Notes under the pieces: model-generated
Database searches by the model: none
What the model saw: only the letters and a program-made list of their open reading frames with translations
Told to the model about the DNA's origin: nothing
In this document: piece after piece, positions 1 to 64,000 of the stretch
How the letters are laid out: each line of letters opens with the position of its first letter
Position numbering within the stretch: the stretch's first letter is position 1
Program-made: the position numbers and the translations under genes
NCBI GenBank assembly: GCA_963555755.3
Contig: OY820905.2
Coordinates: 3,232,001 to 3,296,000 of the forward strand
Direction: 5' to 3'
Length of the DNA stretch: 64,000 bases
DNA from: Nitrospirales bacterium
GTDB taxonomy: Bacteria; Nitrospirota; Nitrospiria; Nitrospirales; UBA8639

Positions 1-413
1 TGCAGATTAAAGGTCTTAGACAATTCCTCGAATGTCAAAGGATGCATGGTGCGGTATAACGCTCTTCCTCCAAGTAGATTTGCTGCGCCGTGCCGAAGTT
101 TTCGGGCAGAGGAGCCGCATAGAATAAATGTGAGTTTCGGCTTCTGTTCCATCAGTGAGTGGATGACATCAAGAATTTTGGGGACACGCTGTACTTCATC
201 AATAAATATTGTCGAGGATTCTTTGAGTTCTTCGACCTGTTCCCTTAGCAGGTTAGGATTTTTTGTGTACGAGAGTTGGAGCTCAGGATCGAGCAGGTCG
301 ATTGTCAAATTCGCGTTCTCCTTTTTTAAAAGCGTGCTTTTCCCAACCTGGCGTGGGCCAAACAGAAAGAAGCTCTTTTTGGGCAATTGATTCTCCAAAG
401 TTCTTGAATACAT
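1..413 (-). CDS. AAA-family ATP-binding protein (AAA_14/DUF4143 type), runs off the window start
   Basis: Not in the ORF track. Manual translation from ATG at 413 gives MYSRTLENQLPKKSFFLFGPRQVGKSTLL (Walker A), then IFIDEVQRVP (Walker B) and ILCGSS...LLGGRA. Confidence 0.85.
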   Translation of the reverse strand, partial: MYSRTLENQLPKKSFFLFGPRQVGKSTLLKKENANLTIDLLDPELQLSYTKNPNLLREQVEELKESSTIFIDEVQRVPKILDVIHSLMEQKPKLTFILCGSSARKLRHGAANLLGGRALYRTMHPLTFEELSKTFNL

Positions 414-454
414 AATTGTTAATATACCGTGCAAATTAACATGATATCAAGCAA

Positions 455-600
455 AATGAAGGGAAAGGAAAAATGAACAATGGTAAATGAAAAGTGAAAA
501 ATGGAAATAAAAATTTTGGACACCCAATTTTTCATTTATCATTTTTAATTTCCCTCCATCATTTTTCATTTTTCACTTTTCATTATTCATTTATCACTTA
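455..600. repeat. Heptamer array pair: A-rich (aaatgaa/aagtgaa) followed by complementary T-rich (ttttcat/ttttcac)
   Basis: 7-nt periodicity visible directly; the two halves are inverted relative to each other. Confidence 0.9.
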
Positions 601-617
601 GTTCAGGAGGTTTCGTC

Positions 618-1331
618 ATGAAGTCGTTAACGCGTATCGTATTATGTATGTTTGTCCTAGCGGTGGCAGTCGGATGCGCCTCAACCAAGGTCACCAAGCG
701 CGACTCGAAGATCGGCACGGAAAAGATTGCTCGGCCCGATCGTATTTATGTGTATCCCTTTGCGGCCACACCTGCCGACATCCCAACCTGGTCCGTTTCC
801 GCAGGCCGGTATGCTGAAAGCACCACACCACAAACGCCAGAGCAAAGCGAGATGGGTCGAAACCTGGGCGTCCTCGTGGCGAAGGCATTGGTCACGGAAA
901 TTCAGAAGATGGGACTTCCAGGATTAAGGGGTGCCAGCTACACCGTTCCGCGAATCAACAACATTATGATCATAGGGTATTTTGAAGCGGTCGAAGAAGG
1001 CAGTACGGTCAAACGCCTCTCACTTGGTTTCGGTTCCGGGGCCACAGAGTTAACGACAGCCGTGGAGGGCTACCAAATGACCCCTGAGGGCCCGCGCCTT
1101 CTTGGATCGGCCGAGCTCCAATCCGGCGGAGGAAAAACGCCTGGTTTGATTGTTCCTATTGCGGTACTCGCCGCCACCGCTAATCCGATCGGGCTTCTTG
1201 TTATGGGAGCGATGAAAGTGCGTGGTGAGATGACAGGAAGCAGTAAGCTCGAAGGTGCAGCCAAACGAACGGCCGAGGCCATTGCTGATCGGCTACGGGT
1301 ACGATTCAAGGAACAGGGGTGGATTCGGTAA
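618..1331 (+). CDS. Lipoprotein, DUF4410-like
   Basis: Strong RBS AGGAGG, lipobox AVGC, motif RLSLGFGSGA; paralogous to 3439-4184. Confidence 0.75.
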   Translation: MKSLTRIVLCMFVLAVAVGCASTKVTKRDSKIGTEKIARPDRIYVYPFAATPADIPTWSVSAGRYAESTTPQTPEQSEMGRNLGVLVAKALVTEIQKMGLPGLRGASYTVPRINNIMIIGYFEAVEEGSTVKRLSLGFGSGATELTTAVEGYQMTPEGPRLLGSAELQSGGGKTPGLIVPIAVLAATANPIGLLVMGAMKVRGEMTGSSKLEGAAKRTAEAIADRLRVRFKEQGWIR

Positions 1332-1665
1332 ATGAAAAATAATAGGGGAAATTAAAAATGATAAATGATAAATGAACAATTATGGTGGAAAATTTAAAAA
1401 GGAACAATGATAGGGGAAATTAAAAATGATAAATGATAAATGAACAATTATGGTGGAAAATTTAAAAAGGAACAATGATAGGGGAAATTAAAAATGATAA
1501 ATGATAAACGATTGGGGAAATGAAAAGTGAACAATGATAAATGAAAAATTATGGTGGAAAAATGAAAATTTTGGCCCCTAACCTTAATTTTTCATTTTTC
1601 ACTTTTCATTTTTAATTTCCCCTATTCTTTTTCACTTTTCATTTATCATTTTTCATTATTAATTT
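1330..1665. repeat. Heptamer array pair containing a 68-bp tandem repeat (about 2.4 copies, 1342-1508)
   Basis: taggggaaattaaaaatgataaatgataaa recurs at 1343, 1411 and 1479; T-rich complementary array at 1586-1665. Confidence 0.9.
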
Positions 1666-2019
1666 ATGAAGGATAATCCCCTTAAAGATAAGAGTTATAC
1701 ATTTGCAATTCGTGTTGTGAAACTATCTCAATTTTTACAGCAGGATAAAAAAGAGTTTGTGCTGAGCAAGCAAGTGCTTCGCAGTGGTACTGCAATCGGT
1801 GCACTCATTCGGGAGGCGGAGTTTGGGCAGAGTAAGGCGGATTTTGCTAGTAAAATGAGTATTTCATTGAAAGAGGCTAACGAAACGGAATATTGGTTGT
1901 CTTTGTTAAAGAACACAGACCTTATTGGTGAAGAGCAGTTTGTGAGTTTACAGTCTGACTGTAAGGAATTAATCGCGATGTTGGTATCAACGGTAAAAAC
2001 GGTAAAAAATGAAAAATGA
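1666..2019 (+). CDS. Four helix bundle protein (23S rRNA IVS protein / Avd-like family)
   Basis: 117 aa with family motifs LSKQVLRSGTAIGALIREA, SKADF and LKEANETEYWL. Confidence 0.92.
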   Translation: MKDNPLKDKSYTFAIRVVKLSQFLQQDKKEFVLSKQVLRSGTAIGALIREAEFGQSKADFASKMSISLKEANETEYWLSLLKNTDLIGEEQFVSLQSDCKELIAMLVSTVKTVKNEK

Positions 2020-2192
2020 AAAGTGAAAAATGAAAAGTGAACAACTAAAAATGAACAATGAAAAGTGAAAAATGAAAAATGAAGGTTAGGGGCCAAAATT
2101 TTCATTATTCATTTTTAAATTTTCCACCATAATTTTTCATTTATCATTATTCATTTTTCATTTCCCTTATTATTTTTCATTTTTAATTTTCT
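2005..2192. repeat. Heptamer array pair; largely the reverse complement of 1515-1665
   Basis: 2057-2105 is the reverse complement of 1562-1610 with one mismatch, including the non-periodic core aggttaggggccaaaatt. Confidence 0.9.
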
Positions 2193-2195
2193 GCT

Positions 2196-3191
2196 ATGCA
2201 AGACAAAGTCGTCAAATACTCCGTTCTCTTCATCGCCCTGGTACTGGGGGCGCACGTGCTGCAGACGCTGGCGCAGGTGCTTCGGCCTCTGGCTATTGCT
2301 GTACTACTGCTGTTCGTGTTCACACCGCTGGCGCGCTACTCGAAGGAGAAGGGCATCCCGGTGTGGCTCACGTTCTCGGGAGCACTCGTGGCAGTGGTCC
2401 TACTCCTGAGCTTCGCCGGTTCCTTCCTCCACGTAGACGACATCCACCTGCAAGACAAAATTCCGCAGCTCCAGGAGAGGATCCGCAGCGATGGCGACGG
2501 TCTGCTGGCGACCGCGCTTCGGTTGGGGCTCGACCAGAGCTTTACACCGGAGAAGCTGAGCAACCTGGCAACGGCCACTGCCAGTCTAGGACTGGCGGCG
2601 GTTCGCACGCTGATCAGTGAGTCGCTTCTGGCTTTGATTCTGCTGATGTTCCTGGTGCAGTCCCGCGCACTGCTGGTGAGTGCCGTGGAGCGCAAATACG
2701 GTGCGACCGGTGTGGAAAATCTCGAGGCGATCGTGCGCAAAATCGAGGGGGATGTGGTCGCCTATCTCGGGACCAAAACCGCCATCAGCTTCGGGACGGC
2801 AGTGGTAAGCGGCGGCGTCCTTTTCCTGTTCAGCGCCAAGGCCATCGTTATCACCTCCCTGCTGATCTTCCTCCTGAATTATATTCCGATCATCGGTTCG
2901 CTGATCGCCGTCCTTATCGCCTTCGTGGTCTATGTCGTGAGCTTCGGCCTGACGGCGACGGCGGGTTGGATGCTGCTGGCGATGATGGCTGTCCAGATCC
3001 TGTTTGGCAGCATCCTGGAGCCGAAAATCGCGGGAAAGCAGCTGAATATGTCGCCGATCCTCATCGTCATCAGCCTTTATGTCTGGGGATGGATCTGGGG
3101 CATCACCGGCATGCTGCTATCGGTGCCGCTGACTATCTTCATCCTTGTCGCCGTCAAGCACGTCGCTGGCACGGAGAAAAATGAAAAGTGA
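2196..3191 (+). CDS. AI-2E family transporter
   Basis: Multi-TM protein with LLNYIPIIGS, ILEPKIAGKQLNMSP and WGWIWGITGMLLSVPLT motifs; visibly more GC-rich than its flanks. Confidence 0.9.
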   Translation: MQDKVVKYSVLFIALVLGAHVLQTLAQVLRPLAIAVLLLFVFTPLARYSKEKGIPVWLTFSGALVAVVLLLSFAGSFLHVDDIHLQDKIPQLQERIRSDGDGLLATALRLGLDQSFTPEKLSNLATATASLGLAAVRTLISESLLALILLMFLVQSRALLVSAVERKYGATGVENLEAIVRKIEGDVVAYLGTKTAISFGTAVVSGGVLFLFSAKAIVITSLLIFLLNYIPIIGSLIAVLIAFVVYVVSFGLTATAGWMLLAMMAVQILFGSILEPKIAGKQLNMSPILIVISLYVWGWIWGITGMLLSVPLTIFILVAVKHVAGTEKNEK

Positions 3192-3380
3192 ACAACGAAA
3201 AATGAAAAGTGAACAACGAAAAATGAAAAGTGAACAATGAAAAATGAAAAGTGAACAATGAAAAATGAAAAGTGAACAGTGAACAACTAAAATTGAAAAG
3301 TGAACAGCGAACAATGAATAGTGAAAAATTAACCATGCGGATATCACAACAATGAAAACCTATTTTTCATTTATCATTGT
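3177..3380. repeat. Heptamer array with 21-bp higher-order unit (aaaaatgaaaagtgaacaaYg)
   Basis: At least four near-identical 21-mers from 3177; short complementary T-rich piece at 3363-3378. Confidence 0.9.
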
Positions 3381-3438
3381 GGCGGGCTCTAATCAATAAG
3401 TCACCAGTTTCATTGGGCCAGAAAATTGGGGGAGACTA

Positions 3439-4184
3439 TTGATGGTGCATCGAAGTTCATTGAAGGTTCCAAGTCGTTTCTTGAAATATTGTGTTCTGGG
3501 TCTGAGTGCCACCATTCTCTTTGGATGCGCGAAAGCATTGGTTGTGCCGATCAATCCTGCCAGTGAGGGCTTGCCAAAACCCGACCATATTGTGGTCTAC
3601 GATTTTGTGGTCACGTCTGGAGATGTACAGCTCGATGTTGGTGTTGGAACCAAAATGCTTCGCGATGCGAAAGGCACCTCTCAGACTGCAGAGGAAATCC
3701 GTGTCGGCCGTGCGGTGGCCGAGGCGCTTTCCAAAAAATGGTTGAGGAACTTCGGGGAAAGGGCATTACGGCCTATCGAGCGCGTTTTACTCCCCCTGCC
3801 TCTTCAACCACAGCATCAATTAAAGGGCAATTCAGGCAAATCGATCAGGGAAACCGAACCCTTCGGACTATGGTGGGTTTCGGGTTTGGAGGGAGTAAGC
3901 TGGGGACAAGCATCCAGTTCTATCAGGGAAAGGGACGGGAGGCGAAATTGGTCGGAGAAGCGGAAACCATGACTGAAAGCAGTTTAAAGCCCGGCATTGG
4001 CGTTCTCTTTCCAGTTGGTGCTGCGGCTGGGACTGTGGCGACGGCTGCTGCGGTCAGTGGTACGACCACTGTCGCCATGGAGAAATTTTTCGCGACCGTT
4101 GAAGCAGATGCCAAACGTACTGCCGAGGCTATTGCAAAAAGAATTATCAACTATTACGAGCGTCATGGGTGGCACAGGCGGTAA
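3439..4184 (+). pseudogene. DUF4410-like lipoprotein, frameshifted at A6 run 3733-3738
   Basis: The 5' part of ORF 3439 (lipobox LFGC) and ORF 3738-4184 together align with the paralog at 618-1331. May be a sequencing indel. Confidence 0.75.
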
Positions 4185-4312
4185 GCTGATGTCGGCATCA
4201 TGGCAGCTGACAACATCATATACGATTGAGGAGGTCTGATGCAGACTGCTCTTTCATGCAGGGAAGCAGTGTTAATTTGTAAAGGGCTACTCCTAAATTA
4301 AAAAGAGGCCAT

Positions 4313-5140
4313 ATGAGACATTTTTCTCCAATCATCATCTTTCTTTTTTCTTTTGGCTTCATGCAGAGTGGAATGGCCGAGGTTGGTGACCATAATGTCC
4401 AAGAAGGAAAGGGCCTATCCTCGGAGAAAAATCAGGAGGTTGATCTCAGTCATTGGGGATATCGTGGAGTGGAGGGTCCGGACCATTGGGCCATGTTGAA
4501 TCCTTCCTACAATGTTTGCGAAACAGGGAGGCAACAATCTCCCATTAACATTGTGATGCCTCGGCATGGGCACGACCAAGAAGAACTTGTGTTCCACTAC
4601 CAACCTACGCCCCTTTCCATTCGGAATAATGGTCACACTATTCATGTGAATTACCAGGGTGGTAGCTATCTGAGCTTGAATGGTCGGACTTATAAATTAC
4701 GACAATTTCATTTTCATGATCCGAGTGAACACCATATTGATGGGAAGATCTATCCAATGGAAATGCATCTGGTGCATCAGGACGAGAGAGGTCATCTCCT
4801 CGTTGTTGGAGTCCTCCTAGAGTTTGGCAAGGAAAATCGGGTTTTTTCTCGAGTGGGAGATTGGATACAACAGCATACAGGGTCTCGACTTCCCTCTACA
4901 GGGCAGGAAGTGTCCACGGATTTAACATTTAATATTATGGATATTCTGCCACAGGATACGCACCATTTCTCCTACCATGGCTCTTTGACCACTCCACCCT
5001 GCTCTGAAGGTGTCCAATGGATCGTCCTGAAGACTCCCATCGAAATATCGAAAGTTCAAGCGGATCGTTTTGCCACGACTGTTGGTCCTAATGCCCGGCC
5101 GGTACAATCGCTTGAACACCGGGATGTTCAGGAAAATTAA
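4313..5140 (+). CDS. Alpha-class carbonic anhydrase, secreted
   Basis: Signal peptide; QSPINI, QFHFH..SEH, EMHLVH zinc ligands; YHGSLTTPPCSEGVQW. Confidence 0.95.
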   Translation: MRHFSPIIIFLFSFGFMQSGMAEVGDHNVQEGKGLSSEKNQEVDLSHWGYRGVEGPDHWAMLNPSYNVCETGRQQSPINIVMPRHGHDQEELVFHYQPTPLSIRNNGHTIHVNYQGGSYLSLNGRTYKLRQFHFHDPSEHHIDGKIYPMEMHLVHQDERGHLLVVGVLLEFGKENRVFSRVGDWIQQHTGSRLPSTGQEVSTDLTFNIMDILPQDTHHFSYHGSLTTPPCSEGVQWIVLKTPIEISKVQADRFATTVGPNARPVQSLEHRDVQEN

Positions 5141-5232
5141 TGCTGTTCACACCCAAAGAAATGCCAATTTCCCATTCAATACGGCTTTAAGCTACGCACC
5201 ATAATATCAATCGAACATAAGGAGTTTTTACA

Positions 5233-5715
5233 ATGAAATCGTTTTCCCAATTTTTGGTTTTCCTTGTCGCAATCAGCATGTTTCTCGTCTCGCCAGTTAT
5301 GGCTCAAAATGCTGGGAATGCCAACATGGAAATTTTGGCGGAAAAGGTTAAAGCTGATAAAAAGCTCGTTGTCGCCATGAATTTGAATCTGAGTGATGCA
5401 GAGGCCGAAGCTTTTTGGCCCGTGTATAATTCCTATCAAGTCGATCTTGAAAAAGTGTACCAGCGCCTTGGTCAGCTTGTTTCCGATTATGCTGATGCCT
5501 ACAACAGTGGTTCCATTTCCAATGACACTGCGGGGAAACTTATCAAGGAGTGGCTCCATGCGGAAGCTGAGGAATTGAAACTCCGGGTTGCGAATGTGAA
5601 AAAATTGGCGAAAGTGTTGCCCGCCAAAAAAGTGGCACGTTATCTTCAGATTGAAAACAAAATTCGGGCGTTGATCCGATTCGGCTTGGCGGCTGAGGTA
5701 CCATTGGTTTATTAA
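5233..5715 (+). CDS. Secreted helical hypothetical protein
   Basis: RBS AAGGAG, signal peptide ending VMA-Q, motif LSDAEAEAFWPVY. Confidence 0.8.
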   Translation: MKSFSQFLVFLVAISMFLVSPVMAQNAGNANMEILAEKVKADKKLVVAMNLNLSDAEAEAFWPVYNSYQVDLEKVYQRLGQLVSDYADAYNSGSISNDTAGKLIKEWLHAEAEELKLRVANVKKLAKVLPAKKVARYLQIENKIRALIRFGLAAEVPLVY

Positions 5716-5744
5716 AGAATCGTGATTCAGAAAGAGGAATACCC

Positions 5745-6029
5745 GTGAACAGTAGAAATCTTCTTTTGTTATCCTGCATCCTTGGCCTCTATTTAGTTGG
5801 CTGTGCTTCTGCACCGCCGCTGTGGGTGAAACCCGGTGCGACGGAGGCAGACTTAGGGGCGGCGATGAATGAGTGTGATCAGCGGCATATTGCATCCCGG
5901 CTTGGTATTCGCGATCCTTTTATTCGTGAAGACCCGGTGTTTAACCCGGTGCGGCGCTATGGTGGAGGGGCTTCGGCCCTGGCCCGAGACCTGTGTCTTG
6001 AGAAACAAGGTTGGATATATCAGGAATAA
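5745..6029 (+). CDS. Small lipoprotein
   Basis: Lipobox LVGC, WVKPGAT motif, paired Cys; RBS GAGGA. Confidence 0.7.
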   Translation: MNSRNLLLLSCILGLYLVGCASAPPLWVKPGATEADLGAAMNECDQRHIASRLGIRDPFIREDPVFNPVRRYGGGASALARDLCLEKQGWIYQE

Positions 6030-6405
6030 TTGGGGTTGTATGGTATGTCATCTGCATCATTTAAAATCAGGAAACCAAAGAAGGAGTCTTCTTTTCAGCC
6101 CATTTTTTTATCCTTCCATCGGTTTCGTGAGTTTAAAACATGCTACGTCAATTTTTTCTTTCCATTTTTGTCTTAATGTTAATCTCTTGTGCCAGCACCA
6201 AGTTATCTGTGTGTCTGTCTTGAGCTACCGATGAGAACAGTCCATGGGGTCACCGTTCTGCCCTAACGAAAATTTCTGAATGAACTGTGGGGTGGGACTT
6301 ATTCCTAGGAGGAAATCGGAAGATTGAGAAAAAAGCATTGAAGTAAACAATAACCCAGGGTAGAGTACGCAAGGTTTTTTCCCTAAGAGAAAAGTAAGGA
6401 GTGTT

Positions 6406-6912
6406 TTGCTGGTCATCTTTTTCATTATTCTACTGACAGGGTGTACCGCGGCTGGTGATCGACTGTCTGGATCAGCCTTACATCGAGACCCCGGCATTGC
6501 CTATCCCACCAGCCTTGACCATATTCACATTGGGGTCACAACCGAAGACGATGTTCGGAACCTCTTTGGTAACCCGACGGACATCCAACTATCGTCTGAC
6601 CATACCCAGGCCCGTGAGTCCTGGGCCTATGCTAAAGCGAACCCTTCAATTCACCCATTGCAGTATGTCCCGGGATTTGGTGCACTTTCTCTTTCCAAGC
6701 AACAGCACCAATCATCCTTCTCTATTAGCTTTTCTCCTGATGGAATCGTCGATGGGATTGCACTCAGGGATGTTCAACCTTTAGGGGAGGCAGGGGCATC
6801 ACTGTCTACCCTCGGAACCACATCCCATGTTCTTCCCTACGGAATAAATAATCCCTTAACCCATCACGCAAGGCAGGATGCCTCTGTTGGTTCTGAAATC
6901 TCCGGAGAGTAA
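6406..6912 (+). CDS. BamE/SmpA-like lipoprotein (start uncertain)
   Basis: Lipobox LTGC; IHIGVTTEDDVRNLFGNP..ESWAY motif. Confidence 0.65.
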   Translation: MLVIFFIILLTGCTAAGDRLSGSALHRDPGIAYPTSLDHIHIGVTTEDDVRNLFGNPTDIQLSSDHTQARESWAYAKANPSIHPLQYVPGFGALSLSKQQHQSSFSISFSPDGIVDGIALRDVQPLGEAGASLSTLGTTSHVLPYGINNPLTHHARQDASVGSEISGE

Positions 6913-6944
6913 CTTCTTTATGCACACAGGAGGGGTGTTTCACA

Positions 6945-7096
6945 ATGGACGATCCCACACAATCAGATCAGCATGAGCCCAAGATGGATTTTACATCCCG
7001 GTTGGATCGCGACGCTCTTTCTTTCAATGGGTAACAGGTGGCATTGCGGGAGTGATTGGTCTGGGGCTCGCTGTGCCGTTGGCTGCCTACTTTATC
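6945..7096 (+). pseudogene. Truncated N-terminus of a Tat-exported protein, probably a Rieske subunit of a cytochrome bc complex
   Basis: RBS plus ATG at 6945. After a 1-nt shift near 6978-6980 the frame reads PVGSRRSFFQWVTGGIAGVIGLGLAVPLAAYFI, then runs into a palindrome. Confidence 0.55.
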
Positions 7097-7163
7097 GGGG
7101 CTTCCTCAAATCGAGTGGGTCGATACTATCGACCCACTCGATTTGAGGAAGCCCCTTTTTTTT
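7097..7163 (+). terminator. 59-bp perfect palindrome followed by T8 (terminator-like)
   Basis: Arms 7097-7125 and 7127-7155 are exactly complementary; T tract at 7156-7163. Confidence 0.7.
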
Positions 7164-7184
7164 AACAAGGTGACCGTGCACGAG

Positions 7185-7544
7185 ATGGCGATCAACTGGA
7201 AAAAGATTGGTCTGGTAATATTCGCGATCGTCATCGCGGCGTTTTTTATTGCAGCAGGACTTTCAAAGGTCATGCAGCCAGAAGACCATACGGAGAGTTT
7301 TGTTCGATGGGGGTACCCTGCGTGGTTTGTCTATTTCACCGGAGTGGTAGAACTCTGTGGAGCGGGGCTTTTGCTCGTACCCCGAGTGAGGTTGTATGGC
7401 GTGATGTTGTTAGGGGTGACGATGATTGCTGCAGCCTTGACCCATTTCCAGGCGGATGAAATGGCGGCTGTCCCGGTTCCGTTGGTTCTCTTAGTCCTTG
7501 TGGGCGCTCTCGGATTTTTTCATTGGAAGAGATCGGGCCAATAA
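7185..7544 (+). CDS. DoxX family membrane protein
   Basis: FFIAAGLSK, FVRWGYP, GVVELCGAGLLL, AALTH motifs. Confidence 0.88.
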   Translation: MAINWKKIGLVIFAIVIAAFFIAAGLSKVMQPEDHTESFVRWGYPAWFVYFTGVVELCGAGLLLVPRVRLYGVMLLGVTMIAAALTHFQADEMAAVPVPLVLLVLVGALGFFHWKRSGQ

Positions 7545-7985
7545 ACGTAGAGAAGCCGTTTGCGAGGTCATCTTAGGCAAAGAAGCAATAAGGTCATCGC
7601 TTAGGGGATTCCCACCTGAAGTCGGTTGCCAGTCAATCCGACCTGCCATTGTGAGTATTCGACCGTTGAGGGTTGTCTGAAGGCCGGAATGTACCAAGAG
7701 AGGTTTCCAAAAAATTCCGTGTACTGAGATGGGTTGAAGGCTGAACGTTCCCGCCTGTATCTTGGGCGGAACTGCTGAGTGATATGTGTTGATGAGCAAA
7801 TCCGGCTCAATCAAATTTCCAACCTGATACAACTCCAATCCTGATTCCGTTGACAGCACAAATAATTCTTGCGCTGATGCCGAAACTGGCGAAGCGAGTA
7901 ACAGGCCGAAGGTGGCAGCCAATGTCCAGGCAATGGACACGACCGAGTTTTTACGTCTGGGGGTTTTTAAAGGTATTGGATTCAT
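7491..7985 (-). CDS. Secreted hypothetical protein (3' end overlaps DoxX)
   Basis: RBS GAGGA; signal peptide ending ASA-Q. Confidence 0.55.
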   Translation of the reverse strand: MNPIPLKTPRRKNSVVSIAWTLAATFGLLLASPVSASAQELFVLSTESGLELYQVGNLIEPDLLINTYHSAVPPKIQAGTFSLQPISVHGIFWKPLLVHSGLQTTLNGRILTMAGRIDWQPTSGGNPLSDDLIASLPKMTSQTASLRLLARSLPMKKSESAHKD

Positions 7986-8217
7986 GATCTGTTTTCCTCA
8001 TCACGTTGTTTGGCCGGGTCTTGAGATTTCCCAGATTCAGCCAAAAGTTTGTTTGCCTTTTCTAATGCCTCTTTGGCTTTTTTACACAGTTCACGAGCGT
8101 GTAAATTCAGAAGACAGGTTGCGGTATCTGCTTTTCTCTCTTTTTCCTCTTCGCTCATGAACTACCTTTCCTTGGGTTTTGGCCATCTCAACTACACCTG
8201 CCTCGGTTCAACTAATG

Positions 8218-8556
8218 TTAGAAGGAGAAAAGGGTAAAACTCTCTTTCCCCGTAGGGCCAGGCAGTGGCGCCCAAGAACCCACTTGGGAATATTCTGAAT
8301 CAAAGGTGATCCCTTGGACTGGTCTTGGCGTTTGGCCCTCACTCATGATGGGTGTGTTTTTCAATAAGGGTGTTTGAGTTGCCAGCCAATCATTTGGTTG
8401 CACGACTTTCTTATTCATCTCTTGGGAAAGTTGGTCAGTTTAAAAAATCCCTTGGCCGAGTAGAACCCTCCATTCTTGAGCCAAAACCGTAGAGGTATTT
8501 ATCAACACTGTCGCGGTGATCAAGGTGGCGATGAAGAATGCAGTGGTGTGTTTCAT
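8218..8556 (-). pseudogene. Secreted hypothetical protein with one in-frame TAA (8440-8442)
   Basis: RBS AAGGAG; MKHTTAFFIATLITATVLINTSTVLA-Q signal peptide is in the same frame as ORF 8218-8418. Confidence 0.6.
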
Positions 8557-8606
8557 GGCGTTGCTCCTTGGGTTGTGGTTCTAATCACGTTTCATTTATT
8601 TAATAA

Positions 8607-8623
8607 AGCAAGCCATGTGCCAA
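8607..8623 (-). promoter_or_regulatory. sigma54 -24/-12 promoter
   Basis: TTGGCACATGGCTTGCT matches TGGCAC-N5-TTGC, about 50 bp upstream of ATG 8556. Confidence 0.8.
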
Positions 8624-8721
8624 AATGAAAAAATAATGAATTTTTTTTCTTTTCTATTTAAAAACAATAAGTTAGGAAAATTAACCAACAAAGGGTTCTA
8701 TGAAAAAATCTTAGTGGCCGC

Positions 8722-8752
8722 CGTGATACTTCGTGGCCTGCGACATGTCGTG
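8722..8752 (-). promoter_or_regulatory. Candidate upstream activator sequence
   Basis: CACGACATGTCGCAGGCCACGAAGTATCACG resembles 20011-20040 and lies at nearly the same distance from a sigma54 site. Confidence 0.55.
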
Positions 8753-9015
8753 ACACATCTTCAAAAATCCTAAAAACGGCAGTTACATGACCATTGGCCC
8801 ATTAATGCTTCGACCCTTCGGCGAGCTCAGGACTCAGCACGAACGGGGTTCCCCGGCAATCACCCGTTGGGTGAGAGTCAGCTCGCCCTGCGCGCCGCGG
8901 CTTCCGCAGCAGTCGAAGGAATCCGAGAGTTCCCACTGGCCTTTTTAAGATAATTCGGTTGTAGCAGCAGCATCTCACTCGCCTGCGCACTTGCGCGTTG
9001 TAGCGGCTACAGCGT

Positions 9016-9205
9016 GGGGCTGTTGAATAATTCACGTCAATAGCCAATACACGCTCCAGATGAGCCCCACATCGTCAGTGGGAGGGAATGTTCAAAAAAG
9101 TCCGTCCAGCAAGGCCGCAGCCCTTTTGACGCGCGGAGCGTACTCATAGTACGTGAGCACGGCAAAAGGGCGAGAACGCCGCTGGCGGCTTTTTTCAACA
9201 TTCCC
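9016..9205. mobile_element. MITE family A
   Basis: Ends GGGGCTGTTGAA / TTCAACATTCCC; 5-bp direct repeat AGCGT at 9011-9015 and 9206-9210; multicopy core CAGCAAGGCCGCAG...GTACGTGAGCAC. Confidence 0.85.
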
Positions 9206-9462
9206 AGCGTGTAAACGCGAAGCCGCGTTGGTGGAACCAGGTGCTGCCTTTTCCGGGCGGTGGTGATTAGTGGGGGTGAAGAAGCACGACCTGCCTGCGT
9301 GGAGCCGCTTTCAGCCTTCCTAGCCACTACGGCGAAGGAGGCTCGGCAGAAGCAGGCAAGATCGTGGAGGTAATTTGCCTGTATGTCAAAGGGCTCACTA
9401 CAAACAGAATGGGAAGGAATTTCTAAAACAGGGCAATAGTGCACCAACAACACCAGGTTCAA

Positions 9463-9669
9463 TCAGGTCTCAACGTACTCGCAGATGCTTGTGGGTTCTG
9501 GGATAGGAAGCCCGTCTTGTCTGAAACCATCTAGGTGAAATCGAATCGCATCTCGAATATTGGATTTGATTTCCTCAGGTGTTGAACCTGTCGCTACGCA
9601 CCCTGGAAGGTCTGGGACATAGGCAGAAAAGTTGTTTTCCGTCTTTTCGATTACAATGCCATATCGCAT
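9463..9669 (-). CDS. hicB: HicB family antitoxin (orphan)
   Basis: YGIVIEK..FSAYVPDLPGCVATGST..IRDAIRFHLD..PIPEP. Confidence 0.9.
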   Translation of the reverse strand: MRYGIVIEKTENNFSAYVPDLPGCVATGSTPEEIKSNIRDAIRFHLDGFRQDGLPIPEPTSICEYVET

Positions 9670-9710
9670 GGGGTTACCTGCCTTTCAGTTGGGCTTGTTT
9701 CCAATTAGTT

Positions 9711-9843
9711 GTAACTACTCAGGTGGATAGGCTGAAGGCCGAAGGCTTTTAGGAAGCAATCATGCGTGATAATACAAAACCTCGGACATTATGAGTAATA
9801 GCCTTCAGTCTTTAGCCTTCAGCCTAAATACCTGAGTAGTTAC
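9711..9843. mobile_element. MITE family I (133 bp)
   Basis: 14-bp TIR GTAACTACTCAGGT; 8-bp TSD AATTAGTT at 9703-9710 and 9844-9851; internal heptamer (aggctga) inverted arrays. Confidence 0.85.
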
Positions 9844-9850
9844 AATTAGT

Positions 9851-11344
9851 TTACGACTGAAGAGGTGGCTTTTTTATTTTCAATTTCTGCATGCGTGAAC
9901 GGAGAGTGCTGGGGTTCAGGCCTAAAATGGCCGCCGCGCCGCGTTCACCTTCGATGACCCATTTGGTTTCTTTGAGGACATTCTGGATATGAGTACGCTC
10001 GACTTTTTCAAGGGTGTGAAAGGTCGGGGAGGAAACTTCAAGCGGCTTCGATTTTTCAGACGAGAAGGCACGGAGTTCGGGAAGGTCGTTGAGGGTGAGC
10101 GCTGCGTCTTGAGCCAAAATTACGGCACGTTCGATGGTGTTTTCGAGTTCCCGGACATTGCCTGGCCAAGGATAGGCCTTAAGCGCAGTCATGGCTTCTT
10201 GAGAGATTTTCTCAATATTTTTTCCGATTTTACTCGAAAACTTTTTCAGGAAATGCGTGATCAATACGCCGATATCTTCTTTTCGATCTCGAAGGGGCGG
10301 ACTTGTTATAGGAAAGACGTTGAGCCGGTAATACAAGTCTTCACGAAAACTTCCGGCCCTCACCGCTTGCTCTAACGCTCGGTTAGTGGCAGCAATCACT
10401 CGCACATCTACTTTGGTTGTGTGCGGATTGCCCACACGTTCAAATTCGCCTTCTTGCAAAACCCGGAGCAATTTGGCTTGAAGGTCCAGAGGCATCTCAC
10501 CGATTTCATCCAAAAAGATCGTTCCTTTATCCGCCAGTTCAAACCGCCCGATTTTTTTGGCCACTGCTCCAGTAAAGGCCCCCTTCTCATGTCCAAATAA
10601 TTCGCTTTCAATCAAATTGCTTGGGAGCGAGGCGCAATTCACTTTGACTAAAGGACGATCGCTTCGCCGGCTTCGACTATGGACTGCCCGGGCCAGGAGT
10701 TCTTTGCCAGTTCCCGACTCTCCCAGAATAAGAACCGACGCGTCAGTCGGTGCGACTTGCTCGACCTGTGTTAACACCGCGTTCAGCGCTTTCCCTTGGC
10801 TAATAATGTCGTCAAAGTTGTGTTCGAGTTGAATTTCTTCTCGGAGGTATGTGTTTTCTGCTTGGAGCTGACCTTTTAAGTGTTCGACTTCATCGAGAGC
10901 TTTCTGGAGTTCCGCGGTGCGCTCGGTGACGCGTTGTTCGAGATGTTGCTGAAGCGAACGAAGTTTCAGATGTGTGGTCACTCGGGCTAACACTTCTTCA
11001 TGTTGAATAGGTTTGGTGACGTAATCTACGGCGCCCACTTGAAAACCTTTCACCTTATCCAGTGTTTCTGTCAGGGCGGTCATAAAGATCACAGGAATGT
11101 CGGCAGTAGCAGGATTGGCCTTCAATCGTTGACAGGTCTCAAACCCGTCCAGCCCTGGCATCATGACATCTAATAAGATCAAGTCGGGACGAGTGGCTGA
11201 GATTTGTTCTAAGGCACTTTCCCCATCCGTGGCCACAAAGACTTCATAGCCTTGTTTGTCGAACACTTGGACCAAAATTTCGAGATTCGTCGGGGTATCG
11301 TCAACTAAGAGGATGGAAGGTTTGGAAGACGGCAGGAGGCTCAT
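9851..11344 (-). CDS. sigma54-dependent response regulator (REC-AAA-HTH)
   Basis: LVDD..LLDVMMP receiver; [24 protein letters not shown]-terminal Fis HTH. Confidence 0.95.
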   Translation of the reverse strand: MSLLPSSKPSILLVDDTPTNLEILVQVFDKQGYEVFVATDGESALEQISATRPDLILLDVMMPGLDGFETCQRLKANPATADIPVIFMTALTETLDKVKGFQVGAVDYVTKPIQHEEVLARVTTHLKLRSLQQHLEQRVTERTAELQKALDEVEHLKGQLQAENTYLREEIQLEHNFDDIISQGKALNAVLTQVEQVAPTDASVLILGESGTGKELLARAVHSRSRRSDRPLVKVNCASLPSNLIESELFGHEKGAFTGAVAKKIGRFELADKGTIFLDEIGEMPLDLQAKLLRVLQEGEFERVGNPHTTKVDVRVIAATNRALEQAVRAGSFREDLYYRLNVFPITSPPLRDRKEDIGVLITHFLKKFSSKIGKNIEKISQEAMTALKAYPWPGNVRELENTIERAVILAQDAALTLNDLPELRAFSSEKSKPLEVSSPTFHTLEKVERTHIQNVLKETKWVIEGERGAAAILGLNPSTLRSRMQKLKIKKPPLQS

Positions 11345-14300
11345 ACCTTCTCACCAAGATGGGGTTTCAAGAATTCGCTGAGTTGTTTCATATTAAAAGC
11401 CCGGGCAAAACCCCGAAGTTCTTGTGTAAACGGTGCGTATTGATGGCCCATCTGGTCAATGGCGTCTATCTGTTTTCGGACTTCCAAGATCTGCCCCTTT
11501 ATGGCGAGTTCATACAGAGGTTGTAATATGTCTAAGGGAGGAGTCGGCATGACCTCCATATCATCAAAAGCAGCGTGTCCATCTTGCGTCGGCACTTCAT
11601 ATTCCCATTCAATCCCAGCATGGGTTTCAAGAGCCTGAAGTAATTCAGGTTCTCGAATAGGCTTCGACAAAAATTCATTACATCCAACGTTGAGACTCTC
11701 CTGACGACTATAGTCAAACACGCTCGCTGACAGGGCGATGATCACGGTGTCTGCAAACTCAGGCATGGCACGCAAGGCTCTGGTGGTAGCAAACCCATCC
11801 ATCACGGGCATGACCAGATCCATAAAAATGACGTCGGGGCGATGACGCTGTGCCCGTTTCAAACCTTCTTGACCATTCGAGGCTTCGTCTATCGTCAAGC
11901 CCTTGTGTTTGAGCATATGGGCGAGAACGGATCGATTCTCCCACTTATCGTCGATGATCAGAACCCGTTTCTGACCATGCTTGACGCCGATGATGCGGCG
12001 TAGGTCCTGTGTCTTGGTCGGCGCTCGTTGGGCAATAGACGGCAGCGGAATCGTAAACCAAAAACAGCTTCCTTGTCCTTGAGTGCTTTGAACTTCTAAC
12101 GTTCCTCCCATCAATGTGACCAGCTTGTTCGTGATGGTTAAGCCTAACCCCGTTCCTTCTGCCTGACGATTGGGGTCAGCGACTTGCTGAAAGGGGAGAA
12201 AAATGTCTTTGAGGTGTTGTGGCGCAATCCCGATGCCCGTGTCTTCAATGTGAAATCGCAAGGTATGAGGAACATCGGTGGTAATGGAAAGGGTCACCTG
12301 ACCCGCGTCGGTAAATTTCACCGAATTGCCCAACAAGTTTAAGAGCACTTGTCGTAAACGCTTTTCGTCACCTTCGACTTCTGTGGGAAGAGAGTCAGGA
12401 AATTCATAACGAAACGATAGCCCAGCTTGGTCGGCCCGAACTTTTATGATCTCCACAATCGTTTTCAAAAATTCCGGAAAGTGAAATGCCGTGGGACTCA
12501 ACTCTAGTTTTTGAGCCTCGATTTTTGAAAGATCAAGGATGTCATTGATGAGTGTGAGCAAGTGTTCGCCGCTGCGATGAATCACATCAAGCCCGGACCG
12601 TTGGTCTTCGGAAAGGTTCGCATCCCCTTTCAGAATTTGGGAAAACCCCAAGATGCCATTGAGAGGTGTGCGCAGTTCATGGCTCATGTTGGCTAAGAAC
12701 TCGCTTTTGGCCCGGTTGGCTGATTCCGCAGCTTCTTTGGCAAGTAGCAAAGCTTCCTCCGCTTCTTTTCGAGAGCTAATGTCTTGAATGGTGCCTTCGT
12801 AATACAGTAAAGAACCATTGTCCTTTGTGACGGCTCGAGCATGTTCAGAGATCCAGAATATGGTCCCATCACGGTGATACACCTGACATTCAAACCCCTG
12901 AACGGTTCCATGCTGTTTTAGATGCCGAACAAACCGATCACGATAATGTGGGTCAACATAAATTTGTTTGCCAATACTTTCGATTGAATGCAGGAGTTCG
13001 TCAGGGGAGGCATACCCATACATTCTTGCCAGCGCCGGGTTGACGCTCAAAAAACGTCCCTCCGGTGTGCTTTGGTAAATCCCCTCGACAGCGTTTTCGA
13101 CGATACTGTGATACTTTTGCTCGGCGACCCCAAGAGCTTTTTCACCGCGTTGGCGTTCGGTAATTTCTTCTTGTAATCGAGTGTTCGTGTCGGACAGTTC
13201 GGACGTCCGGTCTTGTACCCGTTGTTCAAGATAGGTGTGGGCTTCATGTAAAGCTTCCTCTGCAGCCTTTCGTTCAAAGGCATTCGCAAAGATTTCTCCA
13301 ACGATGCGGAGGAGCGACACAATATCTTCCTCCCACGTTTTCTCTTTTTGAATGGAGTCAAGTCCCAAAAACCCAACAAGCTCTCCTCGACGGACAAGAG
13401 GAATAAAGATCGCTGATTGGACGGGATCAAATTTCAAAAACAATTCGCGTTCAACTATGGCTTCAGGGGGCAATTCAATAATCCGTGGGATATGAAGGGG
13501 TTTTAGTCGTCGTAACTGTTCCATAACCCATGGAACGGCATCCATGGGAATGCGCTGGAATTGGTCCCGAAGAGGGGTGTATCCCTTAGCATACCATTCA
13601 TGAGTGGCGCTAAAGGTCGTCCCATCTTCCGAGATTAAAAATACAAAGCTGCGTTCGATTTCCACAAAAAGGCCTATGGTTTTCAGTGCCTCGGTAATGT
13701 GGTGATCAATTTCGGAAATGGGGAGGTTGATAAGTTCGGTGGAGATCGTGGTGATCAAATCTTCAAAAAGTAAACGTTCTTCAAGGGCTCCCTGAACCCG
13801 TTTTCGTTCGAAATAGTTTCGCAACATTTCTGATAACGAATTAATGAGTTTCCGTTCTTCATTGGTGAAAGGACCTTCATCAATTACCGGACGTTCTTCC
13901 AAATAACAAATTTCCAAAAGGCCCGGTGTGCCATCATCGGTGGCAAACTCAGCACGCTGCATCCAGTCCGTGTGCTGAAAGTGTGTCGTGGCCATGTCGA
14001 TGTCCGCATACGAGATGCGAGCCTCAGTGATCTGTGGGTATTGCCAGGCTTCACGCAAGAGAGGAAGGAGCTGCTGCACCACCTCTTGAGGCGTGGCCAC
14101 GGGATCCTGAGCGAGTCGGGCGGTATGATGCAGAACGGTGAGTTCCTTGACGCGGCTTCCTAAGTCTTGCATGAGACCATACGCTTCTTCTTGGATGCGC
14201 TGTCGTTCGAGAGATTCAAAGGTATGCGAAACAAAGTCCGCAATCGAACTGCCAAATTGTTGTTCATCTAAACTCCAGACCCGGGCTGGGCCAATATGCT

Positions 14301-15426
14301 CGTGGCAGAGGACTCCAACGGTTTGCCCTTGCTTAAAGATGGGAGAATCCATCATGGACGTAATGCCCAGGACATCCAGATAGCCAACAGCAAATTCGCT
14401 CGTTCGCAGATCAGTGCGAGCATCGTGTGCGGCAATAGTGAGGTTCTGGCTCAATGCCGAGAAATAGCGAGGATAATGTTCAATAGAGAGTTGGGTGCCA
14501 TGAACATGGGTCCCCTTGCTACGTTCATAGACATCAAGGCAGGTGAGATGAGTTTTATCTTCATCAAGCATCCAAATACTGACCCGCTCAACCTCCAATG
14601 TATCGGCCACCAGTTGCGTCACCCGCTGACAAGCCGCTTCCCGTGTTTGAAATACCGCACGAACAAGGCTGAGCAAGGCGGCTTGATGCTGAATGGTCCG
14701 ATCCCGCGCACGTTTTTGTTCGGCTTCGATGTGTTTGCGTTCGGTAATATCCAAGGCATAAATGTTGAGATACCCTGAATCAACTATTGGCGCGAGATTC
14801 AAAGAATACATTCGTTCGCCTACCGTGACTTCCGTCTGTTGTGGCTCTCCGGATTGAAAGGCTTGTTCGACAATAGGGCACCAAGGTCCAGAAATTGATT
14901 CACCGGCCCGACAGTCCCAAAGGTTTAATAAGGGAGCGCTGGCTTTGTTGTGATACAGAATGGTTCCGTCCTGCGACAGGCGAAGGATAGGGTTCGGGTT
15001 TTCGTCGGGAAACTTGGACAAGCTGGCGATTTCTTCCTGTGCTCGTTTGCGTTCCGTGATATCTCGAATAAAACTACAATGGTAGGATTCACCTTCAAAC
15101 TCGACATAATTGACCGATACCTCTACTGGAAATAGGCCTCCATTTTTTCGACGATGTTCGGATTCAATGGTAAAGGCTTGTTGTGTGCGAATCTCGTCCC
15201 ATAAGGAAGGCCATTCCTCAGTTGACAACCCAGGATTAATATCAAATACCCTCAGAGCGAGAAATTCTTCTCGGGAATAGCCATAGAGTAAACAGGCTGC
15301 TTCATTCACCCCATAAAATCGACCTTTCGCATCGACCCAGAAGATAGGGTCCGACGCCCGCTCAATCGTAAACTGCGCCAACCGCGCATCACGATTATTG
15401 GGATTAGATTTCGATTTATCAGTCAT
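11341..15426 (-). CDS. Cytoplasmic hybrid sensor kinase (PAS/GAF-HisKA-HATPase-REC)
   Basis: Several PAS and GAF segments, [20 protein letters not shown]-terminal receiver. Confidence 0.95.
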
Positions 15427-16192
15427 CTTTTAGCTCACACCAAACAGGTGTATGATCCGAAGGTTTCTCTTTCCCACGTGGGCCTTTATCCACACCGGTG
15501 GCTACGAGTCGGTCAGCAGCTTGTGGGGAAAGCATAAAATGATCAATGCGCAACCCCTGGTCTTTATTCCAGCATCCGGCTTGGTAATCCCAAAATGTGT
15601 ACAAGCCTACTTGCGGATGCTGGGCTCGAAGCGCATCAGTCAGGCCCAGATAACACAAGGTGCGAAACCGAGTCCGAGTTTCTGGGTGACACAGCGCATC
15701 CCCGGCAAATCCATCAGGGTCATACACATCGTCATCCGTTGGACACACATTATAATCGCCACCCAAAACTAAAGTTTCTTCATAGGTGAGGAGCGTTCGG
15801 ACATGGGAGATCAGACGGTCCAGCCAGGCGAGTTTGTATGTAAACTTTTCAGTGTCGATAGGATTACCATTGGGAAGATAGATCGAGGCTATGCGGACGT
15901 TTCCAACAATAGCTTCCACATAGCGAGCCTGTTCATCACTGGAATCACCAGGAAGACCTCGCTGTTCTATTTCGATCGGGTGTTTCGACACAATCGCCAC
16001 GCCGTTGTAGGTTTTTTGTCCAACCACGGCTAGGTTATACCCGAGGTCCTCAATTTCGGTTCGCGGAACATTTTCTTCTTGAGATTTCAGCTCCTGAAGC
16101 AACAACACATCCGGGCTCACCTCTTTCAGATAAGCTCCCACATGCGGCAACCTGGATTTAATGGAATTCACATTCCACGTCGCGATTTTCAT
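15419..16192 (-). CDS. xth: Exodeoxyribonuclease III
   Basis: ATWNVNS, LQELK, GDYN, LRIDH, PSDHTPV. Confidence 0.95.
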   Translation of the reverse strand: MKIATWNVNSIKSRLPHVGAYLKEVSPDVLLLQELKSQEENVPRTEIEDLGYNLAVVGQKTYNGVAIVSKHPIEIEQRGLPGDSSDEQARYVEAIVGNVRIASIYLPNGNPIDTEKFTYKLAWLDRLISHVRTLLTYEETLVLGGDYNVCPTDDDVYDPDGFAGDALCHPETRTRFRTLCYLGLTDALRAQHPQVGLYTFWDYQAGCWNKDQGLRIDHFMLSPQAADRLVATGVDKGPRGKEKPSDHTPVWCELKDD

Positions 16193-16235
16193 CGCAATGG
16201 AGTTCCTTCTTTCCTTGGACCAGAGTCATTACCAA

Positions 16236-16631
16236 TTATAGATTAGATAGGGTAGCAAATCCCGGCGACTGCAGTAACTGTACATCTGCCGTGACAAGAG
16301 TCAAATCATAGACCTGTGCGGTGGCCCCGAGAAAGCGGTCCACGGGATCTTGGTGAGTCAGTGTAAGGCGGCGACTTTGTATAGCCACTTCATGGTTCAG
16401 TTGAGCTTCATGAAAAGGAATGCGGGCATAGGCTTGGCGGATCCAAGTAAATGGGTCAGTCTCGAGCAAGATCCTACCTTTGTCTGAAAGGAGAATAACT
16501 TCCCATGTGGTCATGGGGGAAAGCCAGAGACTATTGGAGGGGTTTTCCAGTTCAGAGGAAACTCGGTGATGAAGACGGCTTGGTTCAAGAAGGGCCCAGA
16601 GAAAAATATGCGTATCAAGGAGGAGGTTCAA
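16236..16631 (-). CDS. vapC: VapC/PIN toxin (probable TTG start)
   Basis: LLLDTHIFLW, WEV, HQDPVDRFL, LVTAD. Confidence 0.9.
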   Translation of the reverse strand: MNLLLDTHIFLWALLEPSRLHHRVSSELENPSNSLWLSPMTTWEVILLSDKGRILLETDPFTWIRQAYARIPFHEAQLNHEVAIQSRRLTLTHQDPVDRFLGATAQVYDLTLVTADVQLLQSPGFATLSNL

Positions 16632-16633
16632 GT

Positions 16634-16870
16634 TTATGAGATTTCCCAATCTTGAGAGTCGGTGACAGGGGTAATAATGTCACCTTGGATTGTGCCACTT
16701 CCTTTCATAGAGCCCAACCAAGATTCTGGAGGAGAGGGAGGGACAGGAGGAATGACTTGGGCTATGGGATCTCCTTTACGAGTGATCAGTATAGGCTGGC
16801 CCGTACGCTTTACTTTATCCAATAGAGAAAGGCACGTGGCTTTAAATTTTGAAATAGGCACTTGTTCCAC
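16634..16870 (-). CDS. Phd/YefM family antitoxin
   Basis: ISKFKATCLSLLDKV..PILITRKGDPIA; directly upstream of the PIN gene. Confidence 0.9.
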   Translation of the reverse strand: MEQVPISKFKATCLSLLDKVKRTGQPILITRKGDPIAQVIPPVPPSPPESWLGSMKGSGTIQGDIITPVTDSQDWEIS

Positions 16871-16889
16871 GGAAATACCTTTTATAAAA

Positions 16890-16912
16890 GACTATGGTCA
16901 ATGACTATAGTC
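16890..16912. promoter_or_regulatory. Tandem palindromic operators of the TA operon
   Basis: GACTATGGTC (16890-16899) and GACTATAGTC (16903-16912). Confidence 0.6.
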
Positions 16913-16946
16913 TACTGCTTGATTCTGTAAATAGCAATATCGTTTA

Positions 16947-16987
16947 ACCTAGAGACGGCAGTTGGGCGCAAAAAAGCCGTTTCTAGG
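16947..16987. repeat. Minimal family E hairpin (CCTAGA.ACGGC ends), possible terminator after polA
   Basis: cctagagacggc...gccgtttctagg; same ends as 27126-28059 and 58917-59345. Confidence 0.65.
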
Positions 16988-16996
16988 CTAAAGGAT

Positions 16997-19831
16997 TTAA
17001 TGCGCCTCGCCCCAGGAAGCCCCTTGTCCCACTTCGACCGTCAGTGACACCGAAAGTTGGAGGGCAGGGAGGGAAGCCGACTCCATCACTTTCTTCACAA
17101 CCTCGCCTGTTCGATCGACAGCATCTTCTTCAACTTCAAACAACAATTCGTCGTGGACGGTTAAAAGCATTTTGGCTTTTGTGGTGAGGTTGTGTTGTGC
17201 CAAAGCACTGGGTACGCGAATCATGGCGCGTTTCAAAATGTCAGCGGCGGCGCCTTGGATGGGGGCATTGATGGCGGCGCGCTCAGAAAAATTTCGGCGG
17301 GCGGCATTTTTTTCATGGATGTCTGGCACATGGCACCGCCGGCCAAAGAGTGTTTCCACGTATCCATGTTCGCGGCAGAATTGTTTGGTGCGGTCCATGT
17401 ATTCTTGAATGCCAGGGTAGCGTTCGAAATAGGCTTTCATATAGGCGGCGGCCTCTTCATTGGATATGCCAAGTTGACGGCTGAGCCCAAACGCGCTGAT
17501 CCCGTAAATGATGCCAAAATTGATCGCTTTGGCTTTGCGGCGCATAGCAGGATCTAAATCTTCAGCTTCAACTCCAAAAATTTGGCTGGCGGTGAGGGCG
17601 TGAATGTCTTGGCCTTCGTGGAACGCCTGTTTCAACACATCGATATTGGCAATGTGTGCGAGCAGGCGGAGTTCAATTTGGGAATAATCCAGTGACAGCA
17701 AGGTCCACCCAGACTTGGCGACAAAGGCGTGGCGAATTTTTCGACCATCTTCGGTACGTATGGGAATATTTTGAAGATTGGGATCCGTCGACGACAGGCG
17801 ACCTGTTGAGGCAGCGGCCATGGAATAGGAGGTGTGGACTCGCCCCGTTCGTGGATTGATCTGTTCCACCAAGGCATCGCTGTAGGTGCTTTTCAATTTA
17901 TCGAGCTGTCGCCACTCCAACATTTTGGCTGGTAGCTCGTGGCCCTCGGCGACAAGGGATTCCAATACATCGGCACCCGTGGAATACGCGCCGGATTTCC
18001 CCTTTTGTCCGCCCACGAGTTGCATTTCTTCAAACAAGACTTCACCAAGTTGTTTGGGCGAGCCGACATTAAATTCATGCCCGGCCAGTTGGTAAATGTC
18101 TTTCTCTAAGATGGCTTGGCGTTCAGCAAAGTCTTGGCTGAGTGACTCCAACTGTGCGCGATCGACTTTTATCCCTTCGGCTTCCATCTCCACCAGAACA
18201 GGAATAAGCGGGCGCTCTAATGTCTCATAGGGCGTGACCATCCGTTCGGCCAACAGGCGGGGTTTGAATAAGTGGTGAAACTGAAGTGTGATATCTGCAT
18301 CTTCAGCGGCATAGTCCAAGGCTTTATCCAGCGGAACCAAGTCAAAGGTAATTTTCGATTTCCCGGTTCCCGCGACTTCTTTGAACTTGATCGTGGTGTG
18401 GCCAAAATGAAGTTCGGCTAATTCATCCATACCGTGACCATGGCTGCCTCCGTCCAGGATGTAGGACATCAACATGGTATCGTCGATAGGTGAGATGGTC
18501 ATGTCGTATCGACGAAGTACCACCATGTCGTATTTCAGGTTATGACCGATTTTGAGCACCGAGGAGTCCGCTAAGAGCGGACGCAGGATATCGAGCGCCT
18601 CATGGAGGGGAATTTGAACGAGAGGTTCGTGTTGTTGGGATGAGTGTTCTTTGGTAGATGATTCGGAGAAATCCAATTCTGATACAGCCTCAGGATAGCG
18701 GTGTGCGAGTGGGATGTAGCACGCATGGCCGGGCTTCACGCACAGAGAAATACCAACTAATTCGGCTCGGCTTTCATCCAATGACGTGGTTTCGGTATCG
18801 ACCGCAACCGCGCCAGCATAGCGCGCTTGGGTCACCCAATCTTGCAGAACTGAGATGGATTGGACGAGTTCATAGTATCGAGTGACTGGAGCCATCGGCC
18901 CAGTTGGCAAGGCACCTTCGATCTCAGGAATGTCTTGACCGGAAGCCGCTAAGCGGCTTTGGATCTTGGCTATGAGGGATTTGAAGCTTTGTTCATTGAG
19001 GAAGTTGAGTAATTGTTGTGGGTCTGGATTTTGGCGTTGCAACTGGTCCACTGTGAGGTTGGTCGGCACGTCGTCTCGTAGACGAACCAGTTCTCGTGAG
19101 AGTCTGGCTTGATCCGCAAAATCGATGAGGCTTTGGCGTCGCTTCGGTTGCTTAATCTCTGAAGCCCGAGCGAGAAGAGAGTCAAGATCACCATATTCCT
19201 GAATGAGTTGGGCCGCGGTTTTCACGCCAATGCCAGGGACCCCTGGCACATTGTCTGTTGAATCGCCAGCCAGGGCTTGCACATCTACAACTTTTTCCGG
19301 GCCAACGCCGAATTTCTCTTTGACCTCAGCAGGGCCAATCTTTCGGTTTTTCATCGCGTCGAACATGCTGACGCGATCCGTGACCAACTGCATCATATCT
19401 TTATCCGACGATACAATGGTCACGTCTATCCCCTCGGCCTCCGCTTGTCGCGCATAGGTGGCAATCAGGTCATCGGCTTCGAAGCCTGGCTTTTCAATAC
19501 ATTCCACATTAAAGGCACGCGTAGCATCTCGAACCAATGGAAACTGGGGAATCAATTCATCTGGAGGTTCGGGTCGGTTCGCCTTGTACTCCGGAAAAAT
19601 TTCATTGCGAAAGGTTTTCCGAGCCGAATCAAAAATCACGGCTAGGTGGGTGGCGTGCAGGTCATCCAGTAGTTTCATCAACATGTTGGTGAAACCCAGG
19701 ACCGCATTCACCGGTGTCCCATCTGGTCGAGTCAGAATCGGTAGGGCGTGGAATGCTCGAAACAAAAAACTTGAGCCATCCACGAGACACAGGTGCTTCT
19801 TAGAAGAGTCCTGTTTTTGGGTCATCATCAT
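16997..19831 (-). CDS. polA: DNA polymerase I
   Basis: 5'-3' exonuclease (LVDGSS), 3'-5' exonuclease (VDTETT), polymerase motifs DYSQIELR, KAINFGIIYG, VHDEL. Confidence 0.98.
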   Translation of the reverse strand: MMMTQKQDSSKKHLCLVDGSSFLFRAFHALPILTRPDGTPVNAVLGFTNMLMKLLDDLHATHLAVIFDSARKTFRNEIFPEYKANRPEPPDELIPQFPLVRDATRAFNVECIEKPGFEADDLIATYARQAEAEGIDVTIVSSDKDMMQLVTDRVSMFDAMKNRKIGPAEVKEKFGVGPEKVVDVQALAGDSTDNVPGVPGIGVKTAAQLIQEYGDLDSLLARASEIKQPKRRQSLIDFADQARLSRELVRLRDDVPTNLTVDQLQRQNPDPQQLLNFLNEQSFKSLIAKIQSRLAASGQDIPEIEGALPTGPMAPVTRYYELVQSISVLQDWVTQARYAGAVAVDTETTSLDESRAELVGISLCVKPGHACYIPLAHRYPEAVSELDFSESSTKEHSSQQHEPLVQIPLHEALDILRPLLADSSVLKIGHNLKYDMVVLRRYDMTISPIDDTMLMSYILDGGSHGHGMDELAELHFGHTTIKFKEVAGTGKSKITFDLVPLDKALDYAAEDADITLQFHHLFKPRLLAERMVTPYETLERPLIPVLVEMEAEGIKVDRAQLESLSQDFAERQAILEKDIYQLAGHEFNVGSPKQLGEVLFEEMQLVGGQKGKSGAYSTGADVLESLVAEGHELPAKMLEWRQLDKLKSTYSDALVEQINPRTGRVHTSYSMAAASTGRLSSTDPNLQNIPIRTEDGRKIRHAFVAKSGWTLLSLDYSQIELRLLAHIANIDVLKQAFHEGQDIHALTASQIFGVEAEDLDPAMRRKAKAINFGIIYGISAFGLSRQLGISNEEAAAYMKAYFERYPGIQEYMDRTKQFCREHGYVETLFGRRCHVPDIHEKNAARRNFSERAAINAPIQGAAADILKRAMIRVPSALAQHNLTTKAKMLLTVHDELLFEVEEDAVDRTGEVVKKVMESASLPALQLSVSLTVEVGQGASWGEAH

Positions 19832-20010
19832 ATCATGGGTTGTCCTGTGTTGAACCTAGAAACAGCAGTTGGCTCCATACTTTACAGGGATGTAGCATAT
19901 TCTGAGTCAGAGGGGAAAGAAACGAGATTGCAAAGGTGTAACAGGATGAAAACTGACAGGACCATGGAGAGAAGCCTTCTTGTTCAAGGCTGAAAGGACA
20001 AGAAATTAGC

Positions 20011-20155
20011 CACGATATGTCGTTTGGCCGCGAAATAACGCAGTCTGGGGAATGGAGAAACACATGGCTTTAAATTTGAGGCTTTTCACAACTCGTTGAA
20101 AAACACGAGAACTTTTCCGATAAAAGCCATCTATCTTTTTGGCATCAGGTCTGCA
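20011..20155 (+). promoter_or_regulatory. sigma54 promoter (20139-20155) with candidate upstream activator sequence (20011-20040)
   Basis: TTGGCATCAGGTCTGCA; upstream CACGATATGTCGTTTGGCCGCGAAATAACG. Confidence 0.6.
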
Positions 20156-20216
20156 ATAGAGACTGCAAGAGGACGAAATGGGAAATTCTTTCAGAAAGAT
20201 TTTTAAGGAGAGCCCG

Positions 20217-21173
20217 ATGTCACCAAGATTAAAGTTTCACGCACTCGCTTCCCTTTCAACATTGATCGTCGGCCTTACATTTGGAGGGACTTTGACTTTT
20301 GCCGAGTCTAATAATGAAAATTCGGTTATGGTGGCTCTTCTCCTACAACAAGGGCAGCTTGATCATCAGATTGGTCAAGTCGAGCAGAGGATCTTGGATG
20401 TTCAACAACGACCGTTCCACTCGGAGACGCCAAACCCTCTGATGGCCCTGCTTATTGACGGCAAGAACAATGGGGATGGGAGCAACCAGGACGATGAGGT
20501 GACCACGCTCGAAGAGTATACGGTGGAGGATACCTATTTGGACCCCTTTGATGAAGGTCTTTCGGAAGTCGTACCGGATCCCTGGGAAGGATTCAATTCC
20601 CCGGTGTTTGATTTTAATCTTAGCTTGGATCGAAATTTCATCCGGCCTGTAGCGCAAGGATATCATGCCATCATGCCTGATGTGGCTGAAGAAGCCCTGG
20701 GGAATGCCTTTTCAAACATCCGCATTATACCGCGCCTGACCCACAATCTGCTTCAGGGCAAGGTCTCTGAGGCCGGCGTGGTCGTCAGCCGGTTTTTGAT
20801 CAATAGCACCATCGGTCTGGCAGGGTTTTTCGATGTGGCCGAAGCGCAGTTTGGTCTCACCGCGCCTGCTGAAGAAGATGCCGGTCAAACGCTGGCCAAG
20901 CTGGGCATGGAATCAGGACCCTACTTGGTGTTGCCATTTTTGCCGCCAACGACGGTTCGAGATGGCATCGGAACGCTTGCAGACTTAGCCCTGGATCCTT
21001 TGAATTACGTGTTGCCGTTTGTGGCTCAGGCTTCTAAACGGGGCAGTGAAACTGTCAATACTCGCGCCCAGAGCCTTGCAACCTTTGAAGGCATCGAAGA
21101 GGGTACGCTAGATTTATATGCGGCGGTCCGTGACGCGTATGGGCAAACTCGCGCCCAAGCCATTCAACACTAA
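20217..21173 (+). CDS. mlaA: MlaA/VacJ family protein with extended N-terminus
   Basis: DPWEGFN, RFLINSTIGLAGFFDVA, EDAGQTL, GPYLVLPFLPPTTVRD. Confidence 0.9.
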   Translation: MSPRLKFHALASLSTLIVGLTFGGTLTFAESNNENSVMVALLLQQGQLDHQIGQVEQRILDVQQRPFHSETPNPLMALLIDGKNNGDGSNQDDEVTTLEEYTVEDTYLDPFDEGLSEVVPDPWEGFNSPVFDFNLSLDRNFIRPVAQGYHAIMPDVAEEALGNAFSNIRIIPRLTHNLLQGKVSEAGVVVSRFLINSTIGLAGFFDVAEAQFGLTAPAEEDAGQTLAKLGMESGPYLVLPFLPPTTVRDGIGTLADLALDPLNYVLPFVAQASKRGSETVNTRAQSLATFEGIEEGTLDLYAAVRDAYGQTRAQAIQH

Positions 21174-21417
21174 CTGGCCGGCTTGATTACGGCTAGGCTT
21201 TCACCCCACATTTTTGTCAAAATGTTCCCCGCCGATCTTCCCTCGTTGTAATTTGACCTCGCTTTTAATTATCTTTAGAAAATCTCATAGGATGCCGGTA
21301 AGGCATTCCTTCAATCATCCAACAATTCTGGTCACTTACGGATTCAACAGCTGACAAAACGCAGTTGCGGGTAGATCATATGTGTCTTTCAGGTCAACTT
21401 TTCTGACAGGGGTGGTC

Positions 21418-22287
21418 ATGAAGAATGCATTTTTCAAGGGTCATGGTTTGGGGAATGACTATATTGCCCTCAACCCGAAGGATTTAAGTTTCAAACTGAC
21501 GCCGAAGAACATTCGGGCCATTTGCGATCGTCATTGGGGTGTGGGCAGTGACGGTATCTTGGCGTTAACGCCATCAAAGAAAGCCGACTTTGGGTTACGG
21601 ATATATAATCCCGATGGCAGTGAAGCCGAGAAATCTGGAAATGGGTTGCGGATTTTCGGGTGCTATCTGTATGCCACCAAGAAGACCAAGCGGCGATCCT
21701 TCAGCGTCGAGACCAAGGGGGGGATGGTGCACCTCGATTTAGAACTTGATCATCGAGGGCAGGTGATCGGGGCGACGGTCGATATGGGGCGGGCGTCATT
21801 TCACCCTCGTGCGTTGCCGTGTACCATCCGTGCTCCGGAGCTCATTCTTCAGCCGATAAAGGCCGTGGGCCGATCCTTACGGTTCACGGGGGTCAGCGTT
21901 GGGAACCCACACTGTGTGGTGTTTAAAGATAAGGGCGGGAAGTGGACCCGTGATGATTTGCTGCGAATGGGTCCGGAGCTCGAACATCATTCGATTTTTC
22001 CCAAGCGCACGAATGTCCAACTCGCCGTACCCACCGGGCCCAAGTCCATCTATATGTTAATTTGGGAGCGGGGGGCTGGGGAAACGCAAGCTTCGGGGTC
22101 TTCGTCGTGTGCGGCGGCGAGTGCCGGTGTGCGGCTGGGACTGATCACAAGCCCCGTGACGGTAAAAGCGCCGGGAGGAAGCCTTTTGATTACCGTGGAC
22201 TCCCAGTACAACCTGACGATGAAAGGCCCCGTGGCTGAGGTCTATCAAGGCCAGCTACACGGAGCATTTTTACAGAGTATGCGTTAG
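21418..22287 (+). CDS. dapF: Diaminopimelate epimerase
   Basis: KGHGLGNDY, YNPDGSEAE.SGNGLR, GNPH, ERGAGET. The catalytic Cys positions read Ser (KSGNG, ASGSS). Confidence 0.9.
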   Translation: MKNAFFKGHGLGNDYIALNPKDLSFKLTPKNIRAICDRHWGVGSDGILALTPSKKADFGLRIYNPDGSEAEKSGNGLRIFGCYLYATKKTKRRSFSVETKGGMVHLDLELDHRGQVIGATVDMGRASFHPRALPCTIRAPELILQPIKAVGRSLRFTGVSVGNPHCVVFKDKGGKWTRDDLLRMGPELEHHSIFPKRTNVQLAVPTGPKSIYMLIWERGAGETQASGSSSCAAASAGVRLGLITSPVTVKAPGGSLLITVDSQYNLTMKGPVAEVYQGQLHGAFLQSMR

Positions 22288-22297
22288 TTTGGCACCA

Positions 22298-22658
22298 AGG
22301 GTCCGTCATGAAATAACCGGTACAATTGGCCGAGACGATTTTGGAGCGAGCCAAGGAGCGAAGAGCGCGCATACCGGGAGTATGGAACTGTTGAAAATTT
22401 CATTCCCATGGCAAATACATGCCCAAGAGGAGACAGCCATCATCAGCTGGAGGGAATGTTCAAAAAAGCACGCCCTGAGTCTTTCCGAAGGGTCTATCCA
22501 GCAAGGCCGCAGCCCTTTTGACGCGGCGGAGCGTACATCGAGTACGTGAGCACGGCAAAATGGCGACCTGCCTACGCGCAGCCGCTTCAGCAGGCATGGA
22601 ACCGCTGGCTTGTCAGCCGTAGCTTTAGCGAAGGCTGGCGGCTTTTTTCAACGTTCCC
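22298..22658. mobile_element. Composite: left arm of MITE family B plus nested family A
   Basis: Near-identical to 27513-27814 including the AGTAT/GGAACTGTTG junction; right arm of B absent. Confidence 0.8.
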
Positions 22659-23317
22659 TAATAGTATTTCTGCTTGAGTACCACTTTCCCCACTGTTCGG
22701 TGCTTTTTCTGGAGGGGAATATCCTGGTAGGTCGGGTTCAAGGAATGAAGAAAATACGTCGTTCCCACTTTTCTGAGTTGTCGGAGTAGCACGGTCTCTG
22801 ATCCGTGTTTAGGAAGTGTGGCGATGACAAATTCATTGGGCCTCGGTTGAATATCAGGATTCACAACAATGATATCACCTTCCTGAAATTCCGGTTCCAT
22901 TTCGTTGCCAGAAACACGAAGGGCAAAATTATTGGTCCCAGGAAGATCGGCTTCTACGTAACCTTGAATAGACTGATGAGGCGGTAACGCTCCACGTTTC
23001 TGAAGTGTTCCCGCCTGTGTGTAGGTCAGAATAGGAACTTTCTTTGAGGTGGAAGTCGGTTGAGAGCTGGTTCTCTTATAAACGGGAACAGTTTCATTGA
23101 CTGTAGGGAACTGGCGGTGTTGCGTACTCAGTATTTTTGACAAGTCTATGCCAAAAAACTGAGCGAACCGTTCCAGCACTTGCAGCTTTTGAGGATAGAC
23201 GTCAGCTAAAATATTGTTAATGGTTCCTTGGGATACGCCAACCCTCGCTGCTAACTCTCTTTGAGTTAGTCCCTCATTTAATTTCGTCCTCACCAATTCT
23301 CGCAGATTCATGGACAC
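22658..23317 (-). CDS. XRE/CI-type HTH regulator with S24 peptidase-like domain
   Basis: GLTQRELAARVGVSQGTI HTH; FALRVSGNEMEPEFQEGDIIVVNP. Confidence 0.88.
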   Translation of the reverse strand: MSMNLRELVRTKLNEGLTQRELAARVGVSQGTINNILADVYPQKLQVLERFAQFFGIDLSKILSTQHRQFPTVNETVPVYKRTSSQPTSTSKKVPILTYTQAGTLQKRGALPPHQSIQGYVEADLPGTNNFALRVSGNEMEPEFQEGDIIVVNPDIQPRPNEFVIATLPKHGSETVLLRQLRKVGTTYFLHSLNPTYQDIPLQKKHRTVGKVVLKQKYY

Positions 23318-23639
23318 GAAGGTACTCCATAAGAAAAAGCTTCACAAACGAAAATCACCATGGTATTATTCATGGTTTTTGTGAGCCCGCCTGATGGGAA
23401 TGGTGAAGGAGAAGTGAGCCCTCATTTAAAGAAATGCAAATTTTGTGGTAATATTTATACGGTAAAAACGGGAATGCTTGTTGACCTAATGAAAATCATA
23501 ATGGTAGTCAATAGGTGTAATATTCGAAATGGGTAGGGTTGTGTGGGGAAACTGTCTAGGAATGATTGCAGGAATTGCTCTCTAGGATGTTGGCACGAAG
23601 GGGAATATTCCCCCATATAAAAAATGGAGAAATTATCCT

Positions 23640-23861
23640 GTGTCTCAGGATGAGACCAAGAGAAACCAACTTGAACGCCAATTACATTTATCCAATGTGC
23701 AGACGTTATTGCTGTTAGATCAAGCAGGTTTACTCAGATCACCCTTGTCTTCTGCACTACGAATGCAATTGTGTTGGGAGTATAGGAACTCGGATGTAGA
23801 AAAGTGTTTACATGAAGATGGGCATTGGAATCATGAATCTTTCAAGTATAAGATTGGTTAG
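23640..23861 (+). CDS. Small hypothetical protein divergent from the repressor
   Basis: ORF with GGAG upstream; no recognisable motif. Confidence 0.3.
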   Translation: MSQDETKRNQLERQLHLSNVQTLLLLDQAGLLRSPLSSALRMQLCWEYRNSDVEKCLHEDGHWNHESFKYKIG

Positions 23862-23906
23862 CTGGCCCCACTCGCATAGAGTCGCACAGAGCCTAAGCCC
23901 CTGGCC

Positions 23907-24947
23907 TTATTTGGGAAATGTAGCAGGTGGCAAAACCTCCCAGCCTTCTCCGTTCAAGGCGTGCAAGAATTCCACTAAATCTTCTTTTTCTTGATTCGAT
24001 AAATTTAATGGCTTGATCACGGGATCAAGGTAAGGATTGGGGGTTCCCCCTTGATCATAAAAGTCGACTACCTGGCGCAAGGTGGCCAATCGGCCATCGT
24101 GCATGTAGGGTGCTGTTCGAGCGATCTCCCGGAGGGTCGGGGTTTTAAACGCGCCAAGATCTTTAGGGTTTTTCGTGACGGCAAAACGCCCGACATCAAT
24201 ATGGTCCATGTCCCAATCCACGCCAAGGTTATGGAACCGTTCATCCGTAAAGTTGAACCCAAAGTGGCAACGGAGGCATTGTCCTTTCCCAACAAAGACG
24301 CGAAATCCATTTTGAGCCTTGGCCGATAAGGCCATTTCGTTACCTCCAATCCCAAATTGATCATAGGCACTATTTCCGGAGAGCAGCGTACGTTGAAAGC
24401 TCGCAATGGCTTTGCCGATCAGCTCTACGGTAATGCCTTCTGGGCCAAAGGCTTGTTCAAAGAGAGGGTGGTATCCGGCGATACCCTTCACCTTCGCCAC
24501 CAGTTCGTCGTGATTGGCAAATCCATGCTCGACCGGGCTGACGAATGGCCCAACCGATTGATCTTCTAAGGTTGCAGCGCGCCCGTCCCAAAACTGGGCA
24601 GAACTGAATGCTCGATTTATCGCCGCTGGCGCACTTCGACCACCTTGCTGTCGGTGAATACCAGTGGACACCGGCTGGCCATCTGTAAAAGCCAAGGCTG
24701 GCATATGGCAACTGGCACAAGCGATCGTATTATTGGCGGACAACCGTTTGTCAAAGAAAAGCAGTTTGCCAAGTTCAACTTTGTCTCTCGTCAAGAGGTT
24801 GTCCTCGGGAAGAACGAGGCTTTCTCTTTCTAATCCCAACGGCAAGGTCAGGTGAAGCTCCATTTGGGCATGAGAGATGGTCATCCCACCAGTCAACATT
24901 CCGACAGTTAGCCCAAGAGCAAGGCTCCATCGCTTCTCCCATGTCAT
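23907..24947 (-). CDS. Di-haem cytochrome c peroxidase (CCP/MauG family)
   Basis: Signal peptide; CASCH and CLRCH; QFWDGRA; FKTPTLR..TAPYMHDG. Confidence 0.93.
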   Translation of the reverse strand: MTWEKRWSLALGLTVGMLTGGMTISHAQMELHLTLPLGLERESLVLPEDNLLTRDKVELGKLLFFDKRLSANNTIACASCHMPALAFTDGQPVSTGIHRQQGGRSAPAAINRAFSSAQFWDGRAATLEDQSVGPFVSPVEHGFANHDELVAKVKGIAGYHPLFEQAFGPEGITVELIGKAIASFQRTLLSGNSAYDQFGIGGNEMALSAKAQNGFRVFVGKGQCLRCHFGFNFTDERFHNLGVDWDMDHIDVGRFAVTKNPKDLGAFKTPTLREIARTAPYMHDGRLATLRQVVDFYDQGGTPNPYLDPVIKPLNLSNQEKEDLVEFLHALNGEGWEVLPPATFPK

Positions 24948-25132
24948 ACTAGACCTCCAAGTAGTGAATCGTGAGCATGCGAATCCACCGACTCCCGGAG
25001 AGAGTCTACGGTGAAACATTTTGGTATGATAATCGAAGGGAAAGCCTTCGGAAAAAAATCATTATCCGAGAAACGACGGTTTTACACTCAACTGCCGTTT
25101 CTAGGATTATACTTCATTGTTCCGTAGGCATG

Positions 25133-26677
25133 CTAGGAGGTAGAGTCATCGAGCACATGATTAATTATTTCGACGAGTGCTTCAATTTGGTAGGGTTTTT
25201 GAATAAACGCCTTGAAGGGGCTCCCGGCAAATTGCCGAACGGCTTCTTCTTCCGAGTAGCCGCTAGAAAGAACCACAGGCACATCCGTTCGGATCTGTTG
25301 TATTTTAGAAAATAATTCTTCGCCATTCATGTGTGGCATCGTCAAATCCAATAATACCGCTCGAATGTCGTGATGGTGCTGACGAAAGAGATCAAGCCCT
25401 GATAGGCCGTCCTGGGCACAGATGACTTGGTATCCTGTGTCTTCCAAAATTAACTGAGCAGCAAGTCGAACGTCATCTTCATCATCGATCACCAATATCG
25501 TCCCTTTCCCCGAGGGGGTTTCTTGGATGTCCGATTGCTGATGGGAGCTACCCTCTATTCCAAGTATACGGGGCAAGATAATCCGAAAGGCTGTTCCCTT
25601 TCCTAATTCACTGGTGACTTTAATCGCTCCACCATGCGACCGAACAATGCCCAGCAGTGCGGCAAGACCGAGACCTCGCCCTGTAAATTTCGTGGTAAAA
25701 AATGGATCGAAAATTTTTTCAAAATTCTCTGAATCAATCCCTATGCCCGTATCAATAACTTCAAAAAATACACAGGTATGATCCTCAAATTCGCCCCGAA
25801 CATGGCAGCCACTCAGATAGTCCTCCGTGACAAACATTTCTCCGGTTCTCAATGAGATAATGCCCATCCGATCGCCAATGGCTTCTGATGCATTGATAAT
25901 CAGGTTCATCACCACCTGACGCATTTGTGCGGGATCAACATTGACCATGGGAAGGTGTGAGGATAAGTCATAGACAAGCGAAATTCTTTTGGAAATAGAC
26001 ACAGCGAGCAAATGTCCCATTTCCTCTACGAGTTTCGAAACATGAATGGCCTGGATCAGCGGTTTGCCTCGTCCTGCATACGTCAGCATTTGATTCGCCA
26101 ACTCGCCTCCGCGAAGTGCAGCTTGCTCGATCTTGAGGAGGTGCTCTCGACCTGGAGACTCAAGCGTCATTTTCTTGGCCGCCAGTCCGGAATGCGCCAC
26201 GATCGTCATCAGAAGGTTATTAAAGTCATGGGCAATGCCTCCGGCTAACACGCCAAGACTTTCGAGTTTTTGCACTTGTTGCATTTGAACCTCGGTCCGT
26301 TTGCGTTCTTCCTCGGCGATTTTTCGAAAGGTGATATCCCGCAACGAGGCCAGGTAGGTGGACTCTTCCTCCCAGACAATTTCCACTATTCGCATTTCCA
26401 CTTGAAGGGTTTCTCCTTTTGGAGTGACGATGTCGATTTCTGTCGTATCTCCCACCAAAAGCGGAAAACAAAACTCTGTTCCCAACAGATCAACCCAGGT
26501 TTTCCCAAAGATGGCTTCGGCAGCAGGATTCACAAATCGAATCGTTCGATCTGATCCCACGATGACCATCCCGTCAACATTTTGTTCAATGAGTAGCTGA
26601 AAGCGTGGATGACTGGGTTTTAACTGCCCAAATGGTTGGAAGGGCGGTTTGGGATATAAAAGTTTGAATCGAGACAT
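25133..26677 (-). CDS. PAS hybrid histidine kinase (CckA-like)
   Basis: LAGGIAHDFNNLL, DPFFTTKFTGRGLGL, C-terminal receiver. Confidence 0.93.
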   Translation of the reverse strand: MSRFKLLYPKPPFQPFGQLKPSHPRFQLLIEQNVDGMVIVGSDRTIRFVNPAAEAIFGKTWVDLLGTEFCFPLLVGDTTEIDIVTPKGETLQVEMRIVEIVWEEESTYLASLRDITFRKIAEEERKRTEVQMQQVQKLESLGVLAGGIAHDFNNLLMTIVAHSGLAAKKMTLESPGREHLLKIEQAALRGGELANQMLTYAGRGKPLIQAIHVSKLVEEMGHLLAVSISKRISLVYDLSSHLPMVNVDPAQMRQVVMNLIINASEAIGDRMGIISLRTGEMFVTEDYLSGCHVRGEFEDHTCVFFEVIDTGIGIDSENFEKIFDPFFTTKFTGRGLGLAALLGIVRSHGGAIKVTSELGKGTAFRIILPRILGIEGSSHQQSDIQETPSGKGTILVIDDEDDVRLAAQLILEDTGYQVICAQDGLSGLDLFRQHHHDIRAVLLDLTMPHMNGEELFSKIQQIRTDVPVVLSSGYSEEEAVRQFAGSPFKAFIQKPYQIEALVEIINHVLDDSTS

Positions 26678-27125
26678 CCAATCTCCTTGGTTAACCTCAC
26701 GATCCCTTCTGGCTTAACATCGTCGTGTTCCAGCTATGAACCAACACACTAGCAAAATGGAAAATTAAGTCAGTGTCCCAGCACGAATGGAAATCGTGAA
26801 CTACGACCCTTCTGCATTCACCATGGCCAGGCCTAAATGGCTTTGGGCATCTCCGCTTCTTTGAGCAAAGACGTGAAATCTCAGACAACAAGCGTAGGGA
26901 AAAAAACGAATGAAATGGTGGAGGCCGACAGCCTAACGAGGCTCTTCGGATAATAGAAAGGTGAGCTGATAGATGCCCATTGACGATACATAAATAATTC
27001 TCGCAAGGGCTTAAAATTAAACGGAAAAATTGAAAATATAAAGGTGTTAACCCTTAGTTAAGATTGTGTATGAACCTTTTGTTCGGCAATGTCAAGACTT
27101 ATCGATAGTACTATGTAAGTATAAT

Positions 27126-28059
27126 CCTAGAAACGGCAGTTGGATCACAAAGGGTCGCGCAAGCTCTTAGGACCTGCGAGAAAATAACTTGATCAATCTC
27201 GCATCCAATTTTCGGGCCATCTTTGAACGGGCCTCAATCGAAAAACCCTCACCATAGCTGTGCTATGCCTCGAGTGTTTCTCAATCGTTTCGTCCAAATC
27301 CGACCCAAATCTTGGCCCGATATTGATCAAGTTATTTTCTCGCAGGTCCTTAGGGCTCGCGCAAGAATAACTTCCCATTTTGGGGTGACGAGACACCTGT
27401 CTGGCAAGGCGCGAGGACTGCGCATACTCTTGGTATGTAAGGGACGAGCAACGCCGCCAGACAGGATGGATCGACGCTCAAAGATGGGAAGTTATTCTTG
27501 CGCGAGCCCTTAGGGTCCGTCACGAAATAACCGGGACAATTGGCCGAGACGATTTTGGAGCGAGCCAAGGAGCGAAGAGCGCGCATACCGGGAGTATGGA
27601 ACTGTTGAAAATTTCATTCCCATGGCAAATAAATGCCCAAGAGGAGACAGCCATCATCAGCTGGAGGAGGGAATGTTCAAAAAAGCATGCCCTGAGTCTT
27701 TCCGAAGGGTCTATCCAGCAAGGCCGCAGCCCTTTTGACGCGCGGAGCGTACTCATAGTACGTGAGCACGGCAAAAGGGGGAGAACGCCGCTGGCGGCTT
27801 TTTTCAACATTCCCAGTATGGAAGCGATGAGCAACGCCGGCGCAGCCCAAAAGCGTCCGGCCCTCCGGGGAGGCCCATCTTTGGCCTGGGGCAGCGTTGC
27901 TCCTCGGTCACAGAGCCCCGCTAGGCTCCATGGTCGCGCCTTGCCCCGATCACAAATCTGGGCCTCCCAATTGTACCGGTTATTTCGTGACGGACCCTTA
28001 GCGCACCTGGCACACCAATTTCTTACACGACTGCTTTGCATCGAACTGCCGTTTCTAGG
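27126..28059. mobile_element. Nested MITE stack: E[ D 27170-27349, C 27353-27509, B 27513-27997 [A 27598-27814] ]
   Basis: Each unit has its own TIRs. TTA separates D, C and B (27167, 27350, 27510, 27998). A is flanked by AGTAT. Confidence 0.9.
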
Positions 28060-28082
28060 ATAATTTTCACTGGCTAGACAAT

Positions 28083-28163
28083 AGTGAGGAGTAAGGGGTA
28101 AGGAAGTTAAATGCAAGGAGTCCTATCTTGCTCCTCATTCCTTACTCCCTCACTCCTTAACTT
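28083..28163. repeat. Heptamer inverted array (agtgagg/agtaagg type)
   Basis: agtgagg agtaagg ggtaagg ... ctcctca ttcctta ctccctc. Confidence 0.7.
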
Positions 28164-28198
28164 CTACGAGGGCCATGGGCACCGGTGAAGGTTTGGGC

Positions 28199-29449
28199 CT
28201 ACCCGTTGGACACCGGAAGGTAGATGGTGAAGGTCGTTCCCCTGTCAGGTTCAGAATCCAAGGAGATACGACCCTTATGTCGTTCGACAATCCGACGGAC
28301 AATAGTGAGCCCCATCCCTTCGCCTCCTCCTGAGGAAGGATTGAGTCGATAAAACATCTGAAAAATTCTTTCCTGATGATCGTGCCGAATGCCAATTCCG
28401 TTATCTTCAACCCCATACCTTGCATACCCGTCCTCTCGAACTCCCGTGATGCGAATCATGCCCTGACGAGTTGAGGAAACATATTTATGCGCATTGTCAA
28501 TCAGATTGAAAAACAGCTGAGTGACCAGAGTGGCGTCACCCGTACAGTTGGGGAGGTCTTCGATTTGCAGGGAGATCCCTTTTTCTTTCAATTGATACTC
28601 CATCCCCATAATGATGCCGGCGATCATGGCATTCATATTCAGTTCTTCAAATTTTAACGTGAGCTGGCCCAGTCTCGAAAAACGCAATAATCCATGCAAG
28701 AGGCTTTCCATTTTCTTTGCCCCTGCTTGGATGTAATGCAACGATTCCGGGATATCCCCCTCAAGGATCGCCATCACCTCCTGTTTATACTCAGGCGCGA
28801 GTTTGTGGGATTCGAGGAGTGTGTGAAGCCGAAGACGGGAATGGGAAAGTTCTTTGTTAAACCCTTGGATATTGATCAAGGGTGATCGAAGGTCATGTGA
28901 CGCAACATTGACAATCGTTTTCAATTCCTGGTTTTGCTCCAATAGGGTGCGATTGAGATCGGCCAGATCAAGTTCGGATTTTTCACGGTGGAGAATACTC
29001 ATCTGTAAGTCGGAATGCGAGTGTTCGAGTTCTATTGTTTTTTCCTGTAAGACCGCGCGTAACGACTGTTCTGTATTTTTTCTTTTTGAAAGGAAGAGCG
29101 CCAGACTCCAAACCATGATCAGGGCCAGAATCCTATTAAAAATATCACTGTGGTCTTCCTGAAAAGCTGGAGAGCCAAAGGCGCCAAGAGTGATCATGAC
29201 CGAACACAAACTTGCCGTGGTGAAAAATCCATAACGTGATGGTACCCACCAAGCCAACAAGATCACGAATACATACAACACCGGAATGGCTATGTTTGTG
29301 GAGAAGGTAAGATCCAGGAGAAGAATGAGGAGGCCAGCGATCACACCAAGAATTGCGCTGAGCCGTGCGTGCTGGGAATTCTGCTGAGAGCCCACAGCAT
29401 GACGAACCAGGGTCCCTTGTGTTGGCCATCCTTTGCCAAACTCATTCAT
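28199..29449 (-). CDS. Membrane sensor histidine kinase (start uncertain)
   Basis: N-terminal TM helices; ASHDLRSPL, NLIDNAHKY, GEGMGL. Confidence 0.9.
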   Translation of the reverse strand: MNEFGKGWPTQGTLVRHAVGSQQNSQHARLSAILGVIAGLLILLLDLTFSTNIAIPVLYVFVILLAWWVPSRYGFFTTASLCSVMITLGAFGSPAFQEDHSDIFNRILALIMVWSLALFLSKRKNTEQSLRAVLQEKTIELEHSHSDLQMSILHREKSELDLADLNRTLLEQNQELKTIVNVASHDLRSPLINIQGFNKELSHSRLRLHTLLESHKLAPEYKQEVMAILEGDIPESLHYIQAGAKKMESLLHGLLRFSRLGQLTLKFEELNMNAMIAGIIMGMEYQLKEKGISLQIEDLPNCTGDATLVTQLFFNLIDNAHKYVSSTRQGMIRITGVREDGYARYGVEDNGIGIRHDHQERIFQMFYRLNPSSGGGEGMGLTIVRRIVERHKGRISLDSEPDRGTTFTIYLPVSNG

Positions 29450-29451
29450 AA

Positions 29452-29591
29452 GGGCACCTCTAAAAACCGTCCTTTTCCGTGATGGCTGCGTCAGCCGCGT
29501 GCTCACATCCTCATGTATTCGCCCATACACTCCGGTTTTCCGCGCGCGGCTTCCTTGCCCTCACATAAATGCCTGGTTTTTAGAGGTGCCC
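29452..29591. mobile_element. MITE family F
   Basis: TIR GGGCACCTCTAAAAACC; other copies at 44322-44462 and (partial) 48596-48680. Confidence 0.85.
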
Positions 29592-29833
29592 ATAAAGAGA
29601 TGTGATGGGGATGAATGGAGTTACGTCTATTGAGGTTCAACCGGAGCCACACTTTGCCTCTGCCAACCGAGGATGTCAAGATATAAGAATGGGTCTGATT
29701 AAAAAATCGTCAGCCGTCAGACAGGAAACGGAAAACATGTTGAAAGACGAGATGCGAACGACGAAATACGAGTGTGCGGAAAAGATCATTTCGTTGTCAG
29801 CATCCAGGGGGCTATGATATTATTCAATTTTGT

Positions 29834-29908
29834 GGGCGATTAGCTCAGTGGGAGAGCGCTTCCCTCACACGGAAGAGGTCACTGGTTCGATACCAGTATC
29901 GCCCACCA
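29834..29908 (+). tRNA. tRNA-Val (anticodon CAC)
   Basis: Acceptor GGGCGAT/ATCGCCC, anticodon arm CTTCC-CTCACAC-GGAAG, GGTTCGA T-loop, encoded CCA. Confidence 0.97.
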
Positions 29909-30011
29909 CGTCACAGATCTCACGCACAAACCTGGCATTCCCTTGCGTTTGAACCTCTTTTCATTTGATTGTCAGGGTCAGGTACGACCTGTTTTCCCAA
30001 GGCTTTCTCTC

Positions 30012-31145
30012 ATGAAATGGAGCCGATGCGTATTGCTCTTTGGGGTCTTAGCCACCTGGTCTTCCTGCAGTAGTACCCCCCAGCCGGAACCCGGTCTTCC
30101 GCCATCAGCAAGCGACCTAGAACTGCTGGGTTCGACGAAGCTGTGTGACGACCAAACTTTGATTCTCAGCCAATGGAAAGGTACGGCGTTTACTCAAGAA
30201 CCATGGGGTTCCGGGGAAAAACTTCAACGTTTGGCTCAGAGCAGTCAGCCGGATCACGACCGTTTTTATTTCTTTAATGATGAAGGGATCCTTGTTGGGG
30301 CCATCTTTCGCTACGCATCTGGGTTGAACCTGAAACCCTATCCCGTCTTACGTCAAACCCTGTCTGAATTGCCTCCTTCATCTGCCTTCTTTCTTGATCC
30401 CACACAGCTTCTCCAGAGTACGAAAGCCACATCAGCGGTCCTCTATCGTACGGGTGATAAAACAACTACCACGCAGTACCTCGTTCTTGATGACGAAGAT
30501 CGTCCGCAATTACTCGTTGCCTCAATGGCCATTGACCCCTATGAACAATTGTTATCCAGTTATCAGGAAACGTACCTGCCAGGGTTAGTCCGTTCGGCAC
30601 AAGCCGATACAGAAAAAGAATCTGCGTTGAGCCAAGACAACAAGTTTTTGGCGCTCCAACAATTCGCTCGTGGAGAAGCGGCCCTTTTCTCGTCATGTGG
30701 CCAACGACAACCCGATGTAGCCATTGATGCGTATCGACAAGCTGTGGACTACGGGTTTAAGGATACAGTGCGATTGGCTGAATCTCATCACCGTCTTGGC
30801 TTGGCTCTTCGAGAAAAGGGACAAGTCAAAGAAGCACAACAACACTTGGAAAAGGCTTTGGAGATCAGACCCAATGTGCCCGAGGTCATCAATAATCTTG
30901 GCAGTGTGTTGGCCCAACAGAAAAAACGTGCGCAGGCCGTGACACTATTCCAACAGGCCATTGTGTTACGTCCCAATTATGCGCGAGCCCGATTTAATCT
31001 GGCCGAGGTGTTAGAGAAGGTGGACGTGCGGCGAGCGATCGAAGAATATGAAACCTATCTGGCCCTAGTCGAGGGCATTCCTGAAGAAGAGCGTCGGATG
31101 TTGCTCGTCGAAGAACGTCTGAAGCGGCTCAAAGGGAACCGTTGA
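30012..31145 (+). CDS. TPR-containing lipoprotein
   Basis: Probable lipoprotein signal (WSSC); C-terminal TPR repeats (HHRLGLAL, NNLGSVL, ARFNLAEV). Confidence 0.8.
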   Translation: MKWSRCVLLFGVLATWSSCSSTPQPEPGLPPSASDLELLGSTKLCDDQTLILSQWKGTAFTQEPWGSGEKLQRLAQSSQPDHDRFYFFNDEGILVGAIFRYASGLNLKPYPVLRQTLSELPPSSAFFLDPTQLLQSTKATSAVLYRTGDKTTTTQYLVLDDEDRPQLLVASMAIDPYEQLLSSYQETYLPGLVRSAQADTEKESALSQDNKFLALQQFARGEAALFSSCGQRQPDVAIDAYRQAVDYGFKDTVRLAESHHRLGLALREKGQVKEAQQHLEKALEIRPNVPEVINNLGSVLAQQKKRAQAVTLFQQAIVLRPNYARARFNLAEVLEKVDVRRAIEEYETYLALVEGIPEEERRMLLVEERLKRLKGNR

Positions 31146-31207
31146 ATAGAAAAAATTTCATCATGCCGTTTACATGTGACTCAGGCTATGAAATGCCAAG
31201 AGCAATG

Positions 31208-31330
31208 GGGGATGTTCAAAAAGGTGCGCTCAGCAAGGCCGCAGGCCCTTTGACGCGCGGAGCGTACTCATAGTACGTGAGCACGACAAAGGGCCGAGAA
31301 CGCCGCTGACGCCCTTTTTCAACATTCCCC
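31208..31330. mobile_element. MITE family A, short form
   Basis: GGATGTTCAAAAAG...TTTTTCAACATTCCC with the family core. Confidence 0.8.
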
Positions 31331-31350
31331 AAAGGGAAATAATCACTTCC

Positions 31351-31983
31351 ATGAAATTCTATGCGGTTCGGGTTGGGCGTTCGCCCGGTATTTATACGAC
31401 GTGGGATTCCTGTGCCACACAAGTGAAAGGATTTCCGGGAGCCGTCTATAAATCCTTCAAAACCCAGGAAGAAGCTCGGTTGTTTATGGGTGAGGAGATA
31501 GATGGGCCTCAACCGGGGACCGGGAGGGGCAGTACCACGAAGTCATCATCAACTGCTGTTCATATTTGGGTGGATGGGTCCTGTATCCATAATCATGGCG
31601 AAGCCATGCAACTCGGCTGGGGCTATCTCATTCGCGAGGGCAACCGGGAACTTCATCGCGCCAGCGGAAACGATATTCCCGAAGAGGCTCGGCACCATCG
31701 CAATGTGGCCGGTGAGATTCAAGCCGTGTTGAAAGCCCTGGAATGGTGTGGAGAACGCGGTATCCCCAGCGCGACCATTTATTTCGATTACCAAGGGTTG
31801 GCAGAATGGGTGAACGGCTTCTGGAAGGCAAAAATGCCTTTTACCCAGGCTTATGTTGCCACCGTGAAATCACATGGAATGGATCTTCGATGGGTAAAGG
31901 TCTTGGCCCATTCCGGAGAAGAGTTTAACGAGATCGTGGATCAATTGGCCCGAGATGCCGCCCGAGCAGAACGTAAGACGTGA
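31351..31983 (+). CDS. rnhA: Ribonuclease HI with N-terminal viroplasmin/hybrid-binding domain
   Basis: KFYAVRVGRSPGIYTTW..YKSF; WVDGS, RNVAGEI, DYQG, AHSG..NEIVDQLA. Confidence 0.9.
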   Translation: MKFYAVRVGRSPGIYTTWDSCATQVKGFPGAVYKSFKTQEEARLFMGEEIDGPQPGTGRGSTTKSSSTAVHIWVDGSCIHNHGEAMQLGWGYLIREGNRELHRASGNDIPEEARHHRNVAGEIQAVLKALEWCGERGIPSATIYFDYQGLAEWVNGFWKAKMPFTQAYVATVKSHGMDLRWVKVLAHSGEEFNEIVDQLARDAARAERKT

Positions 31984-32034
31984 TGCGTAATGGGTGATGC
32001 GTAAACCAAAAAATGGGGTTCACGCATAACGCTT
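31980..32034. repeat. Heptamer inverted array (gtgatgc type) between convergent genes
   Basis: gtgatgc gtaatgg gtgatgc gtaa ... ttcacgc ataacgc. Confidence 0.65.
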
Positions 32035-33024
32035 CTACAGCTTCCCTTCCCCTTTGAGATACTTCCGAAATCGACCCATCAATTCTTCCCCCAACACCCC
32101 GACTTCGGGTTTCTCTTTGTTCATAAATTCTCGAATTTCGGAAAGGCGCTGTTCCGCTTGATCATTACCCTTGAGCCGTTTGACTTTGTGCAGAGCATCA
32201 TCAAAGGCGTCGAAGGTGAGTTCTTTGTATCCAAACGCGCGAATGCGTTTGACCGCTTTCATCATGGCTTCATTCCGGAACACGGTGAGATGTTCCGAAT
32301 CAATTTCCTTTAACCCCAACTTTCTCGCACGACGCTCCGCGGCTTTTCGAATACCGCTACGGACAAAGTCCGGCGAAGTATTCAATCGTTTCCAGGCTTC
32401 ATCGGTCCAGTCTACCCGTTCCTGTGGAGCGTCCCAAATGGAAGTGAGGGTGGGTTCATCAATGATGGTCTTGCCAGACTCTCGAGCCAAATCTTCGGCA
32501 TCACGCTTGAGCATGTCTGTCACAAATTCAAGTGCGATGGGAGGAGAGTTTTTGATTTTGTTACGCAACATAGCCTGGGCGCCCTCGGTCCATTCGAGAG
32601 GCGTCAACGCCTTTTCGGCCCGTTCTCCCATGGATTCAACTTTTTCAAATAGGTCGACGTTGACTTCCATATGGCCGCCCTCACGAGCGACCTCTTCGGT
32701 AATTTGCCGGATCATTGCACGCATAAATTCAGGGACCGTCTCTAATCGTTTTTTGGCTTCCGCCGTCCAAGGCAAACGTCCTTTGGCCATTTGATCGGCA
32801 GCTTCGGCCATGCCCGCTTCCCCACCCATCCCACCCATCATTTGCTTTTTGAATTGATCAAGCAGTTCCCCGGTGATTTCTTCTCGCCCAAGCTCGCCGG
32901 CTTTTTTCTCAGCCAATCGTTTGACCATCCCGCGTAAAAAAATTGGAGCTCGCTCCAATCGTTGAAGAGCATCGGAAGTCCAGCTGACGGTCGTGGTGGT
33001 GGTTTCAGGTTCTGAGGGACTCAT
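32035..33024 (-). CDS. Protein with four tandem PCP_red-like domains
   Basis: Four repeats beginning WTSDA, WTAEA, WTEGA and WTDEA with a P.F.R pattern. Confidence 0.8.
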   Translation of the reverse strand: MSPSEPETTTTTVSWTSDALQRLERAPIFLRGMVKRLAEKKAGELGREEITGELLDQFKKQMMGGMGGEAGMAEAADQMAKGRLPWTAEAKKRLETVPEFMRAMIRQITEEVAREGGHMEVNVDLFEKVESMGERAEKALTPLEWTEGAQAMLRNKIKNSPPIALEFVTDMLKRDAEDLARESGKTIIDEPTLTSIWDAPQERVDWTDEAWKRLNTSPDFVRSGIRKAAERRARKLGLKEIDSEHLTVFRNEAMMKAVKRIRAFGYKELTFDAFDDALHKVKRLKGNDQAEQRLSEIREFMNKEKPEVGVLGEELMGRFRKYLKGEGKL

Positions 33025-33320
33025 ATATCTATTCCTGCTGAATCACTGTTCAGTAATTCTTTGATTTCTTTCCCGGCCTTGAAAAAGGGCATCCGTTTTT
33101 CGGGGACAGCCACGGTTTCTCCGGTTTTGGGGTTGCGTCCATCTTTGGTTCGCCTGGTCCGTAATCGAAAACTTCCGAAACCTCGTATTTCCGTTTTCTC
33201 GCCTCTTTTCAAGGCATCACGGATTGAATCGAAGATGCAGTTCACGACTTTCTCCGCATCTCGCCGACTGAAAGTCGTGGCTTTTTCCGTGACTTTTTCA
33301 ATCAAGTGTGCTTTGGTCAT
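33021..33320 (-). CDS. ihfB: Integration host factor beta / HU family
   Basis: EIRGFGSF, GRNPKTGE, PFFKAGKE; downstream of rpsA-sppA. Confidence 0.9.
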   Translation of the reverse strand: MTKAHLIEKVTEKATTFSRRDAEKVVNCIFDSIRDALKRGEKTEIRGFGSFRLRTRRTKDGRNPKTGETVAVPEKRMPFFKAGKEIKELLNSDSAGIDI

Positions 33321-33415
33321 TGACCCTCTCCTTGATTCATCATTGATAAATCGTTTGGCGCGCGAAAAGCGGAGTGTAACAGTCAGGGACGATCAGCGTC
33401 TCCTTGTCAACCTTA

Positions 33416-33571
33416 GGGCTCGCGCAAAAATAAATCCCCGTGTTTTGGCGTTGATCCATCCTGTCTGGCGGTGTTGCTCGTCCTTTCCATAGGAGAGTAT
33501 GCGCAGTCCTCGCGCCTTGCCAAACAGGCGCCTCAGCACCAAAACATAGGTATTTATTTTTGCGCGAGCCC
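33416..33571. mobile_element. MITE family C
   Basis: TIR GGGCTCGCGCAAAAATAA; TTA on both sides, the right one being the sppA stop codon. Confidence 0.85.
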
Positions 33572-34465
33572 TTATAAAGCCATGAAATACATTAAGTTGA
33601 GACCCGTGTGAAGGGGTATCGCCGATGTGCCACCCAAAAATCGGTTCTCCATGAACTCCCGAAAGGAGAACGGCTTCTGGGTTTCCACCACATAGGGACG
33701 CTCTTTTATACCACTCATTTCAGCAGCGAGTTTGATCGCCTGGTGGAGATCACCAAGCTCATCCACGAGCAGAACATCCTTGGCTTGTTGCCCCGTGAAA
33801 ATTCGGCCATCAGCCAGAACTTCCACGTCGGCAATGTCCAAGGAACGGCCATCCGCCACCGCTTCGATAAATTGACGATGAGCATCATCCATCACGGACT
33901 GTAGATATTGCCGTTCATCATCGGTCATCGTTCGAAAGGGAGAGCCGACATCTTTGTATTGGCCACTTTTGATGACGGTATTTCGAATGCCGATTTTCTC
34001 CATGAGGTCTTCAAAGTTCGCCAATTGCATGATGACCCCAATGCTTCCAGTCAATGTTCCCGGATTAGCCAAGATTCGATCTGAGGCGACGGCAATATAG
34101 TATCCGCCTGATGCGGCCACGGTGCCCATCGATGCCACGATGGTTTTTTGATGGTCTTTTCGAACACGCTTAACCGCATTGTAGATTTCTTGCGAAGCCG
34201 CGACGCCTCCGCCCGGGCTGTCTATACGCAGAACAATCGCTTTGACGAGGGGATCTTCGCCATATCGTTCAAGTTCCCCTACCGTGGCTCGTGAATCAAG
34301 GATGGCACCTTCAATTCTGATGAGGGCAATACGTTCTTTTCCCATGTTGGCCAGGTCAGGGAGCAGGGCCTTGCCAATCATGGTCAACATCAAGGCACCG
34401 AGGAGCATCCAAAATATGCGCCGCCAGCGAGAGGGTTTTGAGCGTGATGTGGTCTCGTCAGACAT
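33572..34465 (-). CDS. sppA: Signal peptide peptidase SppA (short form)
   Basis: LRIDSPGG, AASGGYYIA, TGSIGV. Confidence 0.93.
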   Translation of the reverse strand: MSDETTSRSKPSRWRRIFWMLLGALMLTMIGKALLPDLANMGKERIALIRIEGAILDSRATVGELERYGEDPLVKAIVLRIDSPGGGVAASQEIYNAVKRVRKDHQKTIVASMGTVAASGGYYIAVASDRILANPGTLTGSIGVIMQLANFEDLMEKIGIRNTVIKSGQYKDVGSPFRTMTDDERQYLQSVMDDAHRQFIEAVADGRSLDIADVEVLADGRIFTGQQAKDVLLVDELGDLHQAIKLAAEMSGIKERPYVVETQKPFSFREFMENRFLGGTSAIPLHTGLNLMYFMAL

Positions 34466-34480
34466 GTGATGCCCCAATCC

Positions 34481-36190
34481 TTACTCGCTCTCTTGCTCAG
34501 GAGCAGTGTCATTGTCTTGGGCAGCTCGCCCGAGACTGTGGTCGATATCGCCCTGCGAACTATTTGAGGTTTCAAGTTCAGCCGTATCCGCTTCTTGTGA
34601 GAATTCCCGCACACTCAAGGCGATCTTTCGTTCTTCGCAATCGACTTTGACGACTTTGGCGGTAATGGGCTCGCCAATTTTGAACAGCTCCTCTAATTTC
34701 CCCTGTCGATCTTTGCCGGTTTCACTAATATGGATGAGCCCTTCCACATCCCCTTCTAATTCGATGAACACGCCAAAATCGGCGATCTTTGTAATGGTCC
34801 CGGACGTTGTGCCACCGACTTGATAGCGAGACGGGATTTCCGTTTCCCAAGGGTCAGAAGTCAGTTGTTTGTAACCCAGGGACAAACGTTCTTTTTCTTT
34901 ATCGATCCGCAAAATTATGGCTTCCACGCGCTGGGCCTTTTTAAACAACTCCGACGGATGTTTGATATGTTTGGTCCAGGACATATCCGAAATGTGGATC
35001 AACCCATCGATGCCTTCGTCTAAGCCCACAAAGGCTCCAAAGTCCGTGACGCTTTTGACCTTGCCTTCGATTTGGGTTCCTACGGGGTACCGAGACTGAA
35101 TGATATCCCATGGGTTGGGGGCGGTTTGTTTCATCCCGAGGGAGATCTTACGCCCTTGTTGGTCAACATGGAGAACTTGCGCATCGATCGCATCGCCAAC
35201 GGTGACCACGCGGGAAGGATGACGGACTTCATGAGTCCATGACATTTCCGACACATGGACCAGACCTTCAACGCCAGGTTCTAATTCCACGAAGGCCCCA
35301 TAATCTGTCAGGCTGACGACTTTGCCGGCCACGCGGGTACCTTCTGGATACTTTGTAGCAATTTCCATCCACGGATCCGCGGTTTTTTGTTTTAAGCCAA
35401 GAGAAATTCTTCCTGTCTCTTTGTCGTATTTCAGGACTAACACCTCCAGGCGATCCCCGACAGAAAACATGTCTGACGGATGACCAACGCGACCCCACGA
35501 GATGTCCGTGATGTGCAAGAGCCCGTCGATGCCGCCAAGATCCAGGAATGCCCCGTAGTCCGTGATGTTTTTCACGGTGCCTTCGATCAACTGTCCTTCG
35601 GCTAACGTGGCTAACGTCGTTTGACGCTTTTTATCTCGGGTTTCTTCCAACAATGCGCGGCGAGAGATGACCACATTTCCGCGCCGGTGATTAATTTTAA
35701 TGATTTTAAACGGGAAGGTTTTGCCGACAAGACCATCTAAATCTCTCACCGGTGTTAAGTCAATTTGAGACCCGGGCAGGAAAGCTTTCACCCCTATATC
35801 GACCATCATGCCACCCTTGATACGGGAAATGACTTTCCCTTGCACTTCTTTCTCTTCGTTGTGGGACACCTCCAGCTCTTCCCATATTTTCATTTTGTCC
35901 GCTTTTTCTTTGGACAAAACGAGATTGCCTTCGGAATCCTCGCGTTGCTCGATATACACCTGGAACAAATCCCCTTCCGCTAGGGTGGGGAGTTCTTCAG
36001 GAAGGAATTGATTCATGGGAATCATGCCTTCCGACTTATAACCAATATCCACAATGACCCGGTCTTTTTGGATGGCCACCACTCGACCTTCGGTAATGGT
36101 GCCTTCCTCAAAATTCCGGAAGGTTTCTTCATACATTGCGGCTAACGTACTCTCGTCAATTTCTTCAATGGGGTCGGATATGGTACTCAT
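34481..36190 (-). CDS. rpsA: 30S ribosomal protein S1
   Basis: Six S1 repeats (DYGAF..GLLHITD etc.). Confidence 0.98.
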   Translation of the reverse strand: MSTISDPIEEIDESTLAAMYEETFRNFEEGTITEGRVVAIQKDRVIVDIGYKSEGMIPMNQFLPEELPTLAEGDLFQVYIEQREDSEGNLVLSKEKADKMKIWEELEVSHNEEKEVQGKVISRIKGGMMVDIGVKAFLPGSQIDLTPVRDLDGLVGKTFPFKIIKINHRRGNVVISRRALLEETRDKKRQTTLATLAEGQLIEGTVKNITDYGAFLDLGGIDGLLHITDISWGRVGHPSDMFSVGDRLEVLVLKYDKETGRISLGLKQKTADPWMEIATKYPEGTRVAGKVVSLTDYGAFVELEPGVEGLVHVSEMSWTHEVRHPSRVVTVGDAIDAQVLHVDQQGRKISLGMKQTAPNPWDIIQSRYPVGTQIEGKVKSVTDFGAFVGLDEGIDGLIHISDMSWTKHIKHPSELFKKAQRVEAIILRIDKEKERLSLGYKQLTSDPWETEIPSRYQVGGTTSGTITKIADFGVFIELEGDVEGLIHISETGKDRQGKLEELFKIGEPITAKVVKVDCEERKIALSVREFSQEADTAELETSNSSQGDIDHSLGRAAQDNDTAPEQESE

Positions 36191-36281
36191 TCAATTCCTT
36201 CAGTCTTTCACTCGTAGTAGGGCTACGGAGGTGATAGGGGTCTCCAGCTTTAGATTGACGTGGTGGCTAGATCACCCTGGT

Positions 36282-36923
36282 TTATAATGCCGGTTCCCCT
36301 GATTGGCCCACGCGCTTCAAATCAGCAATCCGGTCCATGACAGTCTGACTAATATGTGTGTACAGTTCCTTGCCTTGATATCGCTCCAGGTCGTGACGAA
36401 AGTCTACGGGTTTCCCAAACCTCACCGCCACTGGATAAGGCCGTAACCAAGAGGCGCCCATCGGCAATACCCGAAACGTGCCGTCAAGGTATACGGGAAT
36501 GACCGGGCATTGAGCTTCGGCAACGATCATTCCAATCCCAGGCTTTCCCGGCTGCAAATTTCCGTCCGGCGATCTTTTGCCTTCAGGAAAAATTACCACG
36601 GCTTTCCCCGCATTGAGCATATCAATGACGTACTGAAATGCCTTCCGGTCCCACCGTTCCGGTCTTATCGGGATCCACCCCAACGACCGAATAATCCAGC
36701 TCACGACCGAATTCGGGAACAAATTGGCGCGACCTACATAGAAAACACGTCGTGGGATCCCACACCCGAGTAACGGGATATCCGCATAACTCACATGGTT
36801 CGCAGCGAAGAGGACCCCACCCCTTCGGGGAATATGTTCCGCGCCATCAGTTCGATATCGAAGGAAGAGGCGACTCAGGCTCCGAAACAGGATCCACAAG
36901 ATCCCATAGACGATAGTGCTCAC
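36282..36923 (-). CDS. plsC: 1-acyl-sn-glycerol-3-phosphate acyltransferase
   Basis: NHVSYAD, IFPEG. Confidence 0.92.
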   Translation of the reverse strand: MSTIVYGILWILFRSLSRLFLRYRTDGAEHIPRRGGVLFAANHVSYADIPLLGCGIPRRVFYVGRANLFPNSVVSWIIRSLGWIPIRPERWDRKAFQYVIDMLNAGKAVVIFPEGKRSPDGNLQPGKPGIGMIVAEAQCPVIPVYLDGTFRVLPMGASWLRPYPVAVRFGKPVDFRHDLERYQGKELYTHISQTVMDRIADLKRVGQSGEPAL

Positions 36924-37606
36924 AGGCGAGCCGAGATGGACTCCAGCATGGTGGCCACGACTTCATCAACGGTCAAAGATGAAGAATCAATCACGACGGC
37001 ATCGGCAGCCGGAACCAAGGGGGCGATATCCCGTGACTGGTCGCGCGTATCGCGATCATGAATTTGGTTCCGAATATCTTCCTGGTTTCCGCCATGTCCG
37101 GCTTGACGGCTTTCTTGATACCGCCGTGTTGTTCGGGTATCAAGATCAGCCTTCAAAAAAAACTTTACATCGGCATCAGGAAACACGCGAGTTCCCATAT
37201 CTCGCCCTTCCGCAACGATTCCACCTGTTTGACCAAACCGTTGCTGAATAGGCAATAACCAGTCTCTGACCTCTGGCATAGCAGCCACCGTTGAGGCGAC
37301 TCGAGTCACCTCGGGATCTCGAAGATAGGCAGTCACATCTTGGGAATCCACGATGGTGCGAGTAGTGTCGTCTTCTAATGTCACATGCAAGTCCATCTGT
37401 TGCAAGAGGTTCTGTATCGCAACAGAGTCGGAGTAATTGGTTTCTGAGACCTTCGCTTTCCATGCTACCGCACGATACAACGCGCCAGTATCTAAATAGA
37501 TATACCCGAGCTTGGTGGCTAACGCTCGAGCGGTTGTACTCTTTCCGGCCCCAGCAGGACCATCAATAGTAATGACTAACCGTCGCGTTTTGGCAGACGC
37601 CTTCAA
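36920..37606 (-). CDS. cmk: Cytidylate kinase
   Basis: IDGPAGAGKST, DTGALYR, EGRDMGT. Confidence 0.96.
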   Translation of the reverse strand: MKASAKTRRLVITIDGPAGAGKSTTARALATKLGYIYLDTGALYRAVAWKAKVSETNYSDSVAIQNLLQQMDLHVTLEDDTTRTIVDSQDVTAYLRDPEVTRVASTVAAMPEVRDWLLPIQQRFGQTGGIVAEGRDMGTRVFPDADVKFFLKADLDTRTTRRYQESRQAGHGGNQEDIRNQIHDRDTRDQSRDIAPLVPAADAVVIDSSSLTVDEVVATMLESISARL

Positions 37607-37639
37607 GATTTTCGTCTAAAATATCGATTATTATAGGAT

Positions 37640-38935
37640 TCAATTGGAATTTGTCAATAATTCCAATAGCTTGCCATGAAAACCCGGGAAGGATGTTTCA
37701 ATGCAATCGGTATCGTCGATCACGGTGGGAGACTCGGCGGTCAATGCGGCAATCGCAATGGCCATGGCCACGCGATGATCCCCGTGACTTTGACAATGTC
37801 CCCCTTGAAGGCTCGATCCCCCCTGGACCACAAACCCATCCGGCGTTTCCTCAATGGCGACATTGAGCTTTTTCAGCTCAGTGGCCATGGCCTGAATACG
37901 ATCTGTCTCTTTGACGCGAAGTTCCTCCGCACCGGTGACGGTGGTTTGCCCTTGTGCCAGCGCAGCCGCCACACAGAAGATCGGAAATTCATCAATCGTT
38001 TTAGGGACTTGGTCGGCACCAATAGAAATGCCCCGAAGAGGGGCGGTTCGGATCATAAGGTCGCCTACGGGTTCGCCTGACTCATCTCGTTGATTGTCAA
38101 TCTGAATGTTGGCGCCCATTTCGGTGAGAATATCAAGAATACCGGTTCGGGCTGGATTTAACCCAATATTAGGAATTCTGACCTCTGAATCTGGAACAAT
38201 CGAGGCCCCGACAATGAAAAAGGCCGCAGCGGAAAGATCCCCAGGAACGAAAAGGTCTTTAGCCTGAAAAGATTGCCCGCCTGTTACACGGATCGAATTC
38301 CCCTCCACCTCAAACGGGATGCCCAAGAACCGAAACATCCGCTCGGTATGGTCGCGGGATTGCAACGGCTCGGAAAATCGTGTGTCCCCTTCAGCAAAAA
38401 GTCCGGCCAACAGGACTGCGGATTTGATTTGGGCACTCGACACGGGGGAGACATAGTCAGATCCTTTTAATCGCGAACCCGTCACGGCCAGCGGAGCTAA
38501 GGCCCCTCCATTTCGTCCTTGGATGTGAGCGCCCATGAGTTGAAGAGGTTTCACAATGCGGCCCATGGGCCGACTCCGCAAGGAGGCATCCCCGGTCAGG
38601 ACTGTGAAGAACTGCTGCCCCGCCAACACTCCAGTGAGGAGCCGAAGCCCGGTACCGGAATTACCACAATCCAAAGGTTCGGCAGGTTCTGTGAGGCCCC
38701 ACAATCCTTTTCCAGAAACATGGACTTGATCGGGTTCAACTTCTATTGGAATTCCCAACTTCTGTAATACTGAAAGTGTATTCAAGCAATCTTCGCCTCG
38801 ACAATAACCACGGATCGTCGAGTCTCCCTCAGCTAGGGCACTGAGAATCAGAGCCCGATGGGTGATCGACTTGTCCCCTGGAACGTGAACGGTTCCGCGA
38901 AGAGGACCTTTGGGTGTGATGGTCAGAGAACTCAT
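37640..38935 (-). CDS. aroA: 3-phosphoshikimate 1-carboxyvinyltransferase
   Basis: PGDKSITHR, GNSGT, SAQIKS, RVKETDRI, DHRVAM. Confidence 0.97.
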   Translation of the reverse strand: MSSLTITPKGPLRGTVHVPGDKSITHRALILSALAEGDSTIRGYCRGEDCLNTLSVLQKLGIPIEVEPDQVHVSGKGLWGLTEPAEPLDCGNSGTGLRLLTGVLAGQQFFTVLTGDASLRSRPMGRIVKPLQLMGAHIQGRNGGALAPLAVTGSRLKGSDYVSPVSSAQIKSAVLLAGLFAEGDTRFSEPLQSRDHTERMFRFLGIPFEVEGNSIRVTGGQSFQAKDLFVPGDLSAAAFFIVGASIVPDSEVRIPNIGLNPARTGILDILTEMGANIQIDNQRDESGEPVGDLMIRTAPLRGISIGADQVPKTIDEFPIFCVAAALAQGQTTVTGAEELRVKETDRIQAMATELKKLNVAIEETPDGFVVQGGSSLQGGHCQSHGDHRVAMAIAIAALTAESPTVIDDTDCIETSFPGFHGKLLELLTNSN

Positions 38936-39804
38936 TTCAAGCGTTGCCGAGCGTCGCGGGCTTTGGCGATTTCGCGTTCAATCCCGGAGCCGTCGTGCTC
39001 TTTAATATAGGTCTTCATTCGACCCAAATGTTGTTCAAATGCTTCAATCATCGGAATCAGATTGTCCCGATTCCATAAAAAAATGTCTCGCCACATCTCG
39101 GGTGAACTAGCCGCAATCCTGGTCGTATCTCGAAGTCCGCCACCGGAAAAATCCAACAAGTCCGGATCACCTTTGGTTTGTCCCTGCAGATCGTTGAGGG
39201 CATTCATTAAGGAAAAGGCGGCAACGTGGGGCAAGTGACTCACGGCTCCCAAAACCCAATCGTGTAAAAAGGGATCGATCGATTGCACGATCGAACCCGT
39301 TGCTTCCCAAATCTGTTGAATCTTGTGTAACGCCTCAGGATTGGTTTTGGTCGTAGGGGTCAACAGGCACAAAGCATTCTGATACAAATCCAGACATGCC
39401 GCCCCAACGCCGGACGTTTCTTTCCCAGCAATCGGATGCGCCCCGACAAAGTGAACCCCAGCAGGCAGGAGCGATTCTGACTGCTCGACGAGTGGTCCTT
39501 TCACGCTTCCCACGTCACTGACAATGGTTCCTTCAGCCAGAAGCCCGCCCCATTTTTTCAGGTGCGGGGCATAGCTTTCGACCGGTGTGGCTAAAATCAC
39601 CAGGTCGGTTCCTGGCATGGCACGTGTAGGGTCTTGCTCGTACCGATCGATAGCGCCAAGCTTGATGGCCAATGCTAAGTTCTCAATTGTTCGGCCCACC
39701 CCGACGACATGATCGGCCAGTCCGTCTCGTTTGAGAATCATGCCTAGAGATCCGCCGATGAGGCCGACCCCGACGATTGTAACCTGTTTAAAATGCACGG
39801 TCAT
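38932..39804 (-). CDS. tyrA: Prephenate/arogenate dehydrogenase
   Basis: GVGLIGGS, DVGSVK, HPIAG, SHLPH, RDTTRIA. Confidence 0.95.
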   Translation of the reverse strand: MTVHFKQVTIVGVGLIGGSLGMILKRDGLADHVVGVGRTIENLALAIKLGAIDRYEQDPTRAMPGTDLVILATPVESYAPHLKKWGGLLAEGTIVSDVGSVKGPLVEQSESLLPAGVHFVGAHPIAGKETSGVGAACLDLYQNALCLLTPTTKTNPEALHKIQQIWEATGSIVQSIDPFLHDWVLGAVSHLPHVAAFSLMNALNDLQGQTKGDPDLLDFSGGGLRDTTRIAASSPEMWRDIFLWNRDNLIPMIEAFEQHLGRMKTYIKEHDGSGIEREIAKARDARQRLK

Positions 39805-39821
39805 TTTGGTGGGATAACAAA

Positions 39822-39946
39822 TCGTGATGAGTGATGATGAACAAGTAATGGGTAAGGGGAAAAAGTCGTGAAGCGTAAACCGTCATGCGTAAACCGTAGA
39901 GAAAAAGACTTTCCCCCTTTTACGCATCACGCCTTACGCATCACGT
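39822..39946. repeat. Heptamer inverted array (cgtgaag/cgtaaac type) inside the operon
   Basis: cgtgaag cgtaaac cgtcatg cgtaaac ... ttacgca tcacgcc ttacgca tcacg. Confidence 0.75.
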
Positions 39947-39958
39947 CCCAAGGTGTGC

Positions 39959-40972
39959 TTACAACTCTCGTCCCACGGCTTCGGCAATTTTTTTGAGATC
40001 GCCCATGAGTTCTTTGAACCGGTGAGGTTTAAGGGATTCTTCGCCGTCGCACATGGCGCATTCTGGATTGGAGTGGACTTCGATCAATAGCCCATCGGCG
40101 CCAGCGGCAATCGCGGCCTTTGACAGCGGGGCCACGAGATTCCACTTACCGGAGGCATGGCTGGGATCCACGATCACAGGCAGGTGAGACAATTCCTTCA
40201 AGGCCGGCACTGCCGAGAGATCCAAGGTGTTGCGATAATGCGTTTCAAACGTTCGGATGCCGCGTTCACACAGCATGACGTTCCGATTCCCGCGCGACAT
40301 GATGTATTCCGCCGATAATAAAAATTCTTTAATCGTGGCCGACATACCGCGTTTTAACAAGACCGGCTTGTCATACGCCCCCACCTCTTTAAGCAGCTCG
40401 AAGTTTTGCATGTTGCGAGCACCGATTTGAATGATGTCGGCCTTTTCCAAAAACACATCGGTATCACGAGGATCGAGGATCTCGCTGACGACAGGAAGAC
40501 CGGTTTGCTTCTTGGCCTCGACGAGAAAGTCCAGCCCTTCTCGGCCCAACCCCTGAAACGAATACGGTGAGGTCCGTGGTTTGTAAGCACCGCCCCGTAA
40601 AATACATCCACCCGCAGCTTTCACTTCCTGGGCAATGCCGACGGTGATTTCTAATTTTTCCACGGCACAGGGTCCAGCCATAATCGTGAGTAGCTTCCCT
40701 CCGATTTTGATCCCATCGACATCAATGACCGTATCGTGTTTTTGAAATTCCCGGCTGACGAGCTTCCAAGGCGCCATGATCGGAGTGACGCTTTCAACGC
40801 CTGGGAACACACTCAAGGGTTGGTTGTCTAGCAGGCGCTCATCCCCAATCACTCCGATGATGGTGCGCTCTTCGCCCTGAGAGATTTGCGATTTGAGGCC
40901 AAGCTCTCGTAGACGATCCGTGACATGATCAATGTCTTCTTCTGTCGCTTGAGGTTTAAATACGATAATCAT
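39959..40972 (-). CDS. aroF: DAHP synthase (type I-beta)
   Basis: AGPCAVE, KPRTSPYSFQG, IGARNMQN, DPSHASG. Confidence 0.96.
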   Translation of the reverse strand: MIIVFKPQATEEDIDHVTDRLRELGLKSQISQGEERTIIGVIGDERLLDNQPLSVFPGVESVTPIMAPWKLVSREFQKHDTVIDVDGIKIGGKLLTIMAGPCAVEKLEITVGIAQEVKAAGGCILRGGAYKPRTSPYSFQGLGREGLDFLVEAKKQTGLPVVSEILDPRDTDVFLEKADIIQIGARNMQNFELLKEVGAYDKPVLLKRGMSATIKEFLLSAEYIMSRGNRNVMLCERGIRTFETHYRNTLDLSAVPALKELSHLPVIVDPSHASGKWNLVAPLSKAAIAAGADGLLIEVHSNPECAMCDGEESLKPHRFKELMGDLKKIAEAVGREL

Positions 40973-40996
40973 GAGTAGTGTTCCCCTGATCAGATG

Positions 40997-41206
40997 GGAG
41001 TCCCTTGAAAAAGCCTGCCCTGAGCGGAGCCGAAGGGTCTGGCAGCTGCGTTCTCGGGGCTTTGTCGAGCTTCGCCCTCACAGACTTGGCGCTCTTCGCG
41101 CCGTTCGCCCTCACGTACTCCGTGTACGCTCCGGGCGCCAAATCCCCTGCGGCCTTTCCTTCGATAGACTCAGGACAGGTCTGGACGAATCTTTTCAAGG
41201 GACTCC
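40997..41206. mobile_element. MITE family H (related to A)
   Basis: TIR GGAGTCCCTTGAAAA; internal CACGTACTCCGTGTACGCTCC matches the family A core in reverse. Confidence 0.8.
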
Positions 41207-41212
41207 TGAAGG

Positions 41213-42292
41213 TCATTGTTCGATGACTTTTTTGAGTGCCCTCAAAAATCGAGTGTTTTCCTCGGGCTGACCGATCGTCACGCGAATCATGGAGCCGCGA
41301 ATGTGACGAACAATCACCCCTTCCTTCAGCAGATGATTGAAGATGTCATGCCCATCCCGACCGGTATCAAAATATAAAAAGTTGGCTTGGCTTGGGATCG
41401 GTTGGAACCCGAGATCACGGAGTTCTGATTCAACCTCCGCCATTTCCGATTCATTGAGCACTCGGCTGGTGGCCACATGTTCGTCATCCCCTAATGCGGC
41501 CAGGGCGGCTTTTTGAGCGAGGGCATTCGTGTTGAAGGGATTCCGTACCCGGTGCAGGTAATCCACAATTTCGGGTGTGGTGATCCCATATCCAATGCGC
41601 AACCCGGCTAATCCGTAAATCTTGGAAAAGGTCCGAAGGACGGCAACATGCCGGTTCTCTCTGACATACTGAATGGTATCCGGATAGTGTGGGTGCCGTA
41701 CATATTCAAAATAGGCTTCATCAAAGACCACTATGACATGACCTGGGACGTCCGCCATAAACGCTGCGACTTCATTTTTGGAGATCATGGTCCCCGTGGG
41801 GTTATTAGGATTGCACAGAAACACTAATCGCGTTCGATCCGTGATGGCTTTGGCCATGGCGGGCAAATCATGACACCACTCTTTTAAGGGCACTTCTTTG
41901 ATGACTCCATGCCCACCCATGACCGCGAGTTTGTACATCACAAACGTGTGATCCGCCATCACGGCTTCGTCACCAGGAGCAACAAAGGCTTTGACCAAGA
42001 GGCTAATGATTTCATCCGAACCATTACCGACGATAATTTGGTTCAGCGATACTTTTAGGTGATCCGCTAAGGCTCGGGTTAAATGATGGGCACCGCCATC
42101 CGGGTAGAGATGCAGTGTTTCGGTTCCTTTACGCAACGCCGCAAGAGCCTTGGGAGAAGGGCCAAGGGGATTCTCATTCGACGCCAGCTTGACGGCTCCT
42201 CGAATGCCTAATTCCCGCTCCAATTCATCCAGGGGCTTCCCAGGTGAATACGGGACTAATTTGGCAATGTCGGGGTGAACGTGGAGGGACAT
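41213..42292 (-). CDS. hisC: Histidinol-phosphate aminotransferase
   Basis: KLASNENP, NPNNPTG, DEAY, RTFSKIYGLAGLRIG. Confidence 0.96.
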   Translation of the reverse strand: MSLHVHPDIAKLVPYSPGKPLDELERELGIRGAVKLASNENPLGPSPKALAALRKGTETLHLYPDGGAHHLTRALADHLKVSLNQIIVGNGSDEIISLLVKAFVAPGDEAVMADHTFVMYKLAVMGGHGVIKEVPLKEWCHDLPAMAKAITDRTRLVFLCNPNNPTGTMISKNEVAAFMADVPGHVIVVFDEAYFEYVRHPHYPDTIQYVRENRHVAVLRTFSKIYGLAGLRIGYGITTPEIVDYLHRVRNPFNTNALAQKAALAALGDDEHVATSRVLNESEMAEVESELRDLGFQPIPSQANFLYFDTGRDGHDIFNHLLKEGVIVRHIRGSMIRVTIGQPEENTRFLRALKKVIEQ

Positions 42293-42376
42293 TTCGTTTC
42301 TCGTATCTCGTCGTTTGTATTTCGTCGTTCGTATTCTTTTTTTTTACGAGATACGAAATACGAGAGACGAACGACG
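42293..42376. repeat. Heptamer inverted array (cgagata type) abutting the hisC start codon
   Basis: tctcgta tctcgtc gtttgta tttcgtc ... cgagata cgaaata cgagaga cgaacga. Confidence 0.8.
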
Positions 42377-42388
42377 TTTTTTTCTTCC

Positions 42389-43471
42389 TTAGGAATGCAT
42401 AGGATAGGAACCGAGGATTTTCAAAAACAAGCATCGGGATTTTATTTCATCGACGGTTCGGCGAATTCGATCTTCATTCATATGACCTTCGACATCCACG
42501 AAGAAAATATATTCCCAGGCTTTCCGTCGAGATGGTCGTGATTCAATCTTGGTCATATTGATACCATTTGACGCAAAAGGCCGAAGCAAATCGTACAGTG
42601 CACCTGCCTTATCTTTGACCGACAGCATGATCGAGGTCTTATCTTTTCCCGTGGGATCAGAGGCATGTTTGCACAACACGAGAAATCGTGTGAAGTTGTT
42701 AATGTTGTCTTCGATGCGCGATTTCAAAATTTTCAAGCCATACATTTGGGCTGCCAGCTCAGAGGCGATAGCTGCGGAATCCGGTTCGGCCACGCACTTT
42801 TCCGCGGCACCTGCCGTACTGGGCATTTCCCGAATGGCAACGTTGGGGACATGGCTTTCCAACCAGTTCCGACATTGGGCCAACGCATGGGGATGTGAAT
42901 AAATAGTTTTGACCGAATCGACGGTGTCCGCTCTGGACATCAAGTGATGGGAGACTTCTTGCAACACTTCCCCATAGATCGTCAAGTTGGAATCGATGAA
43001 CATATCCAGGGTGTAATTGACGACCCCTTCCGTTGAATTCTCAATCGGAACCACCCCGTAAAGAGCCCGCCCACGTTCGACTTCATCAAAGACTTCTTTT
43101 ATTCCACTAACCGGAACGTATTCAGCGGATTGGCCGAATTTCCCCAGGGCGGCCAGGTGCGTAAACGTAGCAGAAGGACCCAGGTACGCAACAGTCTGTA
43201 TACCTTCAAGGGAAAGGGATGCCGACATGATTTCCCGGTACACCGGACGAATCGCGTCGTTGGGAAAGGGCCCGGTGTTCAGTTTCGTCAAACGGTCGAC
43301 AATGGCTGCTTCACGCCCTGGGGTATGAAGAAGGGCATTGGGGTCCTCTTGCCGTTTGGCCTTGCCAATGGCAATGACATGATGCGATCGCTCATTGAGG
43401 AGTCGGAGGATTTCATCATCCAGCCGATCAATCTCCTGACGGGAAATTTCAATGTGTTGTTGTTCTGACAT
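42389..43471 (-). CDS. pheA: Chorismate mutase / prephenate dehydratase (P-protein)
   Basis: True start probably MSEQQH at 43471; RQEIDRLD, PIENSTEG, NFTRF, IESRPS. Confidence 0.95.
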   Translation of the reverse strand: MSEQQHIEISRQEIDRLDDEILRLLNERSHHVIAIGKAKRQEDPNALLHTPGREAAIVDRLTKLNTGPFPNDAIRPVYREIMSASLSLEGIQTVAYLGPSATFTHLAALGKFGQSAEYVPVSGIKEVFDEVERGRALYGVVPIENSTEGVVNYTLDMFIDSNLTIYGEVLQEVSHHLMSRADTVDSVKTIYSHPHALAQCRNWLESHVPNVAIREMPSTAGAAEKCVAEPDSAAIASELAAQMYGLKILKSRIEDNINNFTRFLVLCKHASDPTGKDKTSIMLSVKDKAGALYDLLRPFASNGINMTKIESRPSRRKAWEYIFFVDVEGHMNEDRIRRTVDEIKSRCLFLKILGSYPMHS

Positions 43472-43558
43472 ACGGTGGTCTGAGGAAAAACACAGTACCG
43501 GTGAGCATACGCAGAAGCACCCATCTTTGCAAGAAAGTGCAGGGCTTGGCACCACAAT

Positions 43559-43660
43559 TTCGTCGCTGGTTGCTGGTCGCTCGTCGCTCGGGACTCGTCG
43601 CTCGTTAATCGTGATTCCTCTCTCGGAAACGACGAACGACGAGATGCGAGCGACCAGCGA
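43559..43660. repeat. Heptamer inverted array (cgagcga type)
   Basis: tcgtcgc tggttgc tggtcgc tcgtcgc ... cgaacga cgagatg cgagcga ccagcga. Confidence 0.8.
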
Positions 43661-43912
43661 CACATTCCAATCATTGCCCTGACCGCCAACGCGATGGCCG
43701 AAGATCGGGAGCGATGCCTTGTAGCCGGGATGGATGATTTCCTCACGAAACCGGTTAAACTCGATGTGCTCGAAAGAATATTGAAGCAGTGGTTGGGTCG
43801 AGTGCCTTCGAGTAATCCGGAGGCGTCAATATCTCAAAACCAACAGTCTGCGGGTACAGTTTCGTCCACTGAGGACGATGCCTTACCTTCTTCGTCTGCC
43901 CTTCCCTGTTGA
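43658..43912 (+). pseudogene. C-terminal half of a receiver domain (hybrid kinase remnant)
   Basis: [33 protein letters not shown]; no N-terminal half upstream. Confidence 0.8.
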
Positions 43913-43944
43913 TCTACAGGGGCTCAGGGAACTGGTTGAACTAG

Positions 43945-44233
43945 GAGCCTGTCCGAGATTAGCGATCGTCATGAGGATGTGCGGGTTTGAGTCAGATATT
44001 TCGATCGTTTGAGGCGAATAGTGGGACTCTTCAACGAAAACGGGGAATGTTTAAAAAGGTTGTCCAGCGAGGCCGCAGGGCTTTGGGCGCGCGGAGCGGA
44101 CGCGGAGTACGTGAGCACGCCAAAAGCCCGAGAACGCAGCTGGCGGCCTTTTTCAACATTCCCCGAAAAGGATCGGAAGATCTGGCCAAATCCAGCGCAT
44201 CCGCAGTAGATTCGTCTAATCTCGGACAGGCTC
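43945..44233. mobile_element. MITE family G with nested short family A (44042-44164)
   Basis: TIR GAGCCTGTCCGAGATTAG; CTAG on both flanks (43941-43944, 44234-44237). Confidence 0.85.
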
Positions 44234-44321
44234 CTAGGCCAAAATATCCTAAATTTTGGTTCAAACCTTAGTAATAGACGAGATGTGATCATGTAACAGA
44301 ATGCCGTATTTTGTTACATTA

Positions 44322-44462
44322 AGGCACCTCTAAAAACCGTCCTTTTCCGTGATGGCGGCGTCAGCCGCGTGCTCAAATCCTCCTGTATTCGCCCATACAC
44401 TCCGGTTTTCCGCGCGCGGTTTCCTTGCCCTCACAAAAAATGCCTGGTTTTTAGAGGTGCCC
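44322..44462. mobile_element. MITE family F
   Basis: Near-identical to 29452-29591. Confidence 0.85.
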
Positions 44463-44804
44463 ATTAATGGGATTACTGTCGGTGGTGAATTCCTAGCGTT
44501 TAAAAGCCGCATGGTTATTCACTTTGTCAATTTTTTGTAACACTTCTCTAAGAGAAGTGTTACATCTTTGCGCATCCTGCGATCTAATCCACAATCTCAG
44601 ATAACTTTCTAGTGCACGTCAATTTTTCCTGTGGGCGAAACCCACCCTACTATTCTGAATAATTGTCGTCCAGGGATTTTCATTTCACCGCGTTGGGTGC
44701 GACGGGGACGTAGCATCGAATTCGACTCTTTGGCGAGCATTGTCTGAGCGGAGCGAGTTGCGCAGCCATGTAATTCGATACGGAGGCGGAGGGACCCCCA
44801 AGGG

Positions 44805-47382
44805 CAATGGCATTCGGTTTGGTTCGAACGAACAATCTGCCTTCTCTGTTATCAGCGGAACTGGTTGATTGATCAGGGCTTCTGAACCGAAGTCGCCCTG
44901 GTGTCCTTTTTCGCTTGACTTCTTTTCCGTCTTCTGAGAGACTATCCTCGATGAAGACTGTGGACACCTTACCCAAGACGACCTTTAGCGGGCGGCGGTT
45001 CACCCGCAAGCAGTTGGCGCAGGTCCAAGAAACCGTCCAGCTGTTCCCCCACCTGAGTCGGAAGGAATTGGCCCTCACCGTCTGTGAGCATCTCAGCTGG
45101 ACCACGCCGACGGGCCACAACAAGATTCATTCCTGTTTGACCTTGCTGACCGAGCTGGAAGCGCACGGGATCGTGACTCTGCCGGCCACGCGCCACAAGC
45201 GCGCGCCGGGACACCCCATCCCTGCGTTTCACGAGCCGCCCCCCACCGAGCCACTCACCGACACCCTCGCCGCCGTGGCCCCAATTACCCTGCACCGGGT
45301 GGTCTCGAAAGAGGAACGCGAGAGCTGGAAAGTCTACCTGCAGACCTATCATTATTTGGGCTATAAACACCCGATCGGGGCCCAGCTGGGCTATCTGGTG
45401 AGATCGGCCGCCCAGCCGTACCCGCTGGGCTGTCTGCTGTTTTCGGCCTCGGCCGCCTGGGCGCTGGCCCCCAGAGATCACTGGATTGGCTGGGACGTGA
45501 CGCACCGGAGGAAGCTCCTGCCATTGGTGTTGCGCAATGATCGGTTTTTGATCTTTCCGTGGATTGACGTGCCGAATCTCGCCAGCCATGTGCTGGCGCG
45601 GGCCACCAAGCAGATCGGGGACGACTGGGTTGAAGTCTACGGTTATCGCCCGGTGCTGATTGAAACGTTCATCGATCCCTCCCGGTTTGCCGGGACCTGT
45701 TATCGAGCGGCCAATTGGCACTTCGTGGGCTACACCGAGGGGCGCGGGCGGTTTGGCTCAACGTCGGACCGTCCACCCACGACAAAAGAGATTTTTCTCT
45801 ATCCGCTCCAACCCGACTGGCGCGCGTGCCTGACTGCCGGGCATCGAGCCGTCACGGTGAAGACACGCTATCGCAACGACGTGCGAGCCAGTCGCACACG
45901 GTCCGTCGGGGAAGGGTTTGTCGCCTGGTGGAAACAGGTGGTCCACATCCTCCACGACGTGGCGGCCCAGTACGATGACCAGTGGCGCGTCCGGAAACGG
46001 GTGATCGATTCCCTGATCCTGATGCTGTTGATCTTTCGGTTGGTGTCGTCAACCAACTCCCAAAGTTACGGCACCACCATTGATGACTTGTGGGACAGTT
46101 GCGACAACCTGGCGCTCGCGCTCCCGCAACCCCACAGCATCGCGCCGGCGTCCTTTTGTGTCGCACGTCGCAAACTGGACGAAGCCATTTTCCAGTCCGT
46201 CAACCGGAACATTCTGGACGCCTATGCCCCACACGACTCCAACGACACCTGGTTGGGCCATCGGGTGTTTGCCGTCGATGGCTCCAAGCTTACACTGCCC
46301 CGCGCGTTGCGGGCGTGTGGCTACCCCTTGCCCTCTGACAATGCACACTATCCTCAAGGGTTGCTGAGTTGCCTCTACCACCTCACGTCGCAAGTGCCCT
46401 GGGATTTCGACCTCGTCGCGCATGGCAACGAGCGACGGTGCGCCCTGCGGCACCTGGCTGTGCTGAAGCCCAACGATGTCGTGGTGTACGATCGAGGCTA
46501 TTTCTCCTACGTCCTGCTGCATCAGCACTGGACCGCCGGGATCCACGCCGTGTTTCGTCTCCAAGACAGCGGGTTCAAGGAGATTCAAGAGTTTTTTGCC
46601 GGCCCGGACACCGACACCACGGTCACCCTCTTCCCCGCCGCACGCACGCAACGAGACATCCGGGCGGTCTATCCTGATCTCGCCATCATCCCGTTGAGCC
46701 TGCGGCTTCTGAAATATGAGATGGCCGGCAGCCGATTTTGCTTGGGCACCACTCTGGTCGGCCCCCAGCAGCGGTATCCGCTCCAGGAGTTCATGGATCT
46801 CTACCATGCCCGTTGGGGCATCGAGGAACTCTACAAGGTGAGCAAGCGCCTGTTCCTCATCGAGGAGTTTCATGCCAAAACCGAGCGCGGCGTCAAACAA
46901 GAGCTCTTCGCGCATTTCGTCCTGATCACCATGAACCGGCTGTTCGCCAATCGGGCGGACCACGCACTCAATCCCGAAGCCCCCGCAGCTGAGCCCATGG
47001 CCCCTCCCGGATCGTCCATAGTTGGAACCGGCACCGGGGCGAGGCGGACATTCAAGACCAACTTCAAACATTGCCTTCACGTGTTTGCGCGAAGCTTCGA
47101 AGATCTGCTCGTGCTCCATGCTCGGATGCAGACCGCCGTCCAACGGGCCTTCGAGTCCATTGTGAGTCACTACCAACGGGTGAGGCCGGGCCGATCCTAT
47201 CCTCGAACATCCATGAAACCGGAGTCCACGTGGCATCCACCCAAAAAGAACAGCCAGTCCAAGAACCCCACAGGGTCGATGGCCTCTATCTGAAAGTCCC
47301 TTAAGCACATGGAATCCGTTTCTTAAACGAATGAGCCAAATCCTTAAACGAATGCCGCCCATTCCTTAAACGAATGCCATTG
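44805..47382 (+). mobile_element. IS4-family insertion sequence
   Basis: TIR CAATGGCATTCG; 10-bp TSD CCCCCAAGGG at 44795-44804 and 47383-47392. Confidence 0.92.
44951..47293 (+). CDS. DUF4338 (DruA-like) domain fused to IS4 DDE transposase
   Basis: N-terminal YHYLGY, RDHWIGW, RFLIFPW..NLASHVL, ETFID, GTCYRAANW; C-terminal VDGS, YDRGY and YREK signature YHARWGIEELYKVSK. Confidence 0.88.
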   Translation: MKTVDTLPKTTFSGRRFTRKQLAQVQETVQLFPHLSRKELALTVCEHLSWTTPTGHNKIHSCLTLLTELEAHGIVTLPATRHKRAPGHPIPAFHEPPPTEPLTDTLAAVAPITLHRVVSKEERESWKVYLQTYHYLGYKHPIGAQLGYLVRSAAQPYPLGCLLFSASAAWALAPRDHWIGWDVTHRRKLLPLVLRNDRFLIFPWIDVPNLASHVLARATKQIGDDWVEVYGYRPVLIETFIDPSRFAGTCYRAANWHFVGYTEGRGRFGSTSDRPPTTKEIFLYPLQPDWRACLTAGHRAVTVKTRYRNDVRASRTRSVGEGFVAWWKQVVHILHDVAAQYDDQWRVRKRVIDSLILMLLIFRLVSSTNSQSYGTTIDDLWDSCDNLALALPQPHSIAPASFCVARRKLDEAIFQSVNRNILDAYAPHDSNDTWLGHRVFAVDGSKLTLPRALRACGYPLPSDNAHYPQGLLSCLYHLTSQVPWDFDLVAHGNERRCALRHLAVLKPNDVVVYDRGYFSYVLLHQHWTAGIHAVFRLQDSGFKEIQEFFAGPDTDTTVTLFPAARTQRDIRAVYPDLAIIPLSLRLLKYEMAGSRFCLGTTLVGPQQRYPLQEFMDLYHARWGIEELYKVSKRLFLIEEFHAKTERGVKQELFAHFVLITMNRLFANRADHALNPEAPAAEPMAPPGSSIVGTGTGARRTFKTNFKHCLHVFARSFEDLLVLHARMQTAVQRAFESIVSHYQRVRPGRSYPRTSMKPESTWHPPKKNSQSKNPTGSMASI

Positions 47383-47539
47383 CCCCCAAGGGGGCCGCGC
47401 ACAGGCAAAAATGGTGTTGGTCCCTTTTGCCCAAACAAAAGGGACTCGTCTACAGGGGCGAAACCCTATAGAAATTAATACCCTTACCCGTCTTTCCCAA
47501 TTAATAATCCTGCTGGTACAATCCTAATCGAGGACACTC

Positions 47540-48412
47540 ATGGCCAAACTTTCTAAACGCCTCTCCACAAATGTCGAAGGTAACTTCTATGTCGACTCCA
47601 CATGTATCGACTGTGATACCTGTCGGCAATTAGCCCCCACGACGTTTGTCGAAAACGGCGACTACTCCACGGTGTTTCACCAGCCAAAATCAAGGTCCGA
47701 GGAATTCGAGGCCTATCAAGCCCTGATCGCCTGTCCGGTGGGATCGATAGGAGTGGTAGAGAACAACGACTCCCAATTCACCCAAGCCAAAACTTCTTTT
47801 CCTCTAGAGTTGGAAGCAGGGGTGTTTTACAACGGATTCAATTCTGAGAAATCCTTTGGTGCAAACAGCTATTTTGTTCAACATCCTGAGGGGAATTGGC
47901 TGATCGACTCGCCTCGGTATCTCAAACACTTAGTCAACACCTTCAAAGATCTTGGGGGAATTCAGTACATTTTTTTGAGTCATGAAGATGATGTGGCGGA
48001 TGCCAGCCGCTATGCCAAAACGTTCGGGGCCACTCGGATCATTCATCGGGCTGATGCGCATGCCCTGCCTGATGCGGAAAGGATTGTGGATGGGCAGGAA
48101 AAGGTACAAGCCACACCCGGGTTTATGTTGATCCCGGTTTCTGGGCACACGAAGGGAAGCATGGCCTTACTCTACAACAACCGATTTCTCTTTACCGGTG
48201 ACCATCTCTGGTGGGATCCGCACAAGGAGCAATTGGGAACGCCCTCCAACTTGATTTGGGATAAGACGCAATTGCTGCAATCTTTGTCACGCTTGTCGGA
48301 GGTGACATTTGAATGGGTGCTCCCTGGCCATGGGCATCGGGTCCATTTCGATGGCGCCACGATGCAGCGCCATTTGAAAGCGTTAGTCGATTCTCGTTCC
48401 TTGGCACTCTAG
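47540..48412 (+). CDS. Ferredoxin-fused MBL-fold metallo-hydrolase
   Basis: CIDCDTC...CP; SHEDDVAD, GHTKGS, FTGDH, LPGHG. Confidence 0.9.
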   Translation: MAKLSKRLSTNVEGNFYVDSTCIDCDTCRQLAPTTFVENGDYSTVFHQPKSRSEEFEAYQALIACPVGSIGVVENNDSQFTQAKTSFPLELEAGVFYNGFNSEKSFGANSYFVQHPEGNWLIDSPRYLKHLVNTFKDLGGIQYIFLSHEDDVADASRYAKTFGATRIIHRADAHALPDAERIVDGQEKVQATPGFMLIPVSGHTKGSMALLYNNRFLFTGDHLWWDPHKEQLGTPSNLIWDKTQLLQSLSRLSEVTFEWVLPGHGHRVHFDGATMQRHLKALVDSRSLAL

Positions 48413-48595
48413 TCCTTCCTTTTGGTTTGACGAATTTCTCCTACCCTTTAATTCCGTGATCCAATCAACGGAAAAGAATCAAGAGGAGTATCACGTATTT
48501 TCGTGAAATGAGCTATGGCATGATTACGGCGATTGGGGACGTCTTGCGGCGTTGTGATGAACGGGGATGGATTACTTCGCGAGATGGAAACTGTA

Positions 48596-48720
48596 GGGCA
48601 CCTCTACAAACCAGGCATTTTTTGTGAGGGCAAGGAAGCCGCGCGCGGAAAACCGGTGTGTATGGGCGAATACATGAGGACCGGGCGTTACGCTTCACGT
48701 ATCACGCTTCACGCATTACG
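48596..48720. repeat. Partial family F element ending at a heptamer array (tcacgct type, 48686-48720)
   Basis: Reverse copy of the right half of 29452-29591, then ttacgct tcacgta tcacgct tcacgca ttacg. Confidence 0.75.
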
Positions 48721-49342
48721 TCCTCCGCTTTGCAATCACATTAAGCCATCGTCCTTTGCGTTCGCGGTTACTCATCGTCTGTACAGAGATGATGTGCCAT
48801 CTCGCCTGTTGAAAGACTTTCTGTAATTCTGGCTTCAACCATTTGCACATATATCGGCCAGGAATCCATTGGCCAGGCAGGAGCCCGGCTCCTTTACCGT
48901 GAAGAAATGTCGCAGCAAGAAAACCAGTTGGGCGAATGAGAGCGCGAACCTGTCGTAGGACTTTTTTGAGTGTTGTTTTTGGGAGATGAATCAACGAAGC
49001 CGCAGCCCAGATACCGTCAAAGGTTTCGGGTGAAAAGGGGAGATGTTCTATATCGGCCTGAACCAGGGGCAACTTCGGACTTCGCTTTTTTGCCGCTTGG
49101 AGAAAGAGTCGTGTCAGATCTAGCCCCACGACGTGAAATCCTCGTCGTCGAAGATAGCGGCTATCCTGTCCTGGGCCGCAACCCAGGTCTAGAACTTGCG
49201 AGCGTGGAGGTAGATGCTCGATCCAGATTTGGAGGTGGAGAGGTATTCGATAGGTACGACGATGCCATTCCTTAAGATACACCTCTGACCAGGAGGCATA
49301 AGCCTGGATCGTCTGTTTCGTGGTCGATCGAATGGCTCCCAT
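48716..49342 (-). CDS. Class I SAM-dependent methyltransferase
   Basis: VLDLGCGPG, FDGIWAAASLIHL. Confidence 0.9.
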   Translation of the reverse strand: MGAIRSTTKQTIQAYASWSEVYLKEWHRRTYRIPLHLQIWIEHLPPRSQVLDLGCGPGQDSRYLRRRGFHVVGLDLTRLFLQAAKKRSPKLPLVQADIEHLPFSPETFDGIWAAASLIHLPKTTLKKVLRQVRALIRPTGFLAATFLHGKGAGLLPGQWIPGRYMCKWLKPELQKVFQQARWHIISVQTMSNRERKGRWLNVIAKRRT

Positions 49343-49543
49343 ACCTAGTGAGTTCCACAATTAATAGTGTTCGTGCTCATTCCTATTCATCAACAGTGTT
49401 TGTGAGGATGAGTGCCAGGGGCAGCAAGGGAATCACGCACGATCCGATAAAGAGAGAAAGAATTAAAAAACACATAGACGCAATCCGTATCCTGAACAAC
49501 TGTTTCTGAAGGGCCATTTCTTTCCCCAATAAAGCGGTGCTTT

Positions 49544-49996
49544 ATGGTCATGATCACCAAATGGCTGTCTCGCAACCTTAAGGTTGTATTAGGAATGTTG
49601 TGGGTCGTCCTCTGCCTTTCGGTATTCTCCCTCATCGGGAGTGTGCTGGGGCAACAGACAACATCACATGCTGAAGAATCCGAGGTTGCATCTGATAAGT
49701 CTGCGAAGGTCAGCGTTGAAACCAAACGGCAGAGGTGGACGATCATTTGTGAACGAGAAGATGGTACACAGGGGGTCTTTCGCATTTTGTCAAACCTGAC
49801 CGACGAGGCGTCACCGCTGGAACGCACGCCACATGCCGAACTGGGTGAGGCGACCAAGGAATCCTCATCCCAAGAAATGGAAGACGAAACCCCCGCGATC
49901 CCAGACGAAGATCCTTTTGGCAATCCCACGCTCCACTGTGCAAGACTTCTCACTCTCTTGGCCCTGTTTGGGACTGAAAACACTTCGACCCCTTGA
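49544..49996 (+). CDS. Hypothetical membrane-anchored protein
   Basis: N-terminal hydrophobic helix, acidic low-complexity body. Confidence 0.45.
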   Translation: MVMITKWLSRNLKVVLGMLWVVLCLSVFSLIGSVLGQQTTSHAEESEVASDKSAKVSVETKRQRWTIICEREDGTQGVFRILSNLTDEASPLERTPHAELGEATKESSSQEMEDETPAIPDEDPFGNPTLHCARLLTLLALFGTENTSTP

Positions 49997-49997
49997 A

Positions 49998-50092
49998 CTC
50001 TCGCTAGTTGCTCGTATCTCGTATTTCGTAAAAAAAAGAAGGCGATCGACGAGATACGTTTATTTCTTCCCGAGATACGCTTCACGCTTACG
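49998..50092. repeat. Degenerate heptamer arrays (cgagata and tcacgct types)
   Basis: ctcgtat ctcgtat ttcgta ... cgagatacg ... ttcacgc ttacgc. Confidence 0.6.
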
Positions 50093-51894
50093 CGCCGGGC
50101 CACCTCCGCCATAGTAGCCTCTTGGCTACGACGGCCGGGAGCGCTGCAGTGCGCAGGCACTAGATACTAGATGCATTTGTTTCTTCACCATCCAAGCTGT
50201 TTCGGTGATACCCAAAGAAATCCTCGATAATGAAATACACTGAGGGAAGGATGGTGAGAATAATCACGGTCCCGAATAAAATTCCAAACCCAAGTGAGAT
50301 GGCCATGGGAATAATGAATCGAGCCTGAAGCGCCGTCTCAAAGATCATCGGGGCTAATCCAAAGAATGTGGTCAACGATGTCAGGACAATGGGACGAAAA
50401 CGTTTCATGGCGCCTTGGACTATGGCTTCAATTAACGGCATATGTTCTTCATCACGAAGCTGATTGGTGGCAACAATCAACACCAATGAATCATTGATGA
50501 CCACACCAGCCAACGCAATGATCCCAAATAGACTGATAATGCTGAGCCCATAGCCCAGGAGGAAATGCCCGCCCACGGCGCCGATTATTCCGAAGGGAAT
50601 GCTGAGCATGACGATGAGTGGTTGCACGTAACTTCTAAACGGAATGGCCAACAGTCCATAGATGAGTAACATCGCCAAACTGAATCCTACCGCCAGGGCC
50701 GACAGCGATTCTTGCTGAGAGGCTCGTTGGCCTTCCAGCGAATAATTGAGGCCTGGATATTTTTTCTGTAAAGCCTCCAATTCATTCGCGGTGATTTCTC
50801 CAATAATGGTATTGGCATTAGAAGTTTTTTCATCCACGTCCGCGGTCACGGCCACGATACGGCGCCCGTCTCGGCGTTGTATTTCTGTGTAGGCATGTCC
50901 GGGTTCAATGTCGGCCGCTTCGGCCAGCGTGATCTCTCCGCCTTGTTCTGTCAGAAGTACCAACTGTTCCACCGTGTACAATGAACCGCGCTCCTCTTCG
51001 GGTAACCGAACCATCACTTTGACTTCATTGCGCCCGCGTTGTTGCCGAAGGGCTTCCACTCCGTAAAATGCGCCACGAACCTGGCGAGCCAAATCCATCG
51101 CATTCAAGCCGAGGCTTTGTGCCTCCGGTCTGATCTGAAAACTCATTTGTGCTTTTCCTCTAGACACGCCGTCATCGATATCCGCCACACCACTATAGTG
51201 CGAGAGGGCGGTGGCTAACTCCTGGGCCGCAGCTTCTAGAATGGGTCGTGAACGATGCGTGAGTTGAATATCAATGGGCGCACCGTCGGATGGACCAGTC
51301 TCCGCTTTAAACGTGAGAGACTCTAACCCTGGGATTGTCCCTATAAAATCACGCCAGTCATGGCTAAATTGACCGCCACTGACATTTCGTTGGTCTGCAG
51401 GGACCAGAAACACCATCATGCCCACCAGATGACTGCCGGCGGCGGCACCCGGAACAACCCCCGGGCCCAATCGAGGTAAGGGCGTTCCGATTTGGGCATA
51501 GATTCCCCGAAGAATTGAATCGCCGCCGTGCTTTTCGATGCTCGCCCTGGCTCCCTTCAGCATCTGTTGCAGGACTTCACGAGAGGATTCTATCGGCGCG
51601 CCATACGGCAAGGTGGCTTGGGCCATGATCAGTTCAGAATCAATCGCTGGCATAAAACTAAAGGGGATATGTCCACCCGCCACTGTGCCAAGGGCTAAAA
51701 TCAAGATGGCTAATCCAATCGCCAGGGTCAGGTATTTATTGGCAAGGACGACTCTGAGAAACGGTTGATATCGATCGTTGATAAAATGTTTCATGTGCCC
51801 GCTAAACCAGATACGGGGAGCATCCATGACATGCCAAAACCGTGATGCGCTCTTTGTGGCCGAGAGATGAGCCGGAAGGACAAATAACGATTCA

Positions 51895-52906
51895 TATGCC
51901 TTCCCATTTAACTAAGGTTGCTTCAGTTTATTGAATCCCAAGGGTTTTGAGCTGCTGGTCAGGATTTTCAACAAACTCTGGAAGGTACTCATTGGAGTCT
52001 CACGGCGGTTATAGCGAAAGACAAACTCATCAAGATAGTGTTGCAGGTATTTTGAATCCACTCCATGGTGAATCCCGTTCAGCCAGGTCTGCAGATTGCC
52101 GAACGCTCTATGGATGTGTGGAGCGTGCTTCCCAGCACTTGCTGGGTCACCCTGGGTCCGTCTCAGGTGTTCGTATCCTGCCAAGGCTTTTGCCGAGTAT
52201 CCCTTCCAACCATCGGACTTGATCTTACTGCCCTCAGCGACATGGCTATTGAGGAATGCTTTGATCTCGTTCTCTCCAGCGTCTTGAAGAATCGCTAATC
52301 GTAAACGCCCTGCTTTCTCTCGAAAGTGATCCCCTTGTGTGTACGTGACAATTTCTACGGCTCCGGCTATTAACGTCTTGGTTTTCGCTTTCGCGACGCC
52401 ACGGCCCGTTTTGCCTTTTACCGGTCCACCGATATGGGTTTCATCGGCTTCAACTGTTCCTGCGAGCCGTTCACGGTTCTGTCGTACCATTCCTCGTCGC
52501 AATCTGTGGAGCAAATACCAGGCGCTATCCACCTTCTTGATACTGAGTTGACGCTGCAATTGCACAGCACTGATGCCAGGTGTGTGCGTGGAGACGAAAT
52601 AGGCAGCCCAAAACCAAAGCCGTAGCGGCAAGTGCGATCTATGCATCACTGTGCCGCTTAGCGGTGATGTCTGTCTATGACACGACGAACACTCAAACCG
52701 GAAATATTTTTTGAGCCACCAACCACCGCGATGACCGCAAGCTGGACACATAAACCCGTCTGGCCACCGAATCGCCCGCAAGTACTCGAAGCACGCTTCT
52801 TCGGTGTGGAACCTAACAGAAAAATCCAAGATATCAGCAGCATACCCTGTGTCCATAGTCCAGCAGACTAGTCTAGGGACTAACCTTAGTCAAATGGGAA
52901 GGCATA
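51895..52906 (-). mobile_element. IS1595-family insertion sequence (1012 bp)
   Basis: TIR TATGCCTTCCCATTT.ACTAAGGTT; 8-bp TSD ACGATTCA at 51887-51894 and 52907-52914. Confidence 0.93.
51912..52856 (-). CDS. IS1595-family transposase
   Basis: Zn ribbon RWPDGFMCPAC..CSSC; VEADET, SDGW, YLDEFVFRYNRR. Confidence 0.95.
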   Translation of the reverse strand: MDTGYAADILDFSVRFHTEEACFEYLRAIRWPDGFMCPACGHRGGWWLKKYFRFECSSCHRQTSPLSGTVMHRSHLPLRLWFWAAYFVSTHTPGISAVQLQRQLSIKKVDSAWYLLHRLRRGMVRQNRERLAGTVEADETHIGGPVKGKTGRGVAKAKTKTLIAGAVEIVTYTQGDHFREKAGRLRLAILQDAGENEIKAFLNSHVAEGSKIKSDGWKGYSAKALAGYEHLRRTQGDPASAGKHAPHIHRAFGNLQTWLNGIHHGVDSKYLQHYLDEFVFRYNRRETPMSTFQSLLKILTSSSKPLGFNKLKQP

Positions 52907-54364
52907 ACGATTCAATTAAGGACACGACAAAGACGGCTACGACCACTGCGGGTATTTGCCGTATAAAATTCCCCATGGTGCCAGGCACAAAAAACAAAGG
53001 GAGAAACGCCACAATGTTGGTCAACACCGCAAAGATAATCGGGCTTGAAATTTCACGCGCCCCGGCAATGGCTGCTTGAAGAAATGGCAGGCCTTCTTCG
53101 CGTTTTTGATACACGATTTCTCCTGCCACCACCGCATCATCCACAATGATCCCCAGCGTGATGATAAAGGCAAACAGGGAAATCATGTTGATCGACGCGC
53201 CCGTCAAGGGGATAAACAAGAACGAACCGATGATGGAGGTCGGCAATCCAACCGTCACCCAAAAGGCGAGTTTGAGATCTAAAAATAAACCCAAGAGCAA
53301 CAAGACCAAGATCAATCCGATACCGGCATTCTTGAGCAATAATTGCATCCGATCACGATAGATTTCCGATTGATCATTCCATACAGCCAGACCGATACCT
53401 GCAGGCAACTCGGCCTGAAATTCATTAATGTAATCATGCACGTTATCAGAGACGGACTGTGGCGATTCATTTCCGGTATGGTAGACTTTGACCTGAAGGG
53501 CTCGTTGCCCGTTGTAGAAGGCTTCTTCGTCCGTGTCTTCGAAACCGTCCGTAATCGTGGCAATATCTTCCAGCCGAATGGTTGCGCCATCGGCGGTGGA
53601 CACAACGGGAATCTCCGCATATTCTCGCCCAAAATCGCGTCGCTCTTGGGTGCGAAGCAAGACTTCACCACTCGTGGTTTTGACCCCGCCGCCTGGCAAT
53701 TCAATGGCCGCTTCTCGAATTTCCTCTGCGATACGATCGAGTGTGAGGCCATACGCGCGAAGATGGCGTTGCGGCACTTCAATGGAAATCTCCCGCGGAC
53801 GGGCAACGCCTAATTCCACCAGGGTAATATTGGATCGCTGTAGTAAATCGTCACGAATGCGTTCGGCGACGTCCCGGAGGATCTGTTCCTCCTGATCGCC
53901 ATAGACCATAAGCGTCAAGACCTGATGACGCACTTCCACCAGACTGATAATGGGTTCTTCTGCTAGCTCGGGAAACGATTGAATGCTTTCGACTTCGTTG
54001 TTCACGTCCTGCAGAACGCTATTCGTATTGACTCCGTTCAGCAGCTCGATTTGGATTAACGCGCGGCCTTCGCTCGCGGTTGAGGTGACGGTTTTCACGC
54101 CATCCAGGCCGCGCACCGTGTCTTCAATGGACAGCACAATGCCTTGTTCGACTTCCTCAGGGCTGGCGCCGGGATAGGCCATGGACACTCGGATCACATC
54201 GACCTCGAATTGGGGAAACACTTCCTGTTTGACCTGTGTGCTGACGAGCAATCCGCCCAGAATAAAAATGACCATCACGAGATTCGCCGCGACCGTATGG
54301 CGAGCCATCCAGGCAATGGGACCGGAAGGAATAGGATGTTGGTTGCCGGAGGTCATAAGTGGGC

Positions 54365-55648
54365 TTATTCGCTTGGGGATTTTGAAGAGGTCGATGGAGT
54401 GTCAGTGTCAGACGAAACGGGTTTTGGCAGAGAAGGCTTTTTAGCGGACTCGACTAATAGGCCGGGAATCGCCGCGGATAATTGACTCGTAATAATCTGA
54501 TCGCCTTCCTCAACGCCATGGCCTATGAGAACCGAGTCTTTTCGAGACAAGACGATCTCGACGGAACGAATTTCCAACTGATTGTTCGCATTTTTCACCC
54601 ACACACGGTTCCCTTCCCGAATGGTATTGCGAGGCAACACCACCACGTCATGGAGGAGAGGGCCTTCAATTTCGACCCGAACATATTCTCCCAATAACAG
54701 GGGACGGCGGTCAGCCTTGGCCGGTTCCAACTCAAGCGGATCAGGAATGGACACCAACACCTGGGCCATGCGACCGTTTGGTGTGACATCACCTAGAAGC
54801 TCTACCACTCTGCCGATTCGGACTACCGGTTCACCTTGACCAATTTCGCGAATGAGGTGGACGCGCGATCCAAGCCGTGTTCGTGAGCCAGGGCCAGGCC
54901 TCGGAATAGAAATCCATTTGAGTCGATGAATCGGAACACTCACCTGGGCTCGAAACTCATCAGTCCCCACGAGCGTGGCCATGGAACTTTGTGTGTTGAC
55001 CAATTGTCCCACTTCCACTGATTCGGATAGCACTAGGGAATTGAACGGAGCCCTCAGAATCGTCCGCTGTAAATCCAGCCGCGCTCTGGCCAGCCGGCTT
55101 TTGGCGGCTTTTAAGGCAATTTGTTTCTCTAGGAGGTGGGGCTGGCGAAGGGCTAATTGTTTACTCAGTTCACTGATTTCGCCGATCCTGGATTTTAACA
55201 ATTTCCATTCCCGTTGGGCCACCGCTTGGTTGCCAAGTTCGACTTTCAAATCAAATTCTGCCTTGGCCAATGAGGCTCGTTCTTCATCCACGGCAAATTG
55301 ATAATCGCGTGGATCGATTTGAAGCAACGCAACGCCCTTGGGAATGATCCCGCCTTTCACCAGATCGGGGTTTTGTTGAACCACAAGACCGCCGACCTCC
55401 GGTTGCACGGTGATTTGTTGATGAGCTTGAACCGTGCCAAATGCTGTGATCACCGCACGTTCGTCTTGCAGATGGGCCGTGAGCACTTCAACAAATGTGG
55501 CCGTATTCCCCCGTGACGTTTTTGGCACGCTGGGGCGACTGGCAATGAGTATCTGCGCACCAAGCACGGCGAGTATCAAAATTAGAATGGGTAGGACAAT
55601 TCGAAGAGCTTTGGATTTCTGCTCGGTCGAGAAGGAGGGTCCCTTCAT
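54365..55648 (-). CDS. RND periplasmic adaptor (membrane fusion protein)
   Basis: GTVQA..PEVGG, QIDPRDY, ILRAPF. Confidence 0.92.
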   Translation of the reverse strand: MKGPSFSTEQKSKALRIVLPILILILAVLGAQILIASRPSVPKTSRGNTATFVEVLTAHLQDERAVITAFGTVQAHQQITVQPEVGGLVVQQNPDLVKGGIIPKGVALLQIDPRDYQFAVDEERASLAKAEFDLKVELGNQAVAQREWKLLKSRIGEISELSKQLALRQPHLLEKQIALKAAKSRLARARLDLQRTILRAPFNSLVLSESVEVGQLVNTQSSMATLVGTDEFRAQVSVPIHRLKWISIPRPGPGSRTRLGSRVHLIREIGQGEPVVRIGRVVELLGDVTPNGRMAQVLVSIPDPLELEPAKADRRPLLLGEYVRVEIEGPLLHDVVVLPRNTIREGNRVWVKNANNQLEIRSVEIVLSRKDSVLIGHGVEEGDQIITSQLSAAIPGLLVESAKKPSLPKPVSSDTDTPSTSSKSPSE

Positions 55649-57102
55649 TGAAGCGTATCCTCCATCGCAATGTCTTGGGCGACGGGTTCCGGATTCCACC
55701 CCCCACCAATGGCTTTATAAACTTGGACCACTGCCACGAGTTGATCACGTTGGGTTTGGGCCAACGCAATCTCAGCATTAAATTGTTCCCGCTGTGCCAC
55801 TAAGACATCCAAATACCTCGCTTGGCCGTTGAGATATTCAAGTTGCGCAAGATGAAGCGCTTCCCGAGATACCTCAACCAGACGTTCTTCCGCCGATCGG
55901 ATCTCACGAGTTTTTTGATGAAGAATCAATGCGTCTTCTACTTCACGAAAGGCTTGTTGAATGGTTTGTTCGTAGGTAATAAGGGCCTGCTCCTGTTGGG
56001 CTTTGCTCACTTCCAGGTTCGCTCGATTTCGGCCGGCGTTAAAGATTGGCACGGTGATCGACGGGCCAAGAGCCCAAATGCGTGAGGATCCAATAAACAG
56101 ATCCGAGAATTCTAAACTTTGTGCGCCATAATTTCCTGTGAGACTGATCTGTGGGAAAAAGGCTGCTTTGGCCACCCCGATTTTGGCATTGGCAGCGACT
56201 AACTGTTGCTCGGCTTGTTGGATATCCGGACGTCGCTCAAGGAGCGCCGAAGGCAGCCCTGCGGGAACATTTGGAGGCAGGGTTTGATCACGCAAAGAAG
56301 ACCCGCGAACAATGGTTGTCGGATTCCGTCCGATGAGAATGCTGAGTTGATTTTCCTTCTGGCCTATTTGACGTTCGAGGTTAGGGATCACAGCCTGGGC
56401 GCGAGCCACTTCCTGATCCGCACGACGAATGTCCAGCGTCGAACTCTGCCCCATGAGCTTTCGCAACCGAATAATATCAACCGACTCCTGCCGGGTCTTG
56501 AGTGTGAGTTTGGCAATCTCAAGTTCTACATCCAACTCTTGAAGATCGAAATACGCCTGGGCCATATCACTGACGAGTGTCAGGACAACCGTTCGCTTCG
56601 CCCATTCTTGACCAAGCAACTCGGCTTGCGCCGCTTCCGTGGCTCGCCGAACCTTGCCCCATAAGTCAATTTCAAAGGAGAGGTCTACCGTGGCTTTGAA
56701 TTGATTCGTCGTAGGACCTTCACGATTCCCTCCTCCCTGGATACCGAATTGCCGAGCCACGGCCCCCGAGGTTTGGTTGCGTTGAAGACTCGTGTTGCCA
56801 TCAATCTGGGGAAACTGATCAGCCTGAGTCGCACCGAATTGGGCGCGAGCCTCTCGAACGCGTGAAATAGCCAAACGCAGATCCTTGTTTTCGATCAGGG
56901 CTGATCGAATGAGGGTCTTCAAATGAGCGTCCTGAAAGAGGTCCCACCATCCAAGGTCAGCTAAAGAAGCCTCATCAACCCGGGAGTCGACTTGTGCACG
57001 AAACGCTTGCGGATCGTCCACCACCGGACGTTCATAATCCGGCCCCAAGGCACACCCGGCCAATATACAAAGTGAGGCAATGATAAAAAGTAAACGATGC
57101 AT
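55645..57102 (-). CDS. RND outer membrane lipoprotein (NodT/OprM type)
   Basis: LAGC lipobox, EIDLWG, LLERRPDI, YKAIGGGW. Confidence 0.94.
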   Translation of the reverse strand: MHRLLFIIASLCILAGCALGPDYERPVVDDPQAFRAQVDSRVDEASLADLGWWDLFQDAHLKTLIRSALIENKDLRLAISRVREARAQFGATQADQFPQIDGNTSLQRNQTSGAVARQFGIQGGGNREGPTTNQFKATVDLSFEIDLWGKVRRATEAAQAELLGQEWAKRTVVLTLVSDMAQAYFDLQELDVELEIAKLTLKTRQESVDIIRLRKLMGQSSTLDIRRADQEVARAQAVIPNLERQIGQKENQLSILIGRNPTTIVRGSSLRDQTLPPNVPAGLPSALLERRPDIQQAEQQLVAANAKIGVAKAAFFPQISLTGNYGAQSLEFSDLFIGSSRIWALGPSITVPIFNAGRNRANLEVSKAQQEQALITYEQTIQQAFREVEDALILHQKTREIRSAEERLVEVSREALHLAQLEYLNGQARYLDVLVAQREQFNAEIALAQTQRDQLVAVVQVYKAIGGGWNPEPVAQDIAMEDTLQ

Positions 57103-57537
57103 GAATTCCTTCCAGATTATACTCCAGAAACCTAGTCGATTGCCGACACTTGCACAAGGGGATAAGGCTCAGTAGGAAGCGGCCCCCTGCTTTGCTGCCA
57201 AGGAATTAAATGTGACGAGTGGGGTTCCATGCTTTTATGACGAATTACAACGGTAATTTGAACGGCAGAGAGAGTCGTGGCAGGACAGAATGCGTCGTTG
57301 GCCCTCAGGGTCGAATTGGCGGAACAGCGAGGGCAGTCGTTCAAAGAAATACCCTGGTGAGACAGTATCGTTTGACTCCCACTTTGGAAAAGGGGAGAGA
57401 GATGAGGGGAAATTTTTTAAAAGGCACCAACCCGTCACGCGAAAAGCTTTTTTTATTGACAAGGACCAAGGTGTCTGCTACGAATGTTATCAGGTGATAG
57501 AGTGGTCACTTCGCTAATGTTTAAAGCGTGGATTCCG

Positions 57538-57588
57538 GGACAATGGGCGTCCTTCCCCAACGGGTTTTGGGAAAGGGCGTTTTTTTTT
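57538..57588 (+). terminator. Leader terminator 1 upstream of the NifA-like gene, overlapped by an ANTAR-like hairpin
   Basis: GGAC-AATGGGC-GTCC (7-nt loop) overlaps stem GCGTCCTTCCCCA/TGGGAAAGGGCGT followed by a T tract. Confidence 0.65.
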
Positions 57589-57678
57589 GGCCAAATGTGC
57601 TGGGAGCCAAATGCTGAGCGAATATGTTTTCCGAGGAATCTTAAAGATTCCTTGCCTTATTGGTCGATAAGATATGTA

Positions 57679-57750
57679 GGCAAAGGCGCCAGTTCAACCA
57701 GGGAAAAAGTCCTTCTTTATTTTCTGGTCAACTCAGGTGCCTTTTGTGTT
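57679..57750 (+). terminator. Leader terminator 2 overlapped by a canonical ANTAR hairpin
   Basis: GGC-AAAGGC-GCC (A1/G4 hexaloop); AAAGGCGCC-AGTT pairs with AACT-CA-GGTGCCTTT, then TGTGTTT. Confidence 0.65.
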
Positions 57751-57769
57751 TCGAGAATAAAAAGACACG

Positions 57770-58906
57770 ATGATTTCTCATCCTGAAATGACTCAACCCG
57801 ATTTGCTTGAACAGGTCGTGAGGGCGTTGACCGCTTTGGGCTCTCCTGAACGGCGAATCGATCGGGCGTTGACGTTGTTGGGGCATGAGCCAGTTAAACC
57901 GTTGAAAGGAGCAAAAGCCCCCAAAGCCATGCCGGTCCTGATTGGTAAGAGTCCGGTCATGGAGGTGTTACATGCGGCGATTCAACGGATCGCGAATACG
58001 CCTGCGACCGTCTTGATTCGTGGAGAAAGTGGGACCGGCAAAGAACTCGTGGCGCGAAGCCTCCATGTCTCCAGTCGTCGTGCGGGCAACCCATTTGTCG
58101 TGGTGCATTGTGCTGCCGTTCCGGAGACTCTGATCGAAACGACCTTGTTTGGTCATGAACGGGGCGCCTTCACGGGCGCCCATCGACTGAAAAATGGTCG
58201 ATTAGAGCAGGCGGCCGGGGGAACGTTATTTCTGGATGAGGTGGGGGATATTCCCCTTTCCACGCAGGTCAAACTCCTTCGTGTGCTTCAGGAAAAGGAG
58301 TATGAACGGGTGGGGGGAAGTGAGACGCTGAATGTCGATGTTCGTGTCATCGCGGCCACGCACCGGAATCTTGAAGCCATGATGCAAAGCAGAGAGTTTC
58401 GGGAAGATTTGTACTATCGTCTCAATGTCGTCCCGTTGGTCTTACCGCCGTTGCGTGATCGCAAGGAAGATGTGCCGTTGCTCATCCGGCACTTTTTGGC
58501 CAAGTTTGATCAAGAACCTCGCCGGGGTTTCGAATTGGCTCAATCCATGGTGGATCTCCTGAAGGCCTATCATTGGCCGGGCAATATCCGGGAGCTGCAG
58601 AATTGTGTTGAACGGCTGGTGGTCCTGTCCGATTCACCCATCATCGATGTTGATTCCATTCCAGATTCGCTTACTTCGTATTTTGAACATATGCGGGCCG
58701 CTCGCGCTCTTCCAAAAACCAAGCTTCCCCACGCGTCTGCTCAGCAAACCCTTCCGGCCCGGTTGGATGCGATCGAACGTGAGCGTCTTCGTGAAGCGCT
58801 CACCAAAACCGGGTGGGTCAAAGCCAAAGCCGCCAGGTTGTTGGGGATGACCACTCGCCAGATTTCTTATCGAATACAAAAGTATCACCTCGTCGAAGAA
58901 TCCTGA
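57770..58906 (+). CDS. NifA-like sigma54 activator lacking an N-terminal sensory domain
   Basis: [15 protein letters not shown]-terminal [23 protein letters not shown] resembles the NifA HTH; only about 55 aa precede the AAA domain. Confidence 0.88.
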
Positions 58907-58916
58907 CGCGCTTCAG

Positions 58917-59345
58917 CCTAGAAACGGCAGTTGGGCGCAAAAAAGCCGAGTAAGATATTGGGGTGCATGGTGAAATACAAAAAGTCGTGGTCACCTCGGT
59001 GGTGATGAGACGTTTTTGTATTTTGCCAGGTGCGCTAAGGGTCCGTCACGAAATAACCGGGACAATTGGGAGGCCCAGATTTGTGATCGGGGCAAGGCGG
59101 GACGAGGGAGCCTAGCGGGGCTATGTGACCGAGGAGCAACGCCGCCCCGGGCCAAAGATGGGCCTCCCCGGAGGGCCGGACGCTTTTGGGCTCCGCCGGC
59201 GTCGCTCATCGCTTCCATACTCCCGGTATGCGCGCTTTTCGCTCCTTGGCTCGCTCCAAAATCGTCTCGGCCAATTGTACTGGTTATTTCGTGACGGACC
59301 CTGAGAGCTTGCGCGGACTTTTGTGATCCAACTGCCGATTCTAGG
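58917..59345. mobile_element. Family E element containing one family B MITE (59039-59301)
   Basis: Inverted sister of 27126-28059 with the same junction sequences but without D, C and A. Confidence 0.88.
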
Positions 59346-59398
59346 TTCAGGTCAGTTATTTTCTCACTGGTCCAACCTCCCTGAAAACCGAACAATTT

Positions 59399-59522
59399 TG
59401 TCGGGTTGTGAACAATAGAGTGTGCCATGAACAAGATTGTCCGTTTTACCTAGGCATTTTCATCAATAATCGTTTGCATTGTTGGAGATTGGTAGGTGTT
59501 TAGTTTTGGCAGGGTCCTTGCA
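59399..59522 (+). promoter_or_regulatory. NifA-type UAS (59399-59414) and sigma54 promoter (59506-59522) for nirC-nirA
   Basis: TGT-CGGGTTGTGA-ACA fits TGT-N10-ACA; TTGGCAGGGTCCTTGCA fits TGGC-N7-TTGC. Confidence 0.7.
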
Positions 59523-59603
59523 GAAAGATAATTAATGAATACTTTGATTGGTGAATCTTAAGAGAAAATAACACGGCATTGAACAGGTCGTGATCATCGA
59601 GCC

Positions 59604-59749
59604 CCACAATGCAGTGGTCTTGAGCGGATTATAAGCCTGATACCCAAACAATAAGTTCATCCTCTTTGCGAAAAAGAGGTGATTGGCAAAGACGCCATCA
59701 TTCCCAAGGTGGACCAAGAACGGTCCCTGGAAAATGATGGCGTTTTTTT
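59604..59749 (+). promoter_or_regulatory. ANTAR-type antitermination leader of nirC
   Basis: Hairpins CCAC-AATGCA-GTGG and TGGC-AAAGAC-GCCA; the second overlaps terminator ACGCCATCATT/AATGATGGCGT followed by a T tract. Confidence 0.7.
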
Positions 59750-59781
59750 ATGAAAATTTTGAAGGAAAGGAGACAAATACA

Positions 59782-60702
59782 ATGTATATGGAAGATCTGA
59801 AGCGGATGGCAGAGGTTTCAAGAAAGAAGGCGGAATACTGTCTAAACGCCCCGGGTGGATATTTTTTGTTGTCCGCCCTGGCGGGAATCTATTTAGGGTT
59901 GGGCATTTGTTTAATTTTTAGCGTTGGGGCGCCTTTTGCAGCGGAAGGGTCAGCCGCGTTGAAATTAGTGATGGGTGTCTCTTTTGGGGTTGCCCTGACA
60001 TTGGTGATCTTCGCGGGATCGGAACTGTTTACCGGTAATAATATGGTGTGCACGATTGGCGCTCTGTCCCGGGCTATAACCTGGAAACATGTTGGTTGGA
60101 TTTTTGCGTGGTCCTTTATCGGAAACCTCGTTGGCTCGTTAGCCGTGGCGTGGTTGATTGTGCAATCCGGAGTCATGGCCAAAGCTCCGCAAATGGATTT
60201 GTTGATGAAGGTCGCGGCCATGAAAATGTCTGCCTCTGCGTGGGAACTGTTTATTCGCGGAATCTTGTGCAACCTACTCGTGTGCCTCGCTGTATGGATG
60301 GCGGCACGAACGAAAAATGAAGCCGCAAAAATCATGCTGATCTTCTGGTGCCTGTTTGCCTTTATCGGAAGCGGGTTTGAACACAGCATTGCCAACCAAT
60401 CGCTGTTGGGCATGGCATTGTTCCTGCCACATGGGGAGGCTATCTCCTGGGGTGGGTTTGCGTGGAACCAAGTCTTTGTGGGACTGGGCAATATTATTGG
60501 GGGTGCCCTGTTGGTCGGCGGTGCCTATTGGCTAAGCAGCCCGTATCGAGTCACGGATGCCTCCACTATTCAATCTGAGTCGGTAGTCCTTGACAATGAA
60601 TCGATCGGGCATCCGACAGAAGTCTTATCGGCAGTAAGTCCGGTTGTGCCGGTGAACGCGGGATTTGTGGCAGAACTGAACCATGAACGAGGCGTGCGAT
60701 GA
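59782..60702 (+). CDS. nirC: Formate/nitrite transporter
   Basis: AGSELFTGN, GNLVG, RGILCNLLVCLA, GFEHSIAN; overlaps the nirA start. Confidence 0.92.
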   Translation: MYMEDLKRMAEVSRKKAEYCLNAPGGYFLLSALAGIYLGLGICLIFSVGAPFAAEGSAALKLVMGVSFGVALTLVIFAGSELFTGNNMVCTIGALSRAITWKHVGWIFAWSFIGNLVGSLAVAWLIVQSGVMAKAPQMDLLMKVAAMKMSASAWELFIRGILCNLLVCLAVWMAARTKNEAAKIMLIFWCLFAFIGSGFEHSIANQSLLGMALFLPHGEAISWGGFAWNQVFVGLGNIIGGALLVGGAYWLSSPYRVTDASTIQSESVVLDNESIGHPTEVLSAVSPVVPVNAGFVAELNHERGVR

Positions 60703-62330
60703 ATAAAATAGAAGTGCTGAAACGCGAACGAGACGGGTTGGAGATTATTGAAGATATTCCGCTGTTTGCCAAAACAGGTTGGGAATCGATTCCGGAAGAT
60801 GATATCCAACGCCTTAAATGGTACGGCCTGTTTTTGAGGAATCCCACGCCCGGGTATTTCATGATTCGAGTGCGGATTCCCGGAGGACGCGCAACCTCAG
60901 CTCAATTGCGCACCTTGGCGGAGATAGCCAAGACCTTCGGTAATGGGCAATTAGATTTTACGACTCGCCAACAAATTCAGGTTCGCCATCTTCAAATCGA
61001 ACATGTCCCTGAAGTGTTCGCACGAATGGACGAGGTGGGCCTGACGTCGCTGCAAACCGGGTTGGATAATGTGCGAAATATCATGACCTGTCCGGTAGCA
61101 GGGTTGTCTCCCTCGGAATGTATTGATGCGACACCGTTGGTCCATGCCTTGAACCAAGAGATCGTGGGCAATCGGGAATATACCAATCTTCCCCGGAAGT
61201 TCAATGTGGTGATCACGGGTTGTCCGGACAATTGTCTCCATGCGGAAACCCAAGACTTGGCGTTGGTTCCAGCCACCAAAGAGATCGATGGGGAAGAGAA
61301 GCAAGGTTTCAATGTGTTGGTCGGCGGAAAACTTGGGTCCGGTGGGTACCGGATCGCGACACCATTAGATGTCTTTGTGCTTCCCGACGAAGCCGTAGAG
61401 GTCTCGTGTGCCGTGATTCGAGCGTTTCGCGATTACGGATTTCGCGATTCGCGAACCACGGCACGGTTAGCCTTCTTGTTGGAAGAATGGGGAGAAGTTC
61501 GATTTCGTGTCGAGGTGGAAAGACAAATGGGAAGGGCATTGTGGACAGCAGGAAAGGATGCTCGAAAAAAATCAGACACTACGCACGGTGGAGTCTTTCG
61601 GCAAACACAACCGGGATTGAACTACGCCGGGCTCCAAATTCCGGTCGGGAGAATGCAGGCGGAGGACTTACTGGGACTCACCCGTTTGGCAGAGCGTTAT
61701 GGGACCAGCGAACTTCGTCTCGGGGCAAACCAGTCCTTCGTGATTCCCCATATCCACGACAAAGCACTTGGCGATTTTCTGGAAGAGCCGCTCTTGCAAC
61801 AATTTGGCTACAATCCTTCGCCTGTCCGGAAGGGCTTGGTGAGTTGTGTAGGGAATGATTACTGCAATCTCGCGGTCATCGAAACCAAGAGCCAGGCGAT
61901 GAAAACTGCAGCGGCGTTGGAGGCCAAGGTGGGCTCACATATCAAACCAATCACGATGCATTGGTCAGGGTGCCCGGCAGGGTGTGGCAATCACTTGGTC
62001 GCCGATATCGGACTCTTAGGAAAAAAGATCAAGCGTCGAGGCCAAATCGTGGATGCGGTTGATGTGTATGTGGGTGGGCGATCAGGGCCCGATGCCAAGC
62101 TCGCCACGAAATTATTGGAAGATGTACCGTGTGATGAGTTATCCGATGTGTTGGCCGGGGTGCTGCCCTATCACACACGCGAGAAAATGCATCGTGAAAA
62201 GAAACGCATGCGACCAAGTCCTAAACCAGCAAGCATCAAAGCGAGTACGTCTCAGGATCCTGCTTCGACTCCAACACTCAAAAGTAGACCGGTGGCCTCG
62301 GAAAACCAGCAATTAGTCAAATGGGGATAA
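60699..62330 (+). CDS. nirA: Ferredoxin-nitrite reductase (sirohaem)
   Basis: RLKWYGL, TTRQ, DNVRN, NLPRKFN, CVGNDYC, WSGCPAGC. Confidence 0.93.
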   Translation: MNKIEVLKRERDGLEIIEDIPLFAKTGWESIPEDDIQRLKWYGLFLRNPTPGYFMIRVRIPGGRATSAQLRTLAEIAKTFGNGQLDFTTRQQIQVRHLQIEHVPEVFARMDEVGLTSLQTGLDNVRNIMTCPVAGLSPSECIDATPLVHALNQEIVGNREYTNLPRKFNVVITGCPDNCLHAETQDLALVPATKEIDGEEKQGFNVLVGGKLGSGGYRIATPLDVFVLPDEAVEVSCAVIRAFRDYGFRDSRTTARLAFLLEEWGEVRFRVEVERQMGRALWTAGKDARKKSDTTHGGVFRQTQPGLNYAGLQIPVGRMQAEDLLGLTRLAERYGTSELRLGANQSFVIPHIHDKALGDFLEEPLLQQFGYNPSPVRKGLVSCVGNDYCNLAVIETKSQAMKTAAALEAKVGSHIKPITMHWSGCPAGCGNHLVADIGLLGKKIKRRGQIVDAVDVYVGGRSGPDAKLATKLLEDVPCDELSDVLAGVLPYHTREKMHREKKRMRPSPKPASIKASTSQDPASTPTLKSRPVASENQQLVKWG

Positions 62331-62338
62331 CACGAGGA

Positions 62339-63283
62339 TTACACGAGTTGATGAATGGTAATTTCCGGTGGGCAATTAAGCCGGACGGGGAGGAGGGAAT
62401 TCCCGGTGCCGCGTGACGTGTAGCCCATCATGCGGCCTTCATAGCTCCATCCACCGGAGATATATTGCCGACTGAAATTGCTGCTATTCAAAATGGGGAT
62501 GTGTCCTGGCAGACAGATTTGGCCACCATGGGTGTGCCCGCACATGTAATAATCAATGCCCGCTTCACAGGCTTCGGGAATAATTTCCGCGGAATGCGCC
62601 AACAGAATTTTTACCGCTTCTTGCGGTACGCCGTCTAACGCTCGTGGCAGATCCGCGACTTCATACCAATGAGGATCATCGACGCCGATCATCCATAGTG
62701 TTTCGCCATCTTTCTTGATTGGTACGGCTTCGTTTAACAATATCGGGATGCCCATTTTTTCTAGTGGCGGTACCATCTCAATAAAATCGTGGTTACCTAA
62801 AATCCCCAGAATTCCGTGAGGGCAATGGATCGCATTGGTCAAGTCCGTCATGAGCGCAAGGGCTTCCTGGTAATCACCAAACGTCAGAAACCGAAAGTCT
62901 CCGGTAATCACGCAAAGATCGTACGTCAGAGAACGAAGCACCTCTTTGAGTTTCTTTCCTCGGTCAACAATTCCTTCCACGTGAAGATCAGATAATTGGA
63001 GAATTCGGAATCCATGAAAAGCGGGAGGAAGACCGCGCAGTGGAACCGTCACGACTTCGACTTTGTAATCAATGGAGTTACGTGTGGCTCGGTGATAGAG
63101 CCCACAGAGTTGTAGCGCACCCTTCAGCAGCGGACCAACGGCATCAAGGTTTTCCCAGTAGATGTGAAATCCCGTGGGGGCAAAGCGAAATGCGGAATGA
63201 TTGACTTGCAGCTCAAGCCGTTTCCCCAAGTGTACGGGGCCAATTCGGTCTTTGAGTTGAAGAAAGGCTTCGTTATCGACCAT
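62339..63283 (-). CDS. Metallophosphoesterase (YkuE-like)
   Basis: SDLH, TGDF, GNHD, GHTHGGQ. Confidence 0.92.
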   Translation of the reverse strand: MVDNEAFLQLKDRIGPVHLGKRLELQVNHSAFRFAPTGFHIYWENLDAVGPLLKGALQLCGLYHRATRNSIDYKVEVVTVPLRGLPPAFHGFRILQLSDLHVEGIVDRGKKLKEVLRSLTYDLCVITGDFRFLTFGDYQEALALMTDLTNAIHCPHGILGILGNHDFIEMVPPLEKMGIPILLNEAVPIKKDGETLWMIGVDDPHWYEVADLPRALDGVPQEAVKILLAHSAEIIPEACEAGIDYYMCGHTHGGQICLPGHIPILNSSNFSRQYISGGWSYEGRMMGYTSRGTGNSLLPVRLNCPPEITIHQLV

Positions 63284-63493
63284 GGGGAAAAAGTCTTTGT
63301 ACGGAATAGGGTGTGGTGTAGCTCATTTCTATAAGATCGGTCACAACGCGGTAGGAATTGACCTTCACCACCTTGAGATCATCATATATAGCCGGGTTTC
63401 GTCAAGAAGGGACAAACAGGGTAGTTGAAAAAGTTTGAACCTGAAAGCGCCACTTGCCAGGATCCGTATTCACTGAATAAAATGAGAATCCTC

Positions 63494-63904
63494 ATGCAAA
63501 CACTCGATATACATAATCCCGATATTCCTGACCTCCAATTTGTCTTGATGATCGGGGCTTTGTGCACTTTGGACATGCCCACCTTGAATGTACCGGAGGA
63601 GGTCCGCCGCCTAGTCTTTGACCGGTGCTGGGCCATGCTTCACGACACGCCCCCACCGGAAGAACCCACACAACGTGTGCTGGACCTTCGCCAAGGCGAT
63701 GAGGTGACCCTTGAAGCCCTCGTCGAAGTGATTCGGAGCACCTTCACGGAGCAGGGCTACGACCAACTCACGTGGGACTCAACCCCCAGCGAAACCACCC
63801 AATCTAACACCCCCGAAGTCCAATCCCTCATCGACCGCCTCGAGAAATGGGACCCAGTCAATCCCCCACCCGTCGATGGGGCAAGCGAAGCGGGGAATAA
63901 CTAA
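63494..63904 (+). CDS. Hypothetical protein (start uncertain)
   Basis: Open frame with protein-like composition; no recognised motif. Confidence 0.6.
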   Translation: MQTLDIHNPDIPDLQFVLMIGALCTLDMPTLNVPEEVRRLVFDRCWAMLHDTPPPEEPTQRVLDLRQGDEVTLEALVEVIRSTFTEQGYDQLTWDSTPSETTQSNTPEVQSLIDRLEKWDPVNPPPVDGASEAGNN

Positions 63905-63914
63905 AATTTAAATT

Positions 63915-63990
63915 GCGGGGTTTTGTCCCCACGCGCCGAGGTCCTTTTTTTTTCGGCAAAATGACCTCGGCGGCGCTGGCGAAACCCCGC
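63915..63990. repeat. REP-like hairpin
   Basis: TGCGGGGTTT...AAACCCCGCA enclosing CGCCGAGGTC/GACCTCGGCG; the end resembles GGCGAAACCCC at 47457. Confidence 0.6.
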
Positions 63991-64000
63991 ATAGAAATAA

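Follow-up and report, generated by a model that had tools for sequence, protein, structure and literature searches.

In integron cassette arrays, genes are separated by imperfect hairpins, and the core sites of attC have the form RYYYAAC and GTTRRRY. To our knowledge, TIGR02436, a widespread protein family with a solved structure, has no known function, and the intergenic heptamer arrays of bacteria have no accepted origin. Intervening sequences (IVSs) in the 23S rRNA of Coxiella and Leptospira carry genes of the S23p/PF05635 family; in the parts of the source covered, the ORF-bearing IVS of Coxiella is described with a 28-bp terminal stem and upstream heptamers, and it is cut by RNase III in vitro (PMC4990558). 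Avd, a DGR accessory protein, is a structural homologue of PF05635 in the sections covered of PMC10053308. REPINs, as presented in the portion of PMC3116915 drawn on here, are multi-copy extragenic inverted doublets that form hairpins and whose sequence groups match a few single-copy genes (RAYT). Finally, intergenic heptamers of Beggiatoaceae, Cyanobacteria and Bacteroidetes form abundant arrays by start codons, are patchily distributed, include core operons and are treated as direct repeats that may be sites for translational regulators (PMC4679880, parts covered).

Here, the window is the whole stretch of 64,000 nucleotides that was analysed, from the Nitrospirales genome G000 (contig C1); G005 is a related genome, and L-numbers denote compared loci or alleles. 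Like the 23S IVSs, the window carries a gene of this family between complementary termini, with tandem heptamers in variable number before the start codon and a GC content below that of the host (compared with the covered parts of PMC4990558). In contrast to them, its unit lies outside rRNA, between the protein-coding genes for a DUF4410 protein and an AI-2E transporter, and the gene stands between two full hairpins, with three more in the chain. The likeness to REPINs consists in multi-copy extragenic inverted doublets forming hairpins, 43 of them in G000, and in three heptamer types that each flank a four-helix paralogue (compared with PMC3116915 as covered). However, the window arms are tandem heptamer arrays, and their partner is a 117-aa four-helix bundle inside the loop instead of a RAYT tyrosine transposase. 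The arrays of PMC4679880 are not linked, in the parts covered, to inverted pairs or to the PF05635 family; the tables of that paper may bear on whether the unit has been described before. In the literature searched, which left most subscription papers and supplements outside, we found no description of a four-helix/inverted-heptamer unit outside rRNA.

Anatomy of the gene chain and its inverted repeat

The chain reads H-AAA_14-H-DUF4410-H-four-helix-H-AI-2E-H, and the successive gaps of its four genes are each filled by a heptamer hairpin (H, n = 5). Every spacer is itself a hairpin, in which a short core separates a purine-rich A-arm from a T-arm. A gene of 562 aa precedes the outermost left hairpin, H(-1), which lies 740 bp left of the window (G000:C1:3231178-3231265), beyond an AAA_14/DUF4143 gene of 384 aa on the minus strand whose 5' part occupies positions 1-413 and which extends off the window to G000:C1:3231259. 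This fifth hairpin means that the AAA_14/DUF4143 gene is bracketed too, in reverse orientation between H(-1) and H0. H0 (453-600; A-arm 453-514, core, T-arm 527-600) stops just 5' of the ribosome-binding site of the DUF4410 gene (618-1331, plus strand; PF14366, 237 aa, GC 0.55). H1 (1330-1665; A-arm 1330-1568, core about 1569-1583, T-arm 1584-1665), whose A-arm includes 2.6 copies of a 68-bp tandem repeat (1330-1508), starts at the DUF4410 stop and finishes at the start codon of the four-helix-bundle gene (1666-2019, plus strand; 117 aa, GC 0.39). The stop codon of the latter is provided by the A-arm of H2 (2005-2190; A-arm 2005-2083, core 2084-2098, T-arm 2099-2190). The AI-2E gene follows (2196-3191, plus strand; PF01594, 331 aa, GC 0.59, GC3 0.77), with its C-terminal tail replaced by the A-arm of H3 (3176-3380; long A-arm 3176-3327, core, short T-arm about 3363-3380). 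In general, A-arms begin at or provide stop codons, and T-arms run up to a ribosome-binding site or a start codon. No Shine-Dalgarno site is visible for the genes that start at 1666 and 2196, both of them preceded by T-arms.

Period-7 arrays were located at 462-514, 527-600, 1330-1568, 1587-1665, 2005-2083, 2096-2190 and 3176-3327. Genome-wide we counted 110 arrays of this period, versus 1-12 for periods 5, 6, 8, 10 and 11. A duplicate at C1:3158388-3159974 comprises DUF4410, hairpin, four-helix gene, hairpin and a truncated AI-2E gene, with no hairpin upstream. An Rfam search of 400-3500 returned nothing at the gathering score and sub-threshold miRNA-type matches only; a promoter scan stayed at chance level, and no terminator-like site was found.

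The four-helix protein scored 103.1 bits against TIGR02436 (cut-off 24) and 93.4 bits against PF05635 (cut-off 33.8), and matched PDB 2RLD (5 chains) with an E-value of 4e-39, in agreement with its original assignment to an IVS/Avd-like family. Unlike Avd, it had no bAvd match in Pfam, where only PF05635 was found at E ≤ 0.001. Reverse transcriptases were absent from the vicinity of the chain: none of 35 RVT_1 matches lay within 170 kb, and the nearest were about 175 and 310 kb away. Since the protein is homologous to Avd (PMC10053308, parts covered; 2RLD), it is plausible that a pentamer would bind its own heptamer arms as RNA or single-stranded DNA.

The complementary heptamer repeats around the genes proved to be real. 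Positions 1562-1610 matched the reverse complement of 2057-2105 at 48 of 49 nt, 1515-1561 matched 2120-2166 at 45 of 47, and 532-554 matched 1346-1368 at 23 of 23. The original prediction had further held that pairing around the four-helix gene is specific and not merely periodic, and this was borne out: the inverted match between H1 and H2 extended over 50 nt with at most one mismatch and was longer than any match in the remaining 19 comparisons of the five spacers (15-34 nt). In contrast, we rejected the 23-nt match as a specific pairing, as it falls inside this background (H0/H1 inverted gives 28). The long inverted repeat has its left arm at 1515-1610, which pairs with 2057-2166, so that in the window allele H2 is an inverted copy of H1. 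Further out, 1330-1410 and 2102-2182 agreed at 91%. When folded as RNA, 1320-2200 was stable, as had been anticipated, at -264.9 kcal/mol (z -11.2 versus 20 shuffles), with the four-helix gene in the loop. It had been proposed that the gene sits in the loop of a stem of about 150 bp. An IVS-like stem among protein-coding genes is supported, but the long stem is allele-specific: of four alleles, the long inverted match was present in that of the window alone, the remaining three giving 19-28 nt.

This distribution bears on the idea that the structure is selected for RNA processing, with RNase III excising the four-helix segment from the operon mRNA, the hairpins tuning the neighbouring genes and DNA turnover arising as a side effect. 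The stable fold that encloses the gene would fit such a role, as would the Coxiella analogue with its stem, heptamers and RNase III cutting (PMC4990558, in the parts covered) and the two start codons that follow T-arms without a visible Shine-Dalgarno site. However, the long stem is missing from three of the four alleles, and the orientation context of the genes around the 43 gene-less hairpins of G000 was near background on crude ORF calls, hairpins at divergent and convergent junctions included. Cleavage could, moreover, take place even if it were unselected. On balance, we regard a selected processing function as unlikely.

Arm polarity in the four-helix family

We compared the flanks of homologous four-helix genes, taking the best 80 of 557 relatives (35 of 64 parts scanned; 59-92% identical), whose titles name Bacteroidota, Desulfobacterota, Planctomycetota, Acidobacteriota, cyanobacteria and others. 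Ten of the 80 were left out as their flanks were too short, and 70 loci were scored with an arm pattern of at least two units that was derived from the window's own heptamers. An A-arm was found upstream in 59 of these 70 loci and a T-arm downstream in 56; both were present in 51, compared with 0.3% of shuffles. None showed only a T-arm upstream and an A-arm downstream. With a stricter pattern of at least three units, the order A-gene-T was retained in 37 homologues and T-gene-A alone in none. On one side or more, 19 of the 70 loci carried an extra hairpin.

These counts indicate that the family unit is A-arm, gene, T-arm. The expectation that heptamer arrays flank the gene throughout the family was thus confirmed, whereas the polarity first proposed for the unit, T-array, gene, A-array, was the wrong way round. 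Judged by this comparison, the family arms of the window are the outer ones, and the arms that give the order T-gene-A are additional inner arms. Loose ends of sediment contigs (X8, X9 and X10) with a similar four-helix gene have a T-arm directly after window position 2000, which lends weak support to the inner arm being derived.

Single-gene differences between alleles

Repeat-bounded presence and absence of genes in relatives, which had also been foreseen, was observed in two alleles, one for each gene and both on metagenome contigs. The chain of L101 lacks the AAA_14/DUF4143 gene and that of L100 lacks the four-helix gene, and at each join a single hairpin is left. In other alleles, the T-arms of H1 and H2 have a repeat of about 35 nt in common, and the join of L100 comes after this repeat. 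A tree of AI-2E placed L100 with G000 and L102 and left L101 outside (100/99); in a tree of DUF4410, L101 and G000 were sisters and the AAA-bearing G005 lay outside (100/99). Although the alleles are few and visibly mosaic, the trees favour loss of both genes, which would most simply explain the differences, loss being simpler than gain. The locus was present in one of six genomes of the same genus. We rejected G005 as a clean empty site, where about 250 unrelated bases follow DUF4410 before the match resumes at window position 4100. Another locus, L020, is titled as Caldithrix, but its contig, like that of L101, measures 6753 bp and its identity to G000 is 85-95%; either mis-binning or transfer could account for it.

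The AI-2E gene of L102 is 99.1% identical to that of the window, yet its H1 and H2 align with those of the window only at background. H0 of the window resembles H2 of L101 and L102 (scores of 60-66 versus about 20-40), and H1 of L101 is a fold-back inversion of a paralogous H1. In yeast, template switching of the polymerase between inverted repeats homogenises the arms and inverts the spacers (PMC8604942, parts covered), and we infer that the 49-bp repeat of the window was recently made by template switching or gene conversion.

Single-gene differences would also be expected from an integron-like array, in which a gene with one hairpin excises as a circle and re-inserts under the guidance of the four-helix protein, AAA, DUF4410 and AI-2E being captured cargo. 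The locus shares with integrons its hairpin-separated genes and alleles that differ by single genes with one hairpin remaining, and several further features could be read in the same way: hairpins adjoin stop codons and start codons or ribosome-binding sites, gene GC varies between 0.39 and 0.59, H0 is similar to H2 of other alleles as described above, and AAA is reversed between two hairpins. Its differences from integrons are that no attC core motif was found in the five hairpins on either strand and that no full-length integrase adjoins. The only match above the cut-off of the integron integrase profile, and the sole full one, is about 2.9 Mb distant (C1:318997), and a fragment with a stop at C1:3225186, 6 kb left of the chain, scored 20.8 bits (cut-off 265). 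The trees, moreover, favour loss. Hairpins of this kind also occur in core operons, with heptamer arrays at the fliM/fliN, fliN/fliO, fliO/fliP and fliP junctions; core fli genes being bracketed likewise, bracketing is no mark of cargo. Among homologues of the presumed cargo, arrays were present at one of seven AAA_14 paralogues tested (of 10 matches) and at none of three distant DUF4410 homologues, and were missing at 12 of 13 distant AI-2E loci, the remaining one having a different word.

The AI-2E gene had been singled out in the original prediction as captured cargo. With its GC3 of 0.77 it is plausibly foreign, and its relatives (68-75% identical) lie in contigs of 57-64% GC. In L107, however, which is 98.1% identical to L101 over the 3' part of AI-2E, the gene ends in a longer native C-terminus, some 500 bp stand where H3 would be, and AI-2E adjoins gene X without a hairpin; in L117, H3 lies about 40 nt further downstream. 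That AI-2E can sit beside its neighbour without the downstream hairpin argues against its capture as a cassette, and together with the bracketed fli genes and the two differences that are most simply losses, it leaves the cargo claim unsupported. An integron-like array strikes us as distinctly unlikely.

In the contigs of eight sequencing runs, we found no usable evidence of excision. Low-depth joints in X4 from 1618 to 2014/2020 were not accepted as such (depth about 4 versus about 300; sides of 33-34 nt); X4 also has a joint whose insert matches the hairpin core of L023, making another organism the likelier source. A lower contig depth over AAA in X10 and X15 was likewise set aside.

Gene-less hairpins and the origin of the chain

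All four TIGR02436 copies of G000 are flanked by complementary heptamers, of three types. Among the 43 gene-less hairpins of this genome, 27 are of the GCGTGAT type, 6 are A/T-rich (all at the chain and its duplicate) and 10 are others; the purine-rich arm comes first in 42 of them, an order that could instead reflect selection for terminator-like A...T structures. At a cheY-linked orthologous site, the heptamer word varies between genomes (5 of 32 loci had no match in the search behind this comparison), and so a word is not strictly tied to its protein.

A further type, GGCTGAA, links the gene to gutted copies. At L154 of G005, an intact PF05635 gene lies between GGCTGAA-type arms. G000 has 29 left ends of this type in which the opening codons of that gene survive, and 26 of these have a right end as partner. 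These mini-elements share their ends with a 2413-bp element that is present in 12 copies and carries an IS66 transposase (PF03050), and 9 of 18 scored show target-duplication matches of at least 7/8. By their sequence, the GGCTGAA elements are internally deleted four-helix elements with IS66 ends.

Such IS66-ended elements, like MITEs and mobile insertion cassettes with their 8-bp duplications, raise the possibility that the chain itself was built from four-helix cassettes that transposed in the manner of IS66 and later lost their transposon ends to decay. The shared ends and duplications in G000 would be in keeping with this, as would the four-helix paralogue at C1:3382193, which bears degenerate IS66-type ends. 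Nevertheless, allowing up to three mismatches, we found neither IS66-type ends nor a target duplication at the chain (C1:3231001-3235500), and no such ends at the duplicate (C1:3159296) or at C1:3789638, and the arms extend right to the codons of the neighbouring genes. We consider this origin of the chain highly improbable.

Our preferred interpretation, to which we assign a probability of roughly 60%, is that the hairpins are gene-less remnants of an A-arm/four-helix/T-arm element that colonises gene junctions, and that they act as direct repeats for the deletion of single genes. It draws on what was observed directly, namely the anatomy, the family polarity, the empty hairpins, the deleted IS66-ended elements of the other type and the alleles that lack one gene and keep one hairpin, and from these we infer four steps. 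The element would settle at stop/start junctions, and the gene would then be lost from its loop, so that an A/T hairpin remains. Next, the low-complexity arms would be rewritten, flipped and duplicated as template switching or gene conversion takes place between them, and this would have produced the inner arms and the 49-bp repeat. Lastly, recombination or slippage between adjacent T-arms would delete a gene together with one hairpin. L028, where one gene is flanked by two loaded four-helix elements, would decay to H-gene-H and may represent the predicted precursor. We identified no trace of a four-helix ORF in the core of any of the five A/T-rich hairpins, so the case for their derivation is built on polarity and the GGCTGAA type.

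A more active system can also be imagined, in which cassettes move without an integrase: the pentamer would bind the arms, units of a gene plus a hairpin would loop out and re-insert at other hairpins, and accessory genes would be shuffled into operon junctions across phyla, possibly via RNA and one of the many intron reverse transcriptases of the host. We think this very unlikely.

G000 and its relatives tie TIGR02436 to heptamer arrays: some elements are loaded, others gutted, 43 hairpins are empty and one type is carried by IS66 ends. What is new here is the five-hairpin chain, the corrected polarity and near-identical alleles with single-gene loss. These alleles, with and without single genes, are ready substrates for testing binding, RNase III cutting and protein-dependent loss. 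If only passive recombination is at work, the element would still be a selfish repeat that makes an accessory island modular.

Dispersed repeats and mobile elements in the source genome

A four-helix gene with GCGTGAT-type arms (contig C1 of the source genome, 3789354-3790000) appears to be broken near its 5' end by a dispersed repeat of ~190 bp. The repeat recurs in the window at ~9015-9205, and one mini-element, at C1:3817687, contains it as well. The window itself carries, at 9711-9843, one copy of the GGCTGAA-armed mini-element of ~133 bp. Its ends are of the IS66 type, its 8-bp target duplication is perfect, and it retains the first codons of a four-helix gene. The genome also contains an IS66-family element of 2413 bp (L160, C1:311099-313511), present in 12 copies in all (11 besides L160), whose ORF 2 encodes 295 aa and matches Druantia DruA (PF14236) above the cut-off. 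RVT_1 matches number 35 in the whole genome, and many fall in sets of identical score, suggesting that these sets represent expanded group II introns.

Other heptamer arrays and a split DUF4410 gene

Two further heptamer features lie elsewhere on C1: a hybrid junction 3' of fliM (4435166-4435283), in which an A/T-rich A-arm is followed by a GCGTGAT-type T-arm, and a near-perfect run of ~19 A/T-rich heptamers without a T-arm, located between two co-directional genes (4254892-4255031). Near the hairpin chain, at window 3439-4184, lies a second DUF4410 gene that a break near 3735 divides into two ORFs. Its counterpart in L100, a relative's allele of the chain lacking the four-helix gene, is a single ORF of 256 aa. 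No extra base near position 3735 was found in the sequencing runs containing this strain.

Four-helix genes in other genomes

Comparison of 29 loci of the family showed that at 15 of them (L129-L137, L139, L141-L143, L145, and L148) a four-helix gene is preceded by the same response-regulator gene, which we take to be cheY-like. The heptamer word of the arms at these 15 loci varies from genome to genome, and at this site the source genome has only a short arm-like remnant. Finally, an accessory cluster of Opitutales (L021 and L023, OY829953.1), comprising DUF3604 and neighbouring genes, holds several four-helix genes and empty, gene-less hairpins at successive junctions. This cluster is a second chain like the hairpin chain of the window.
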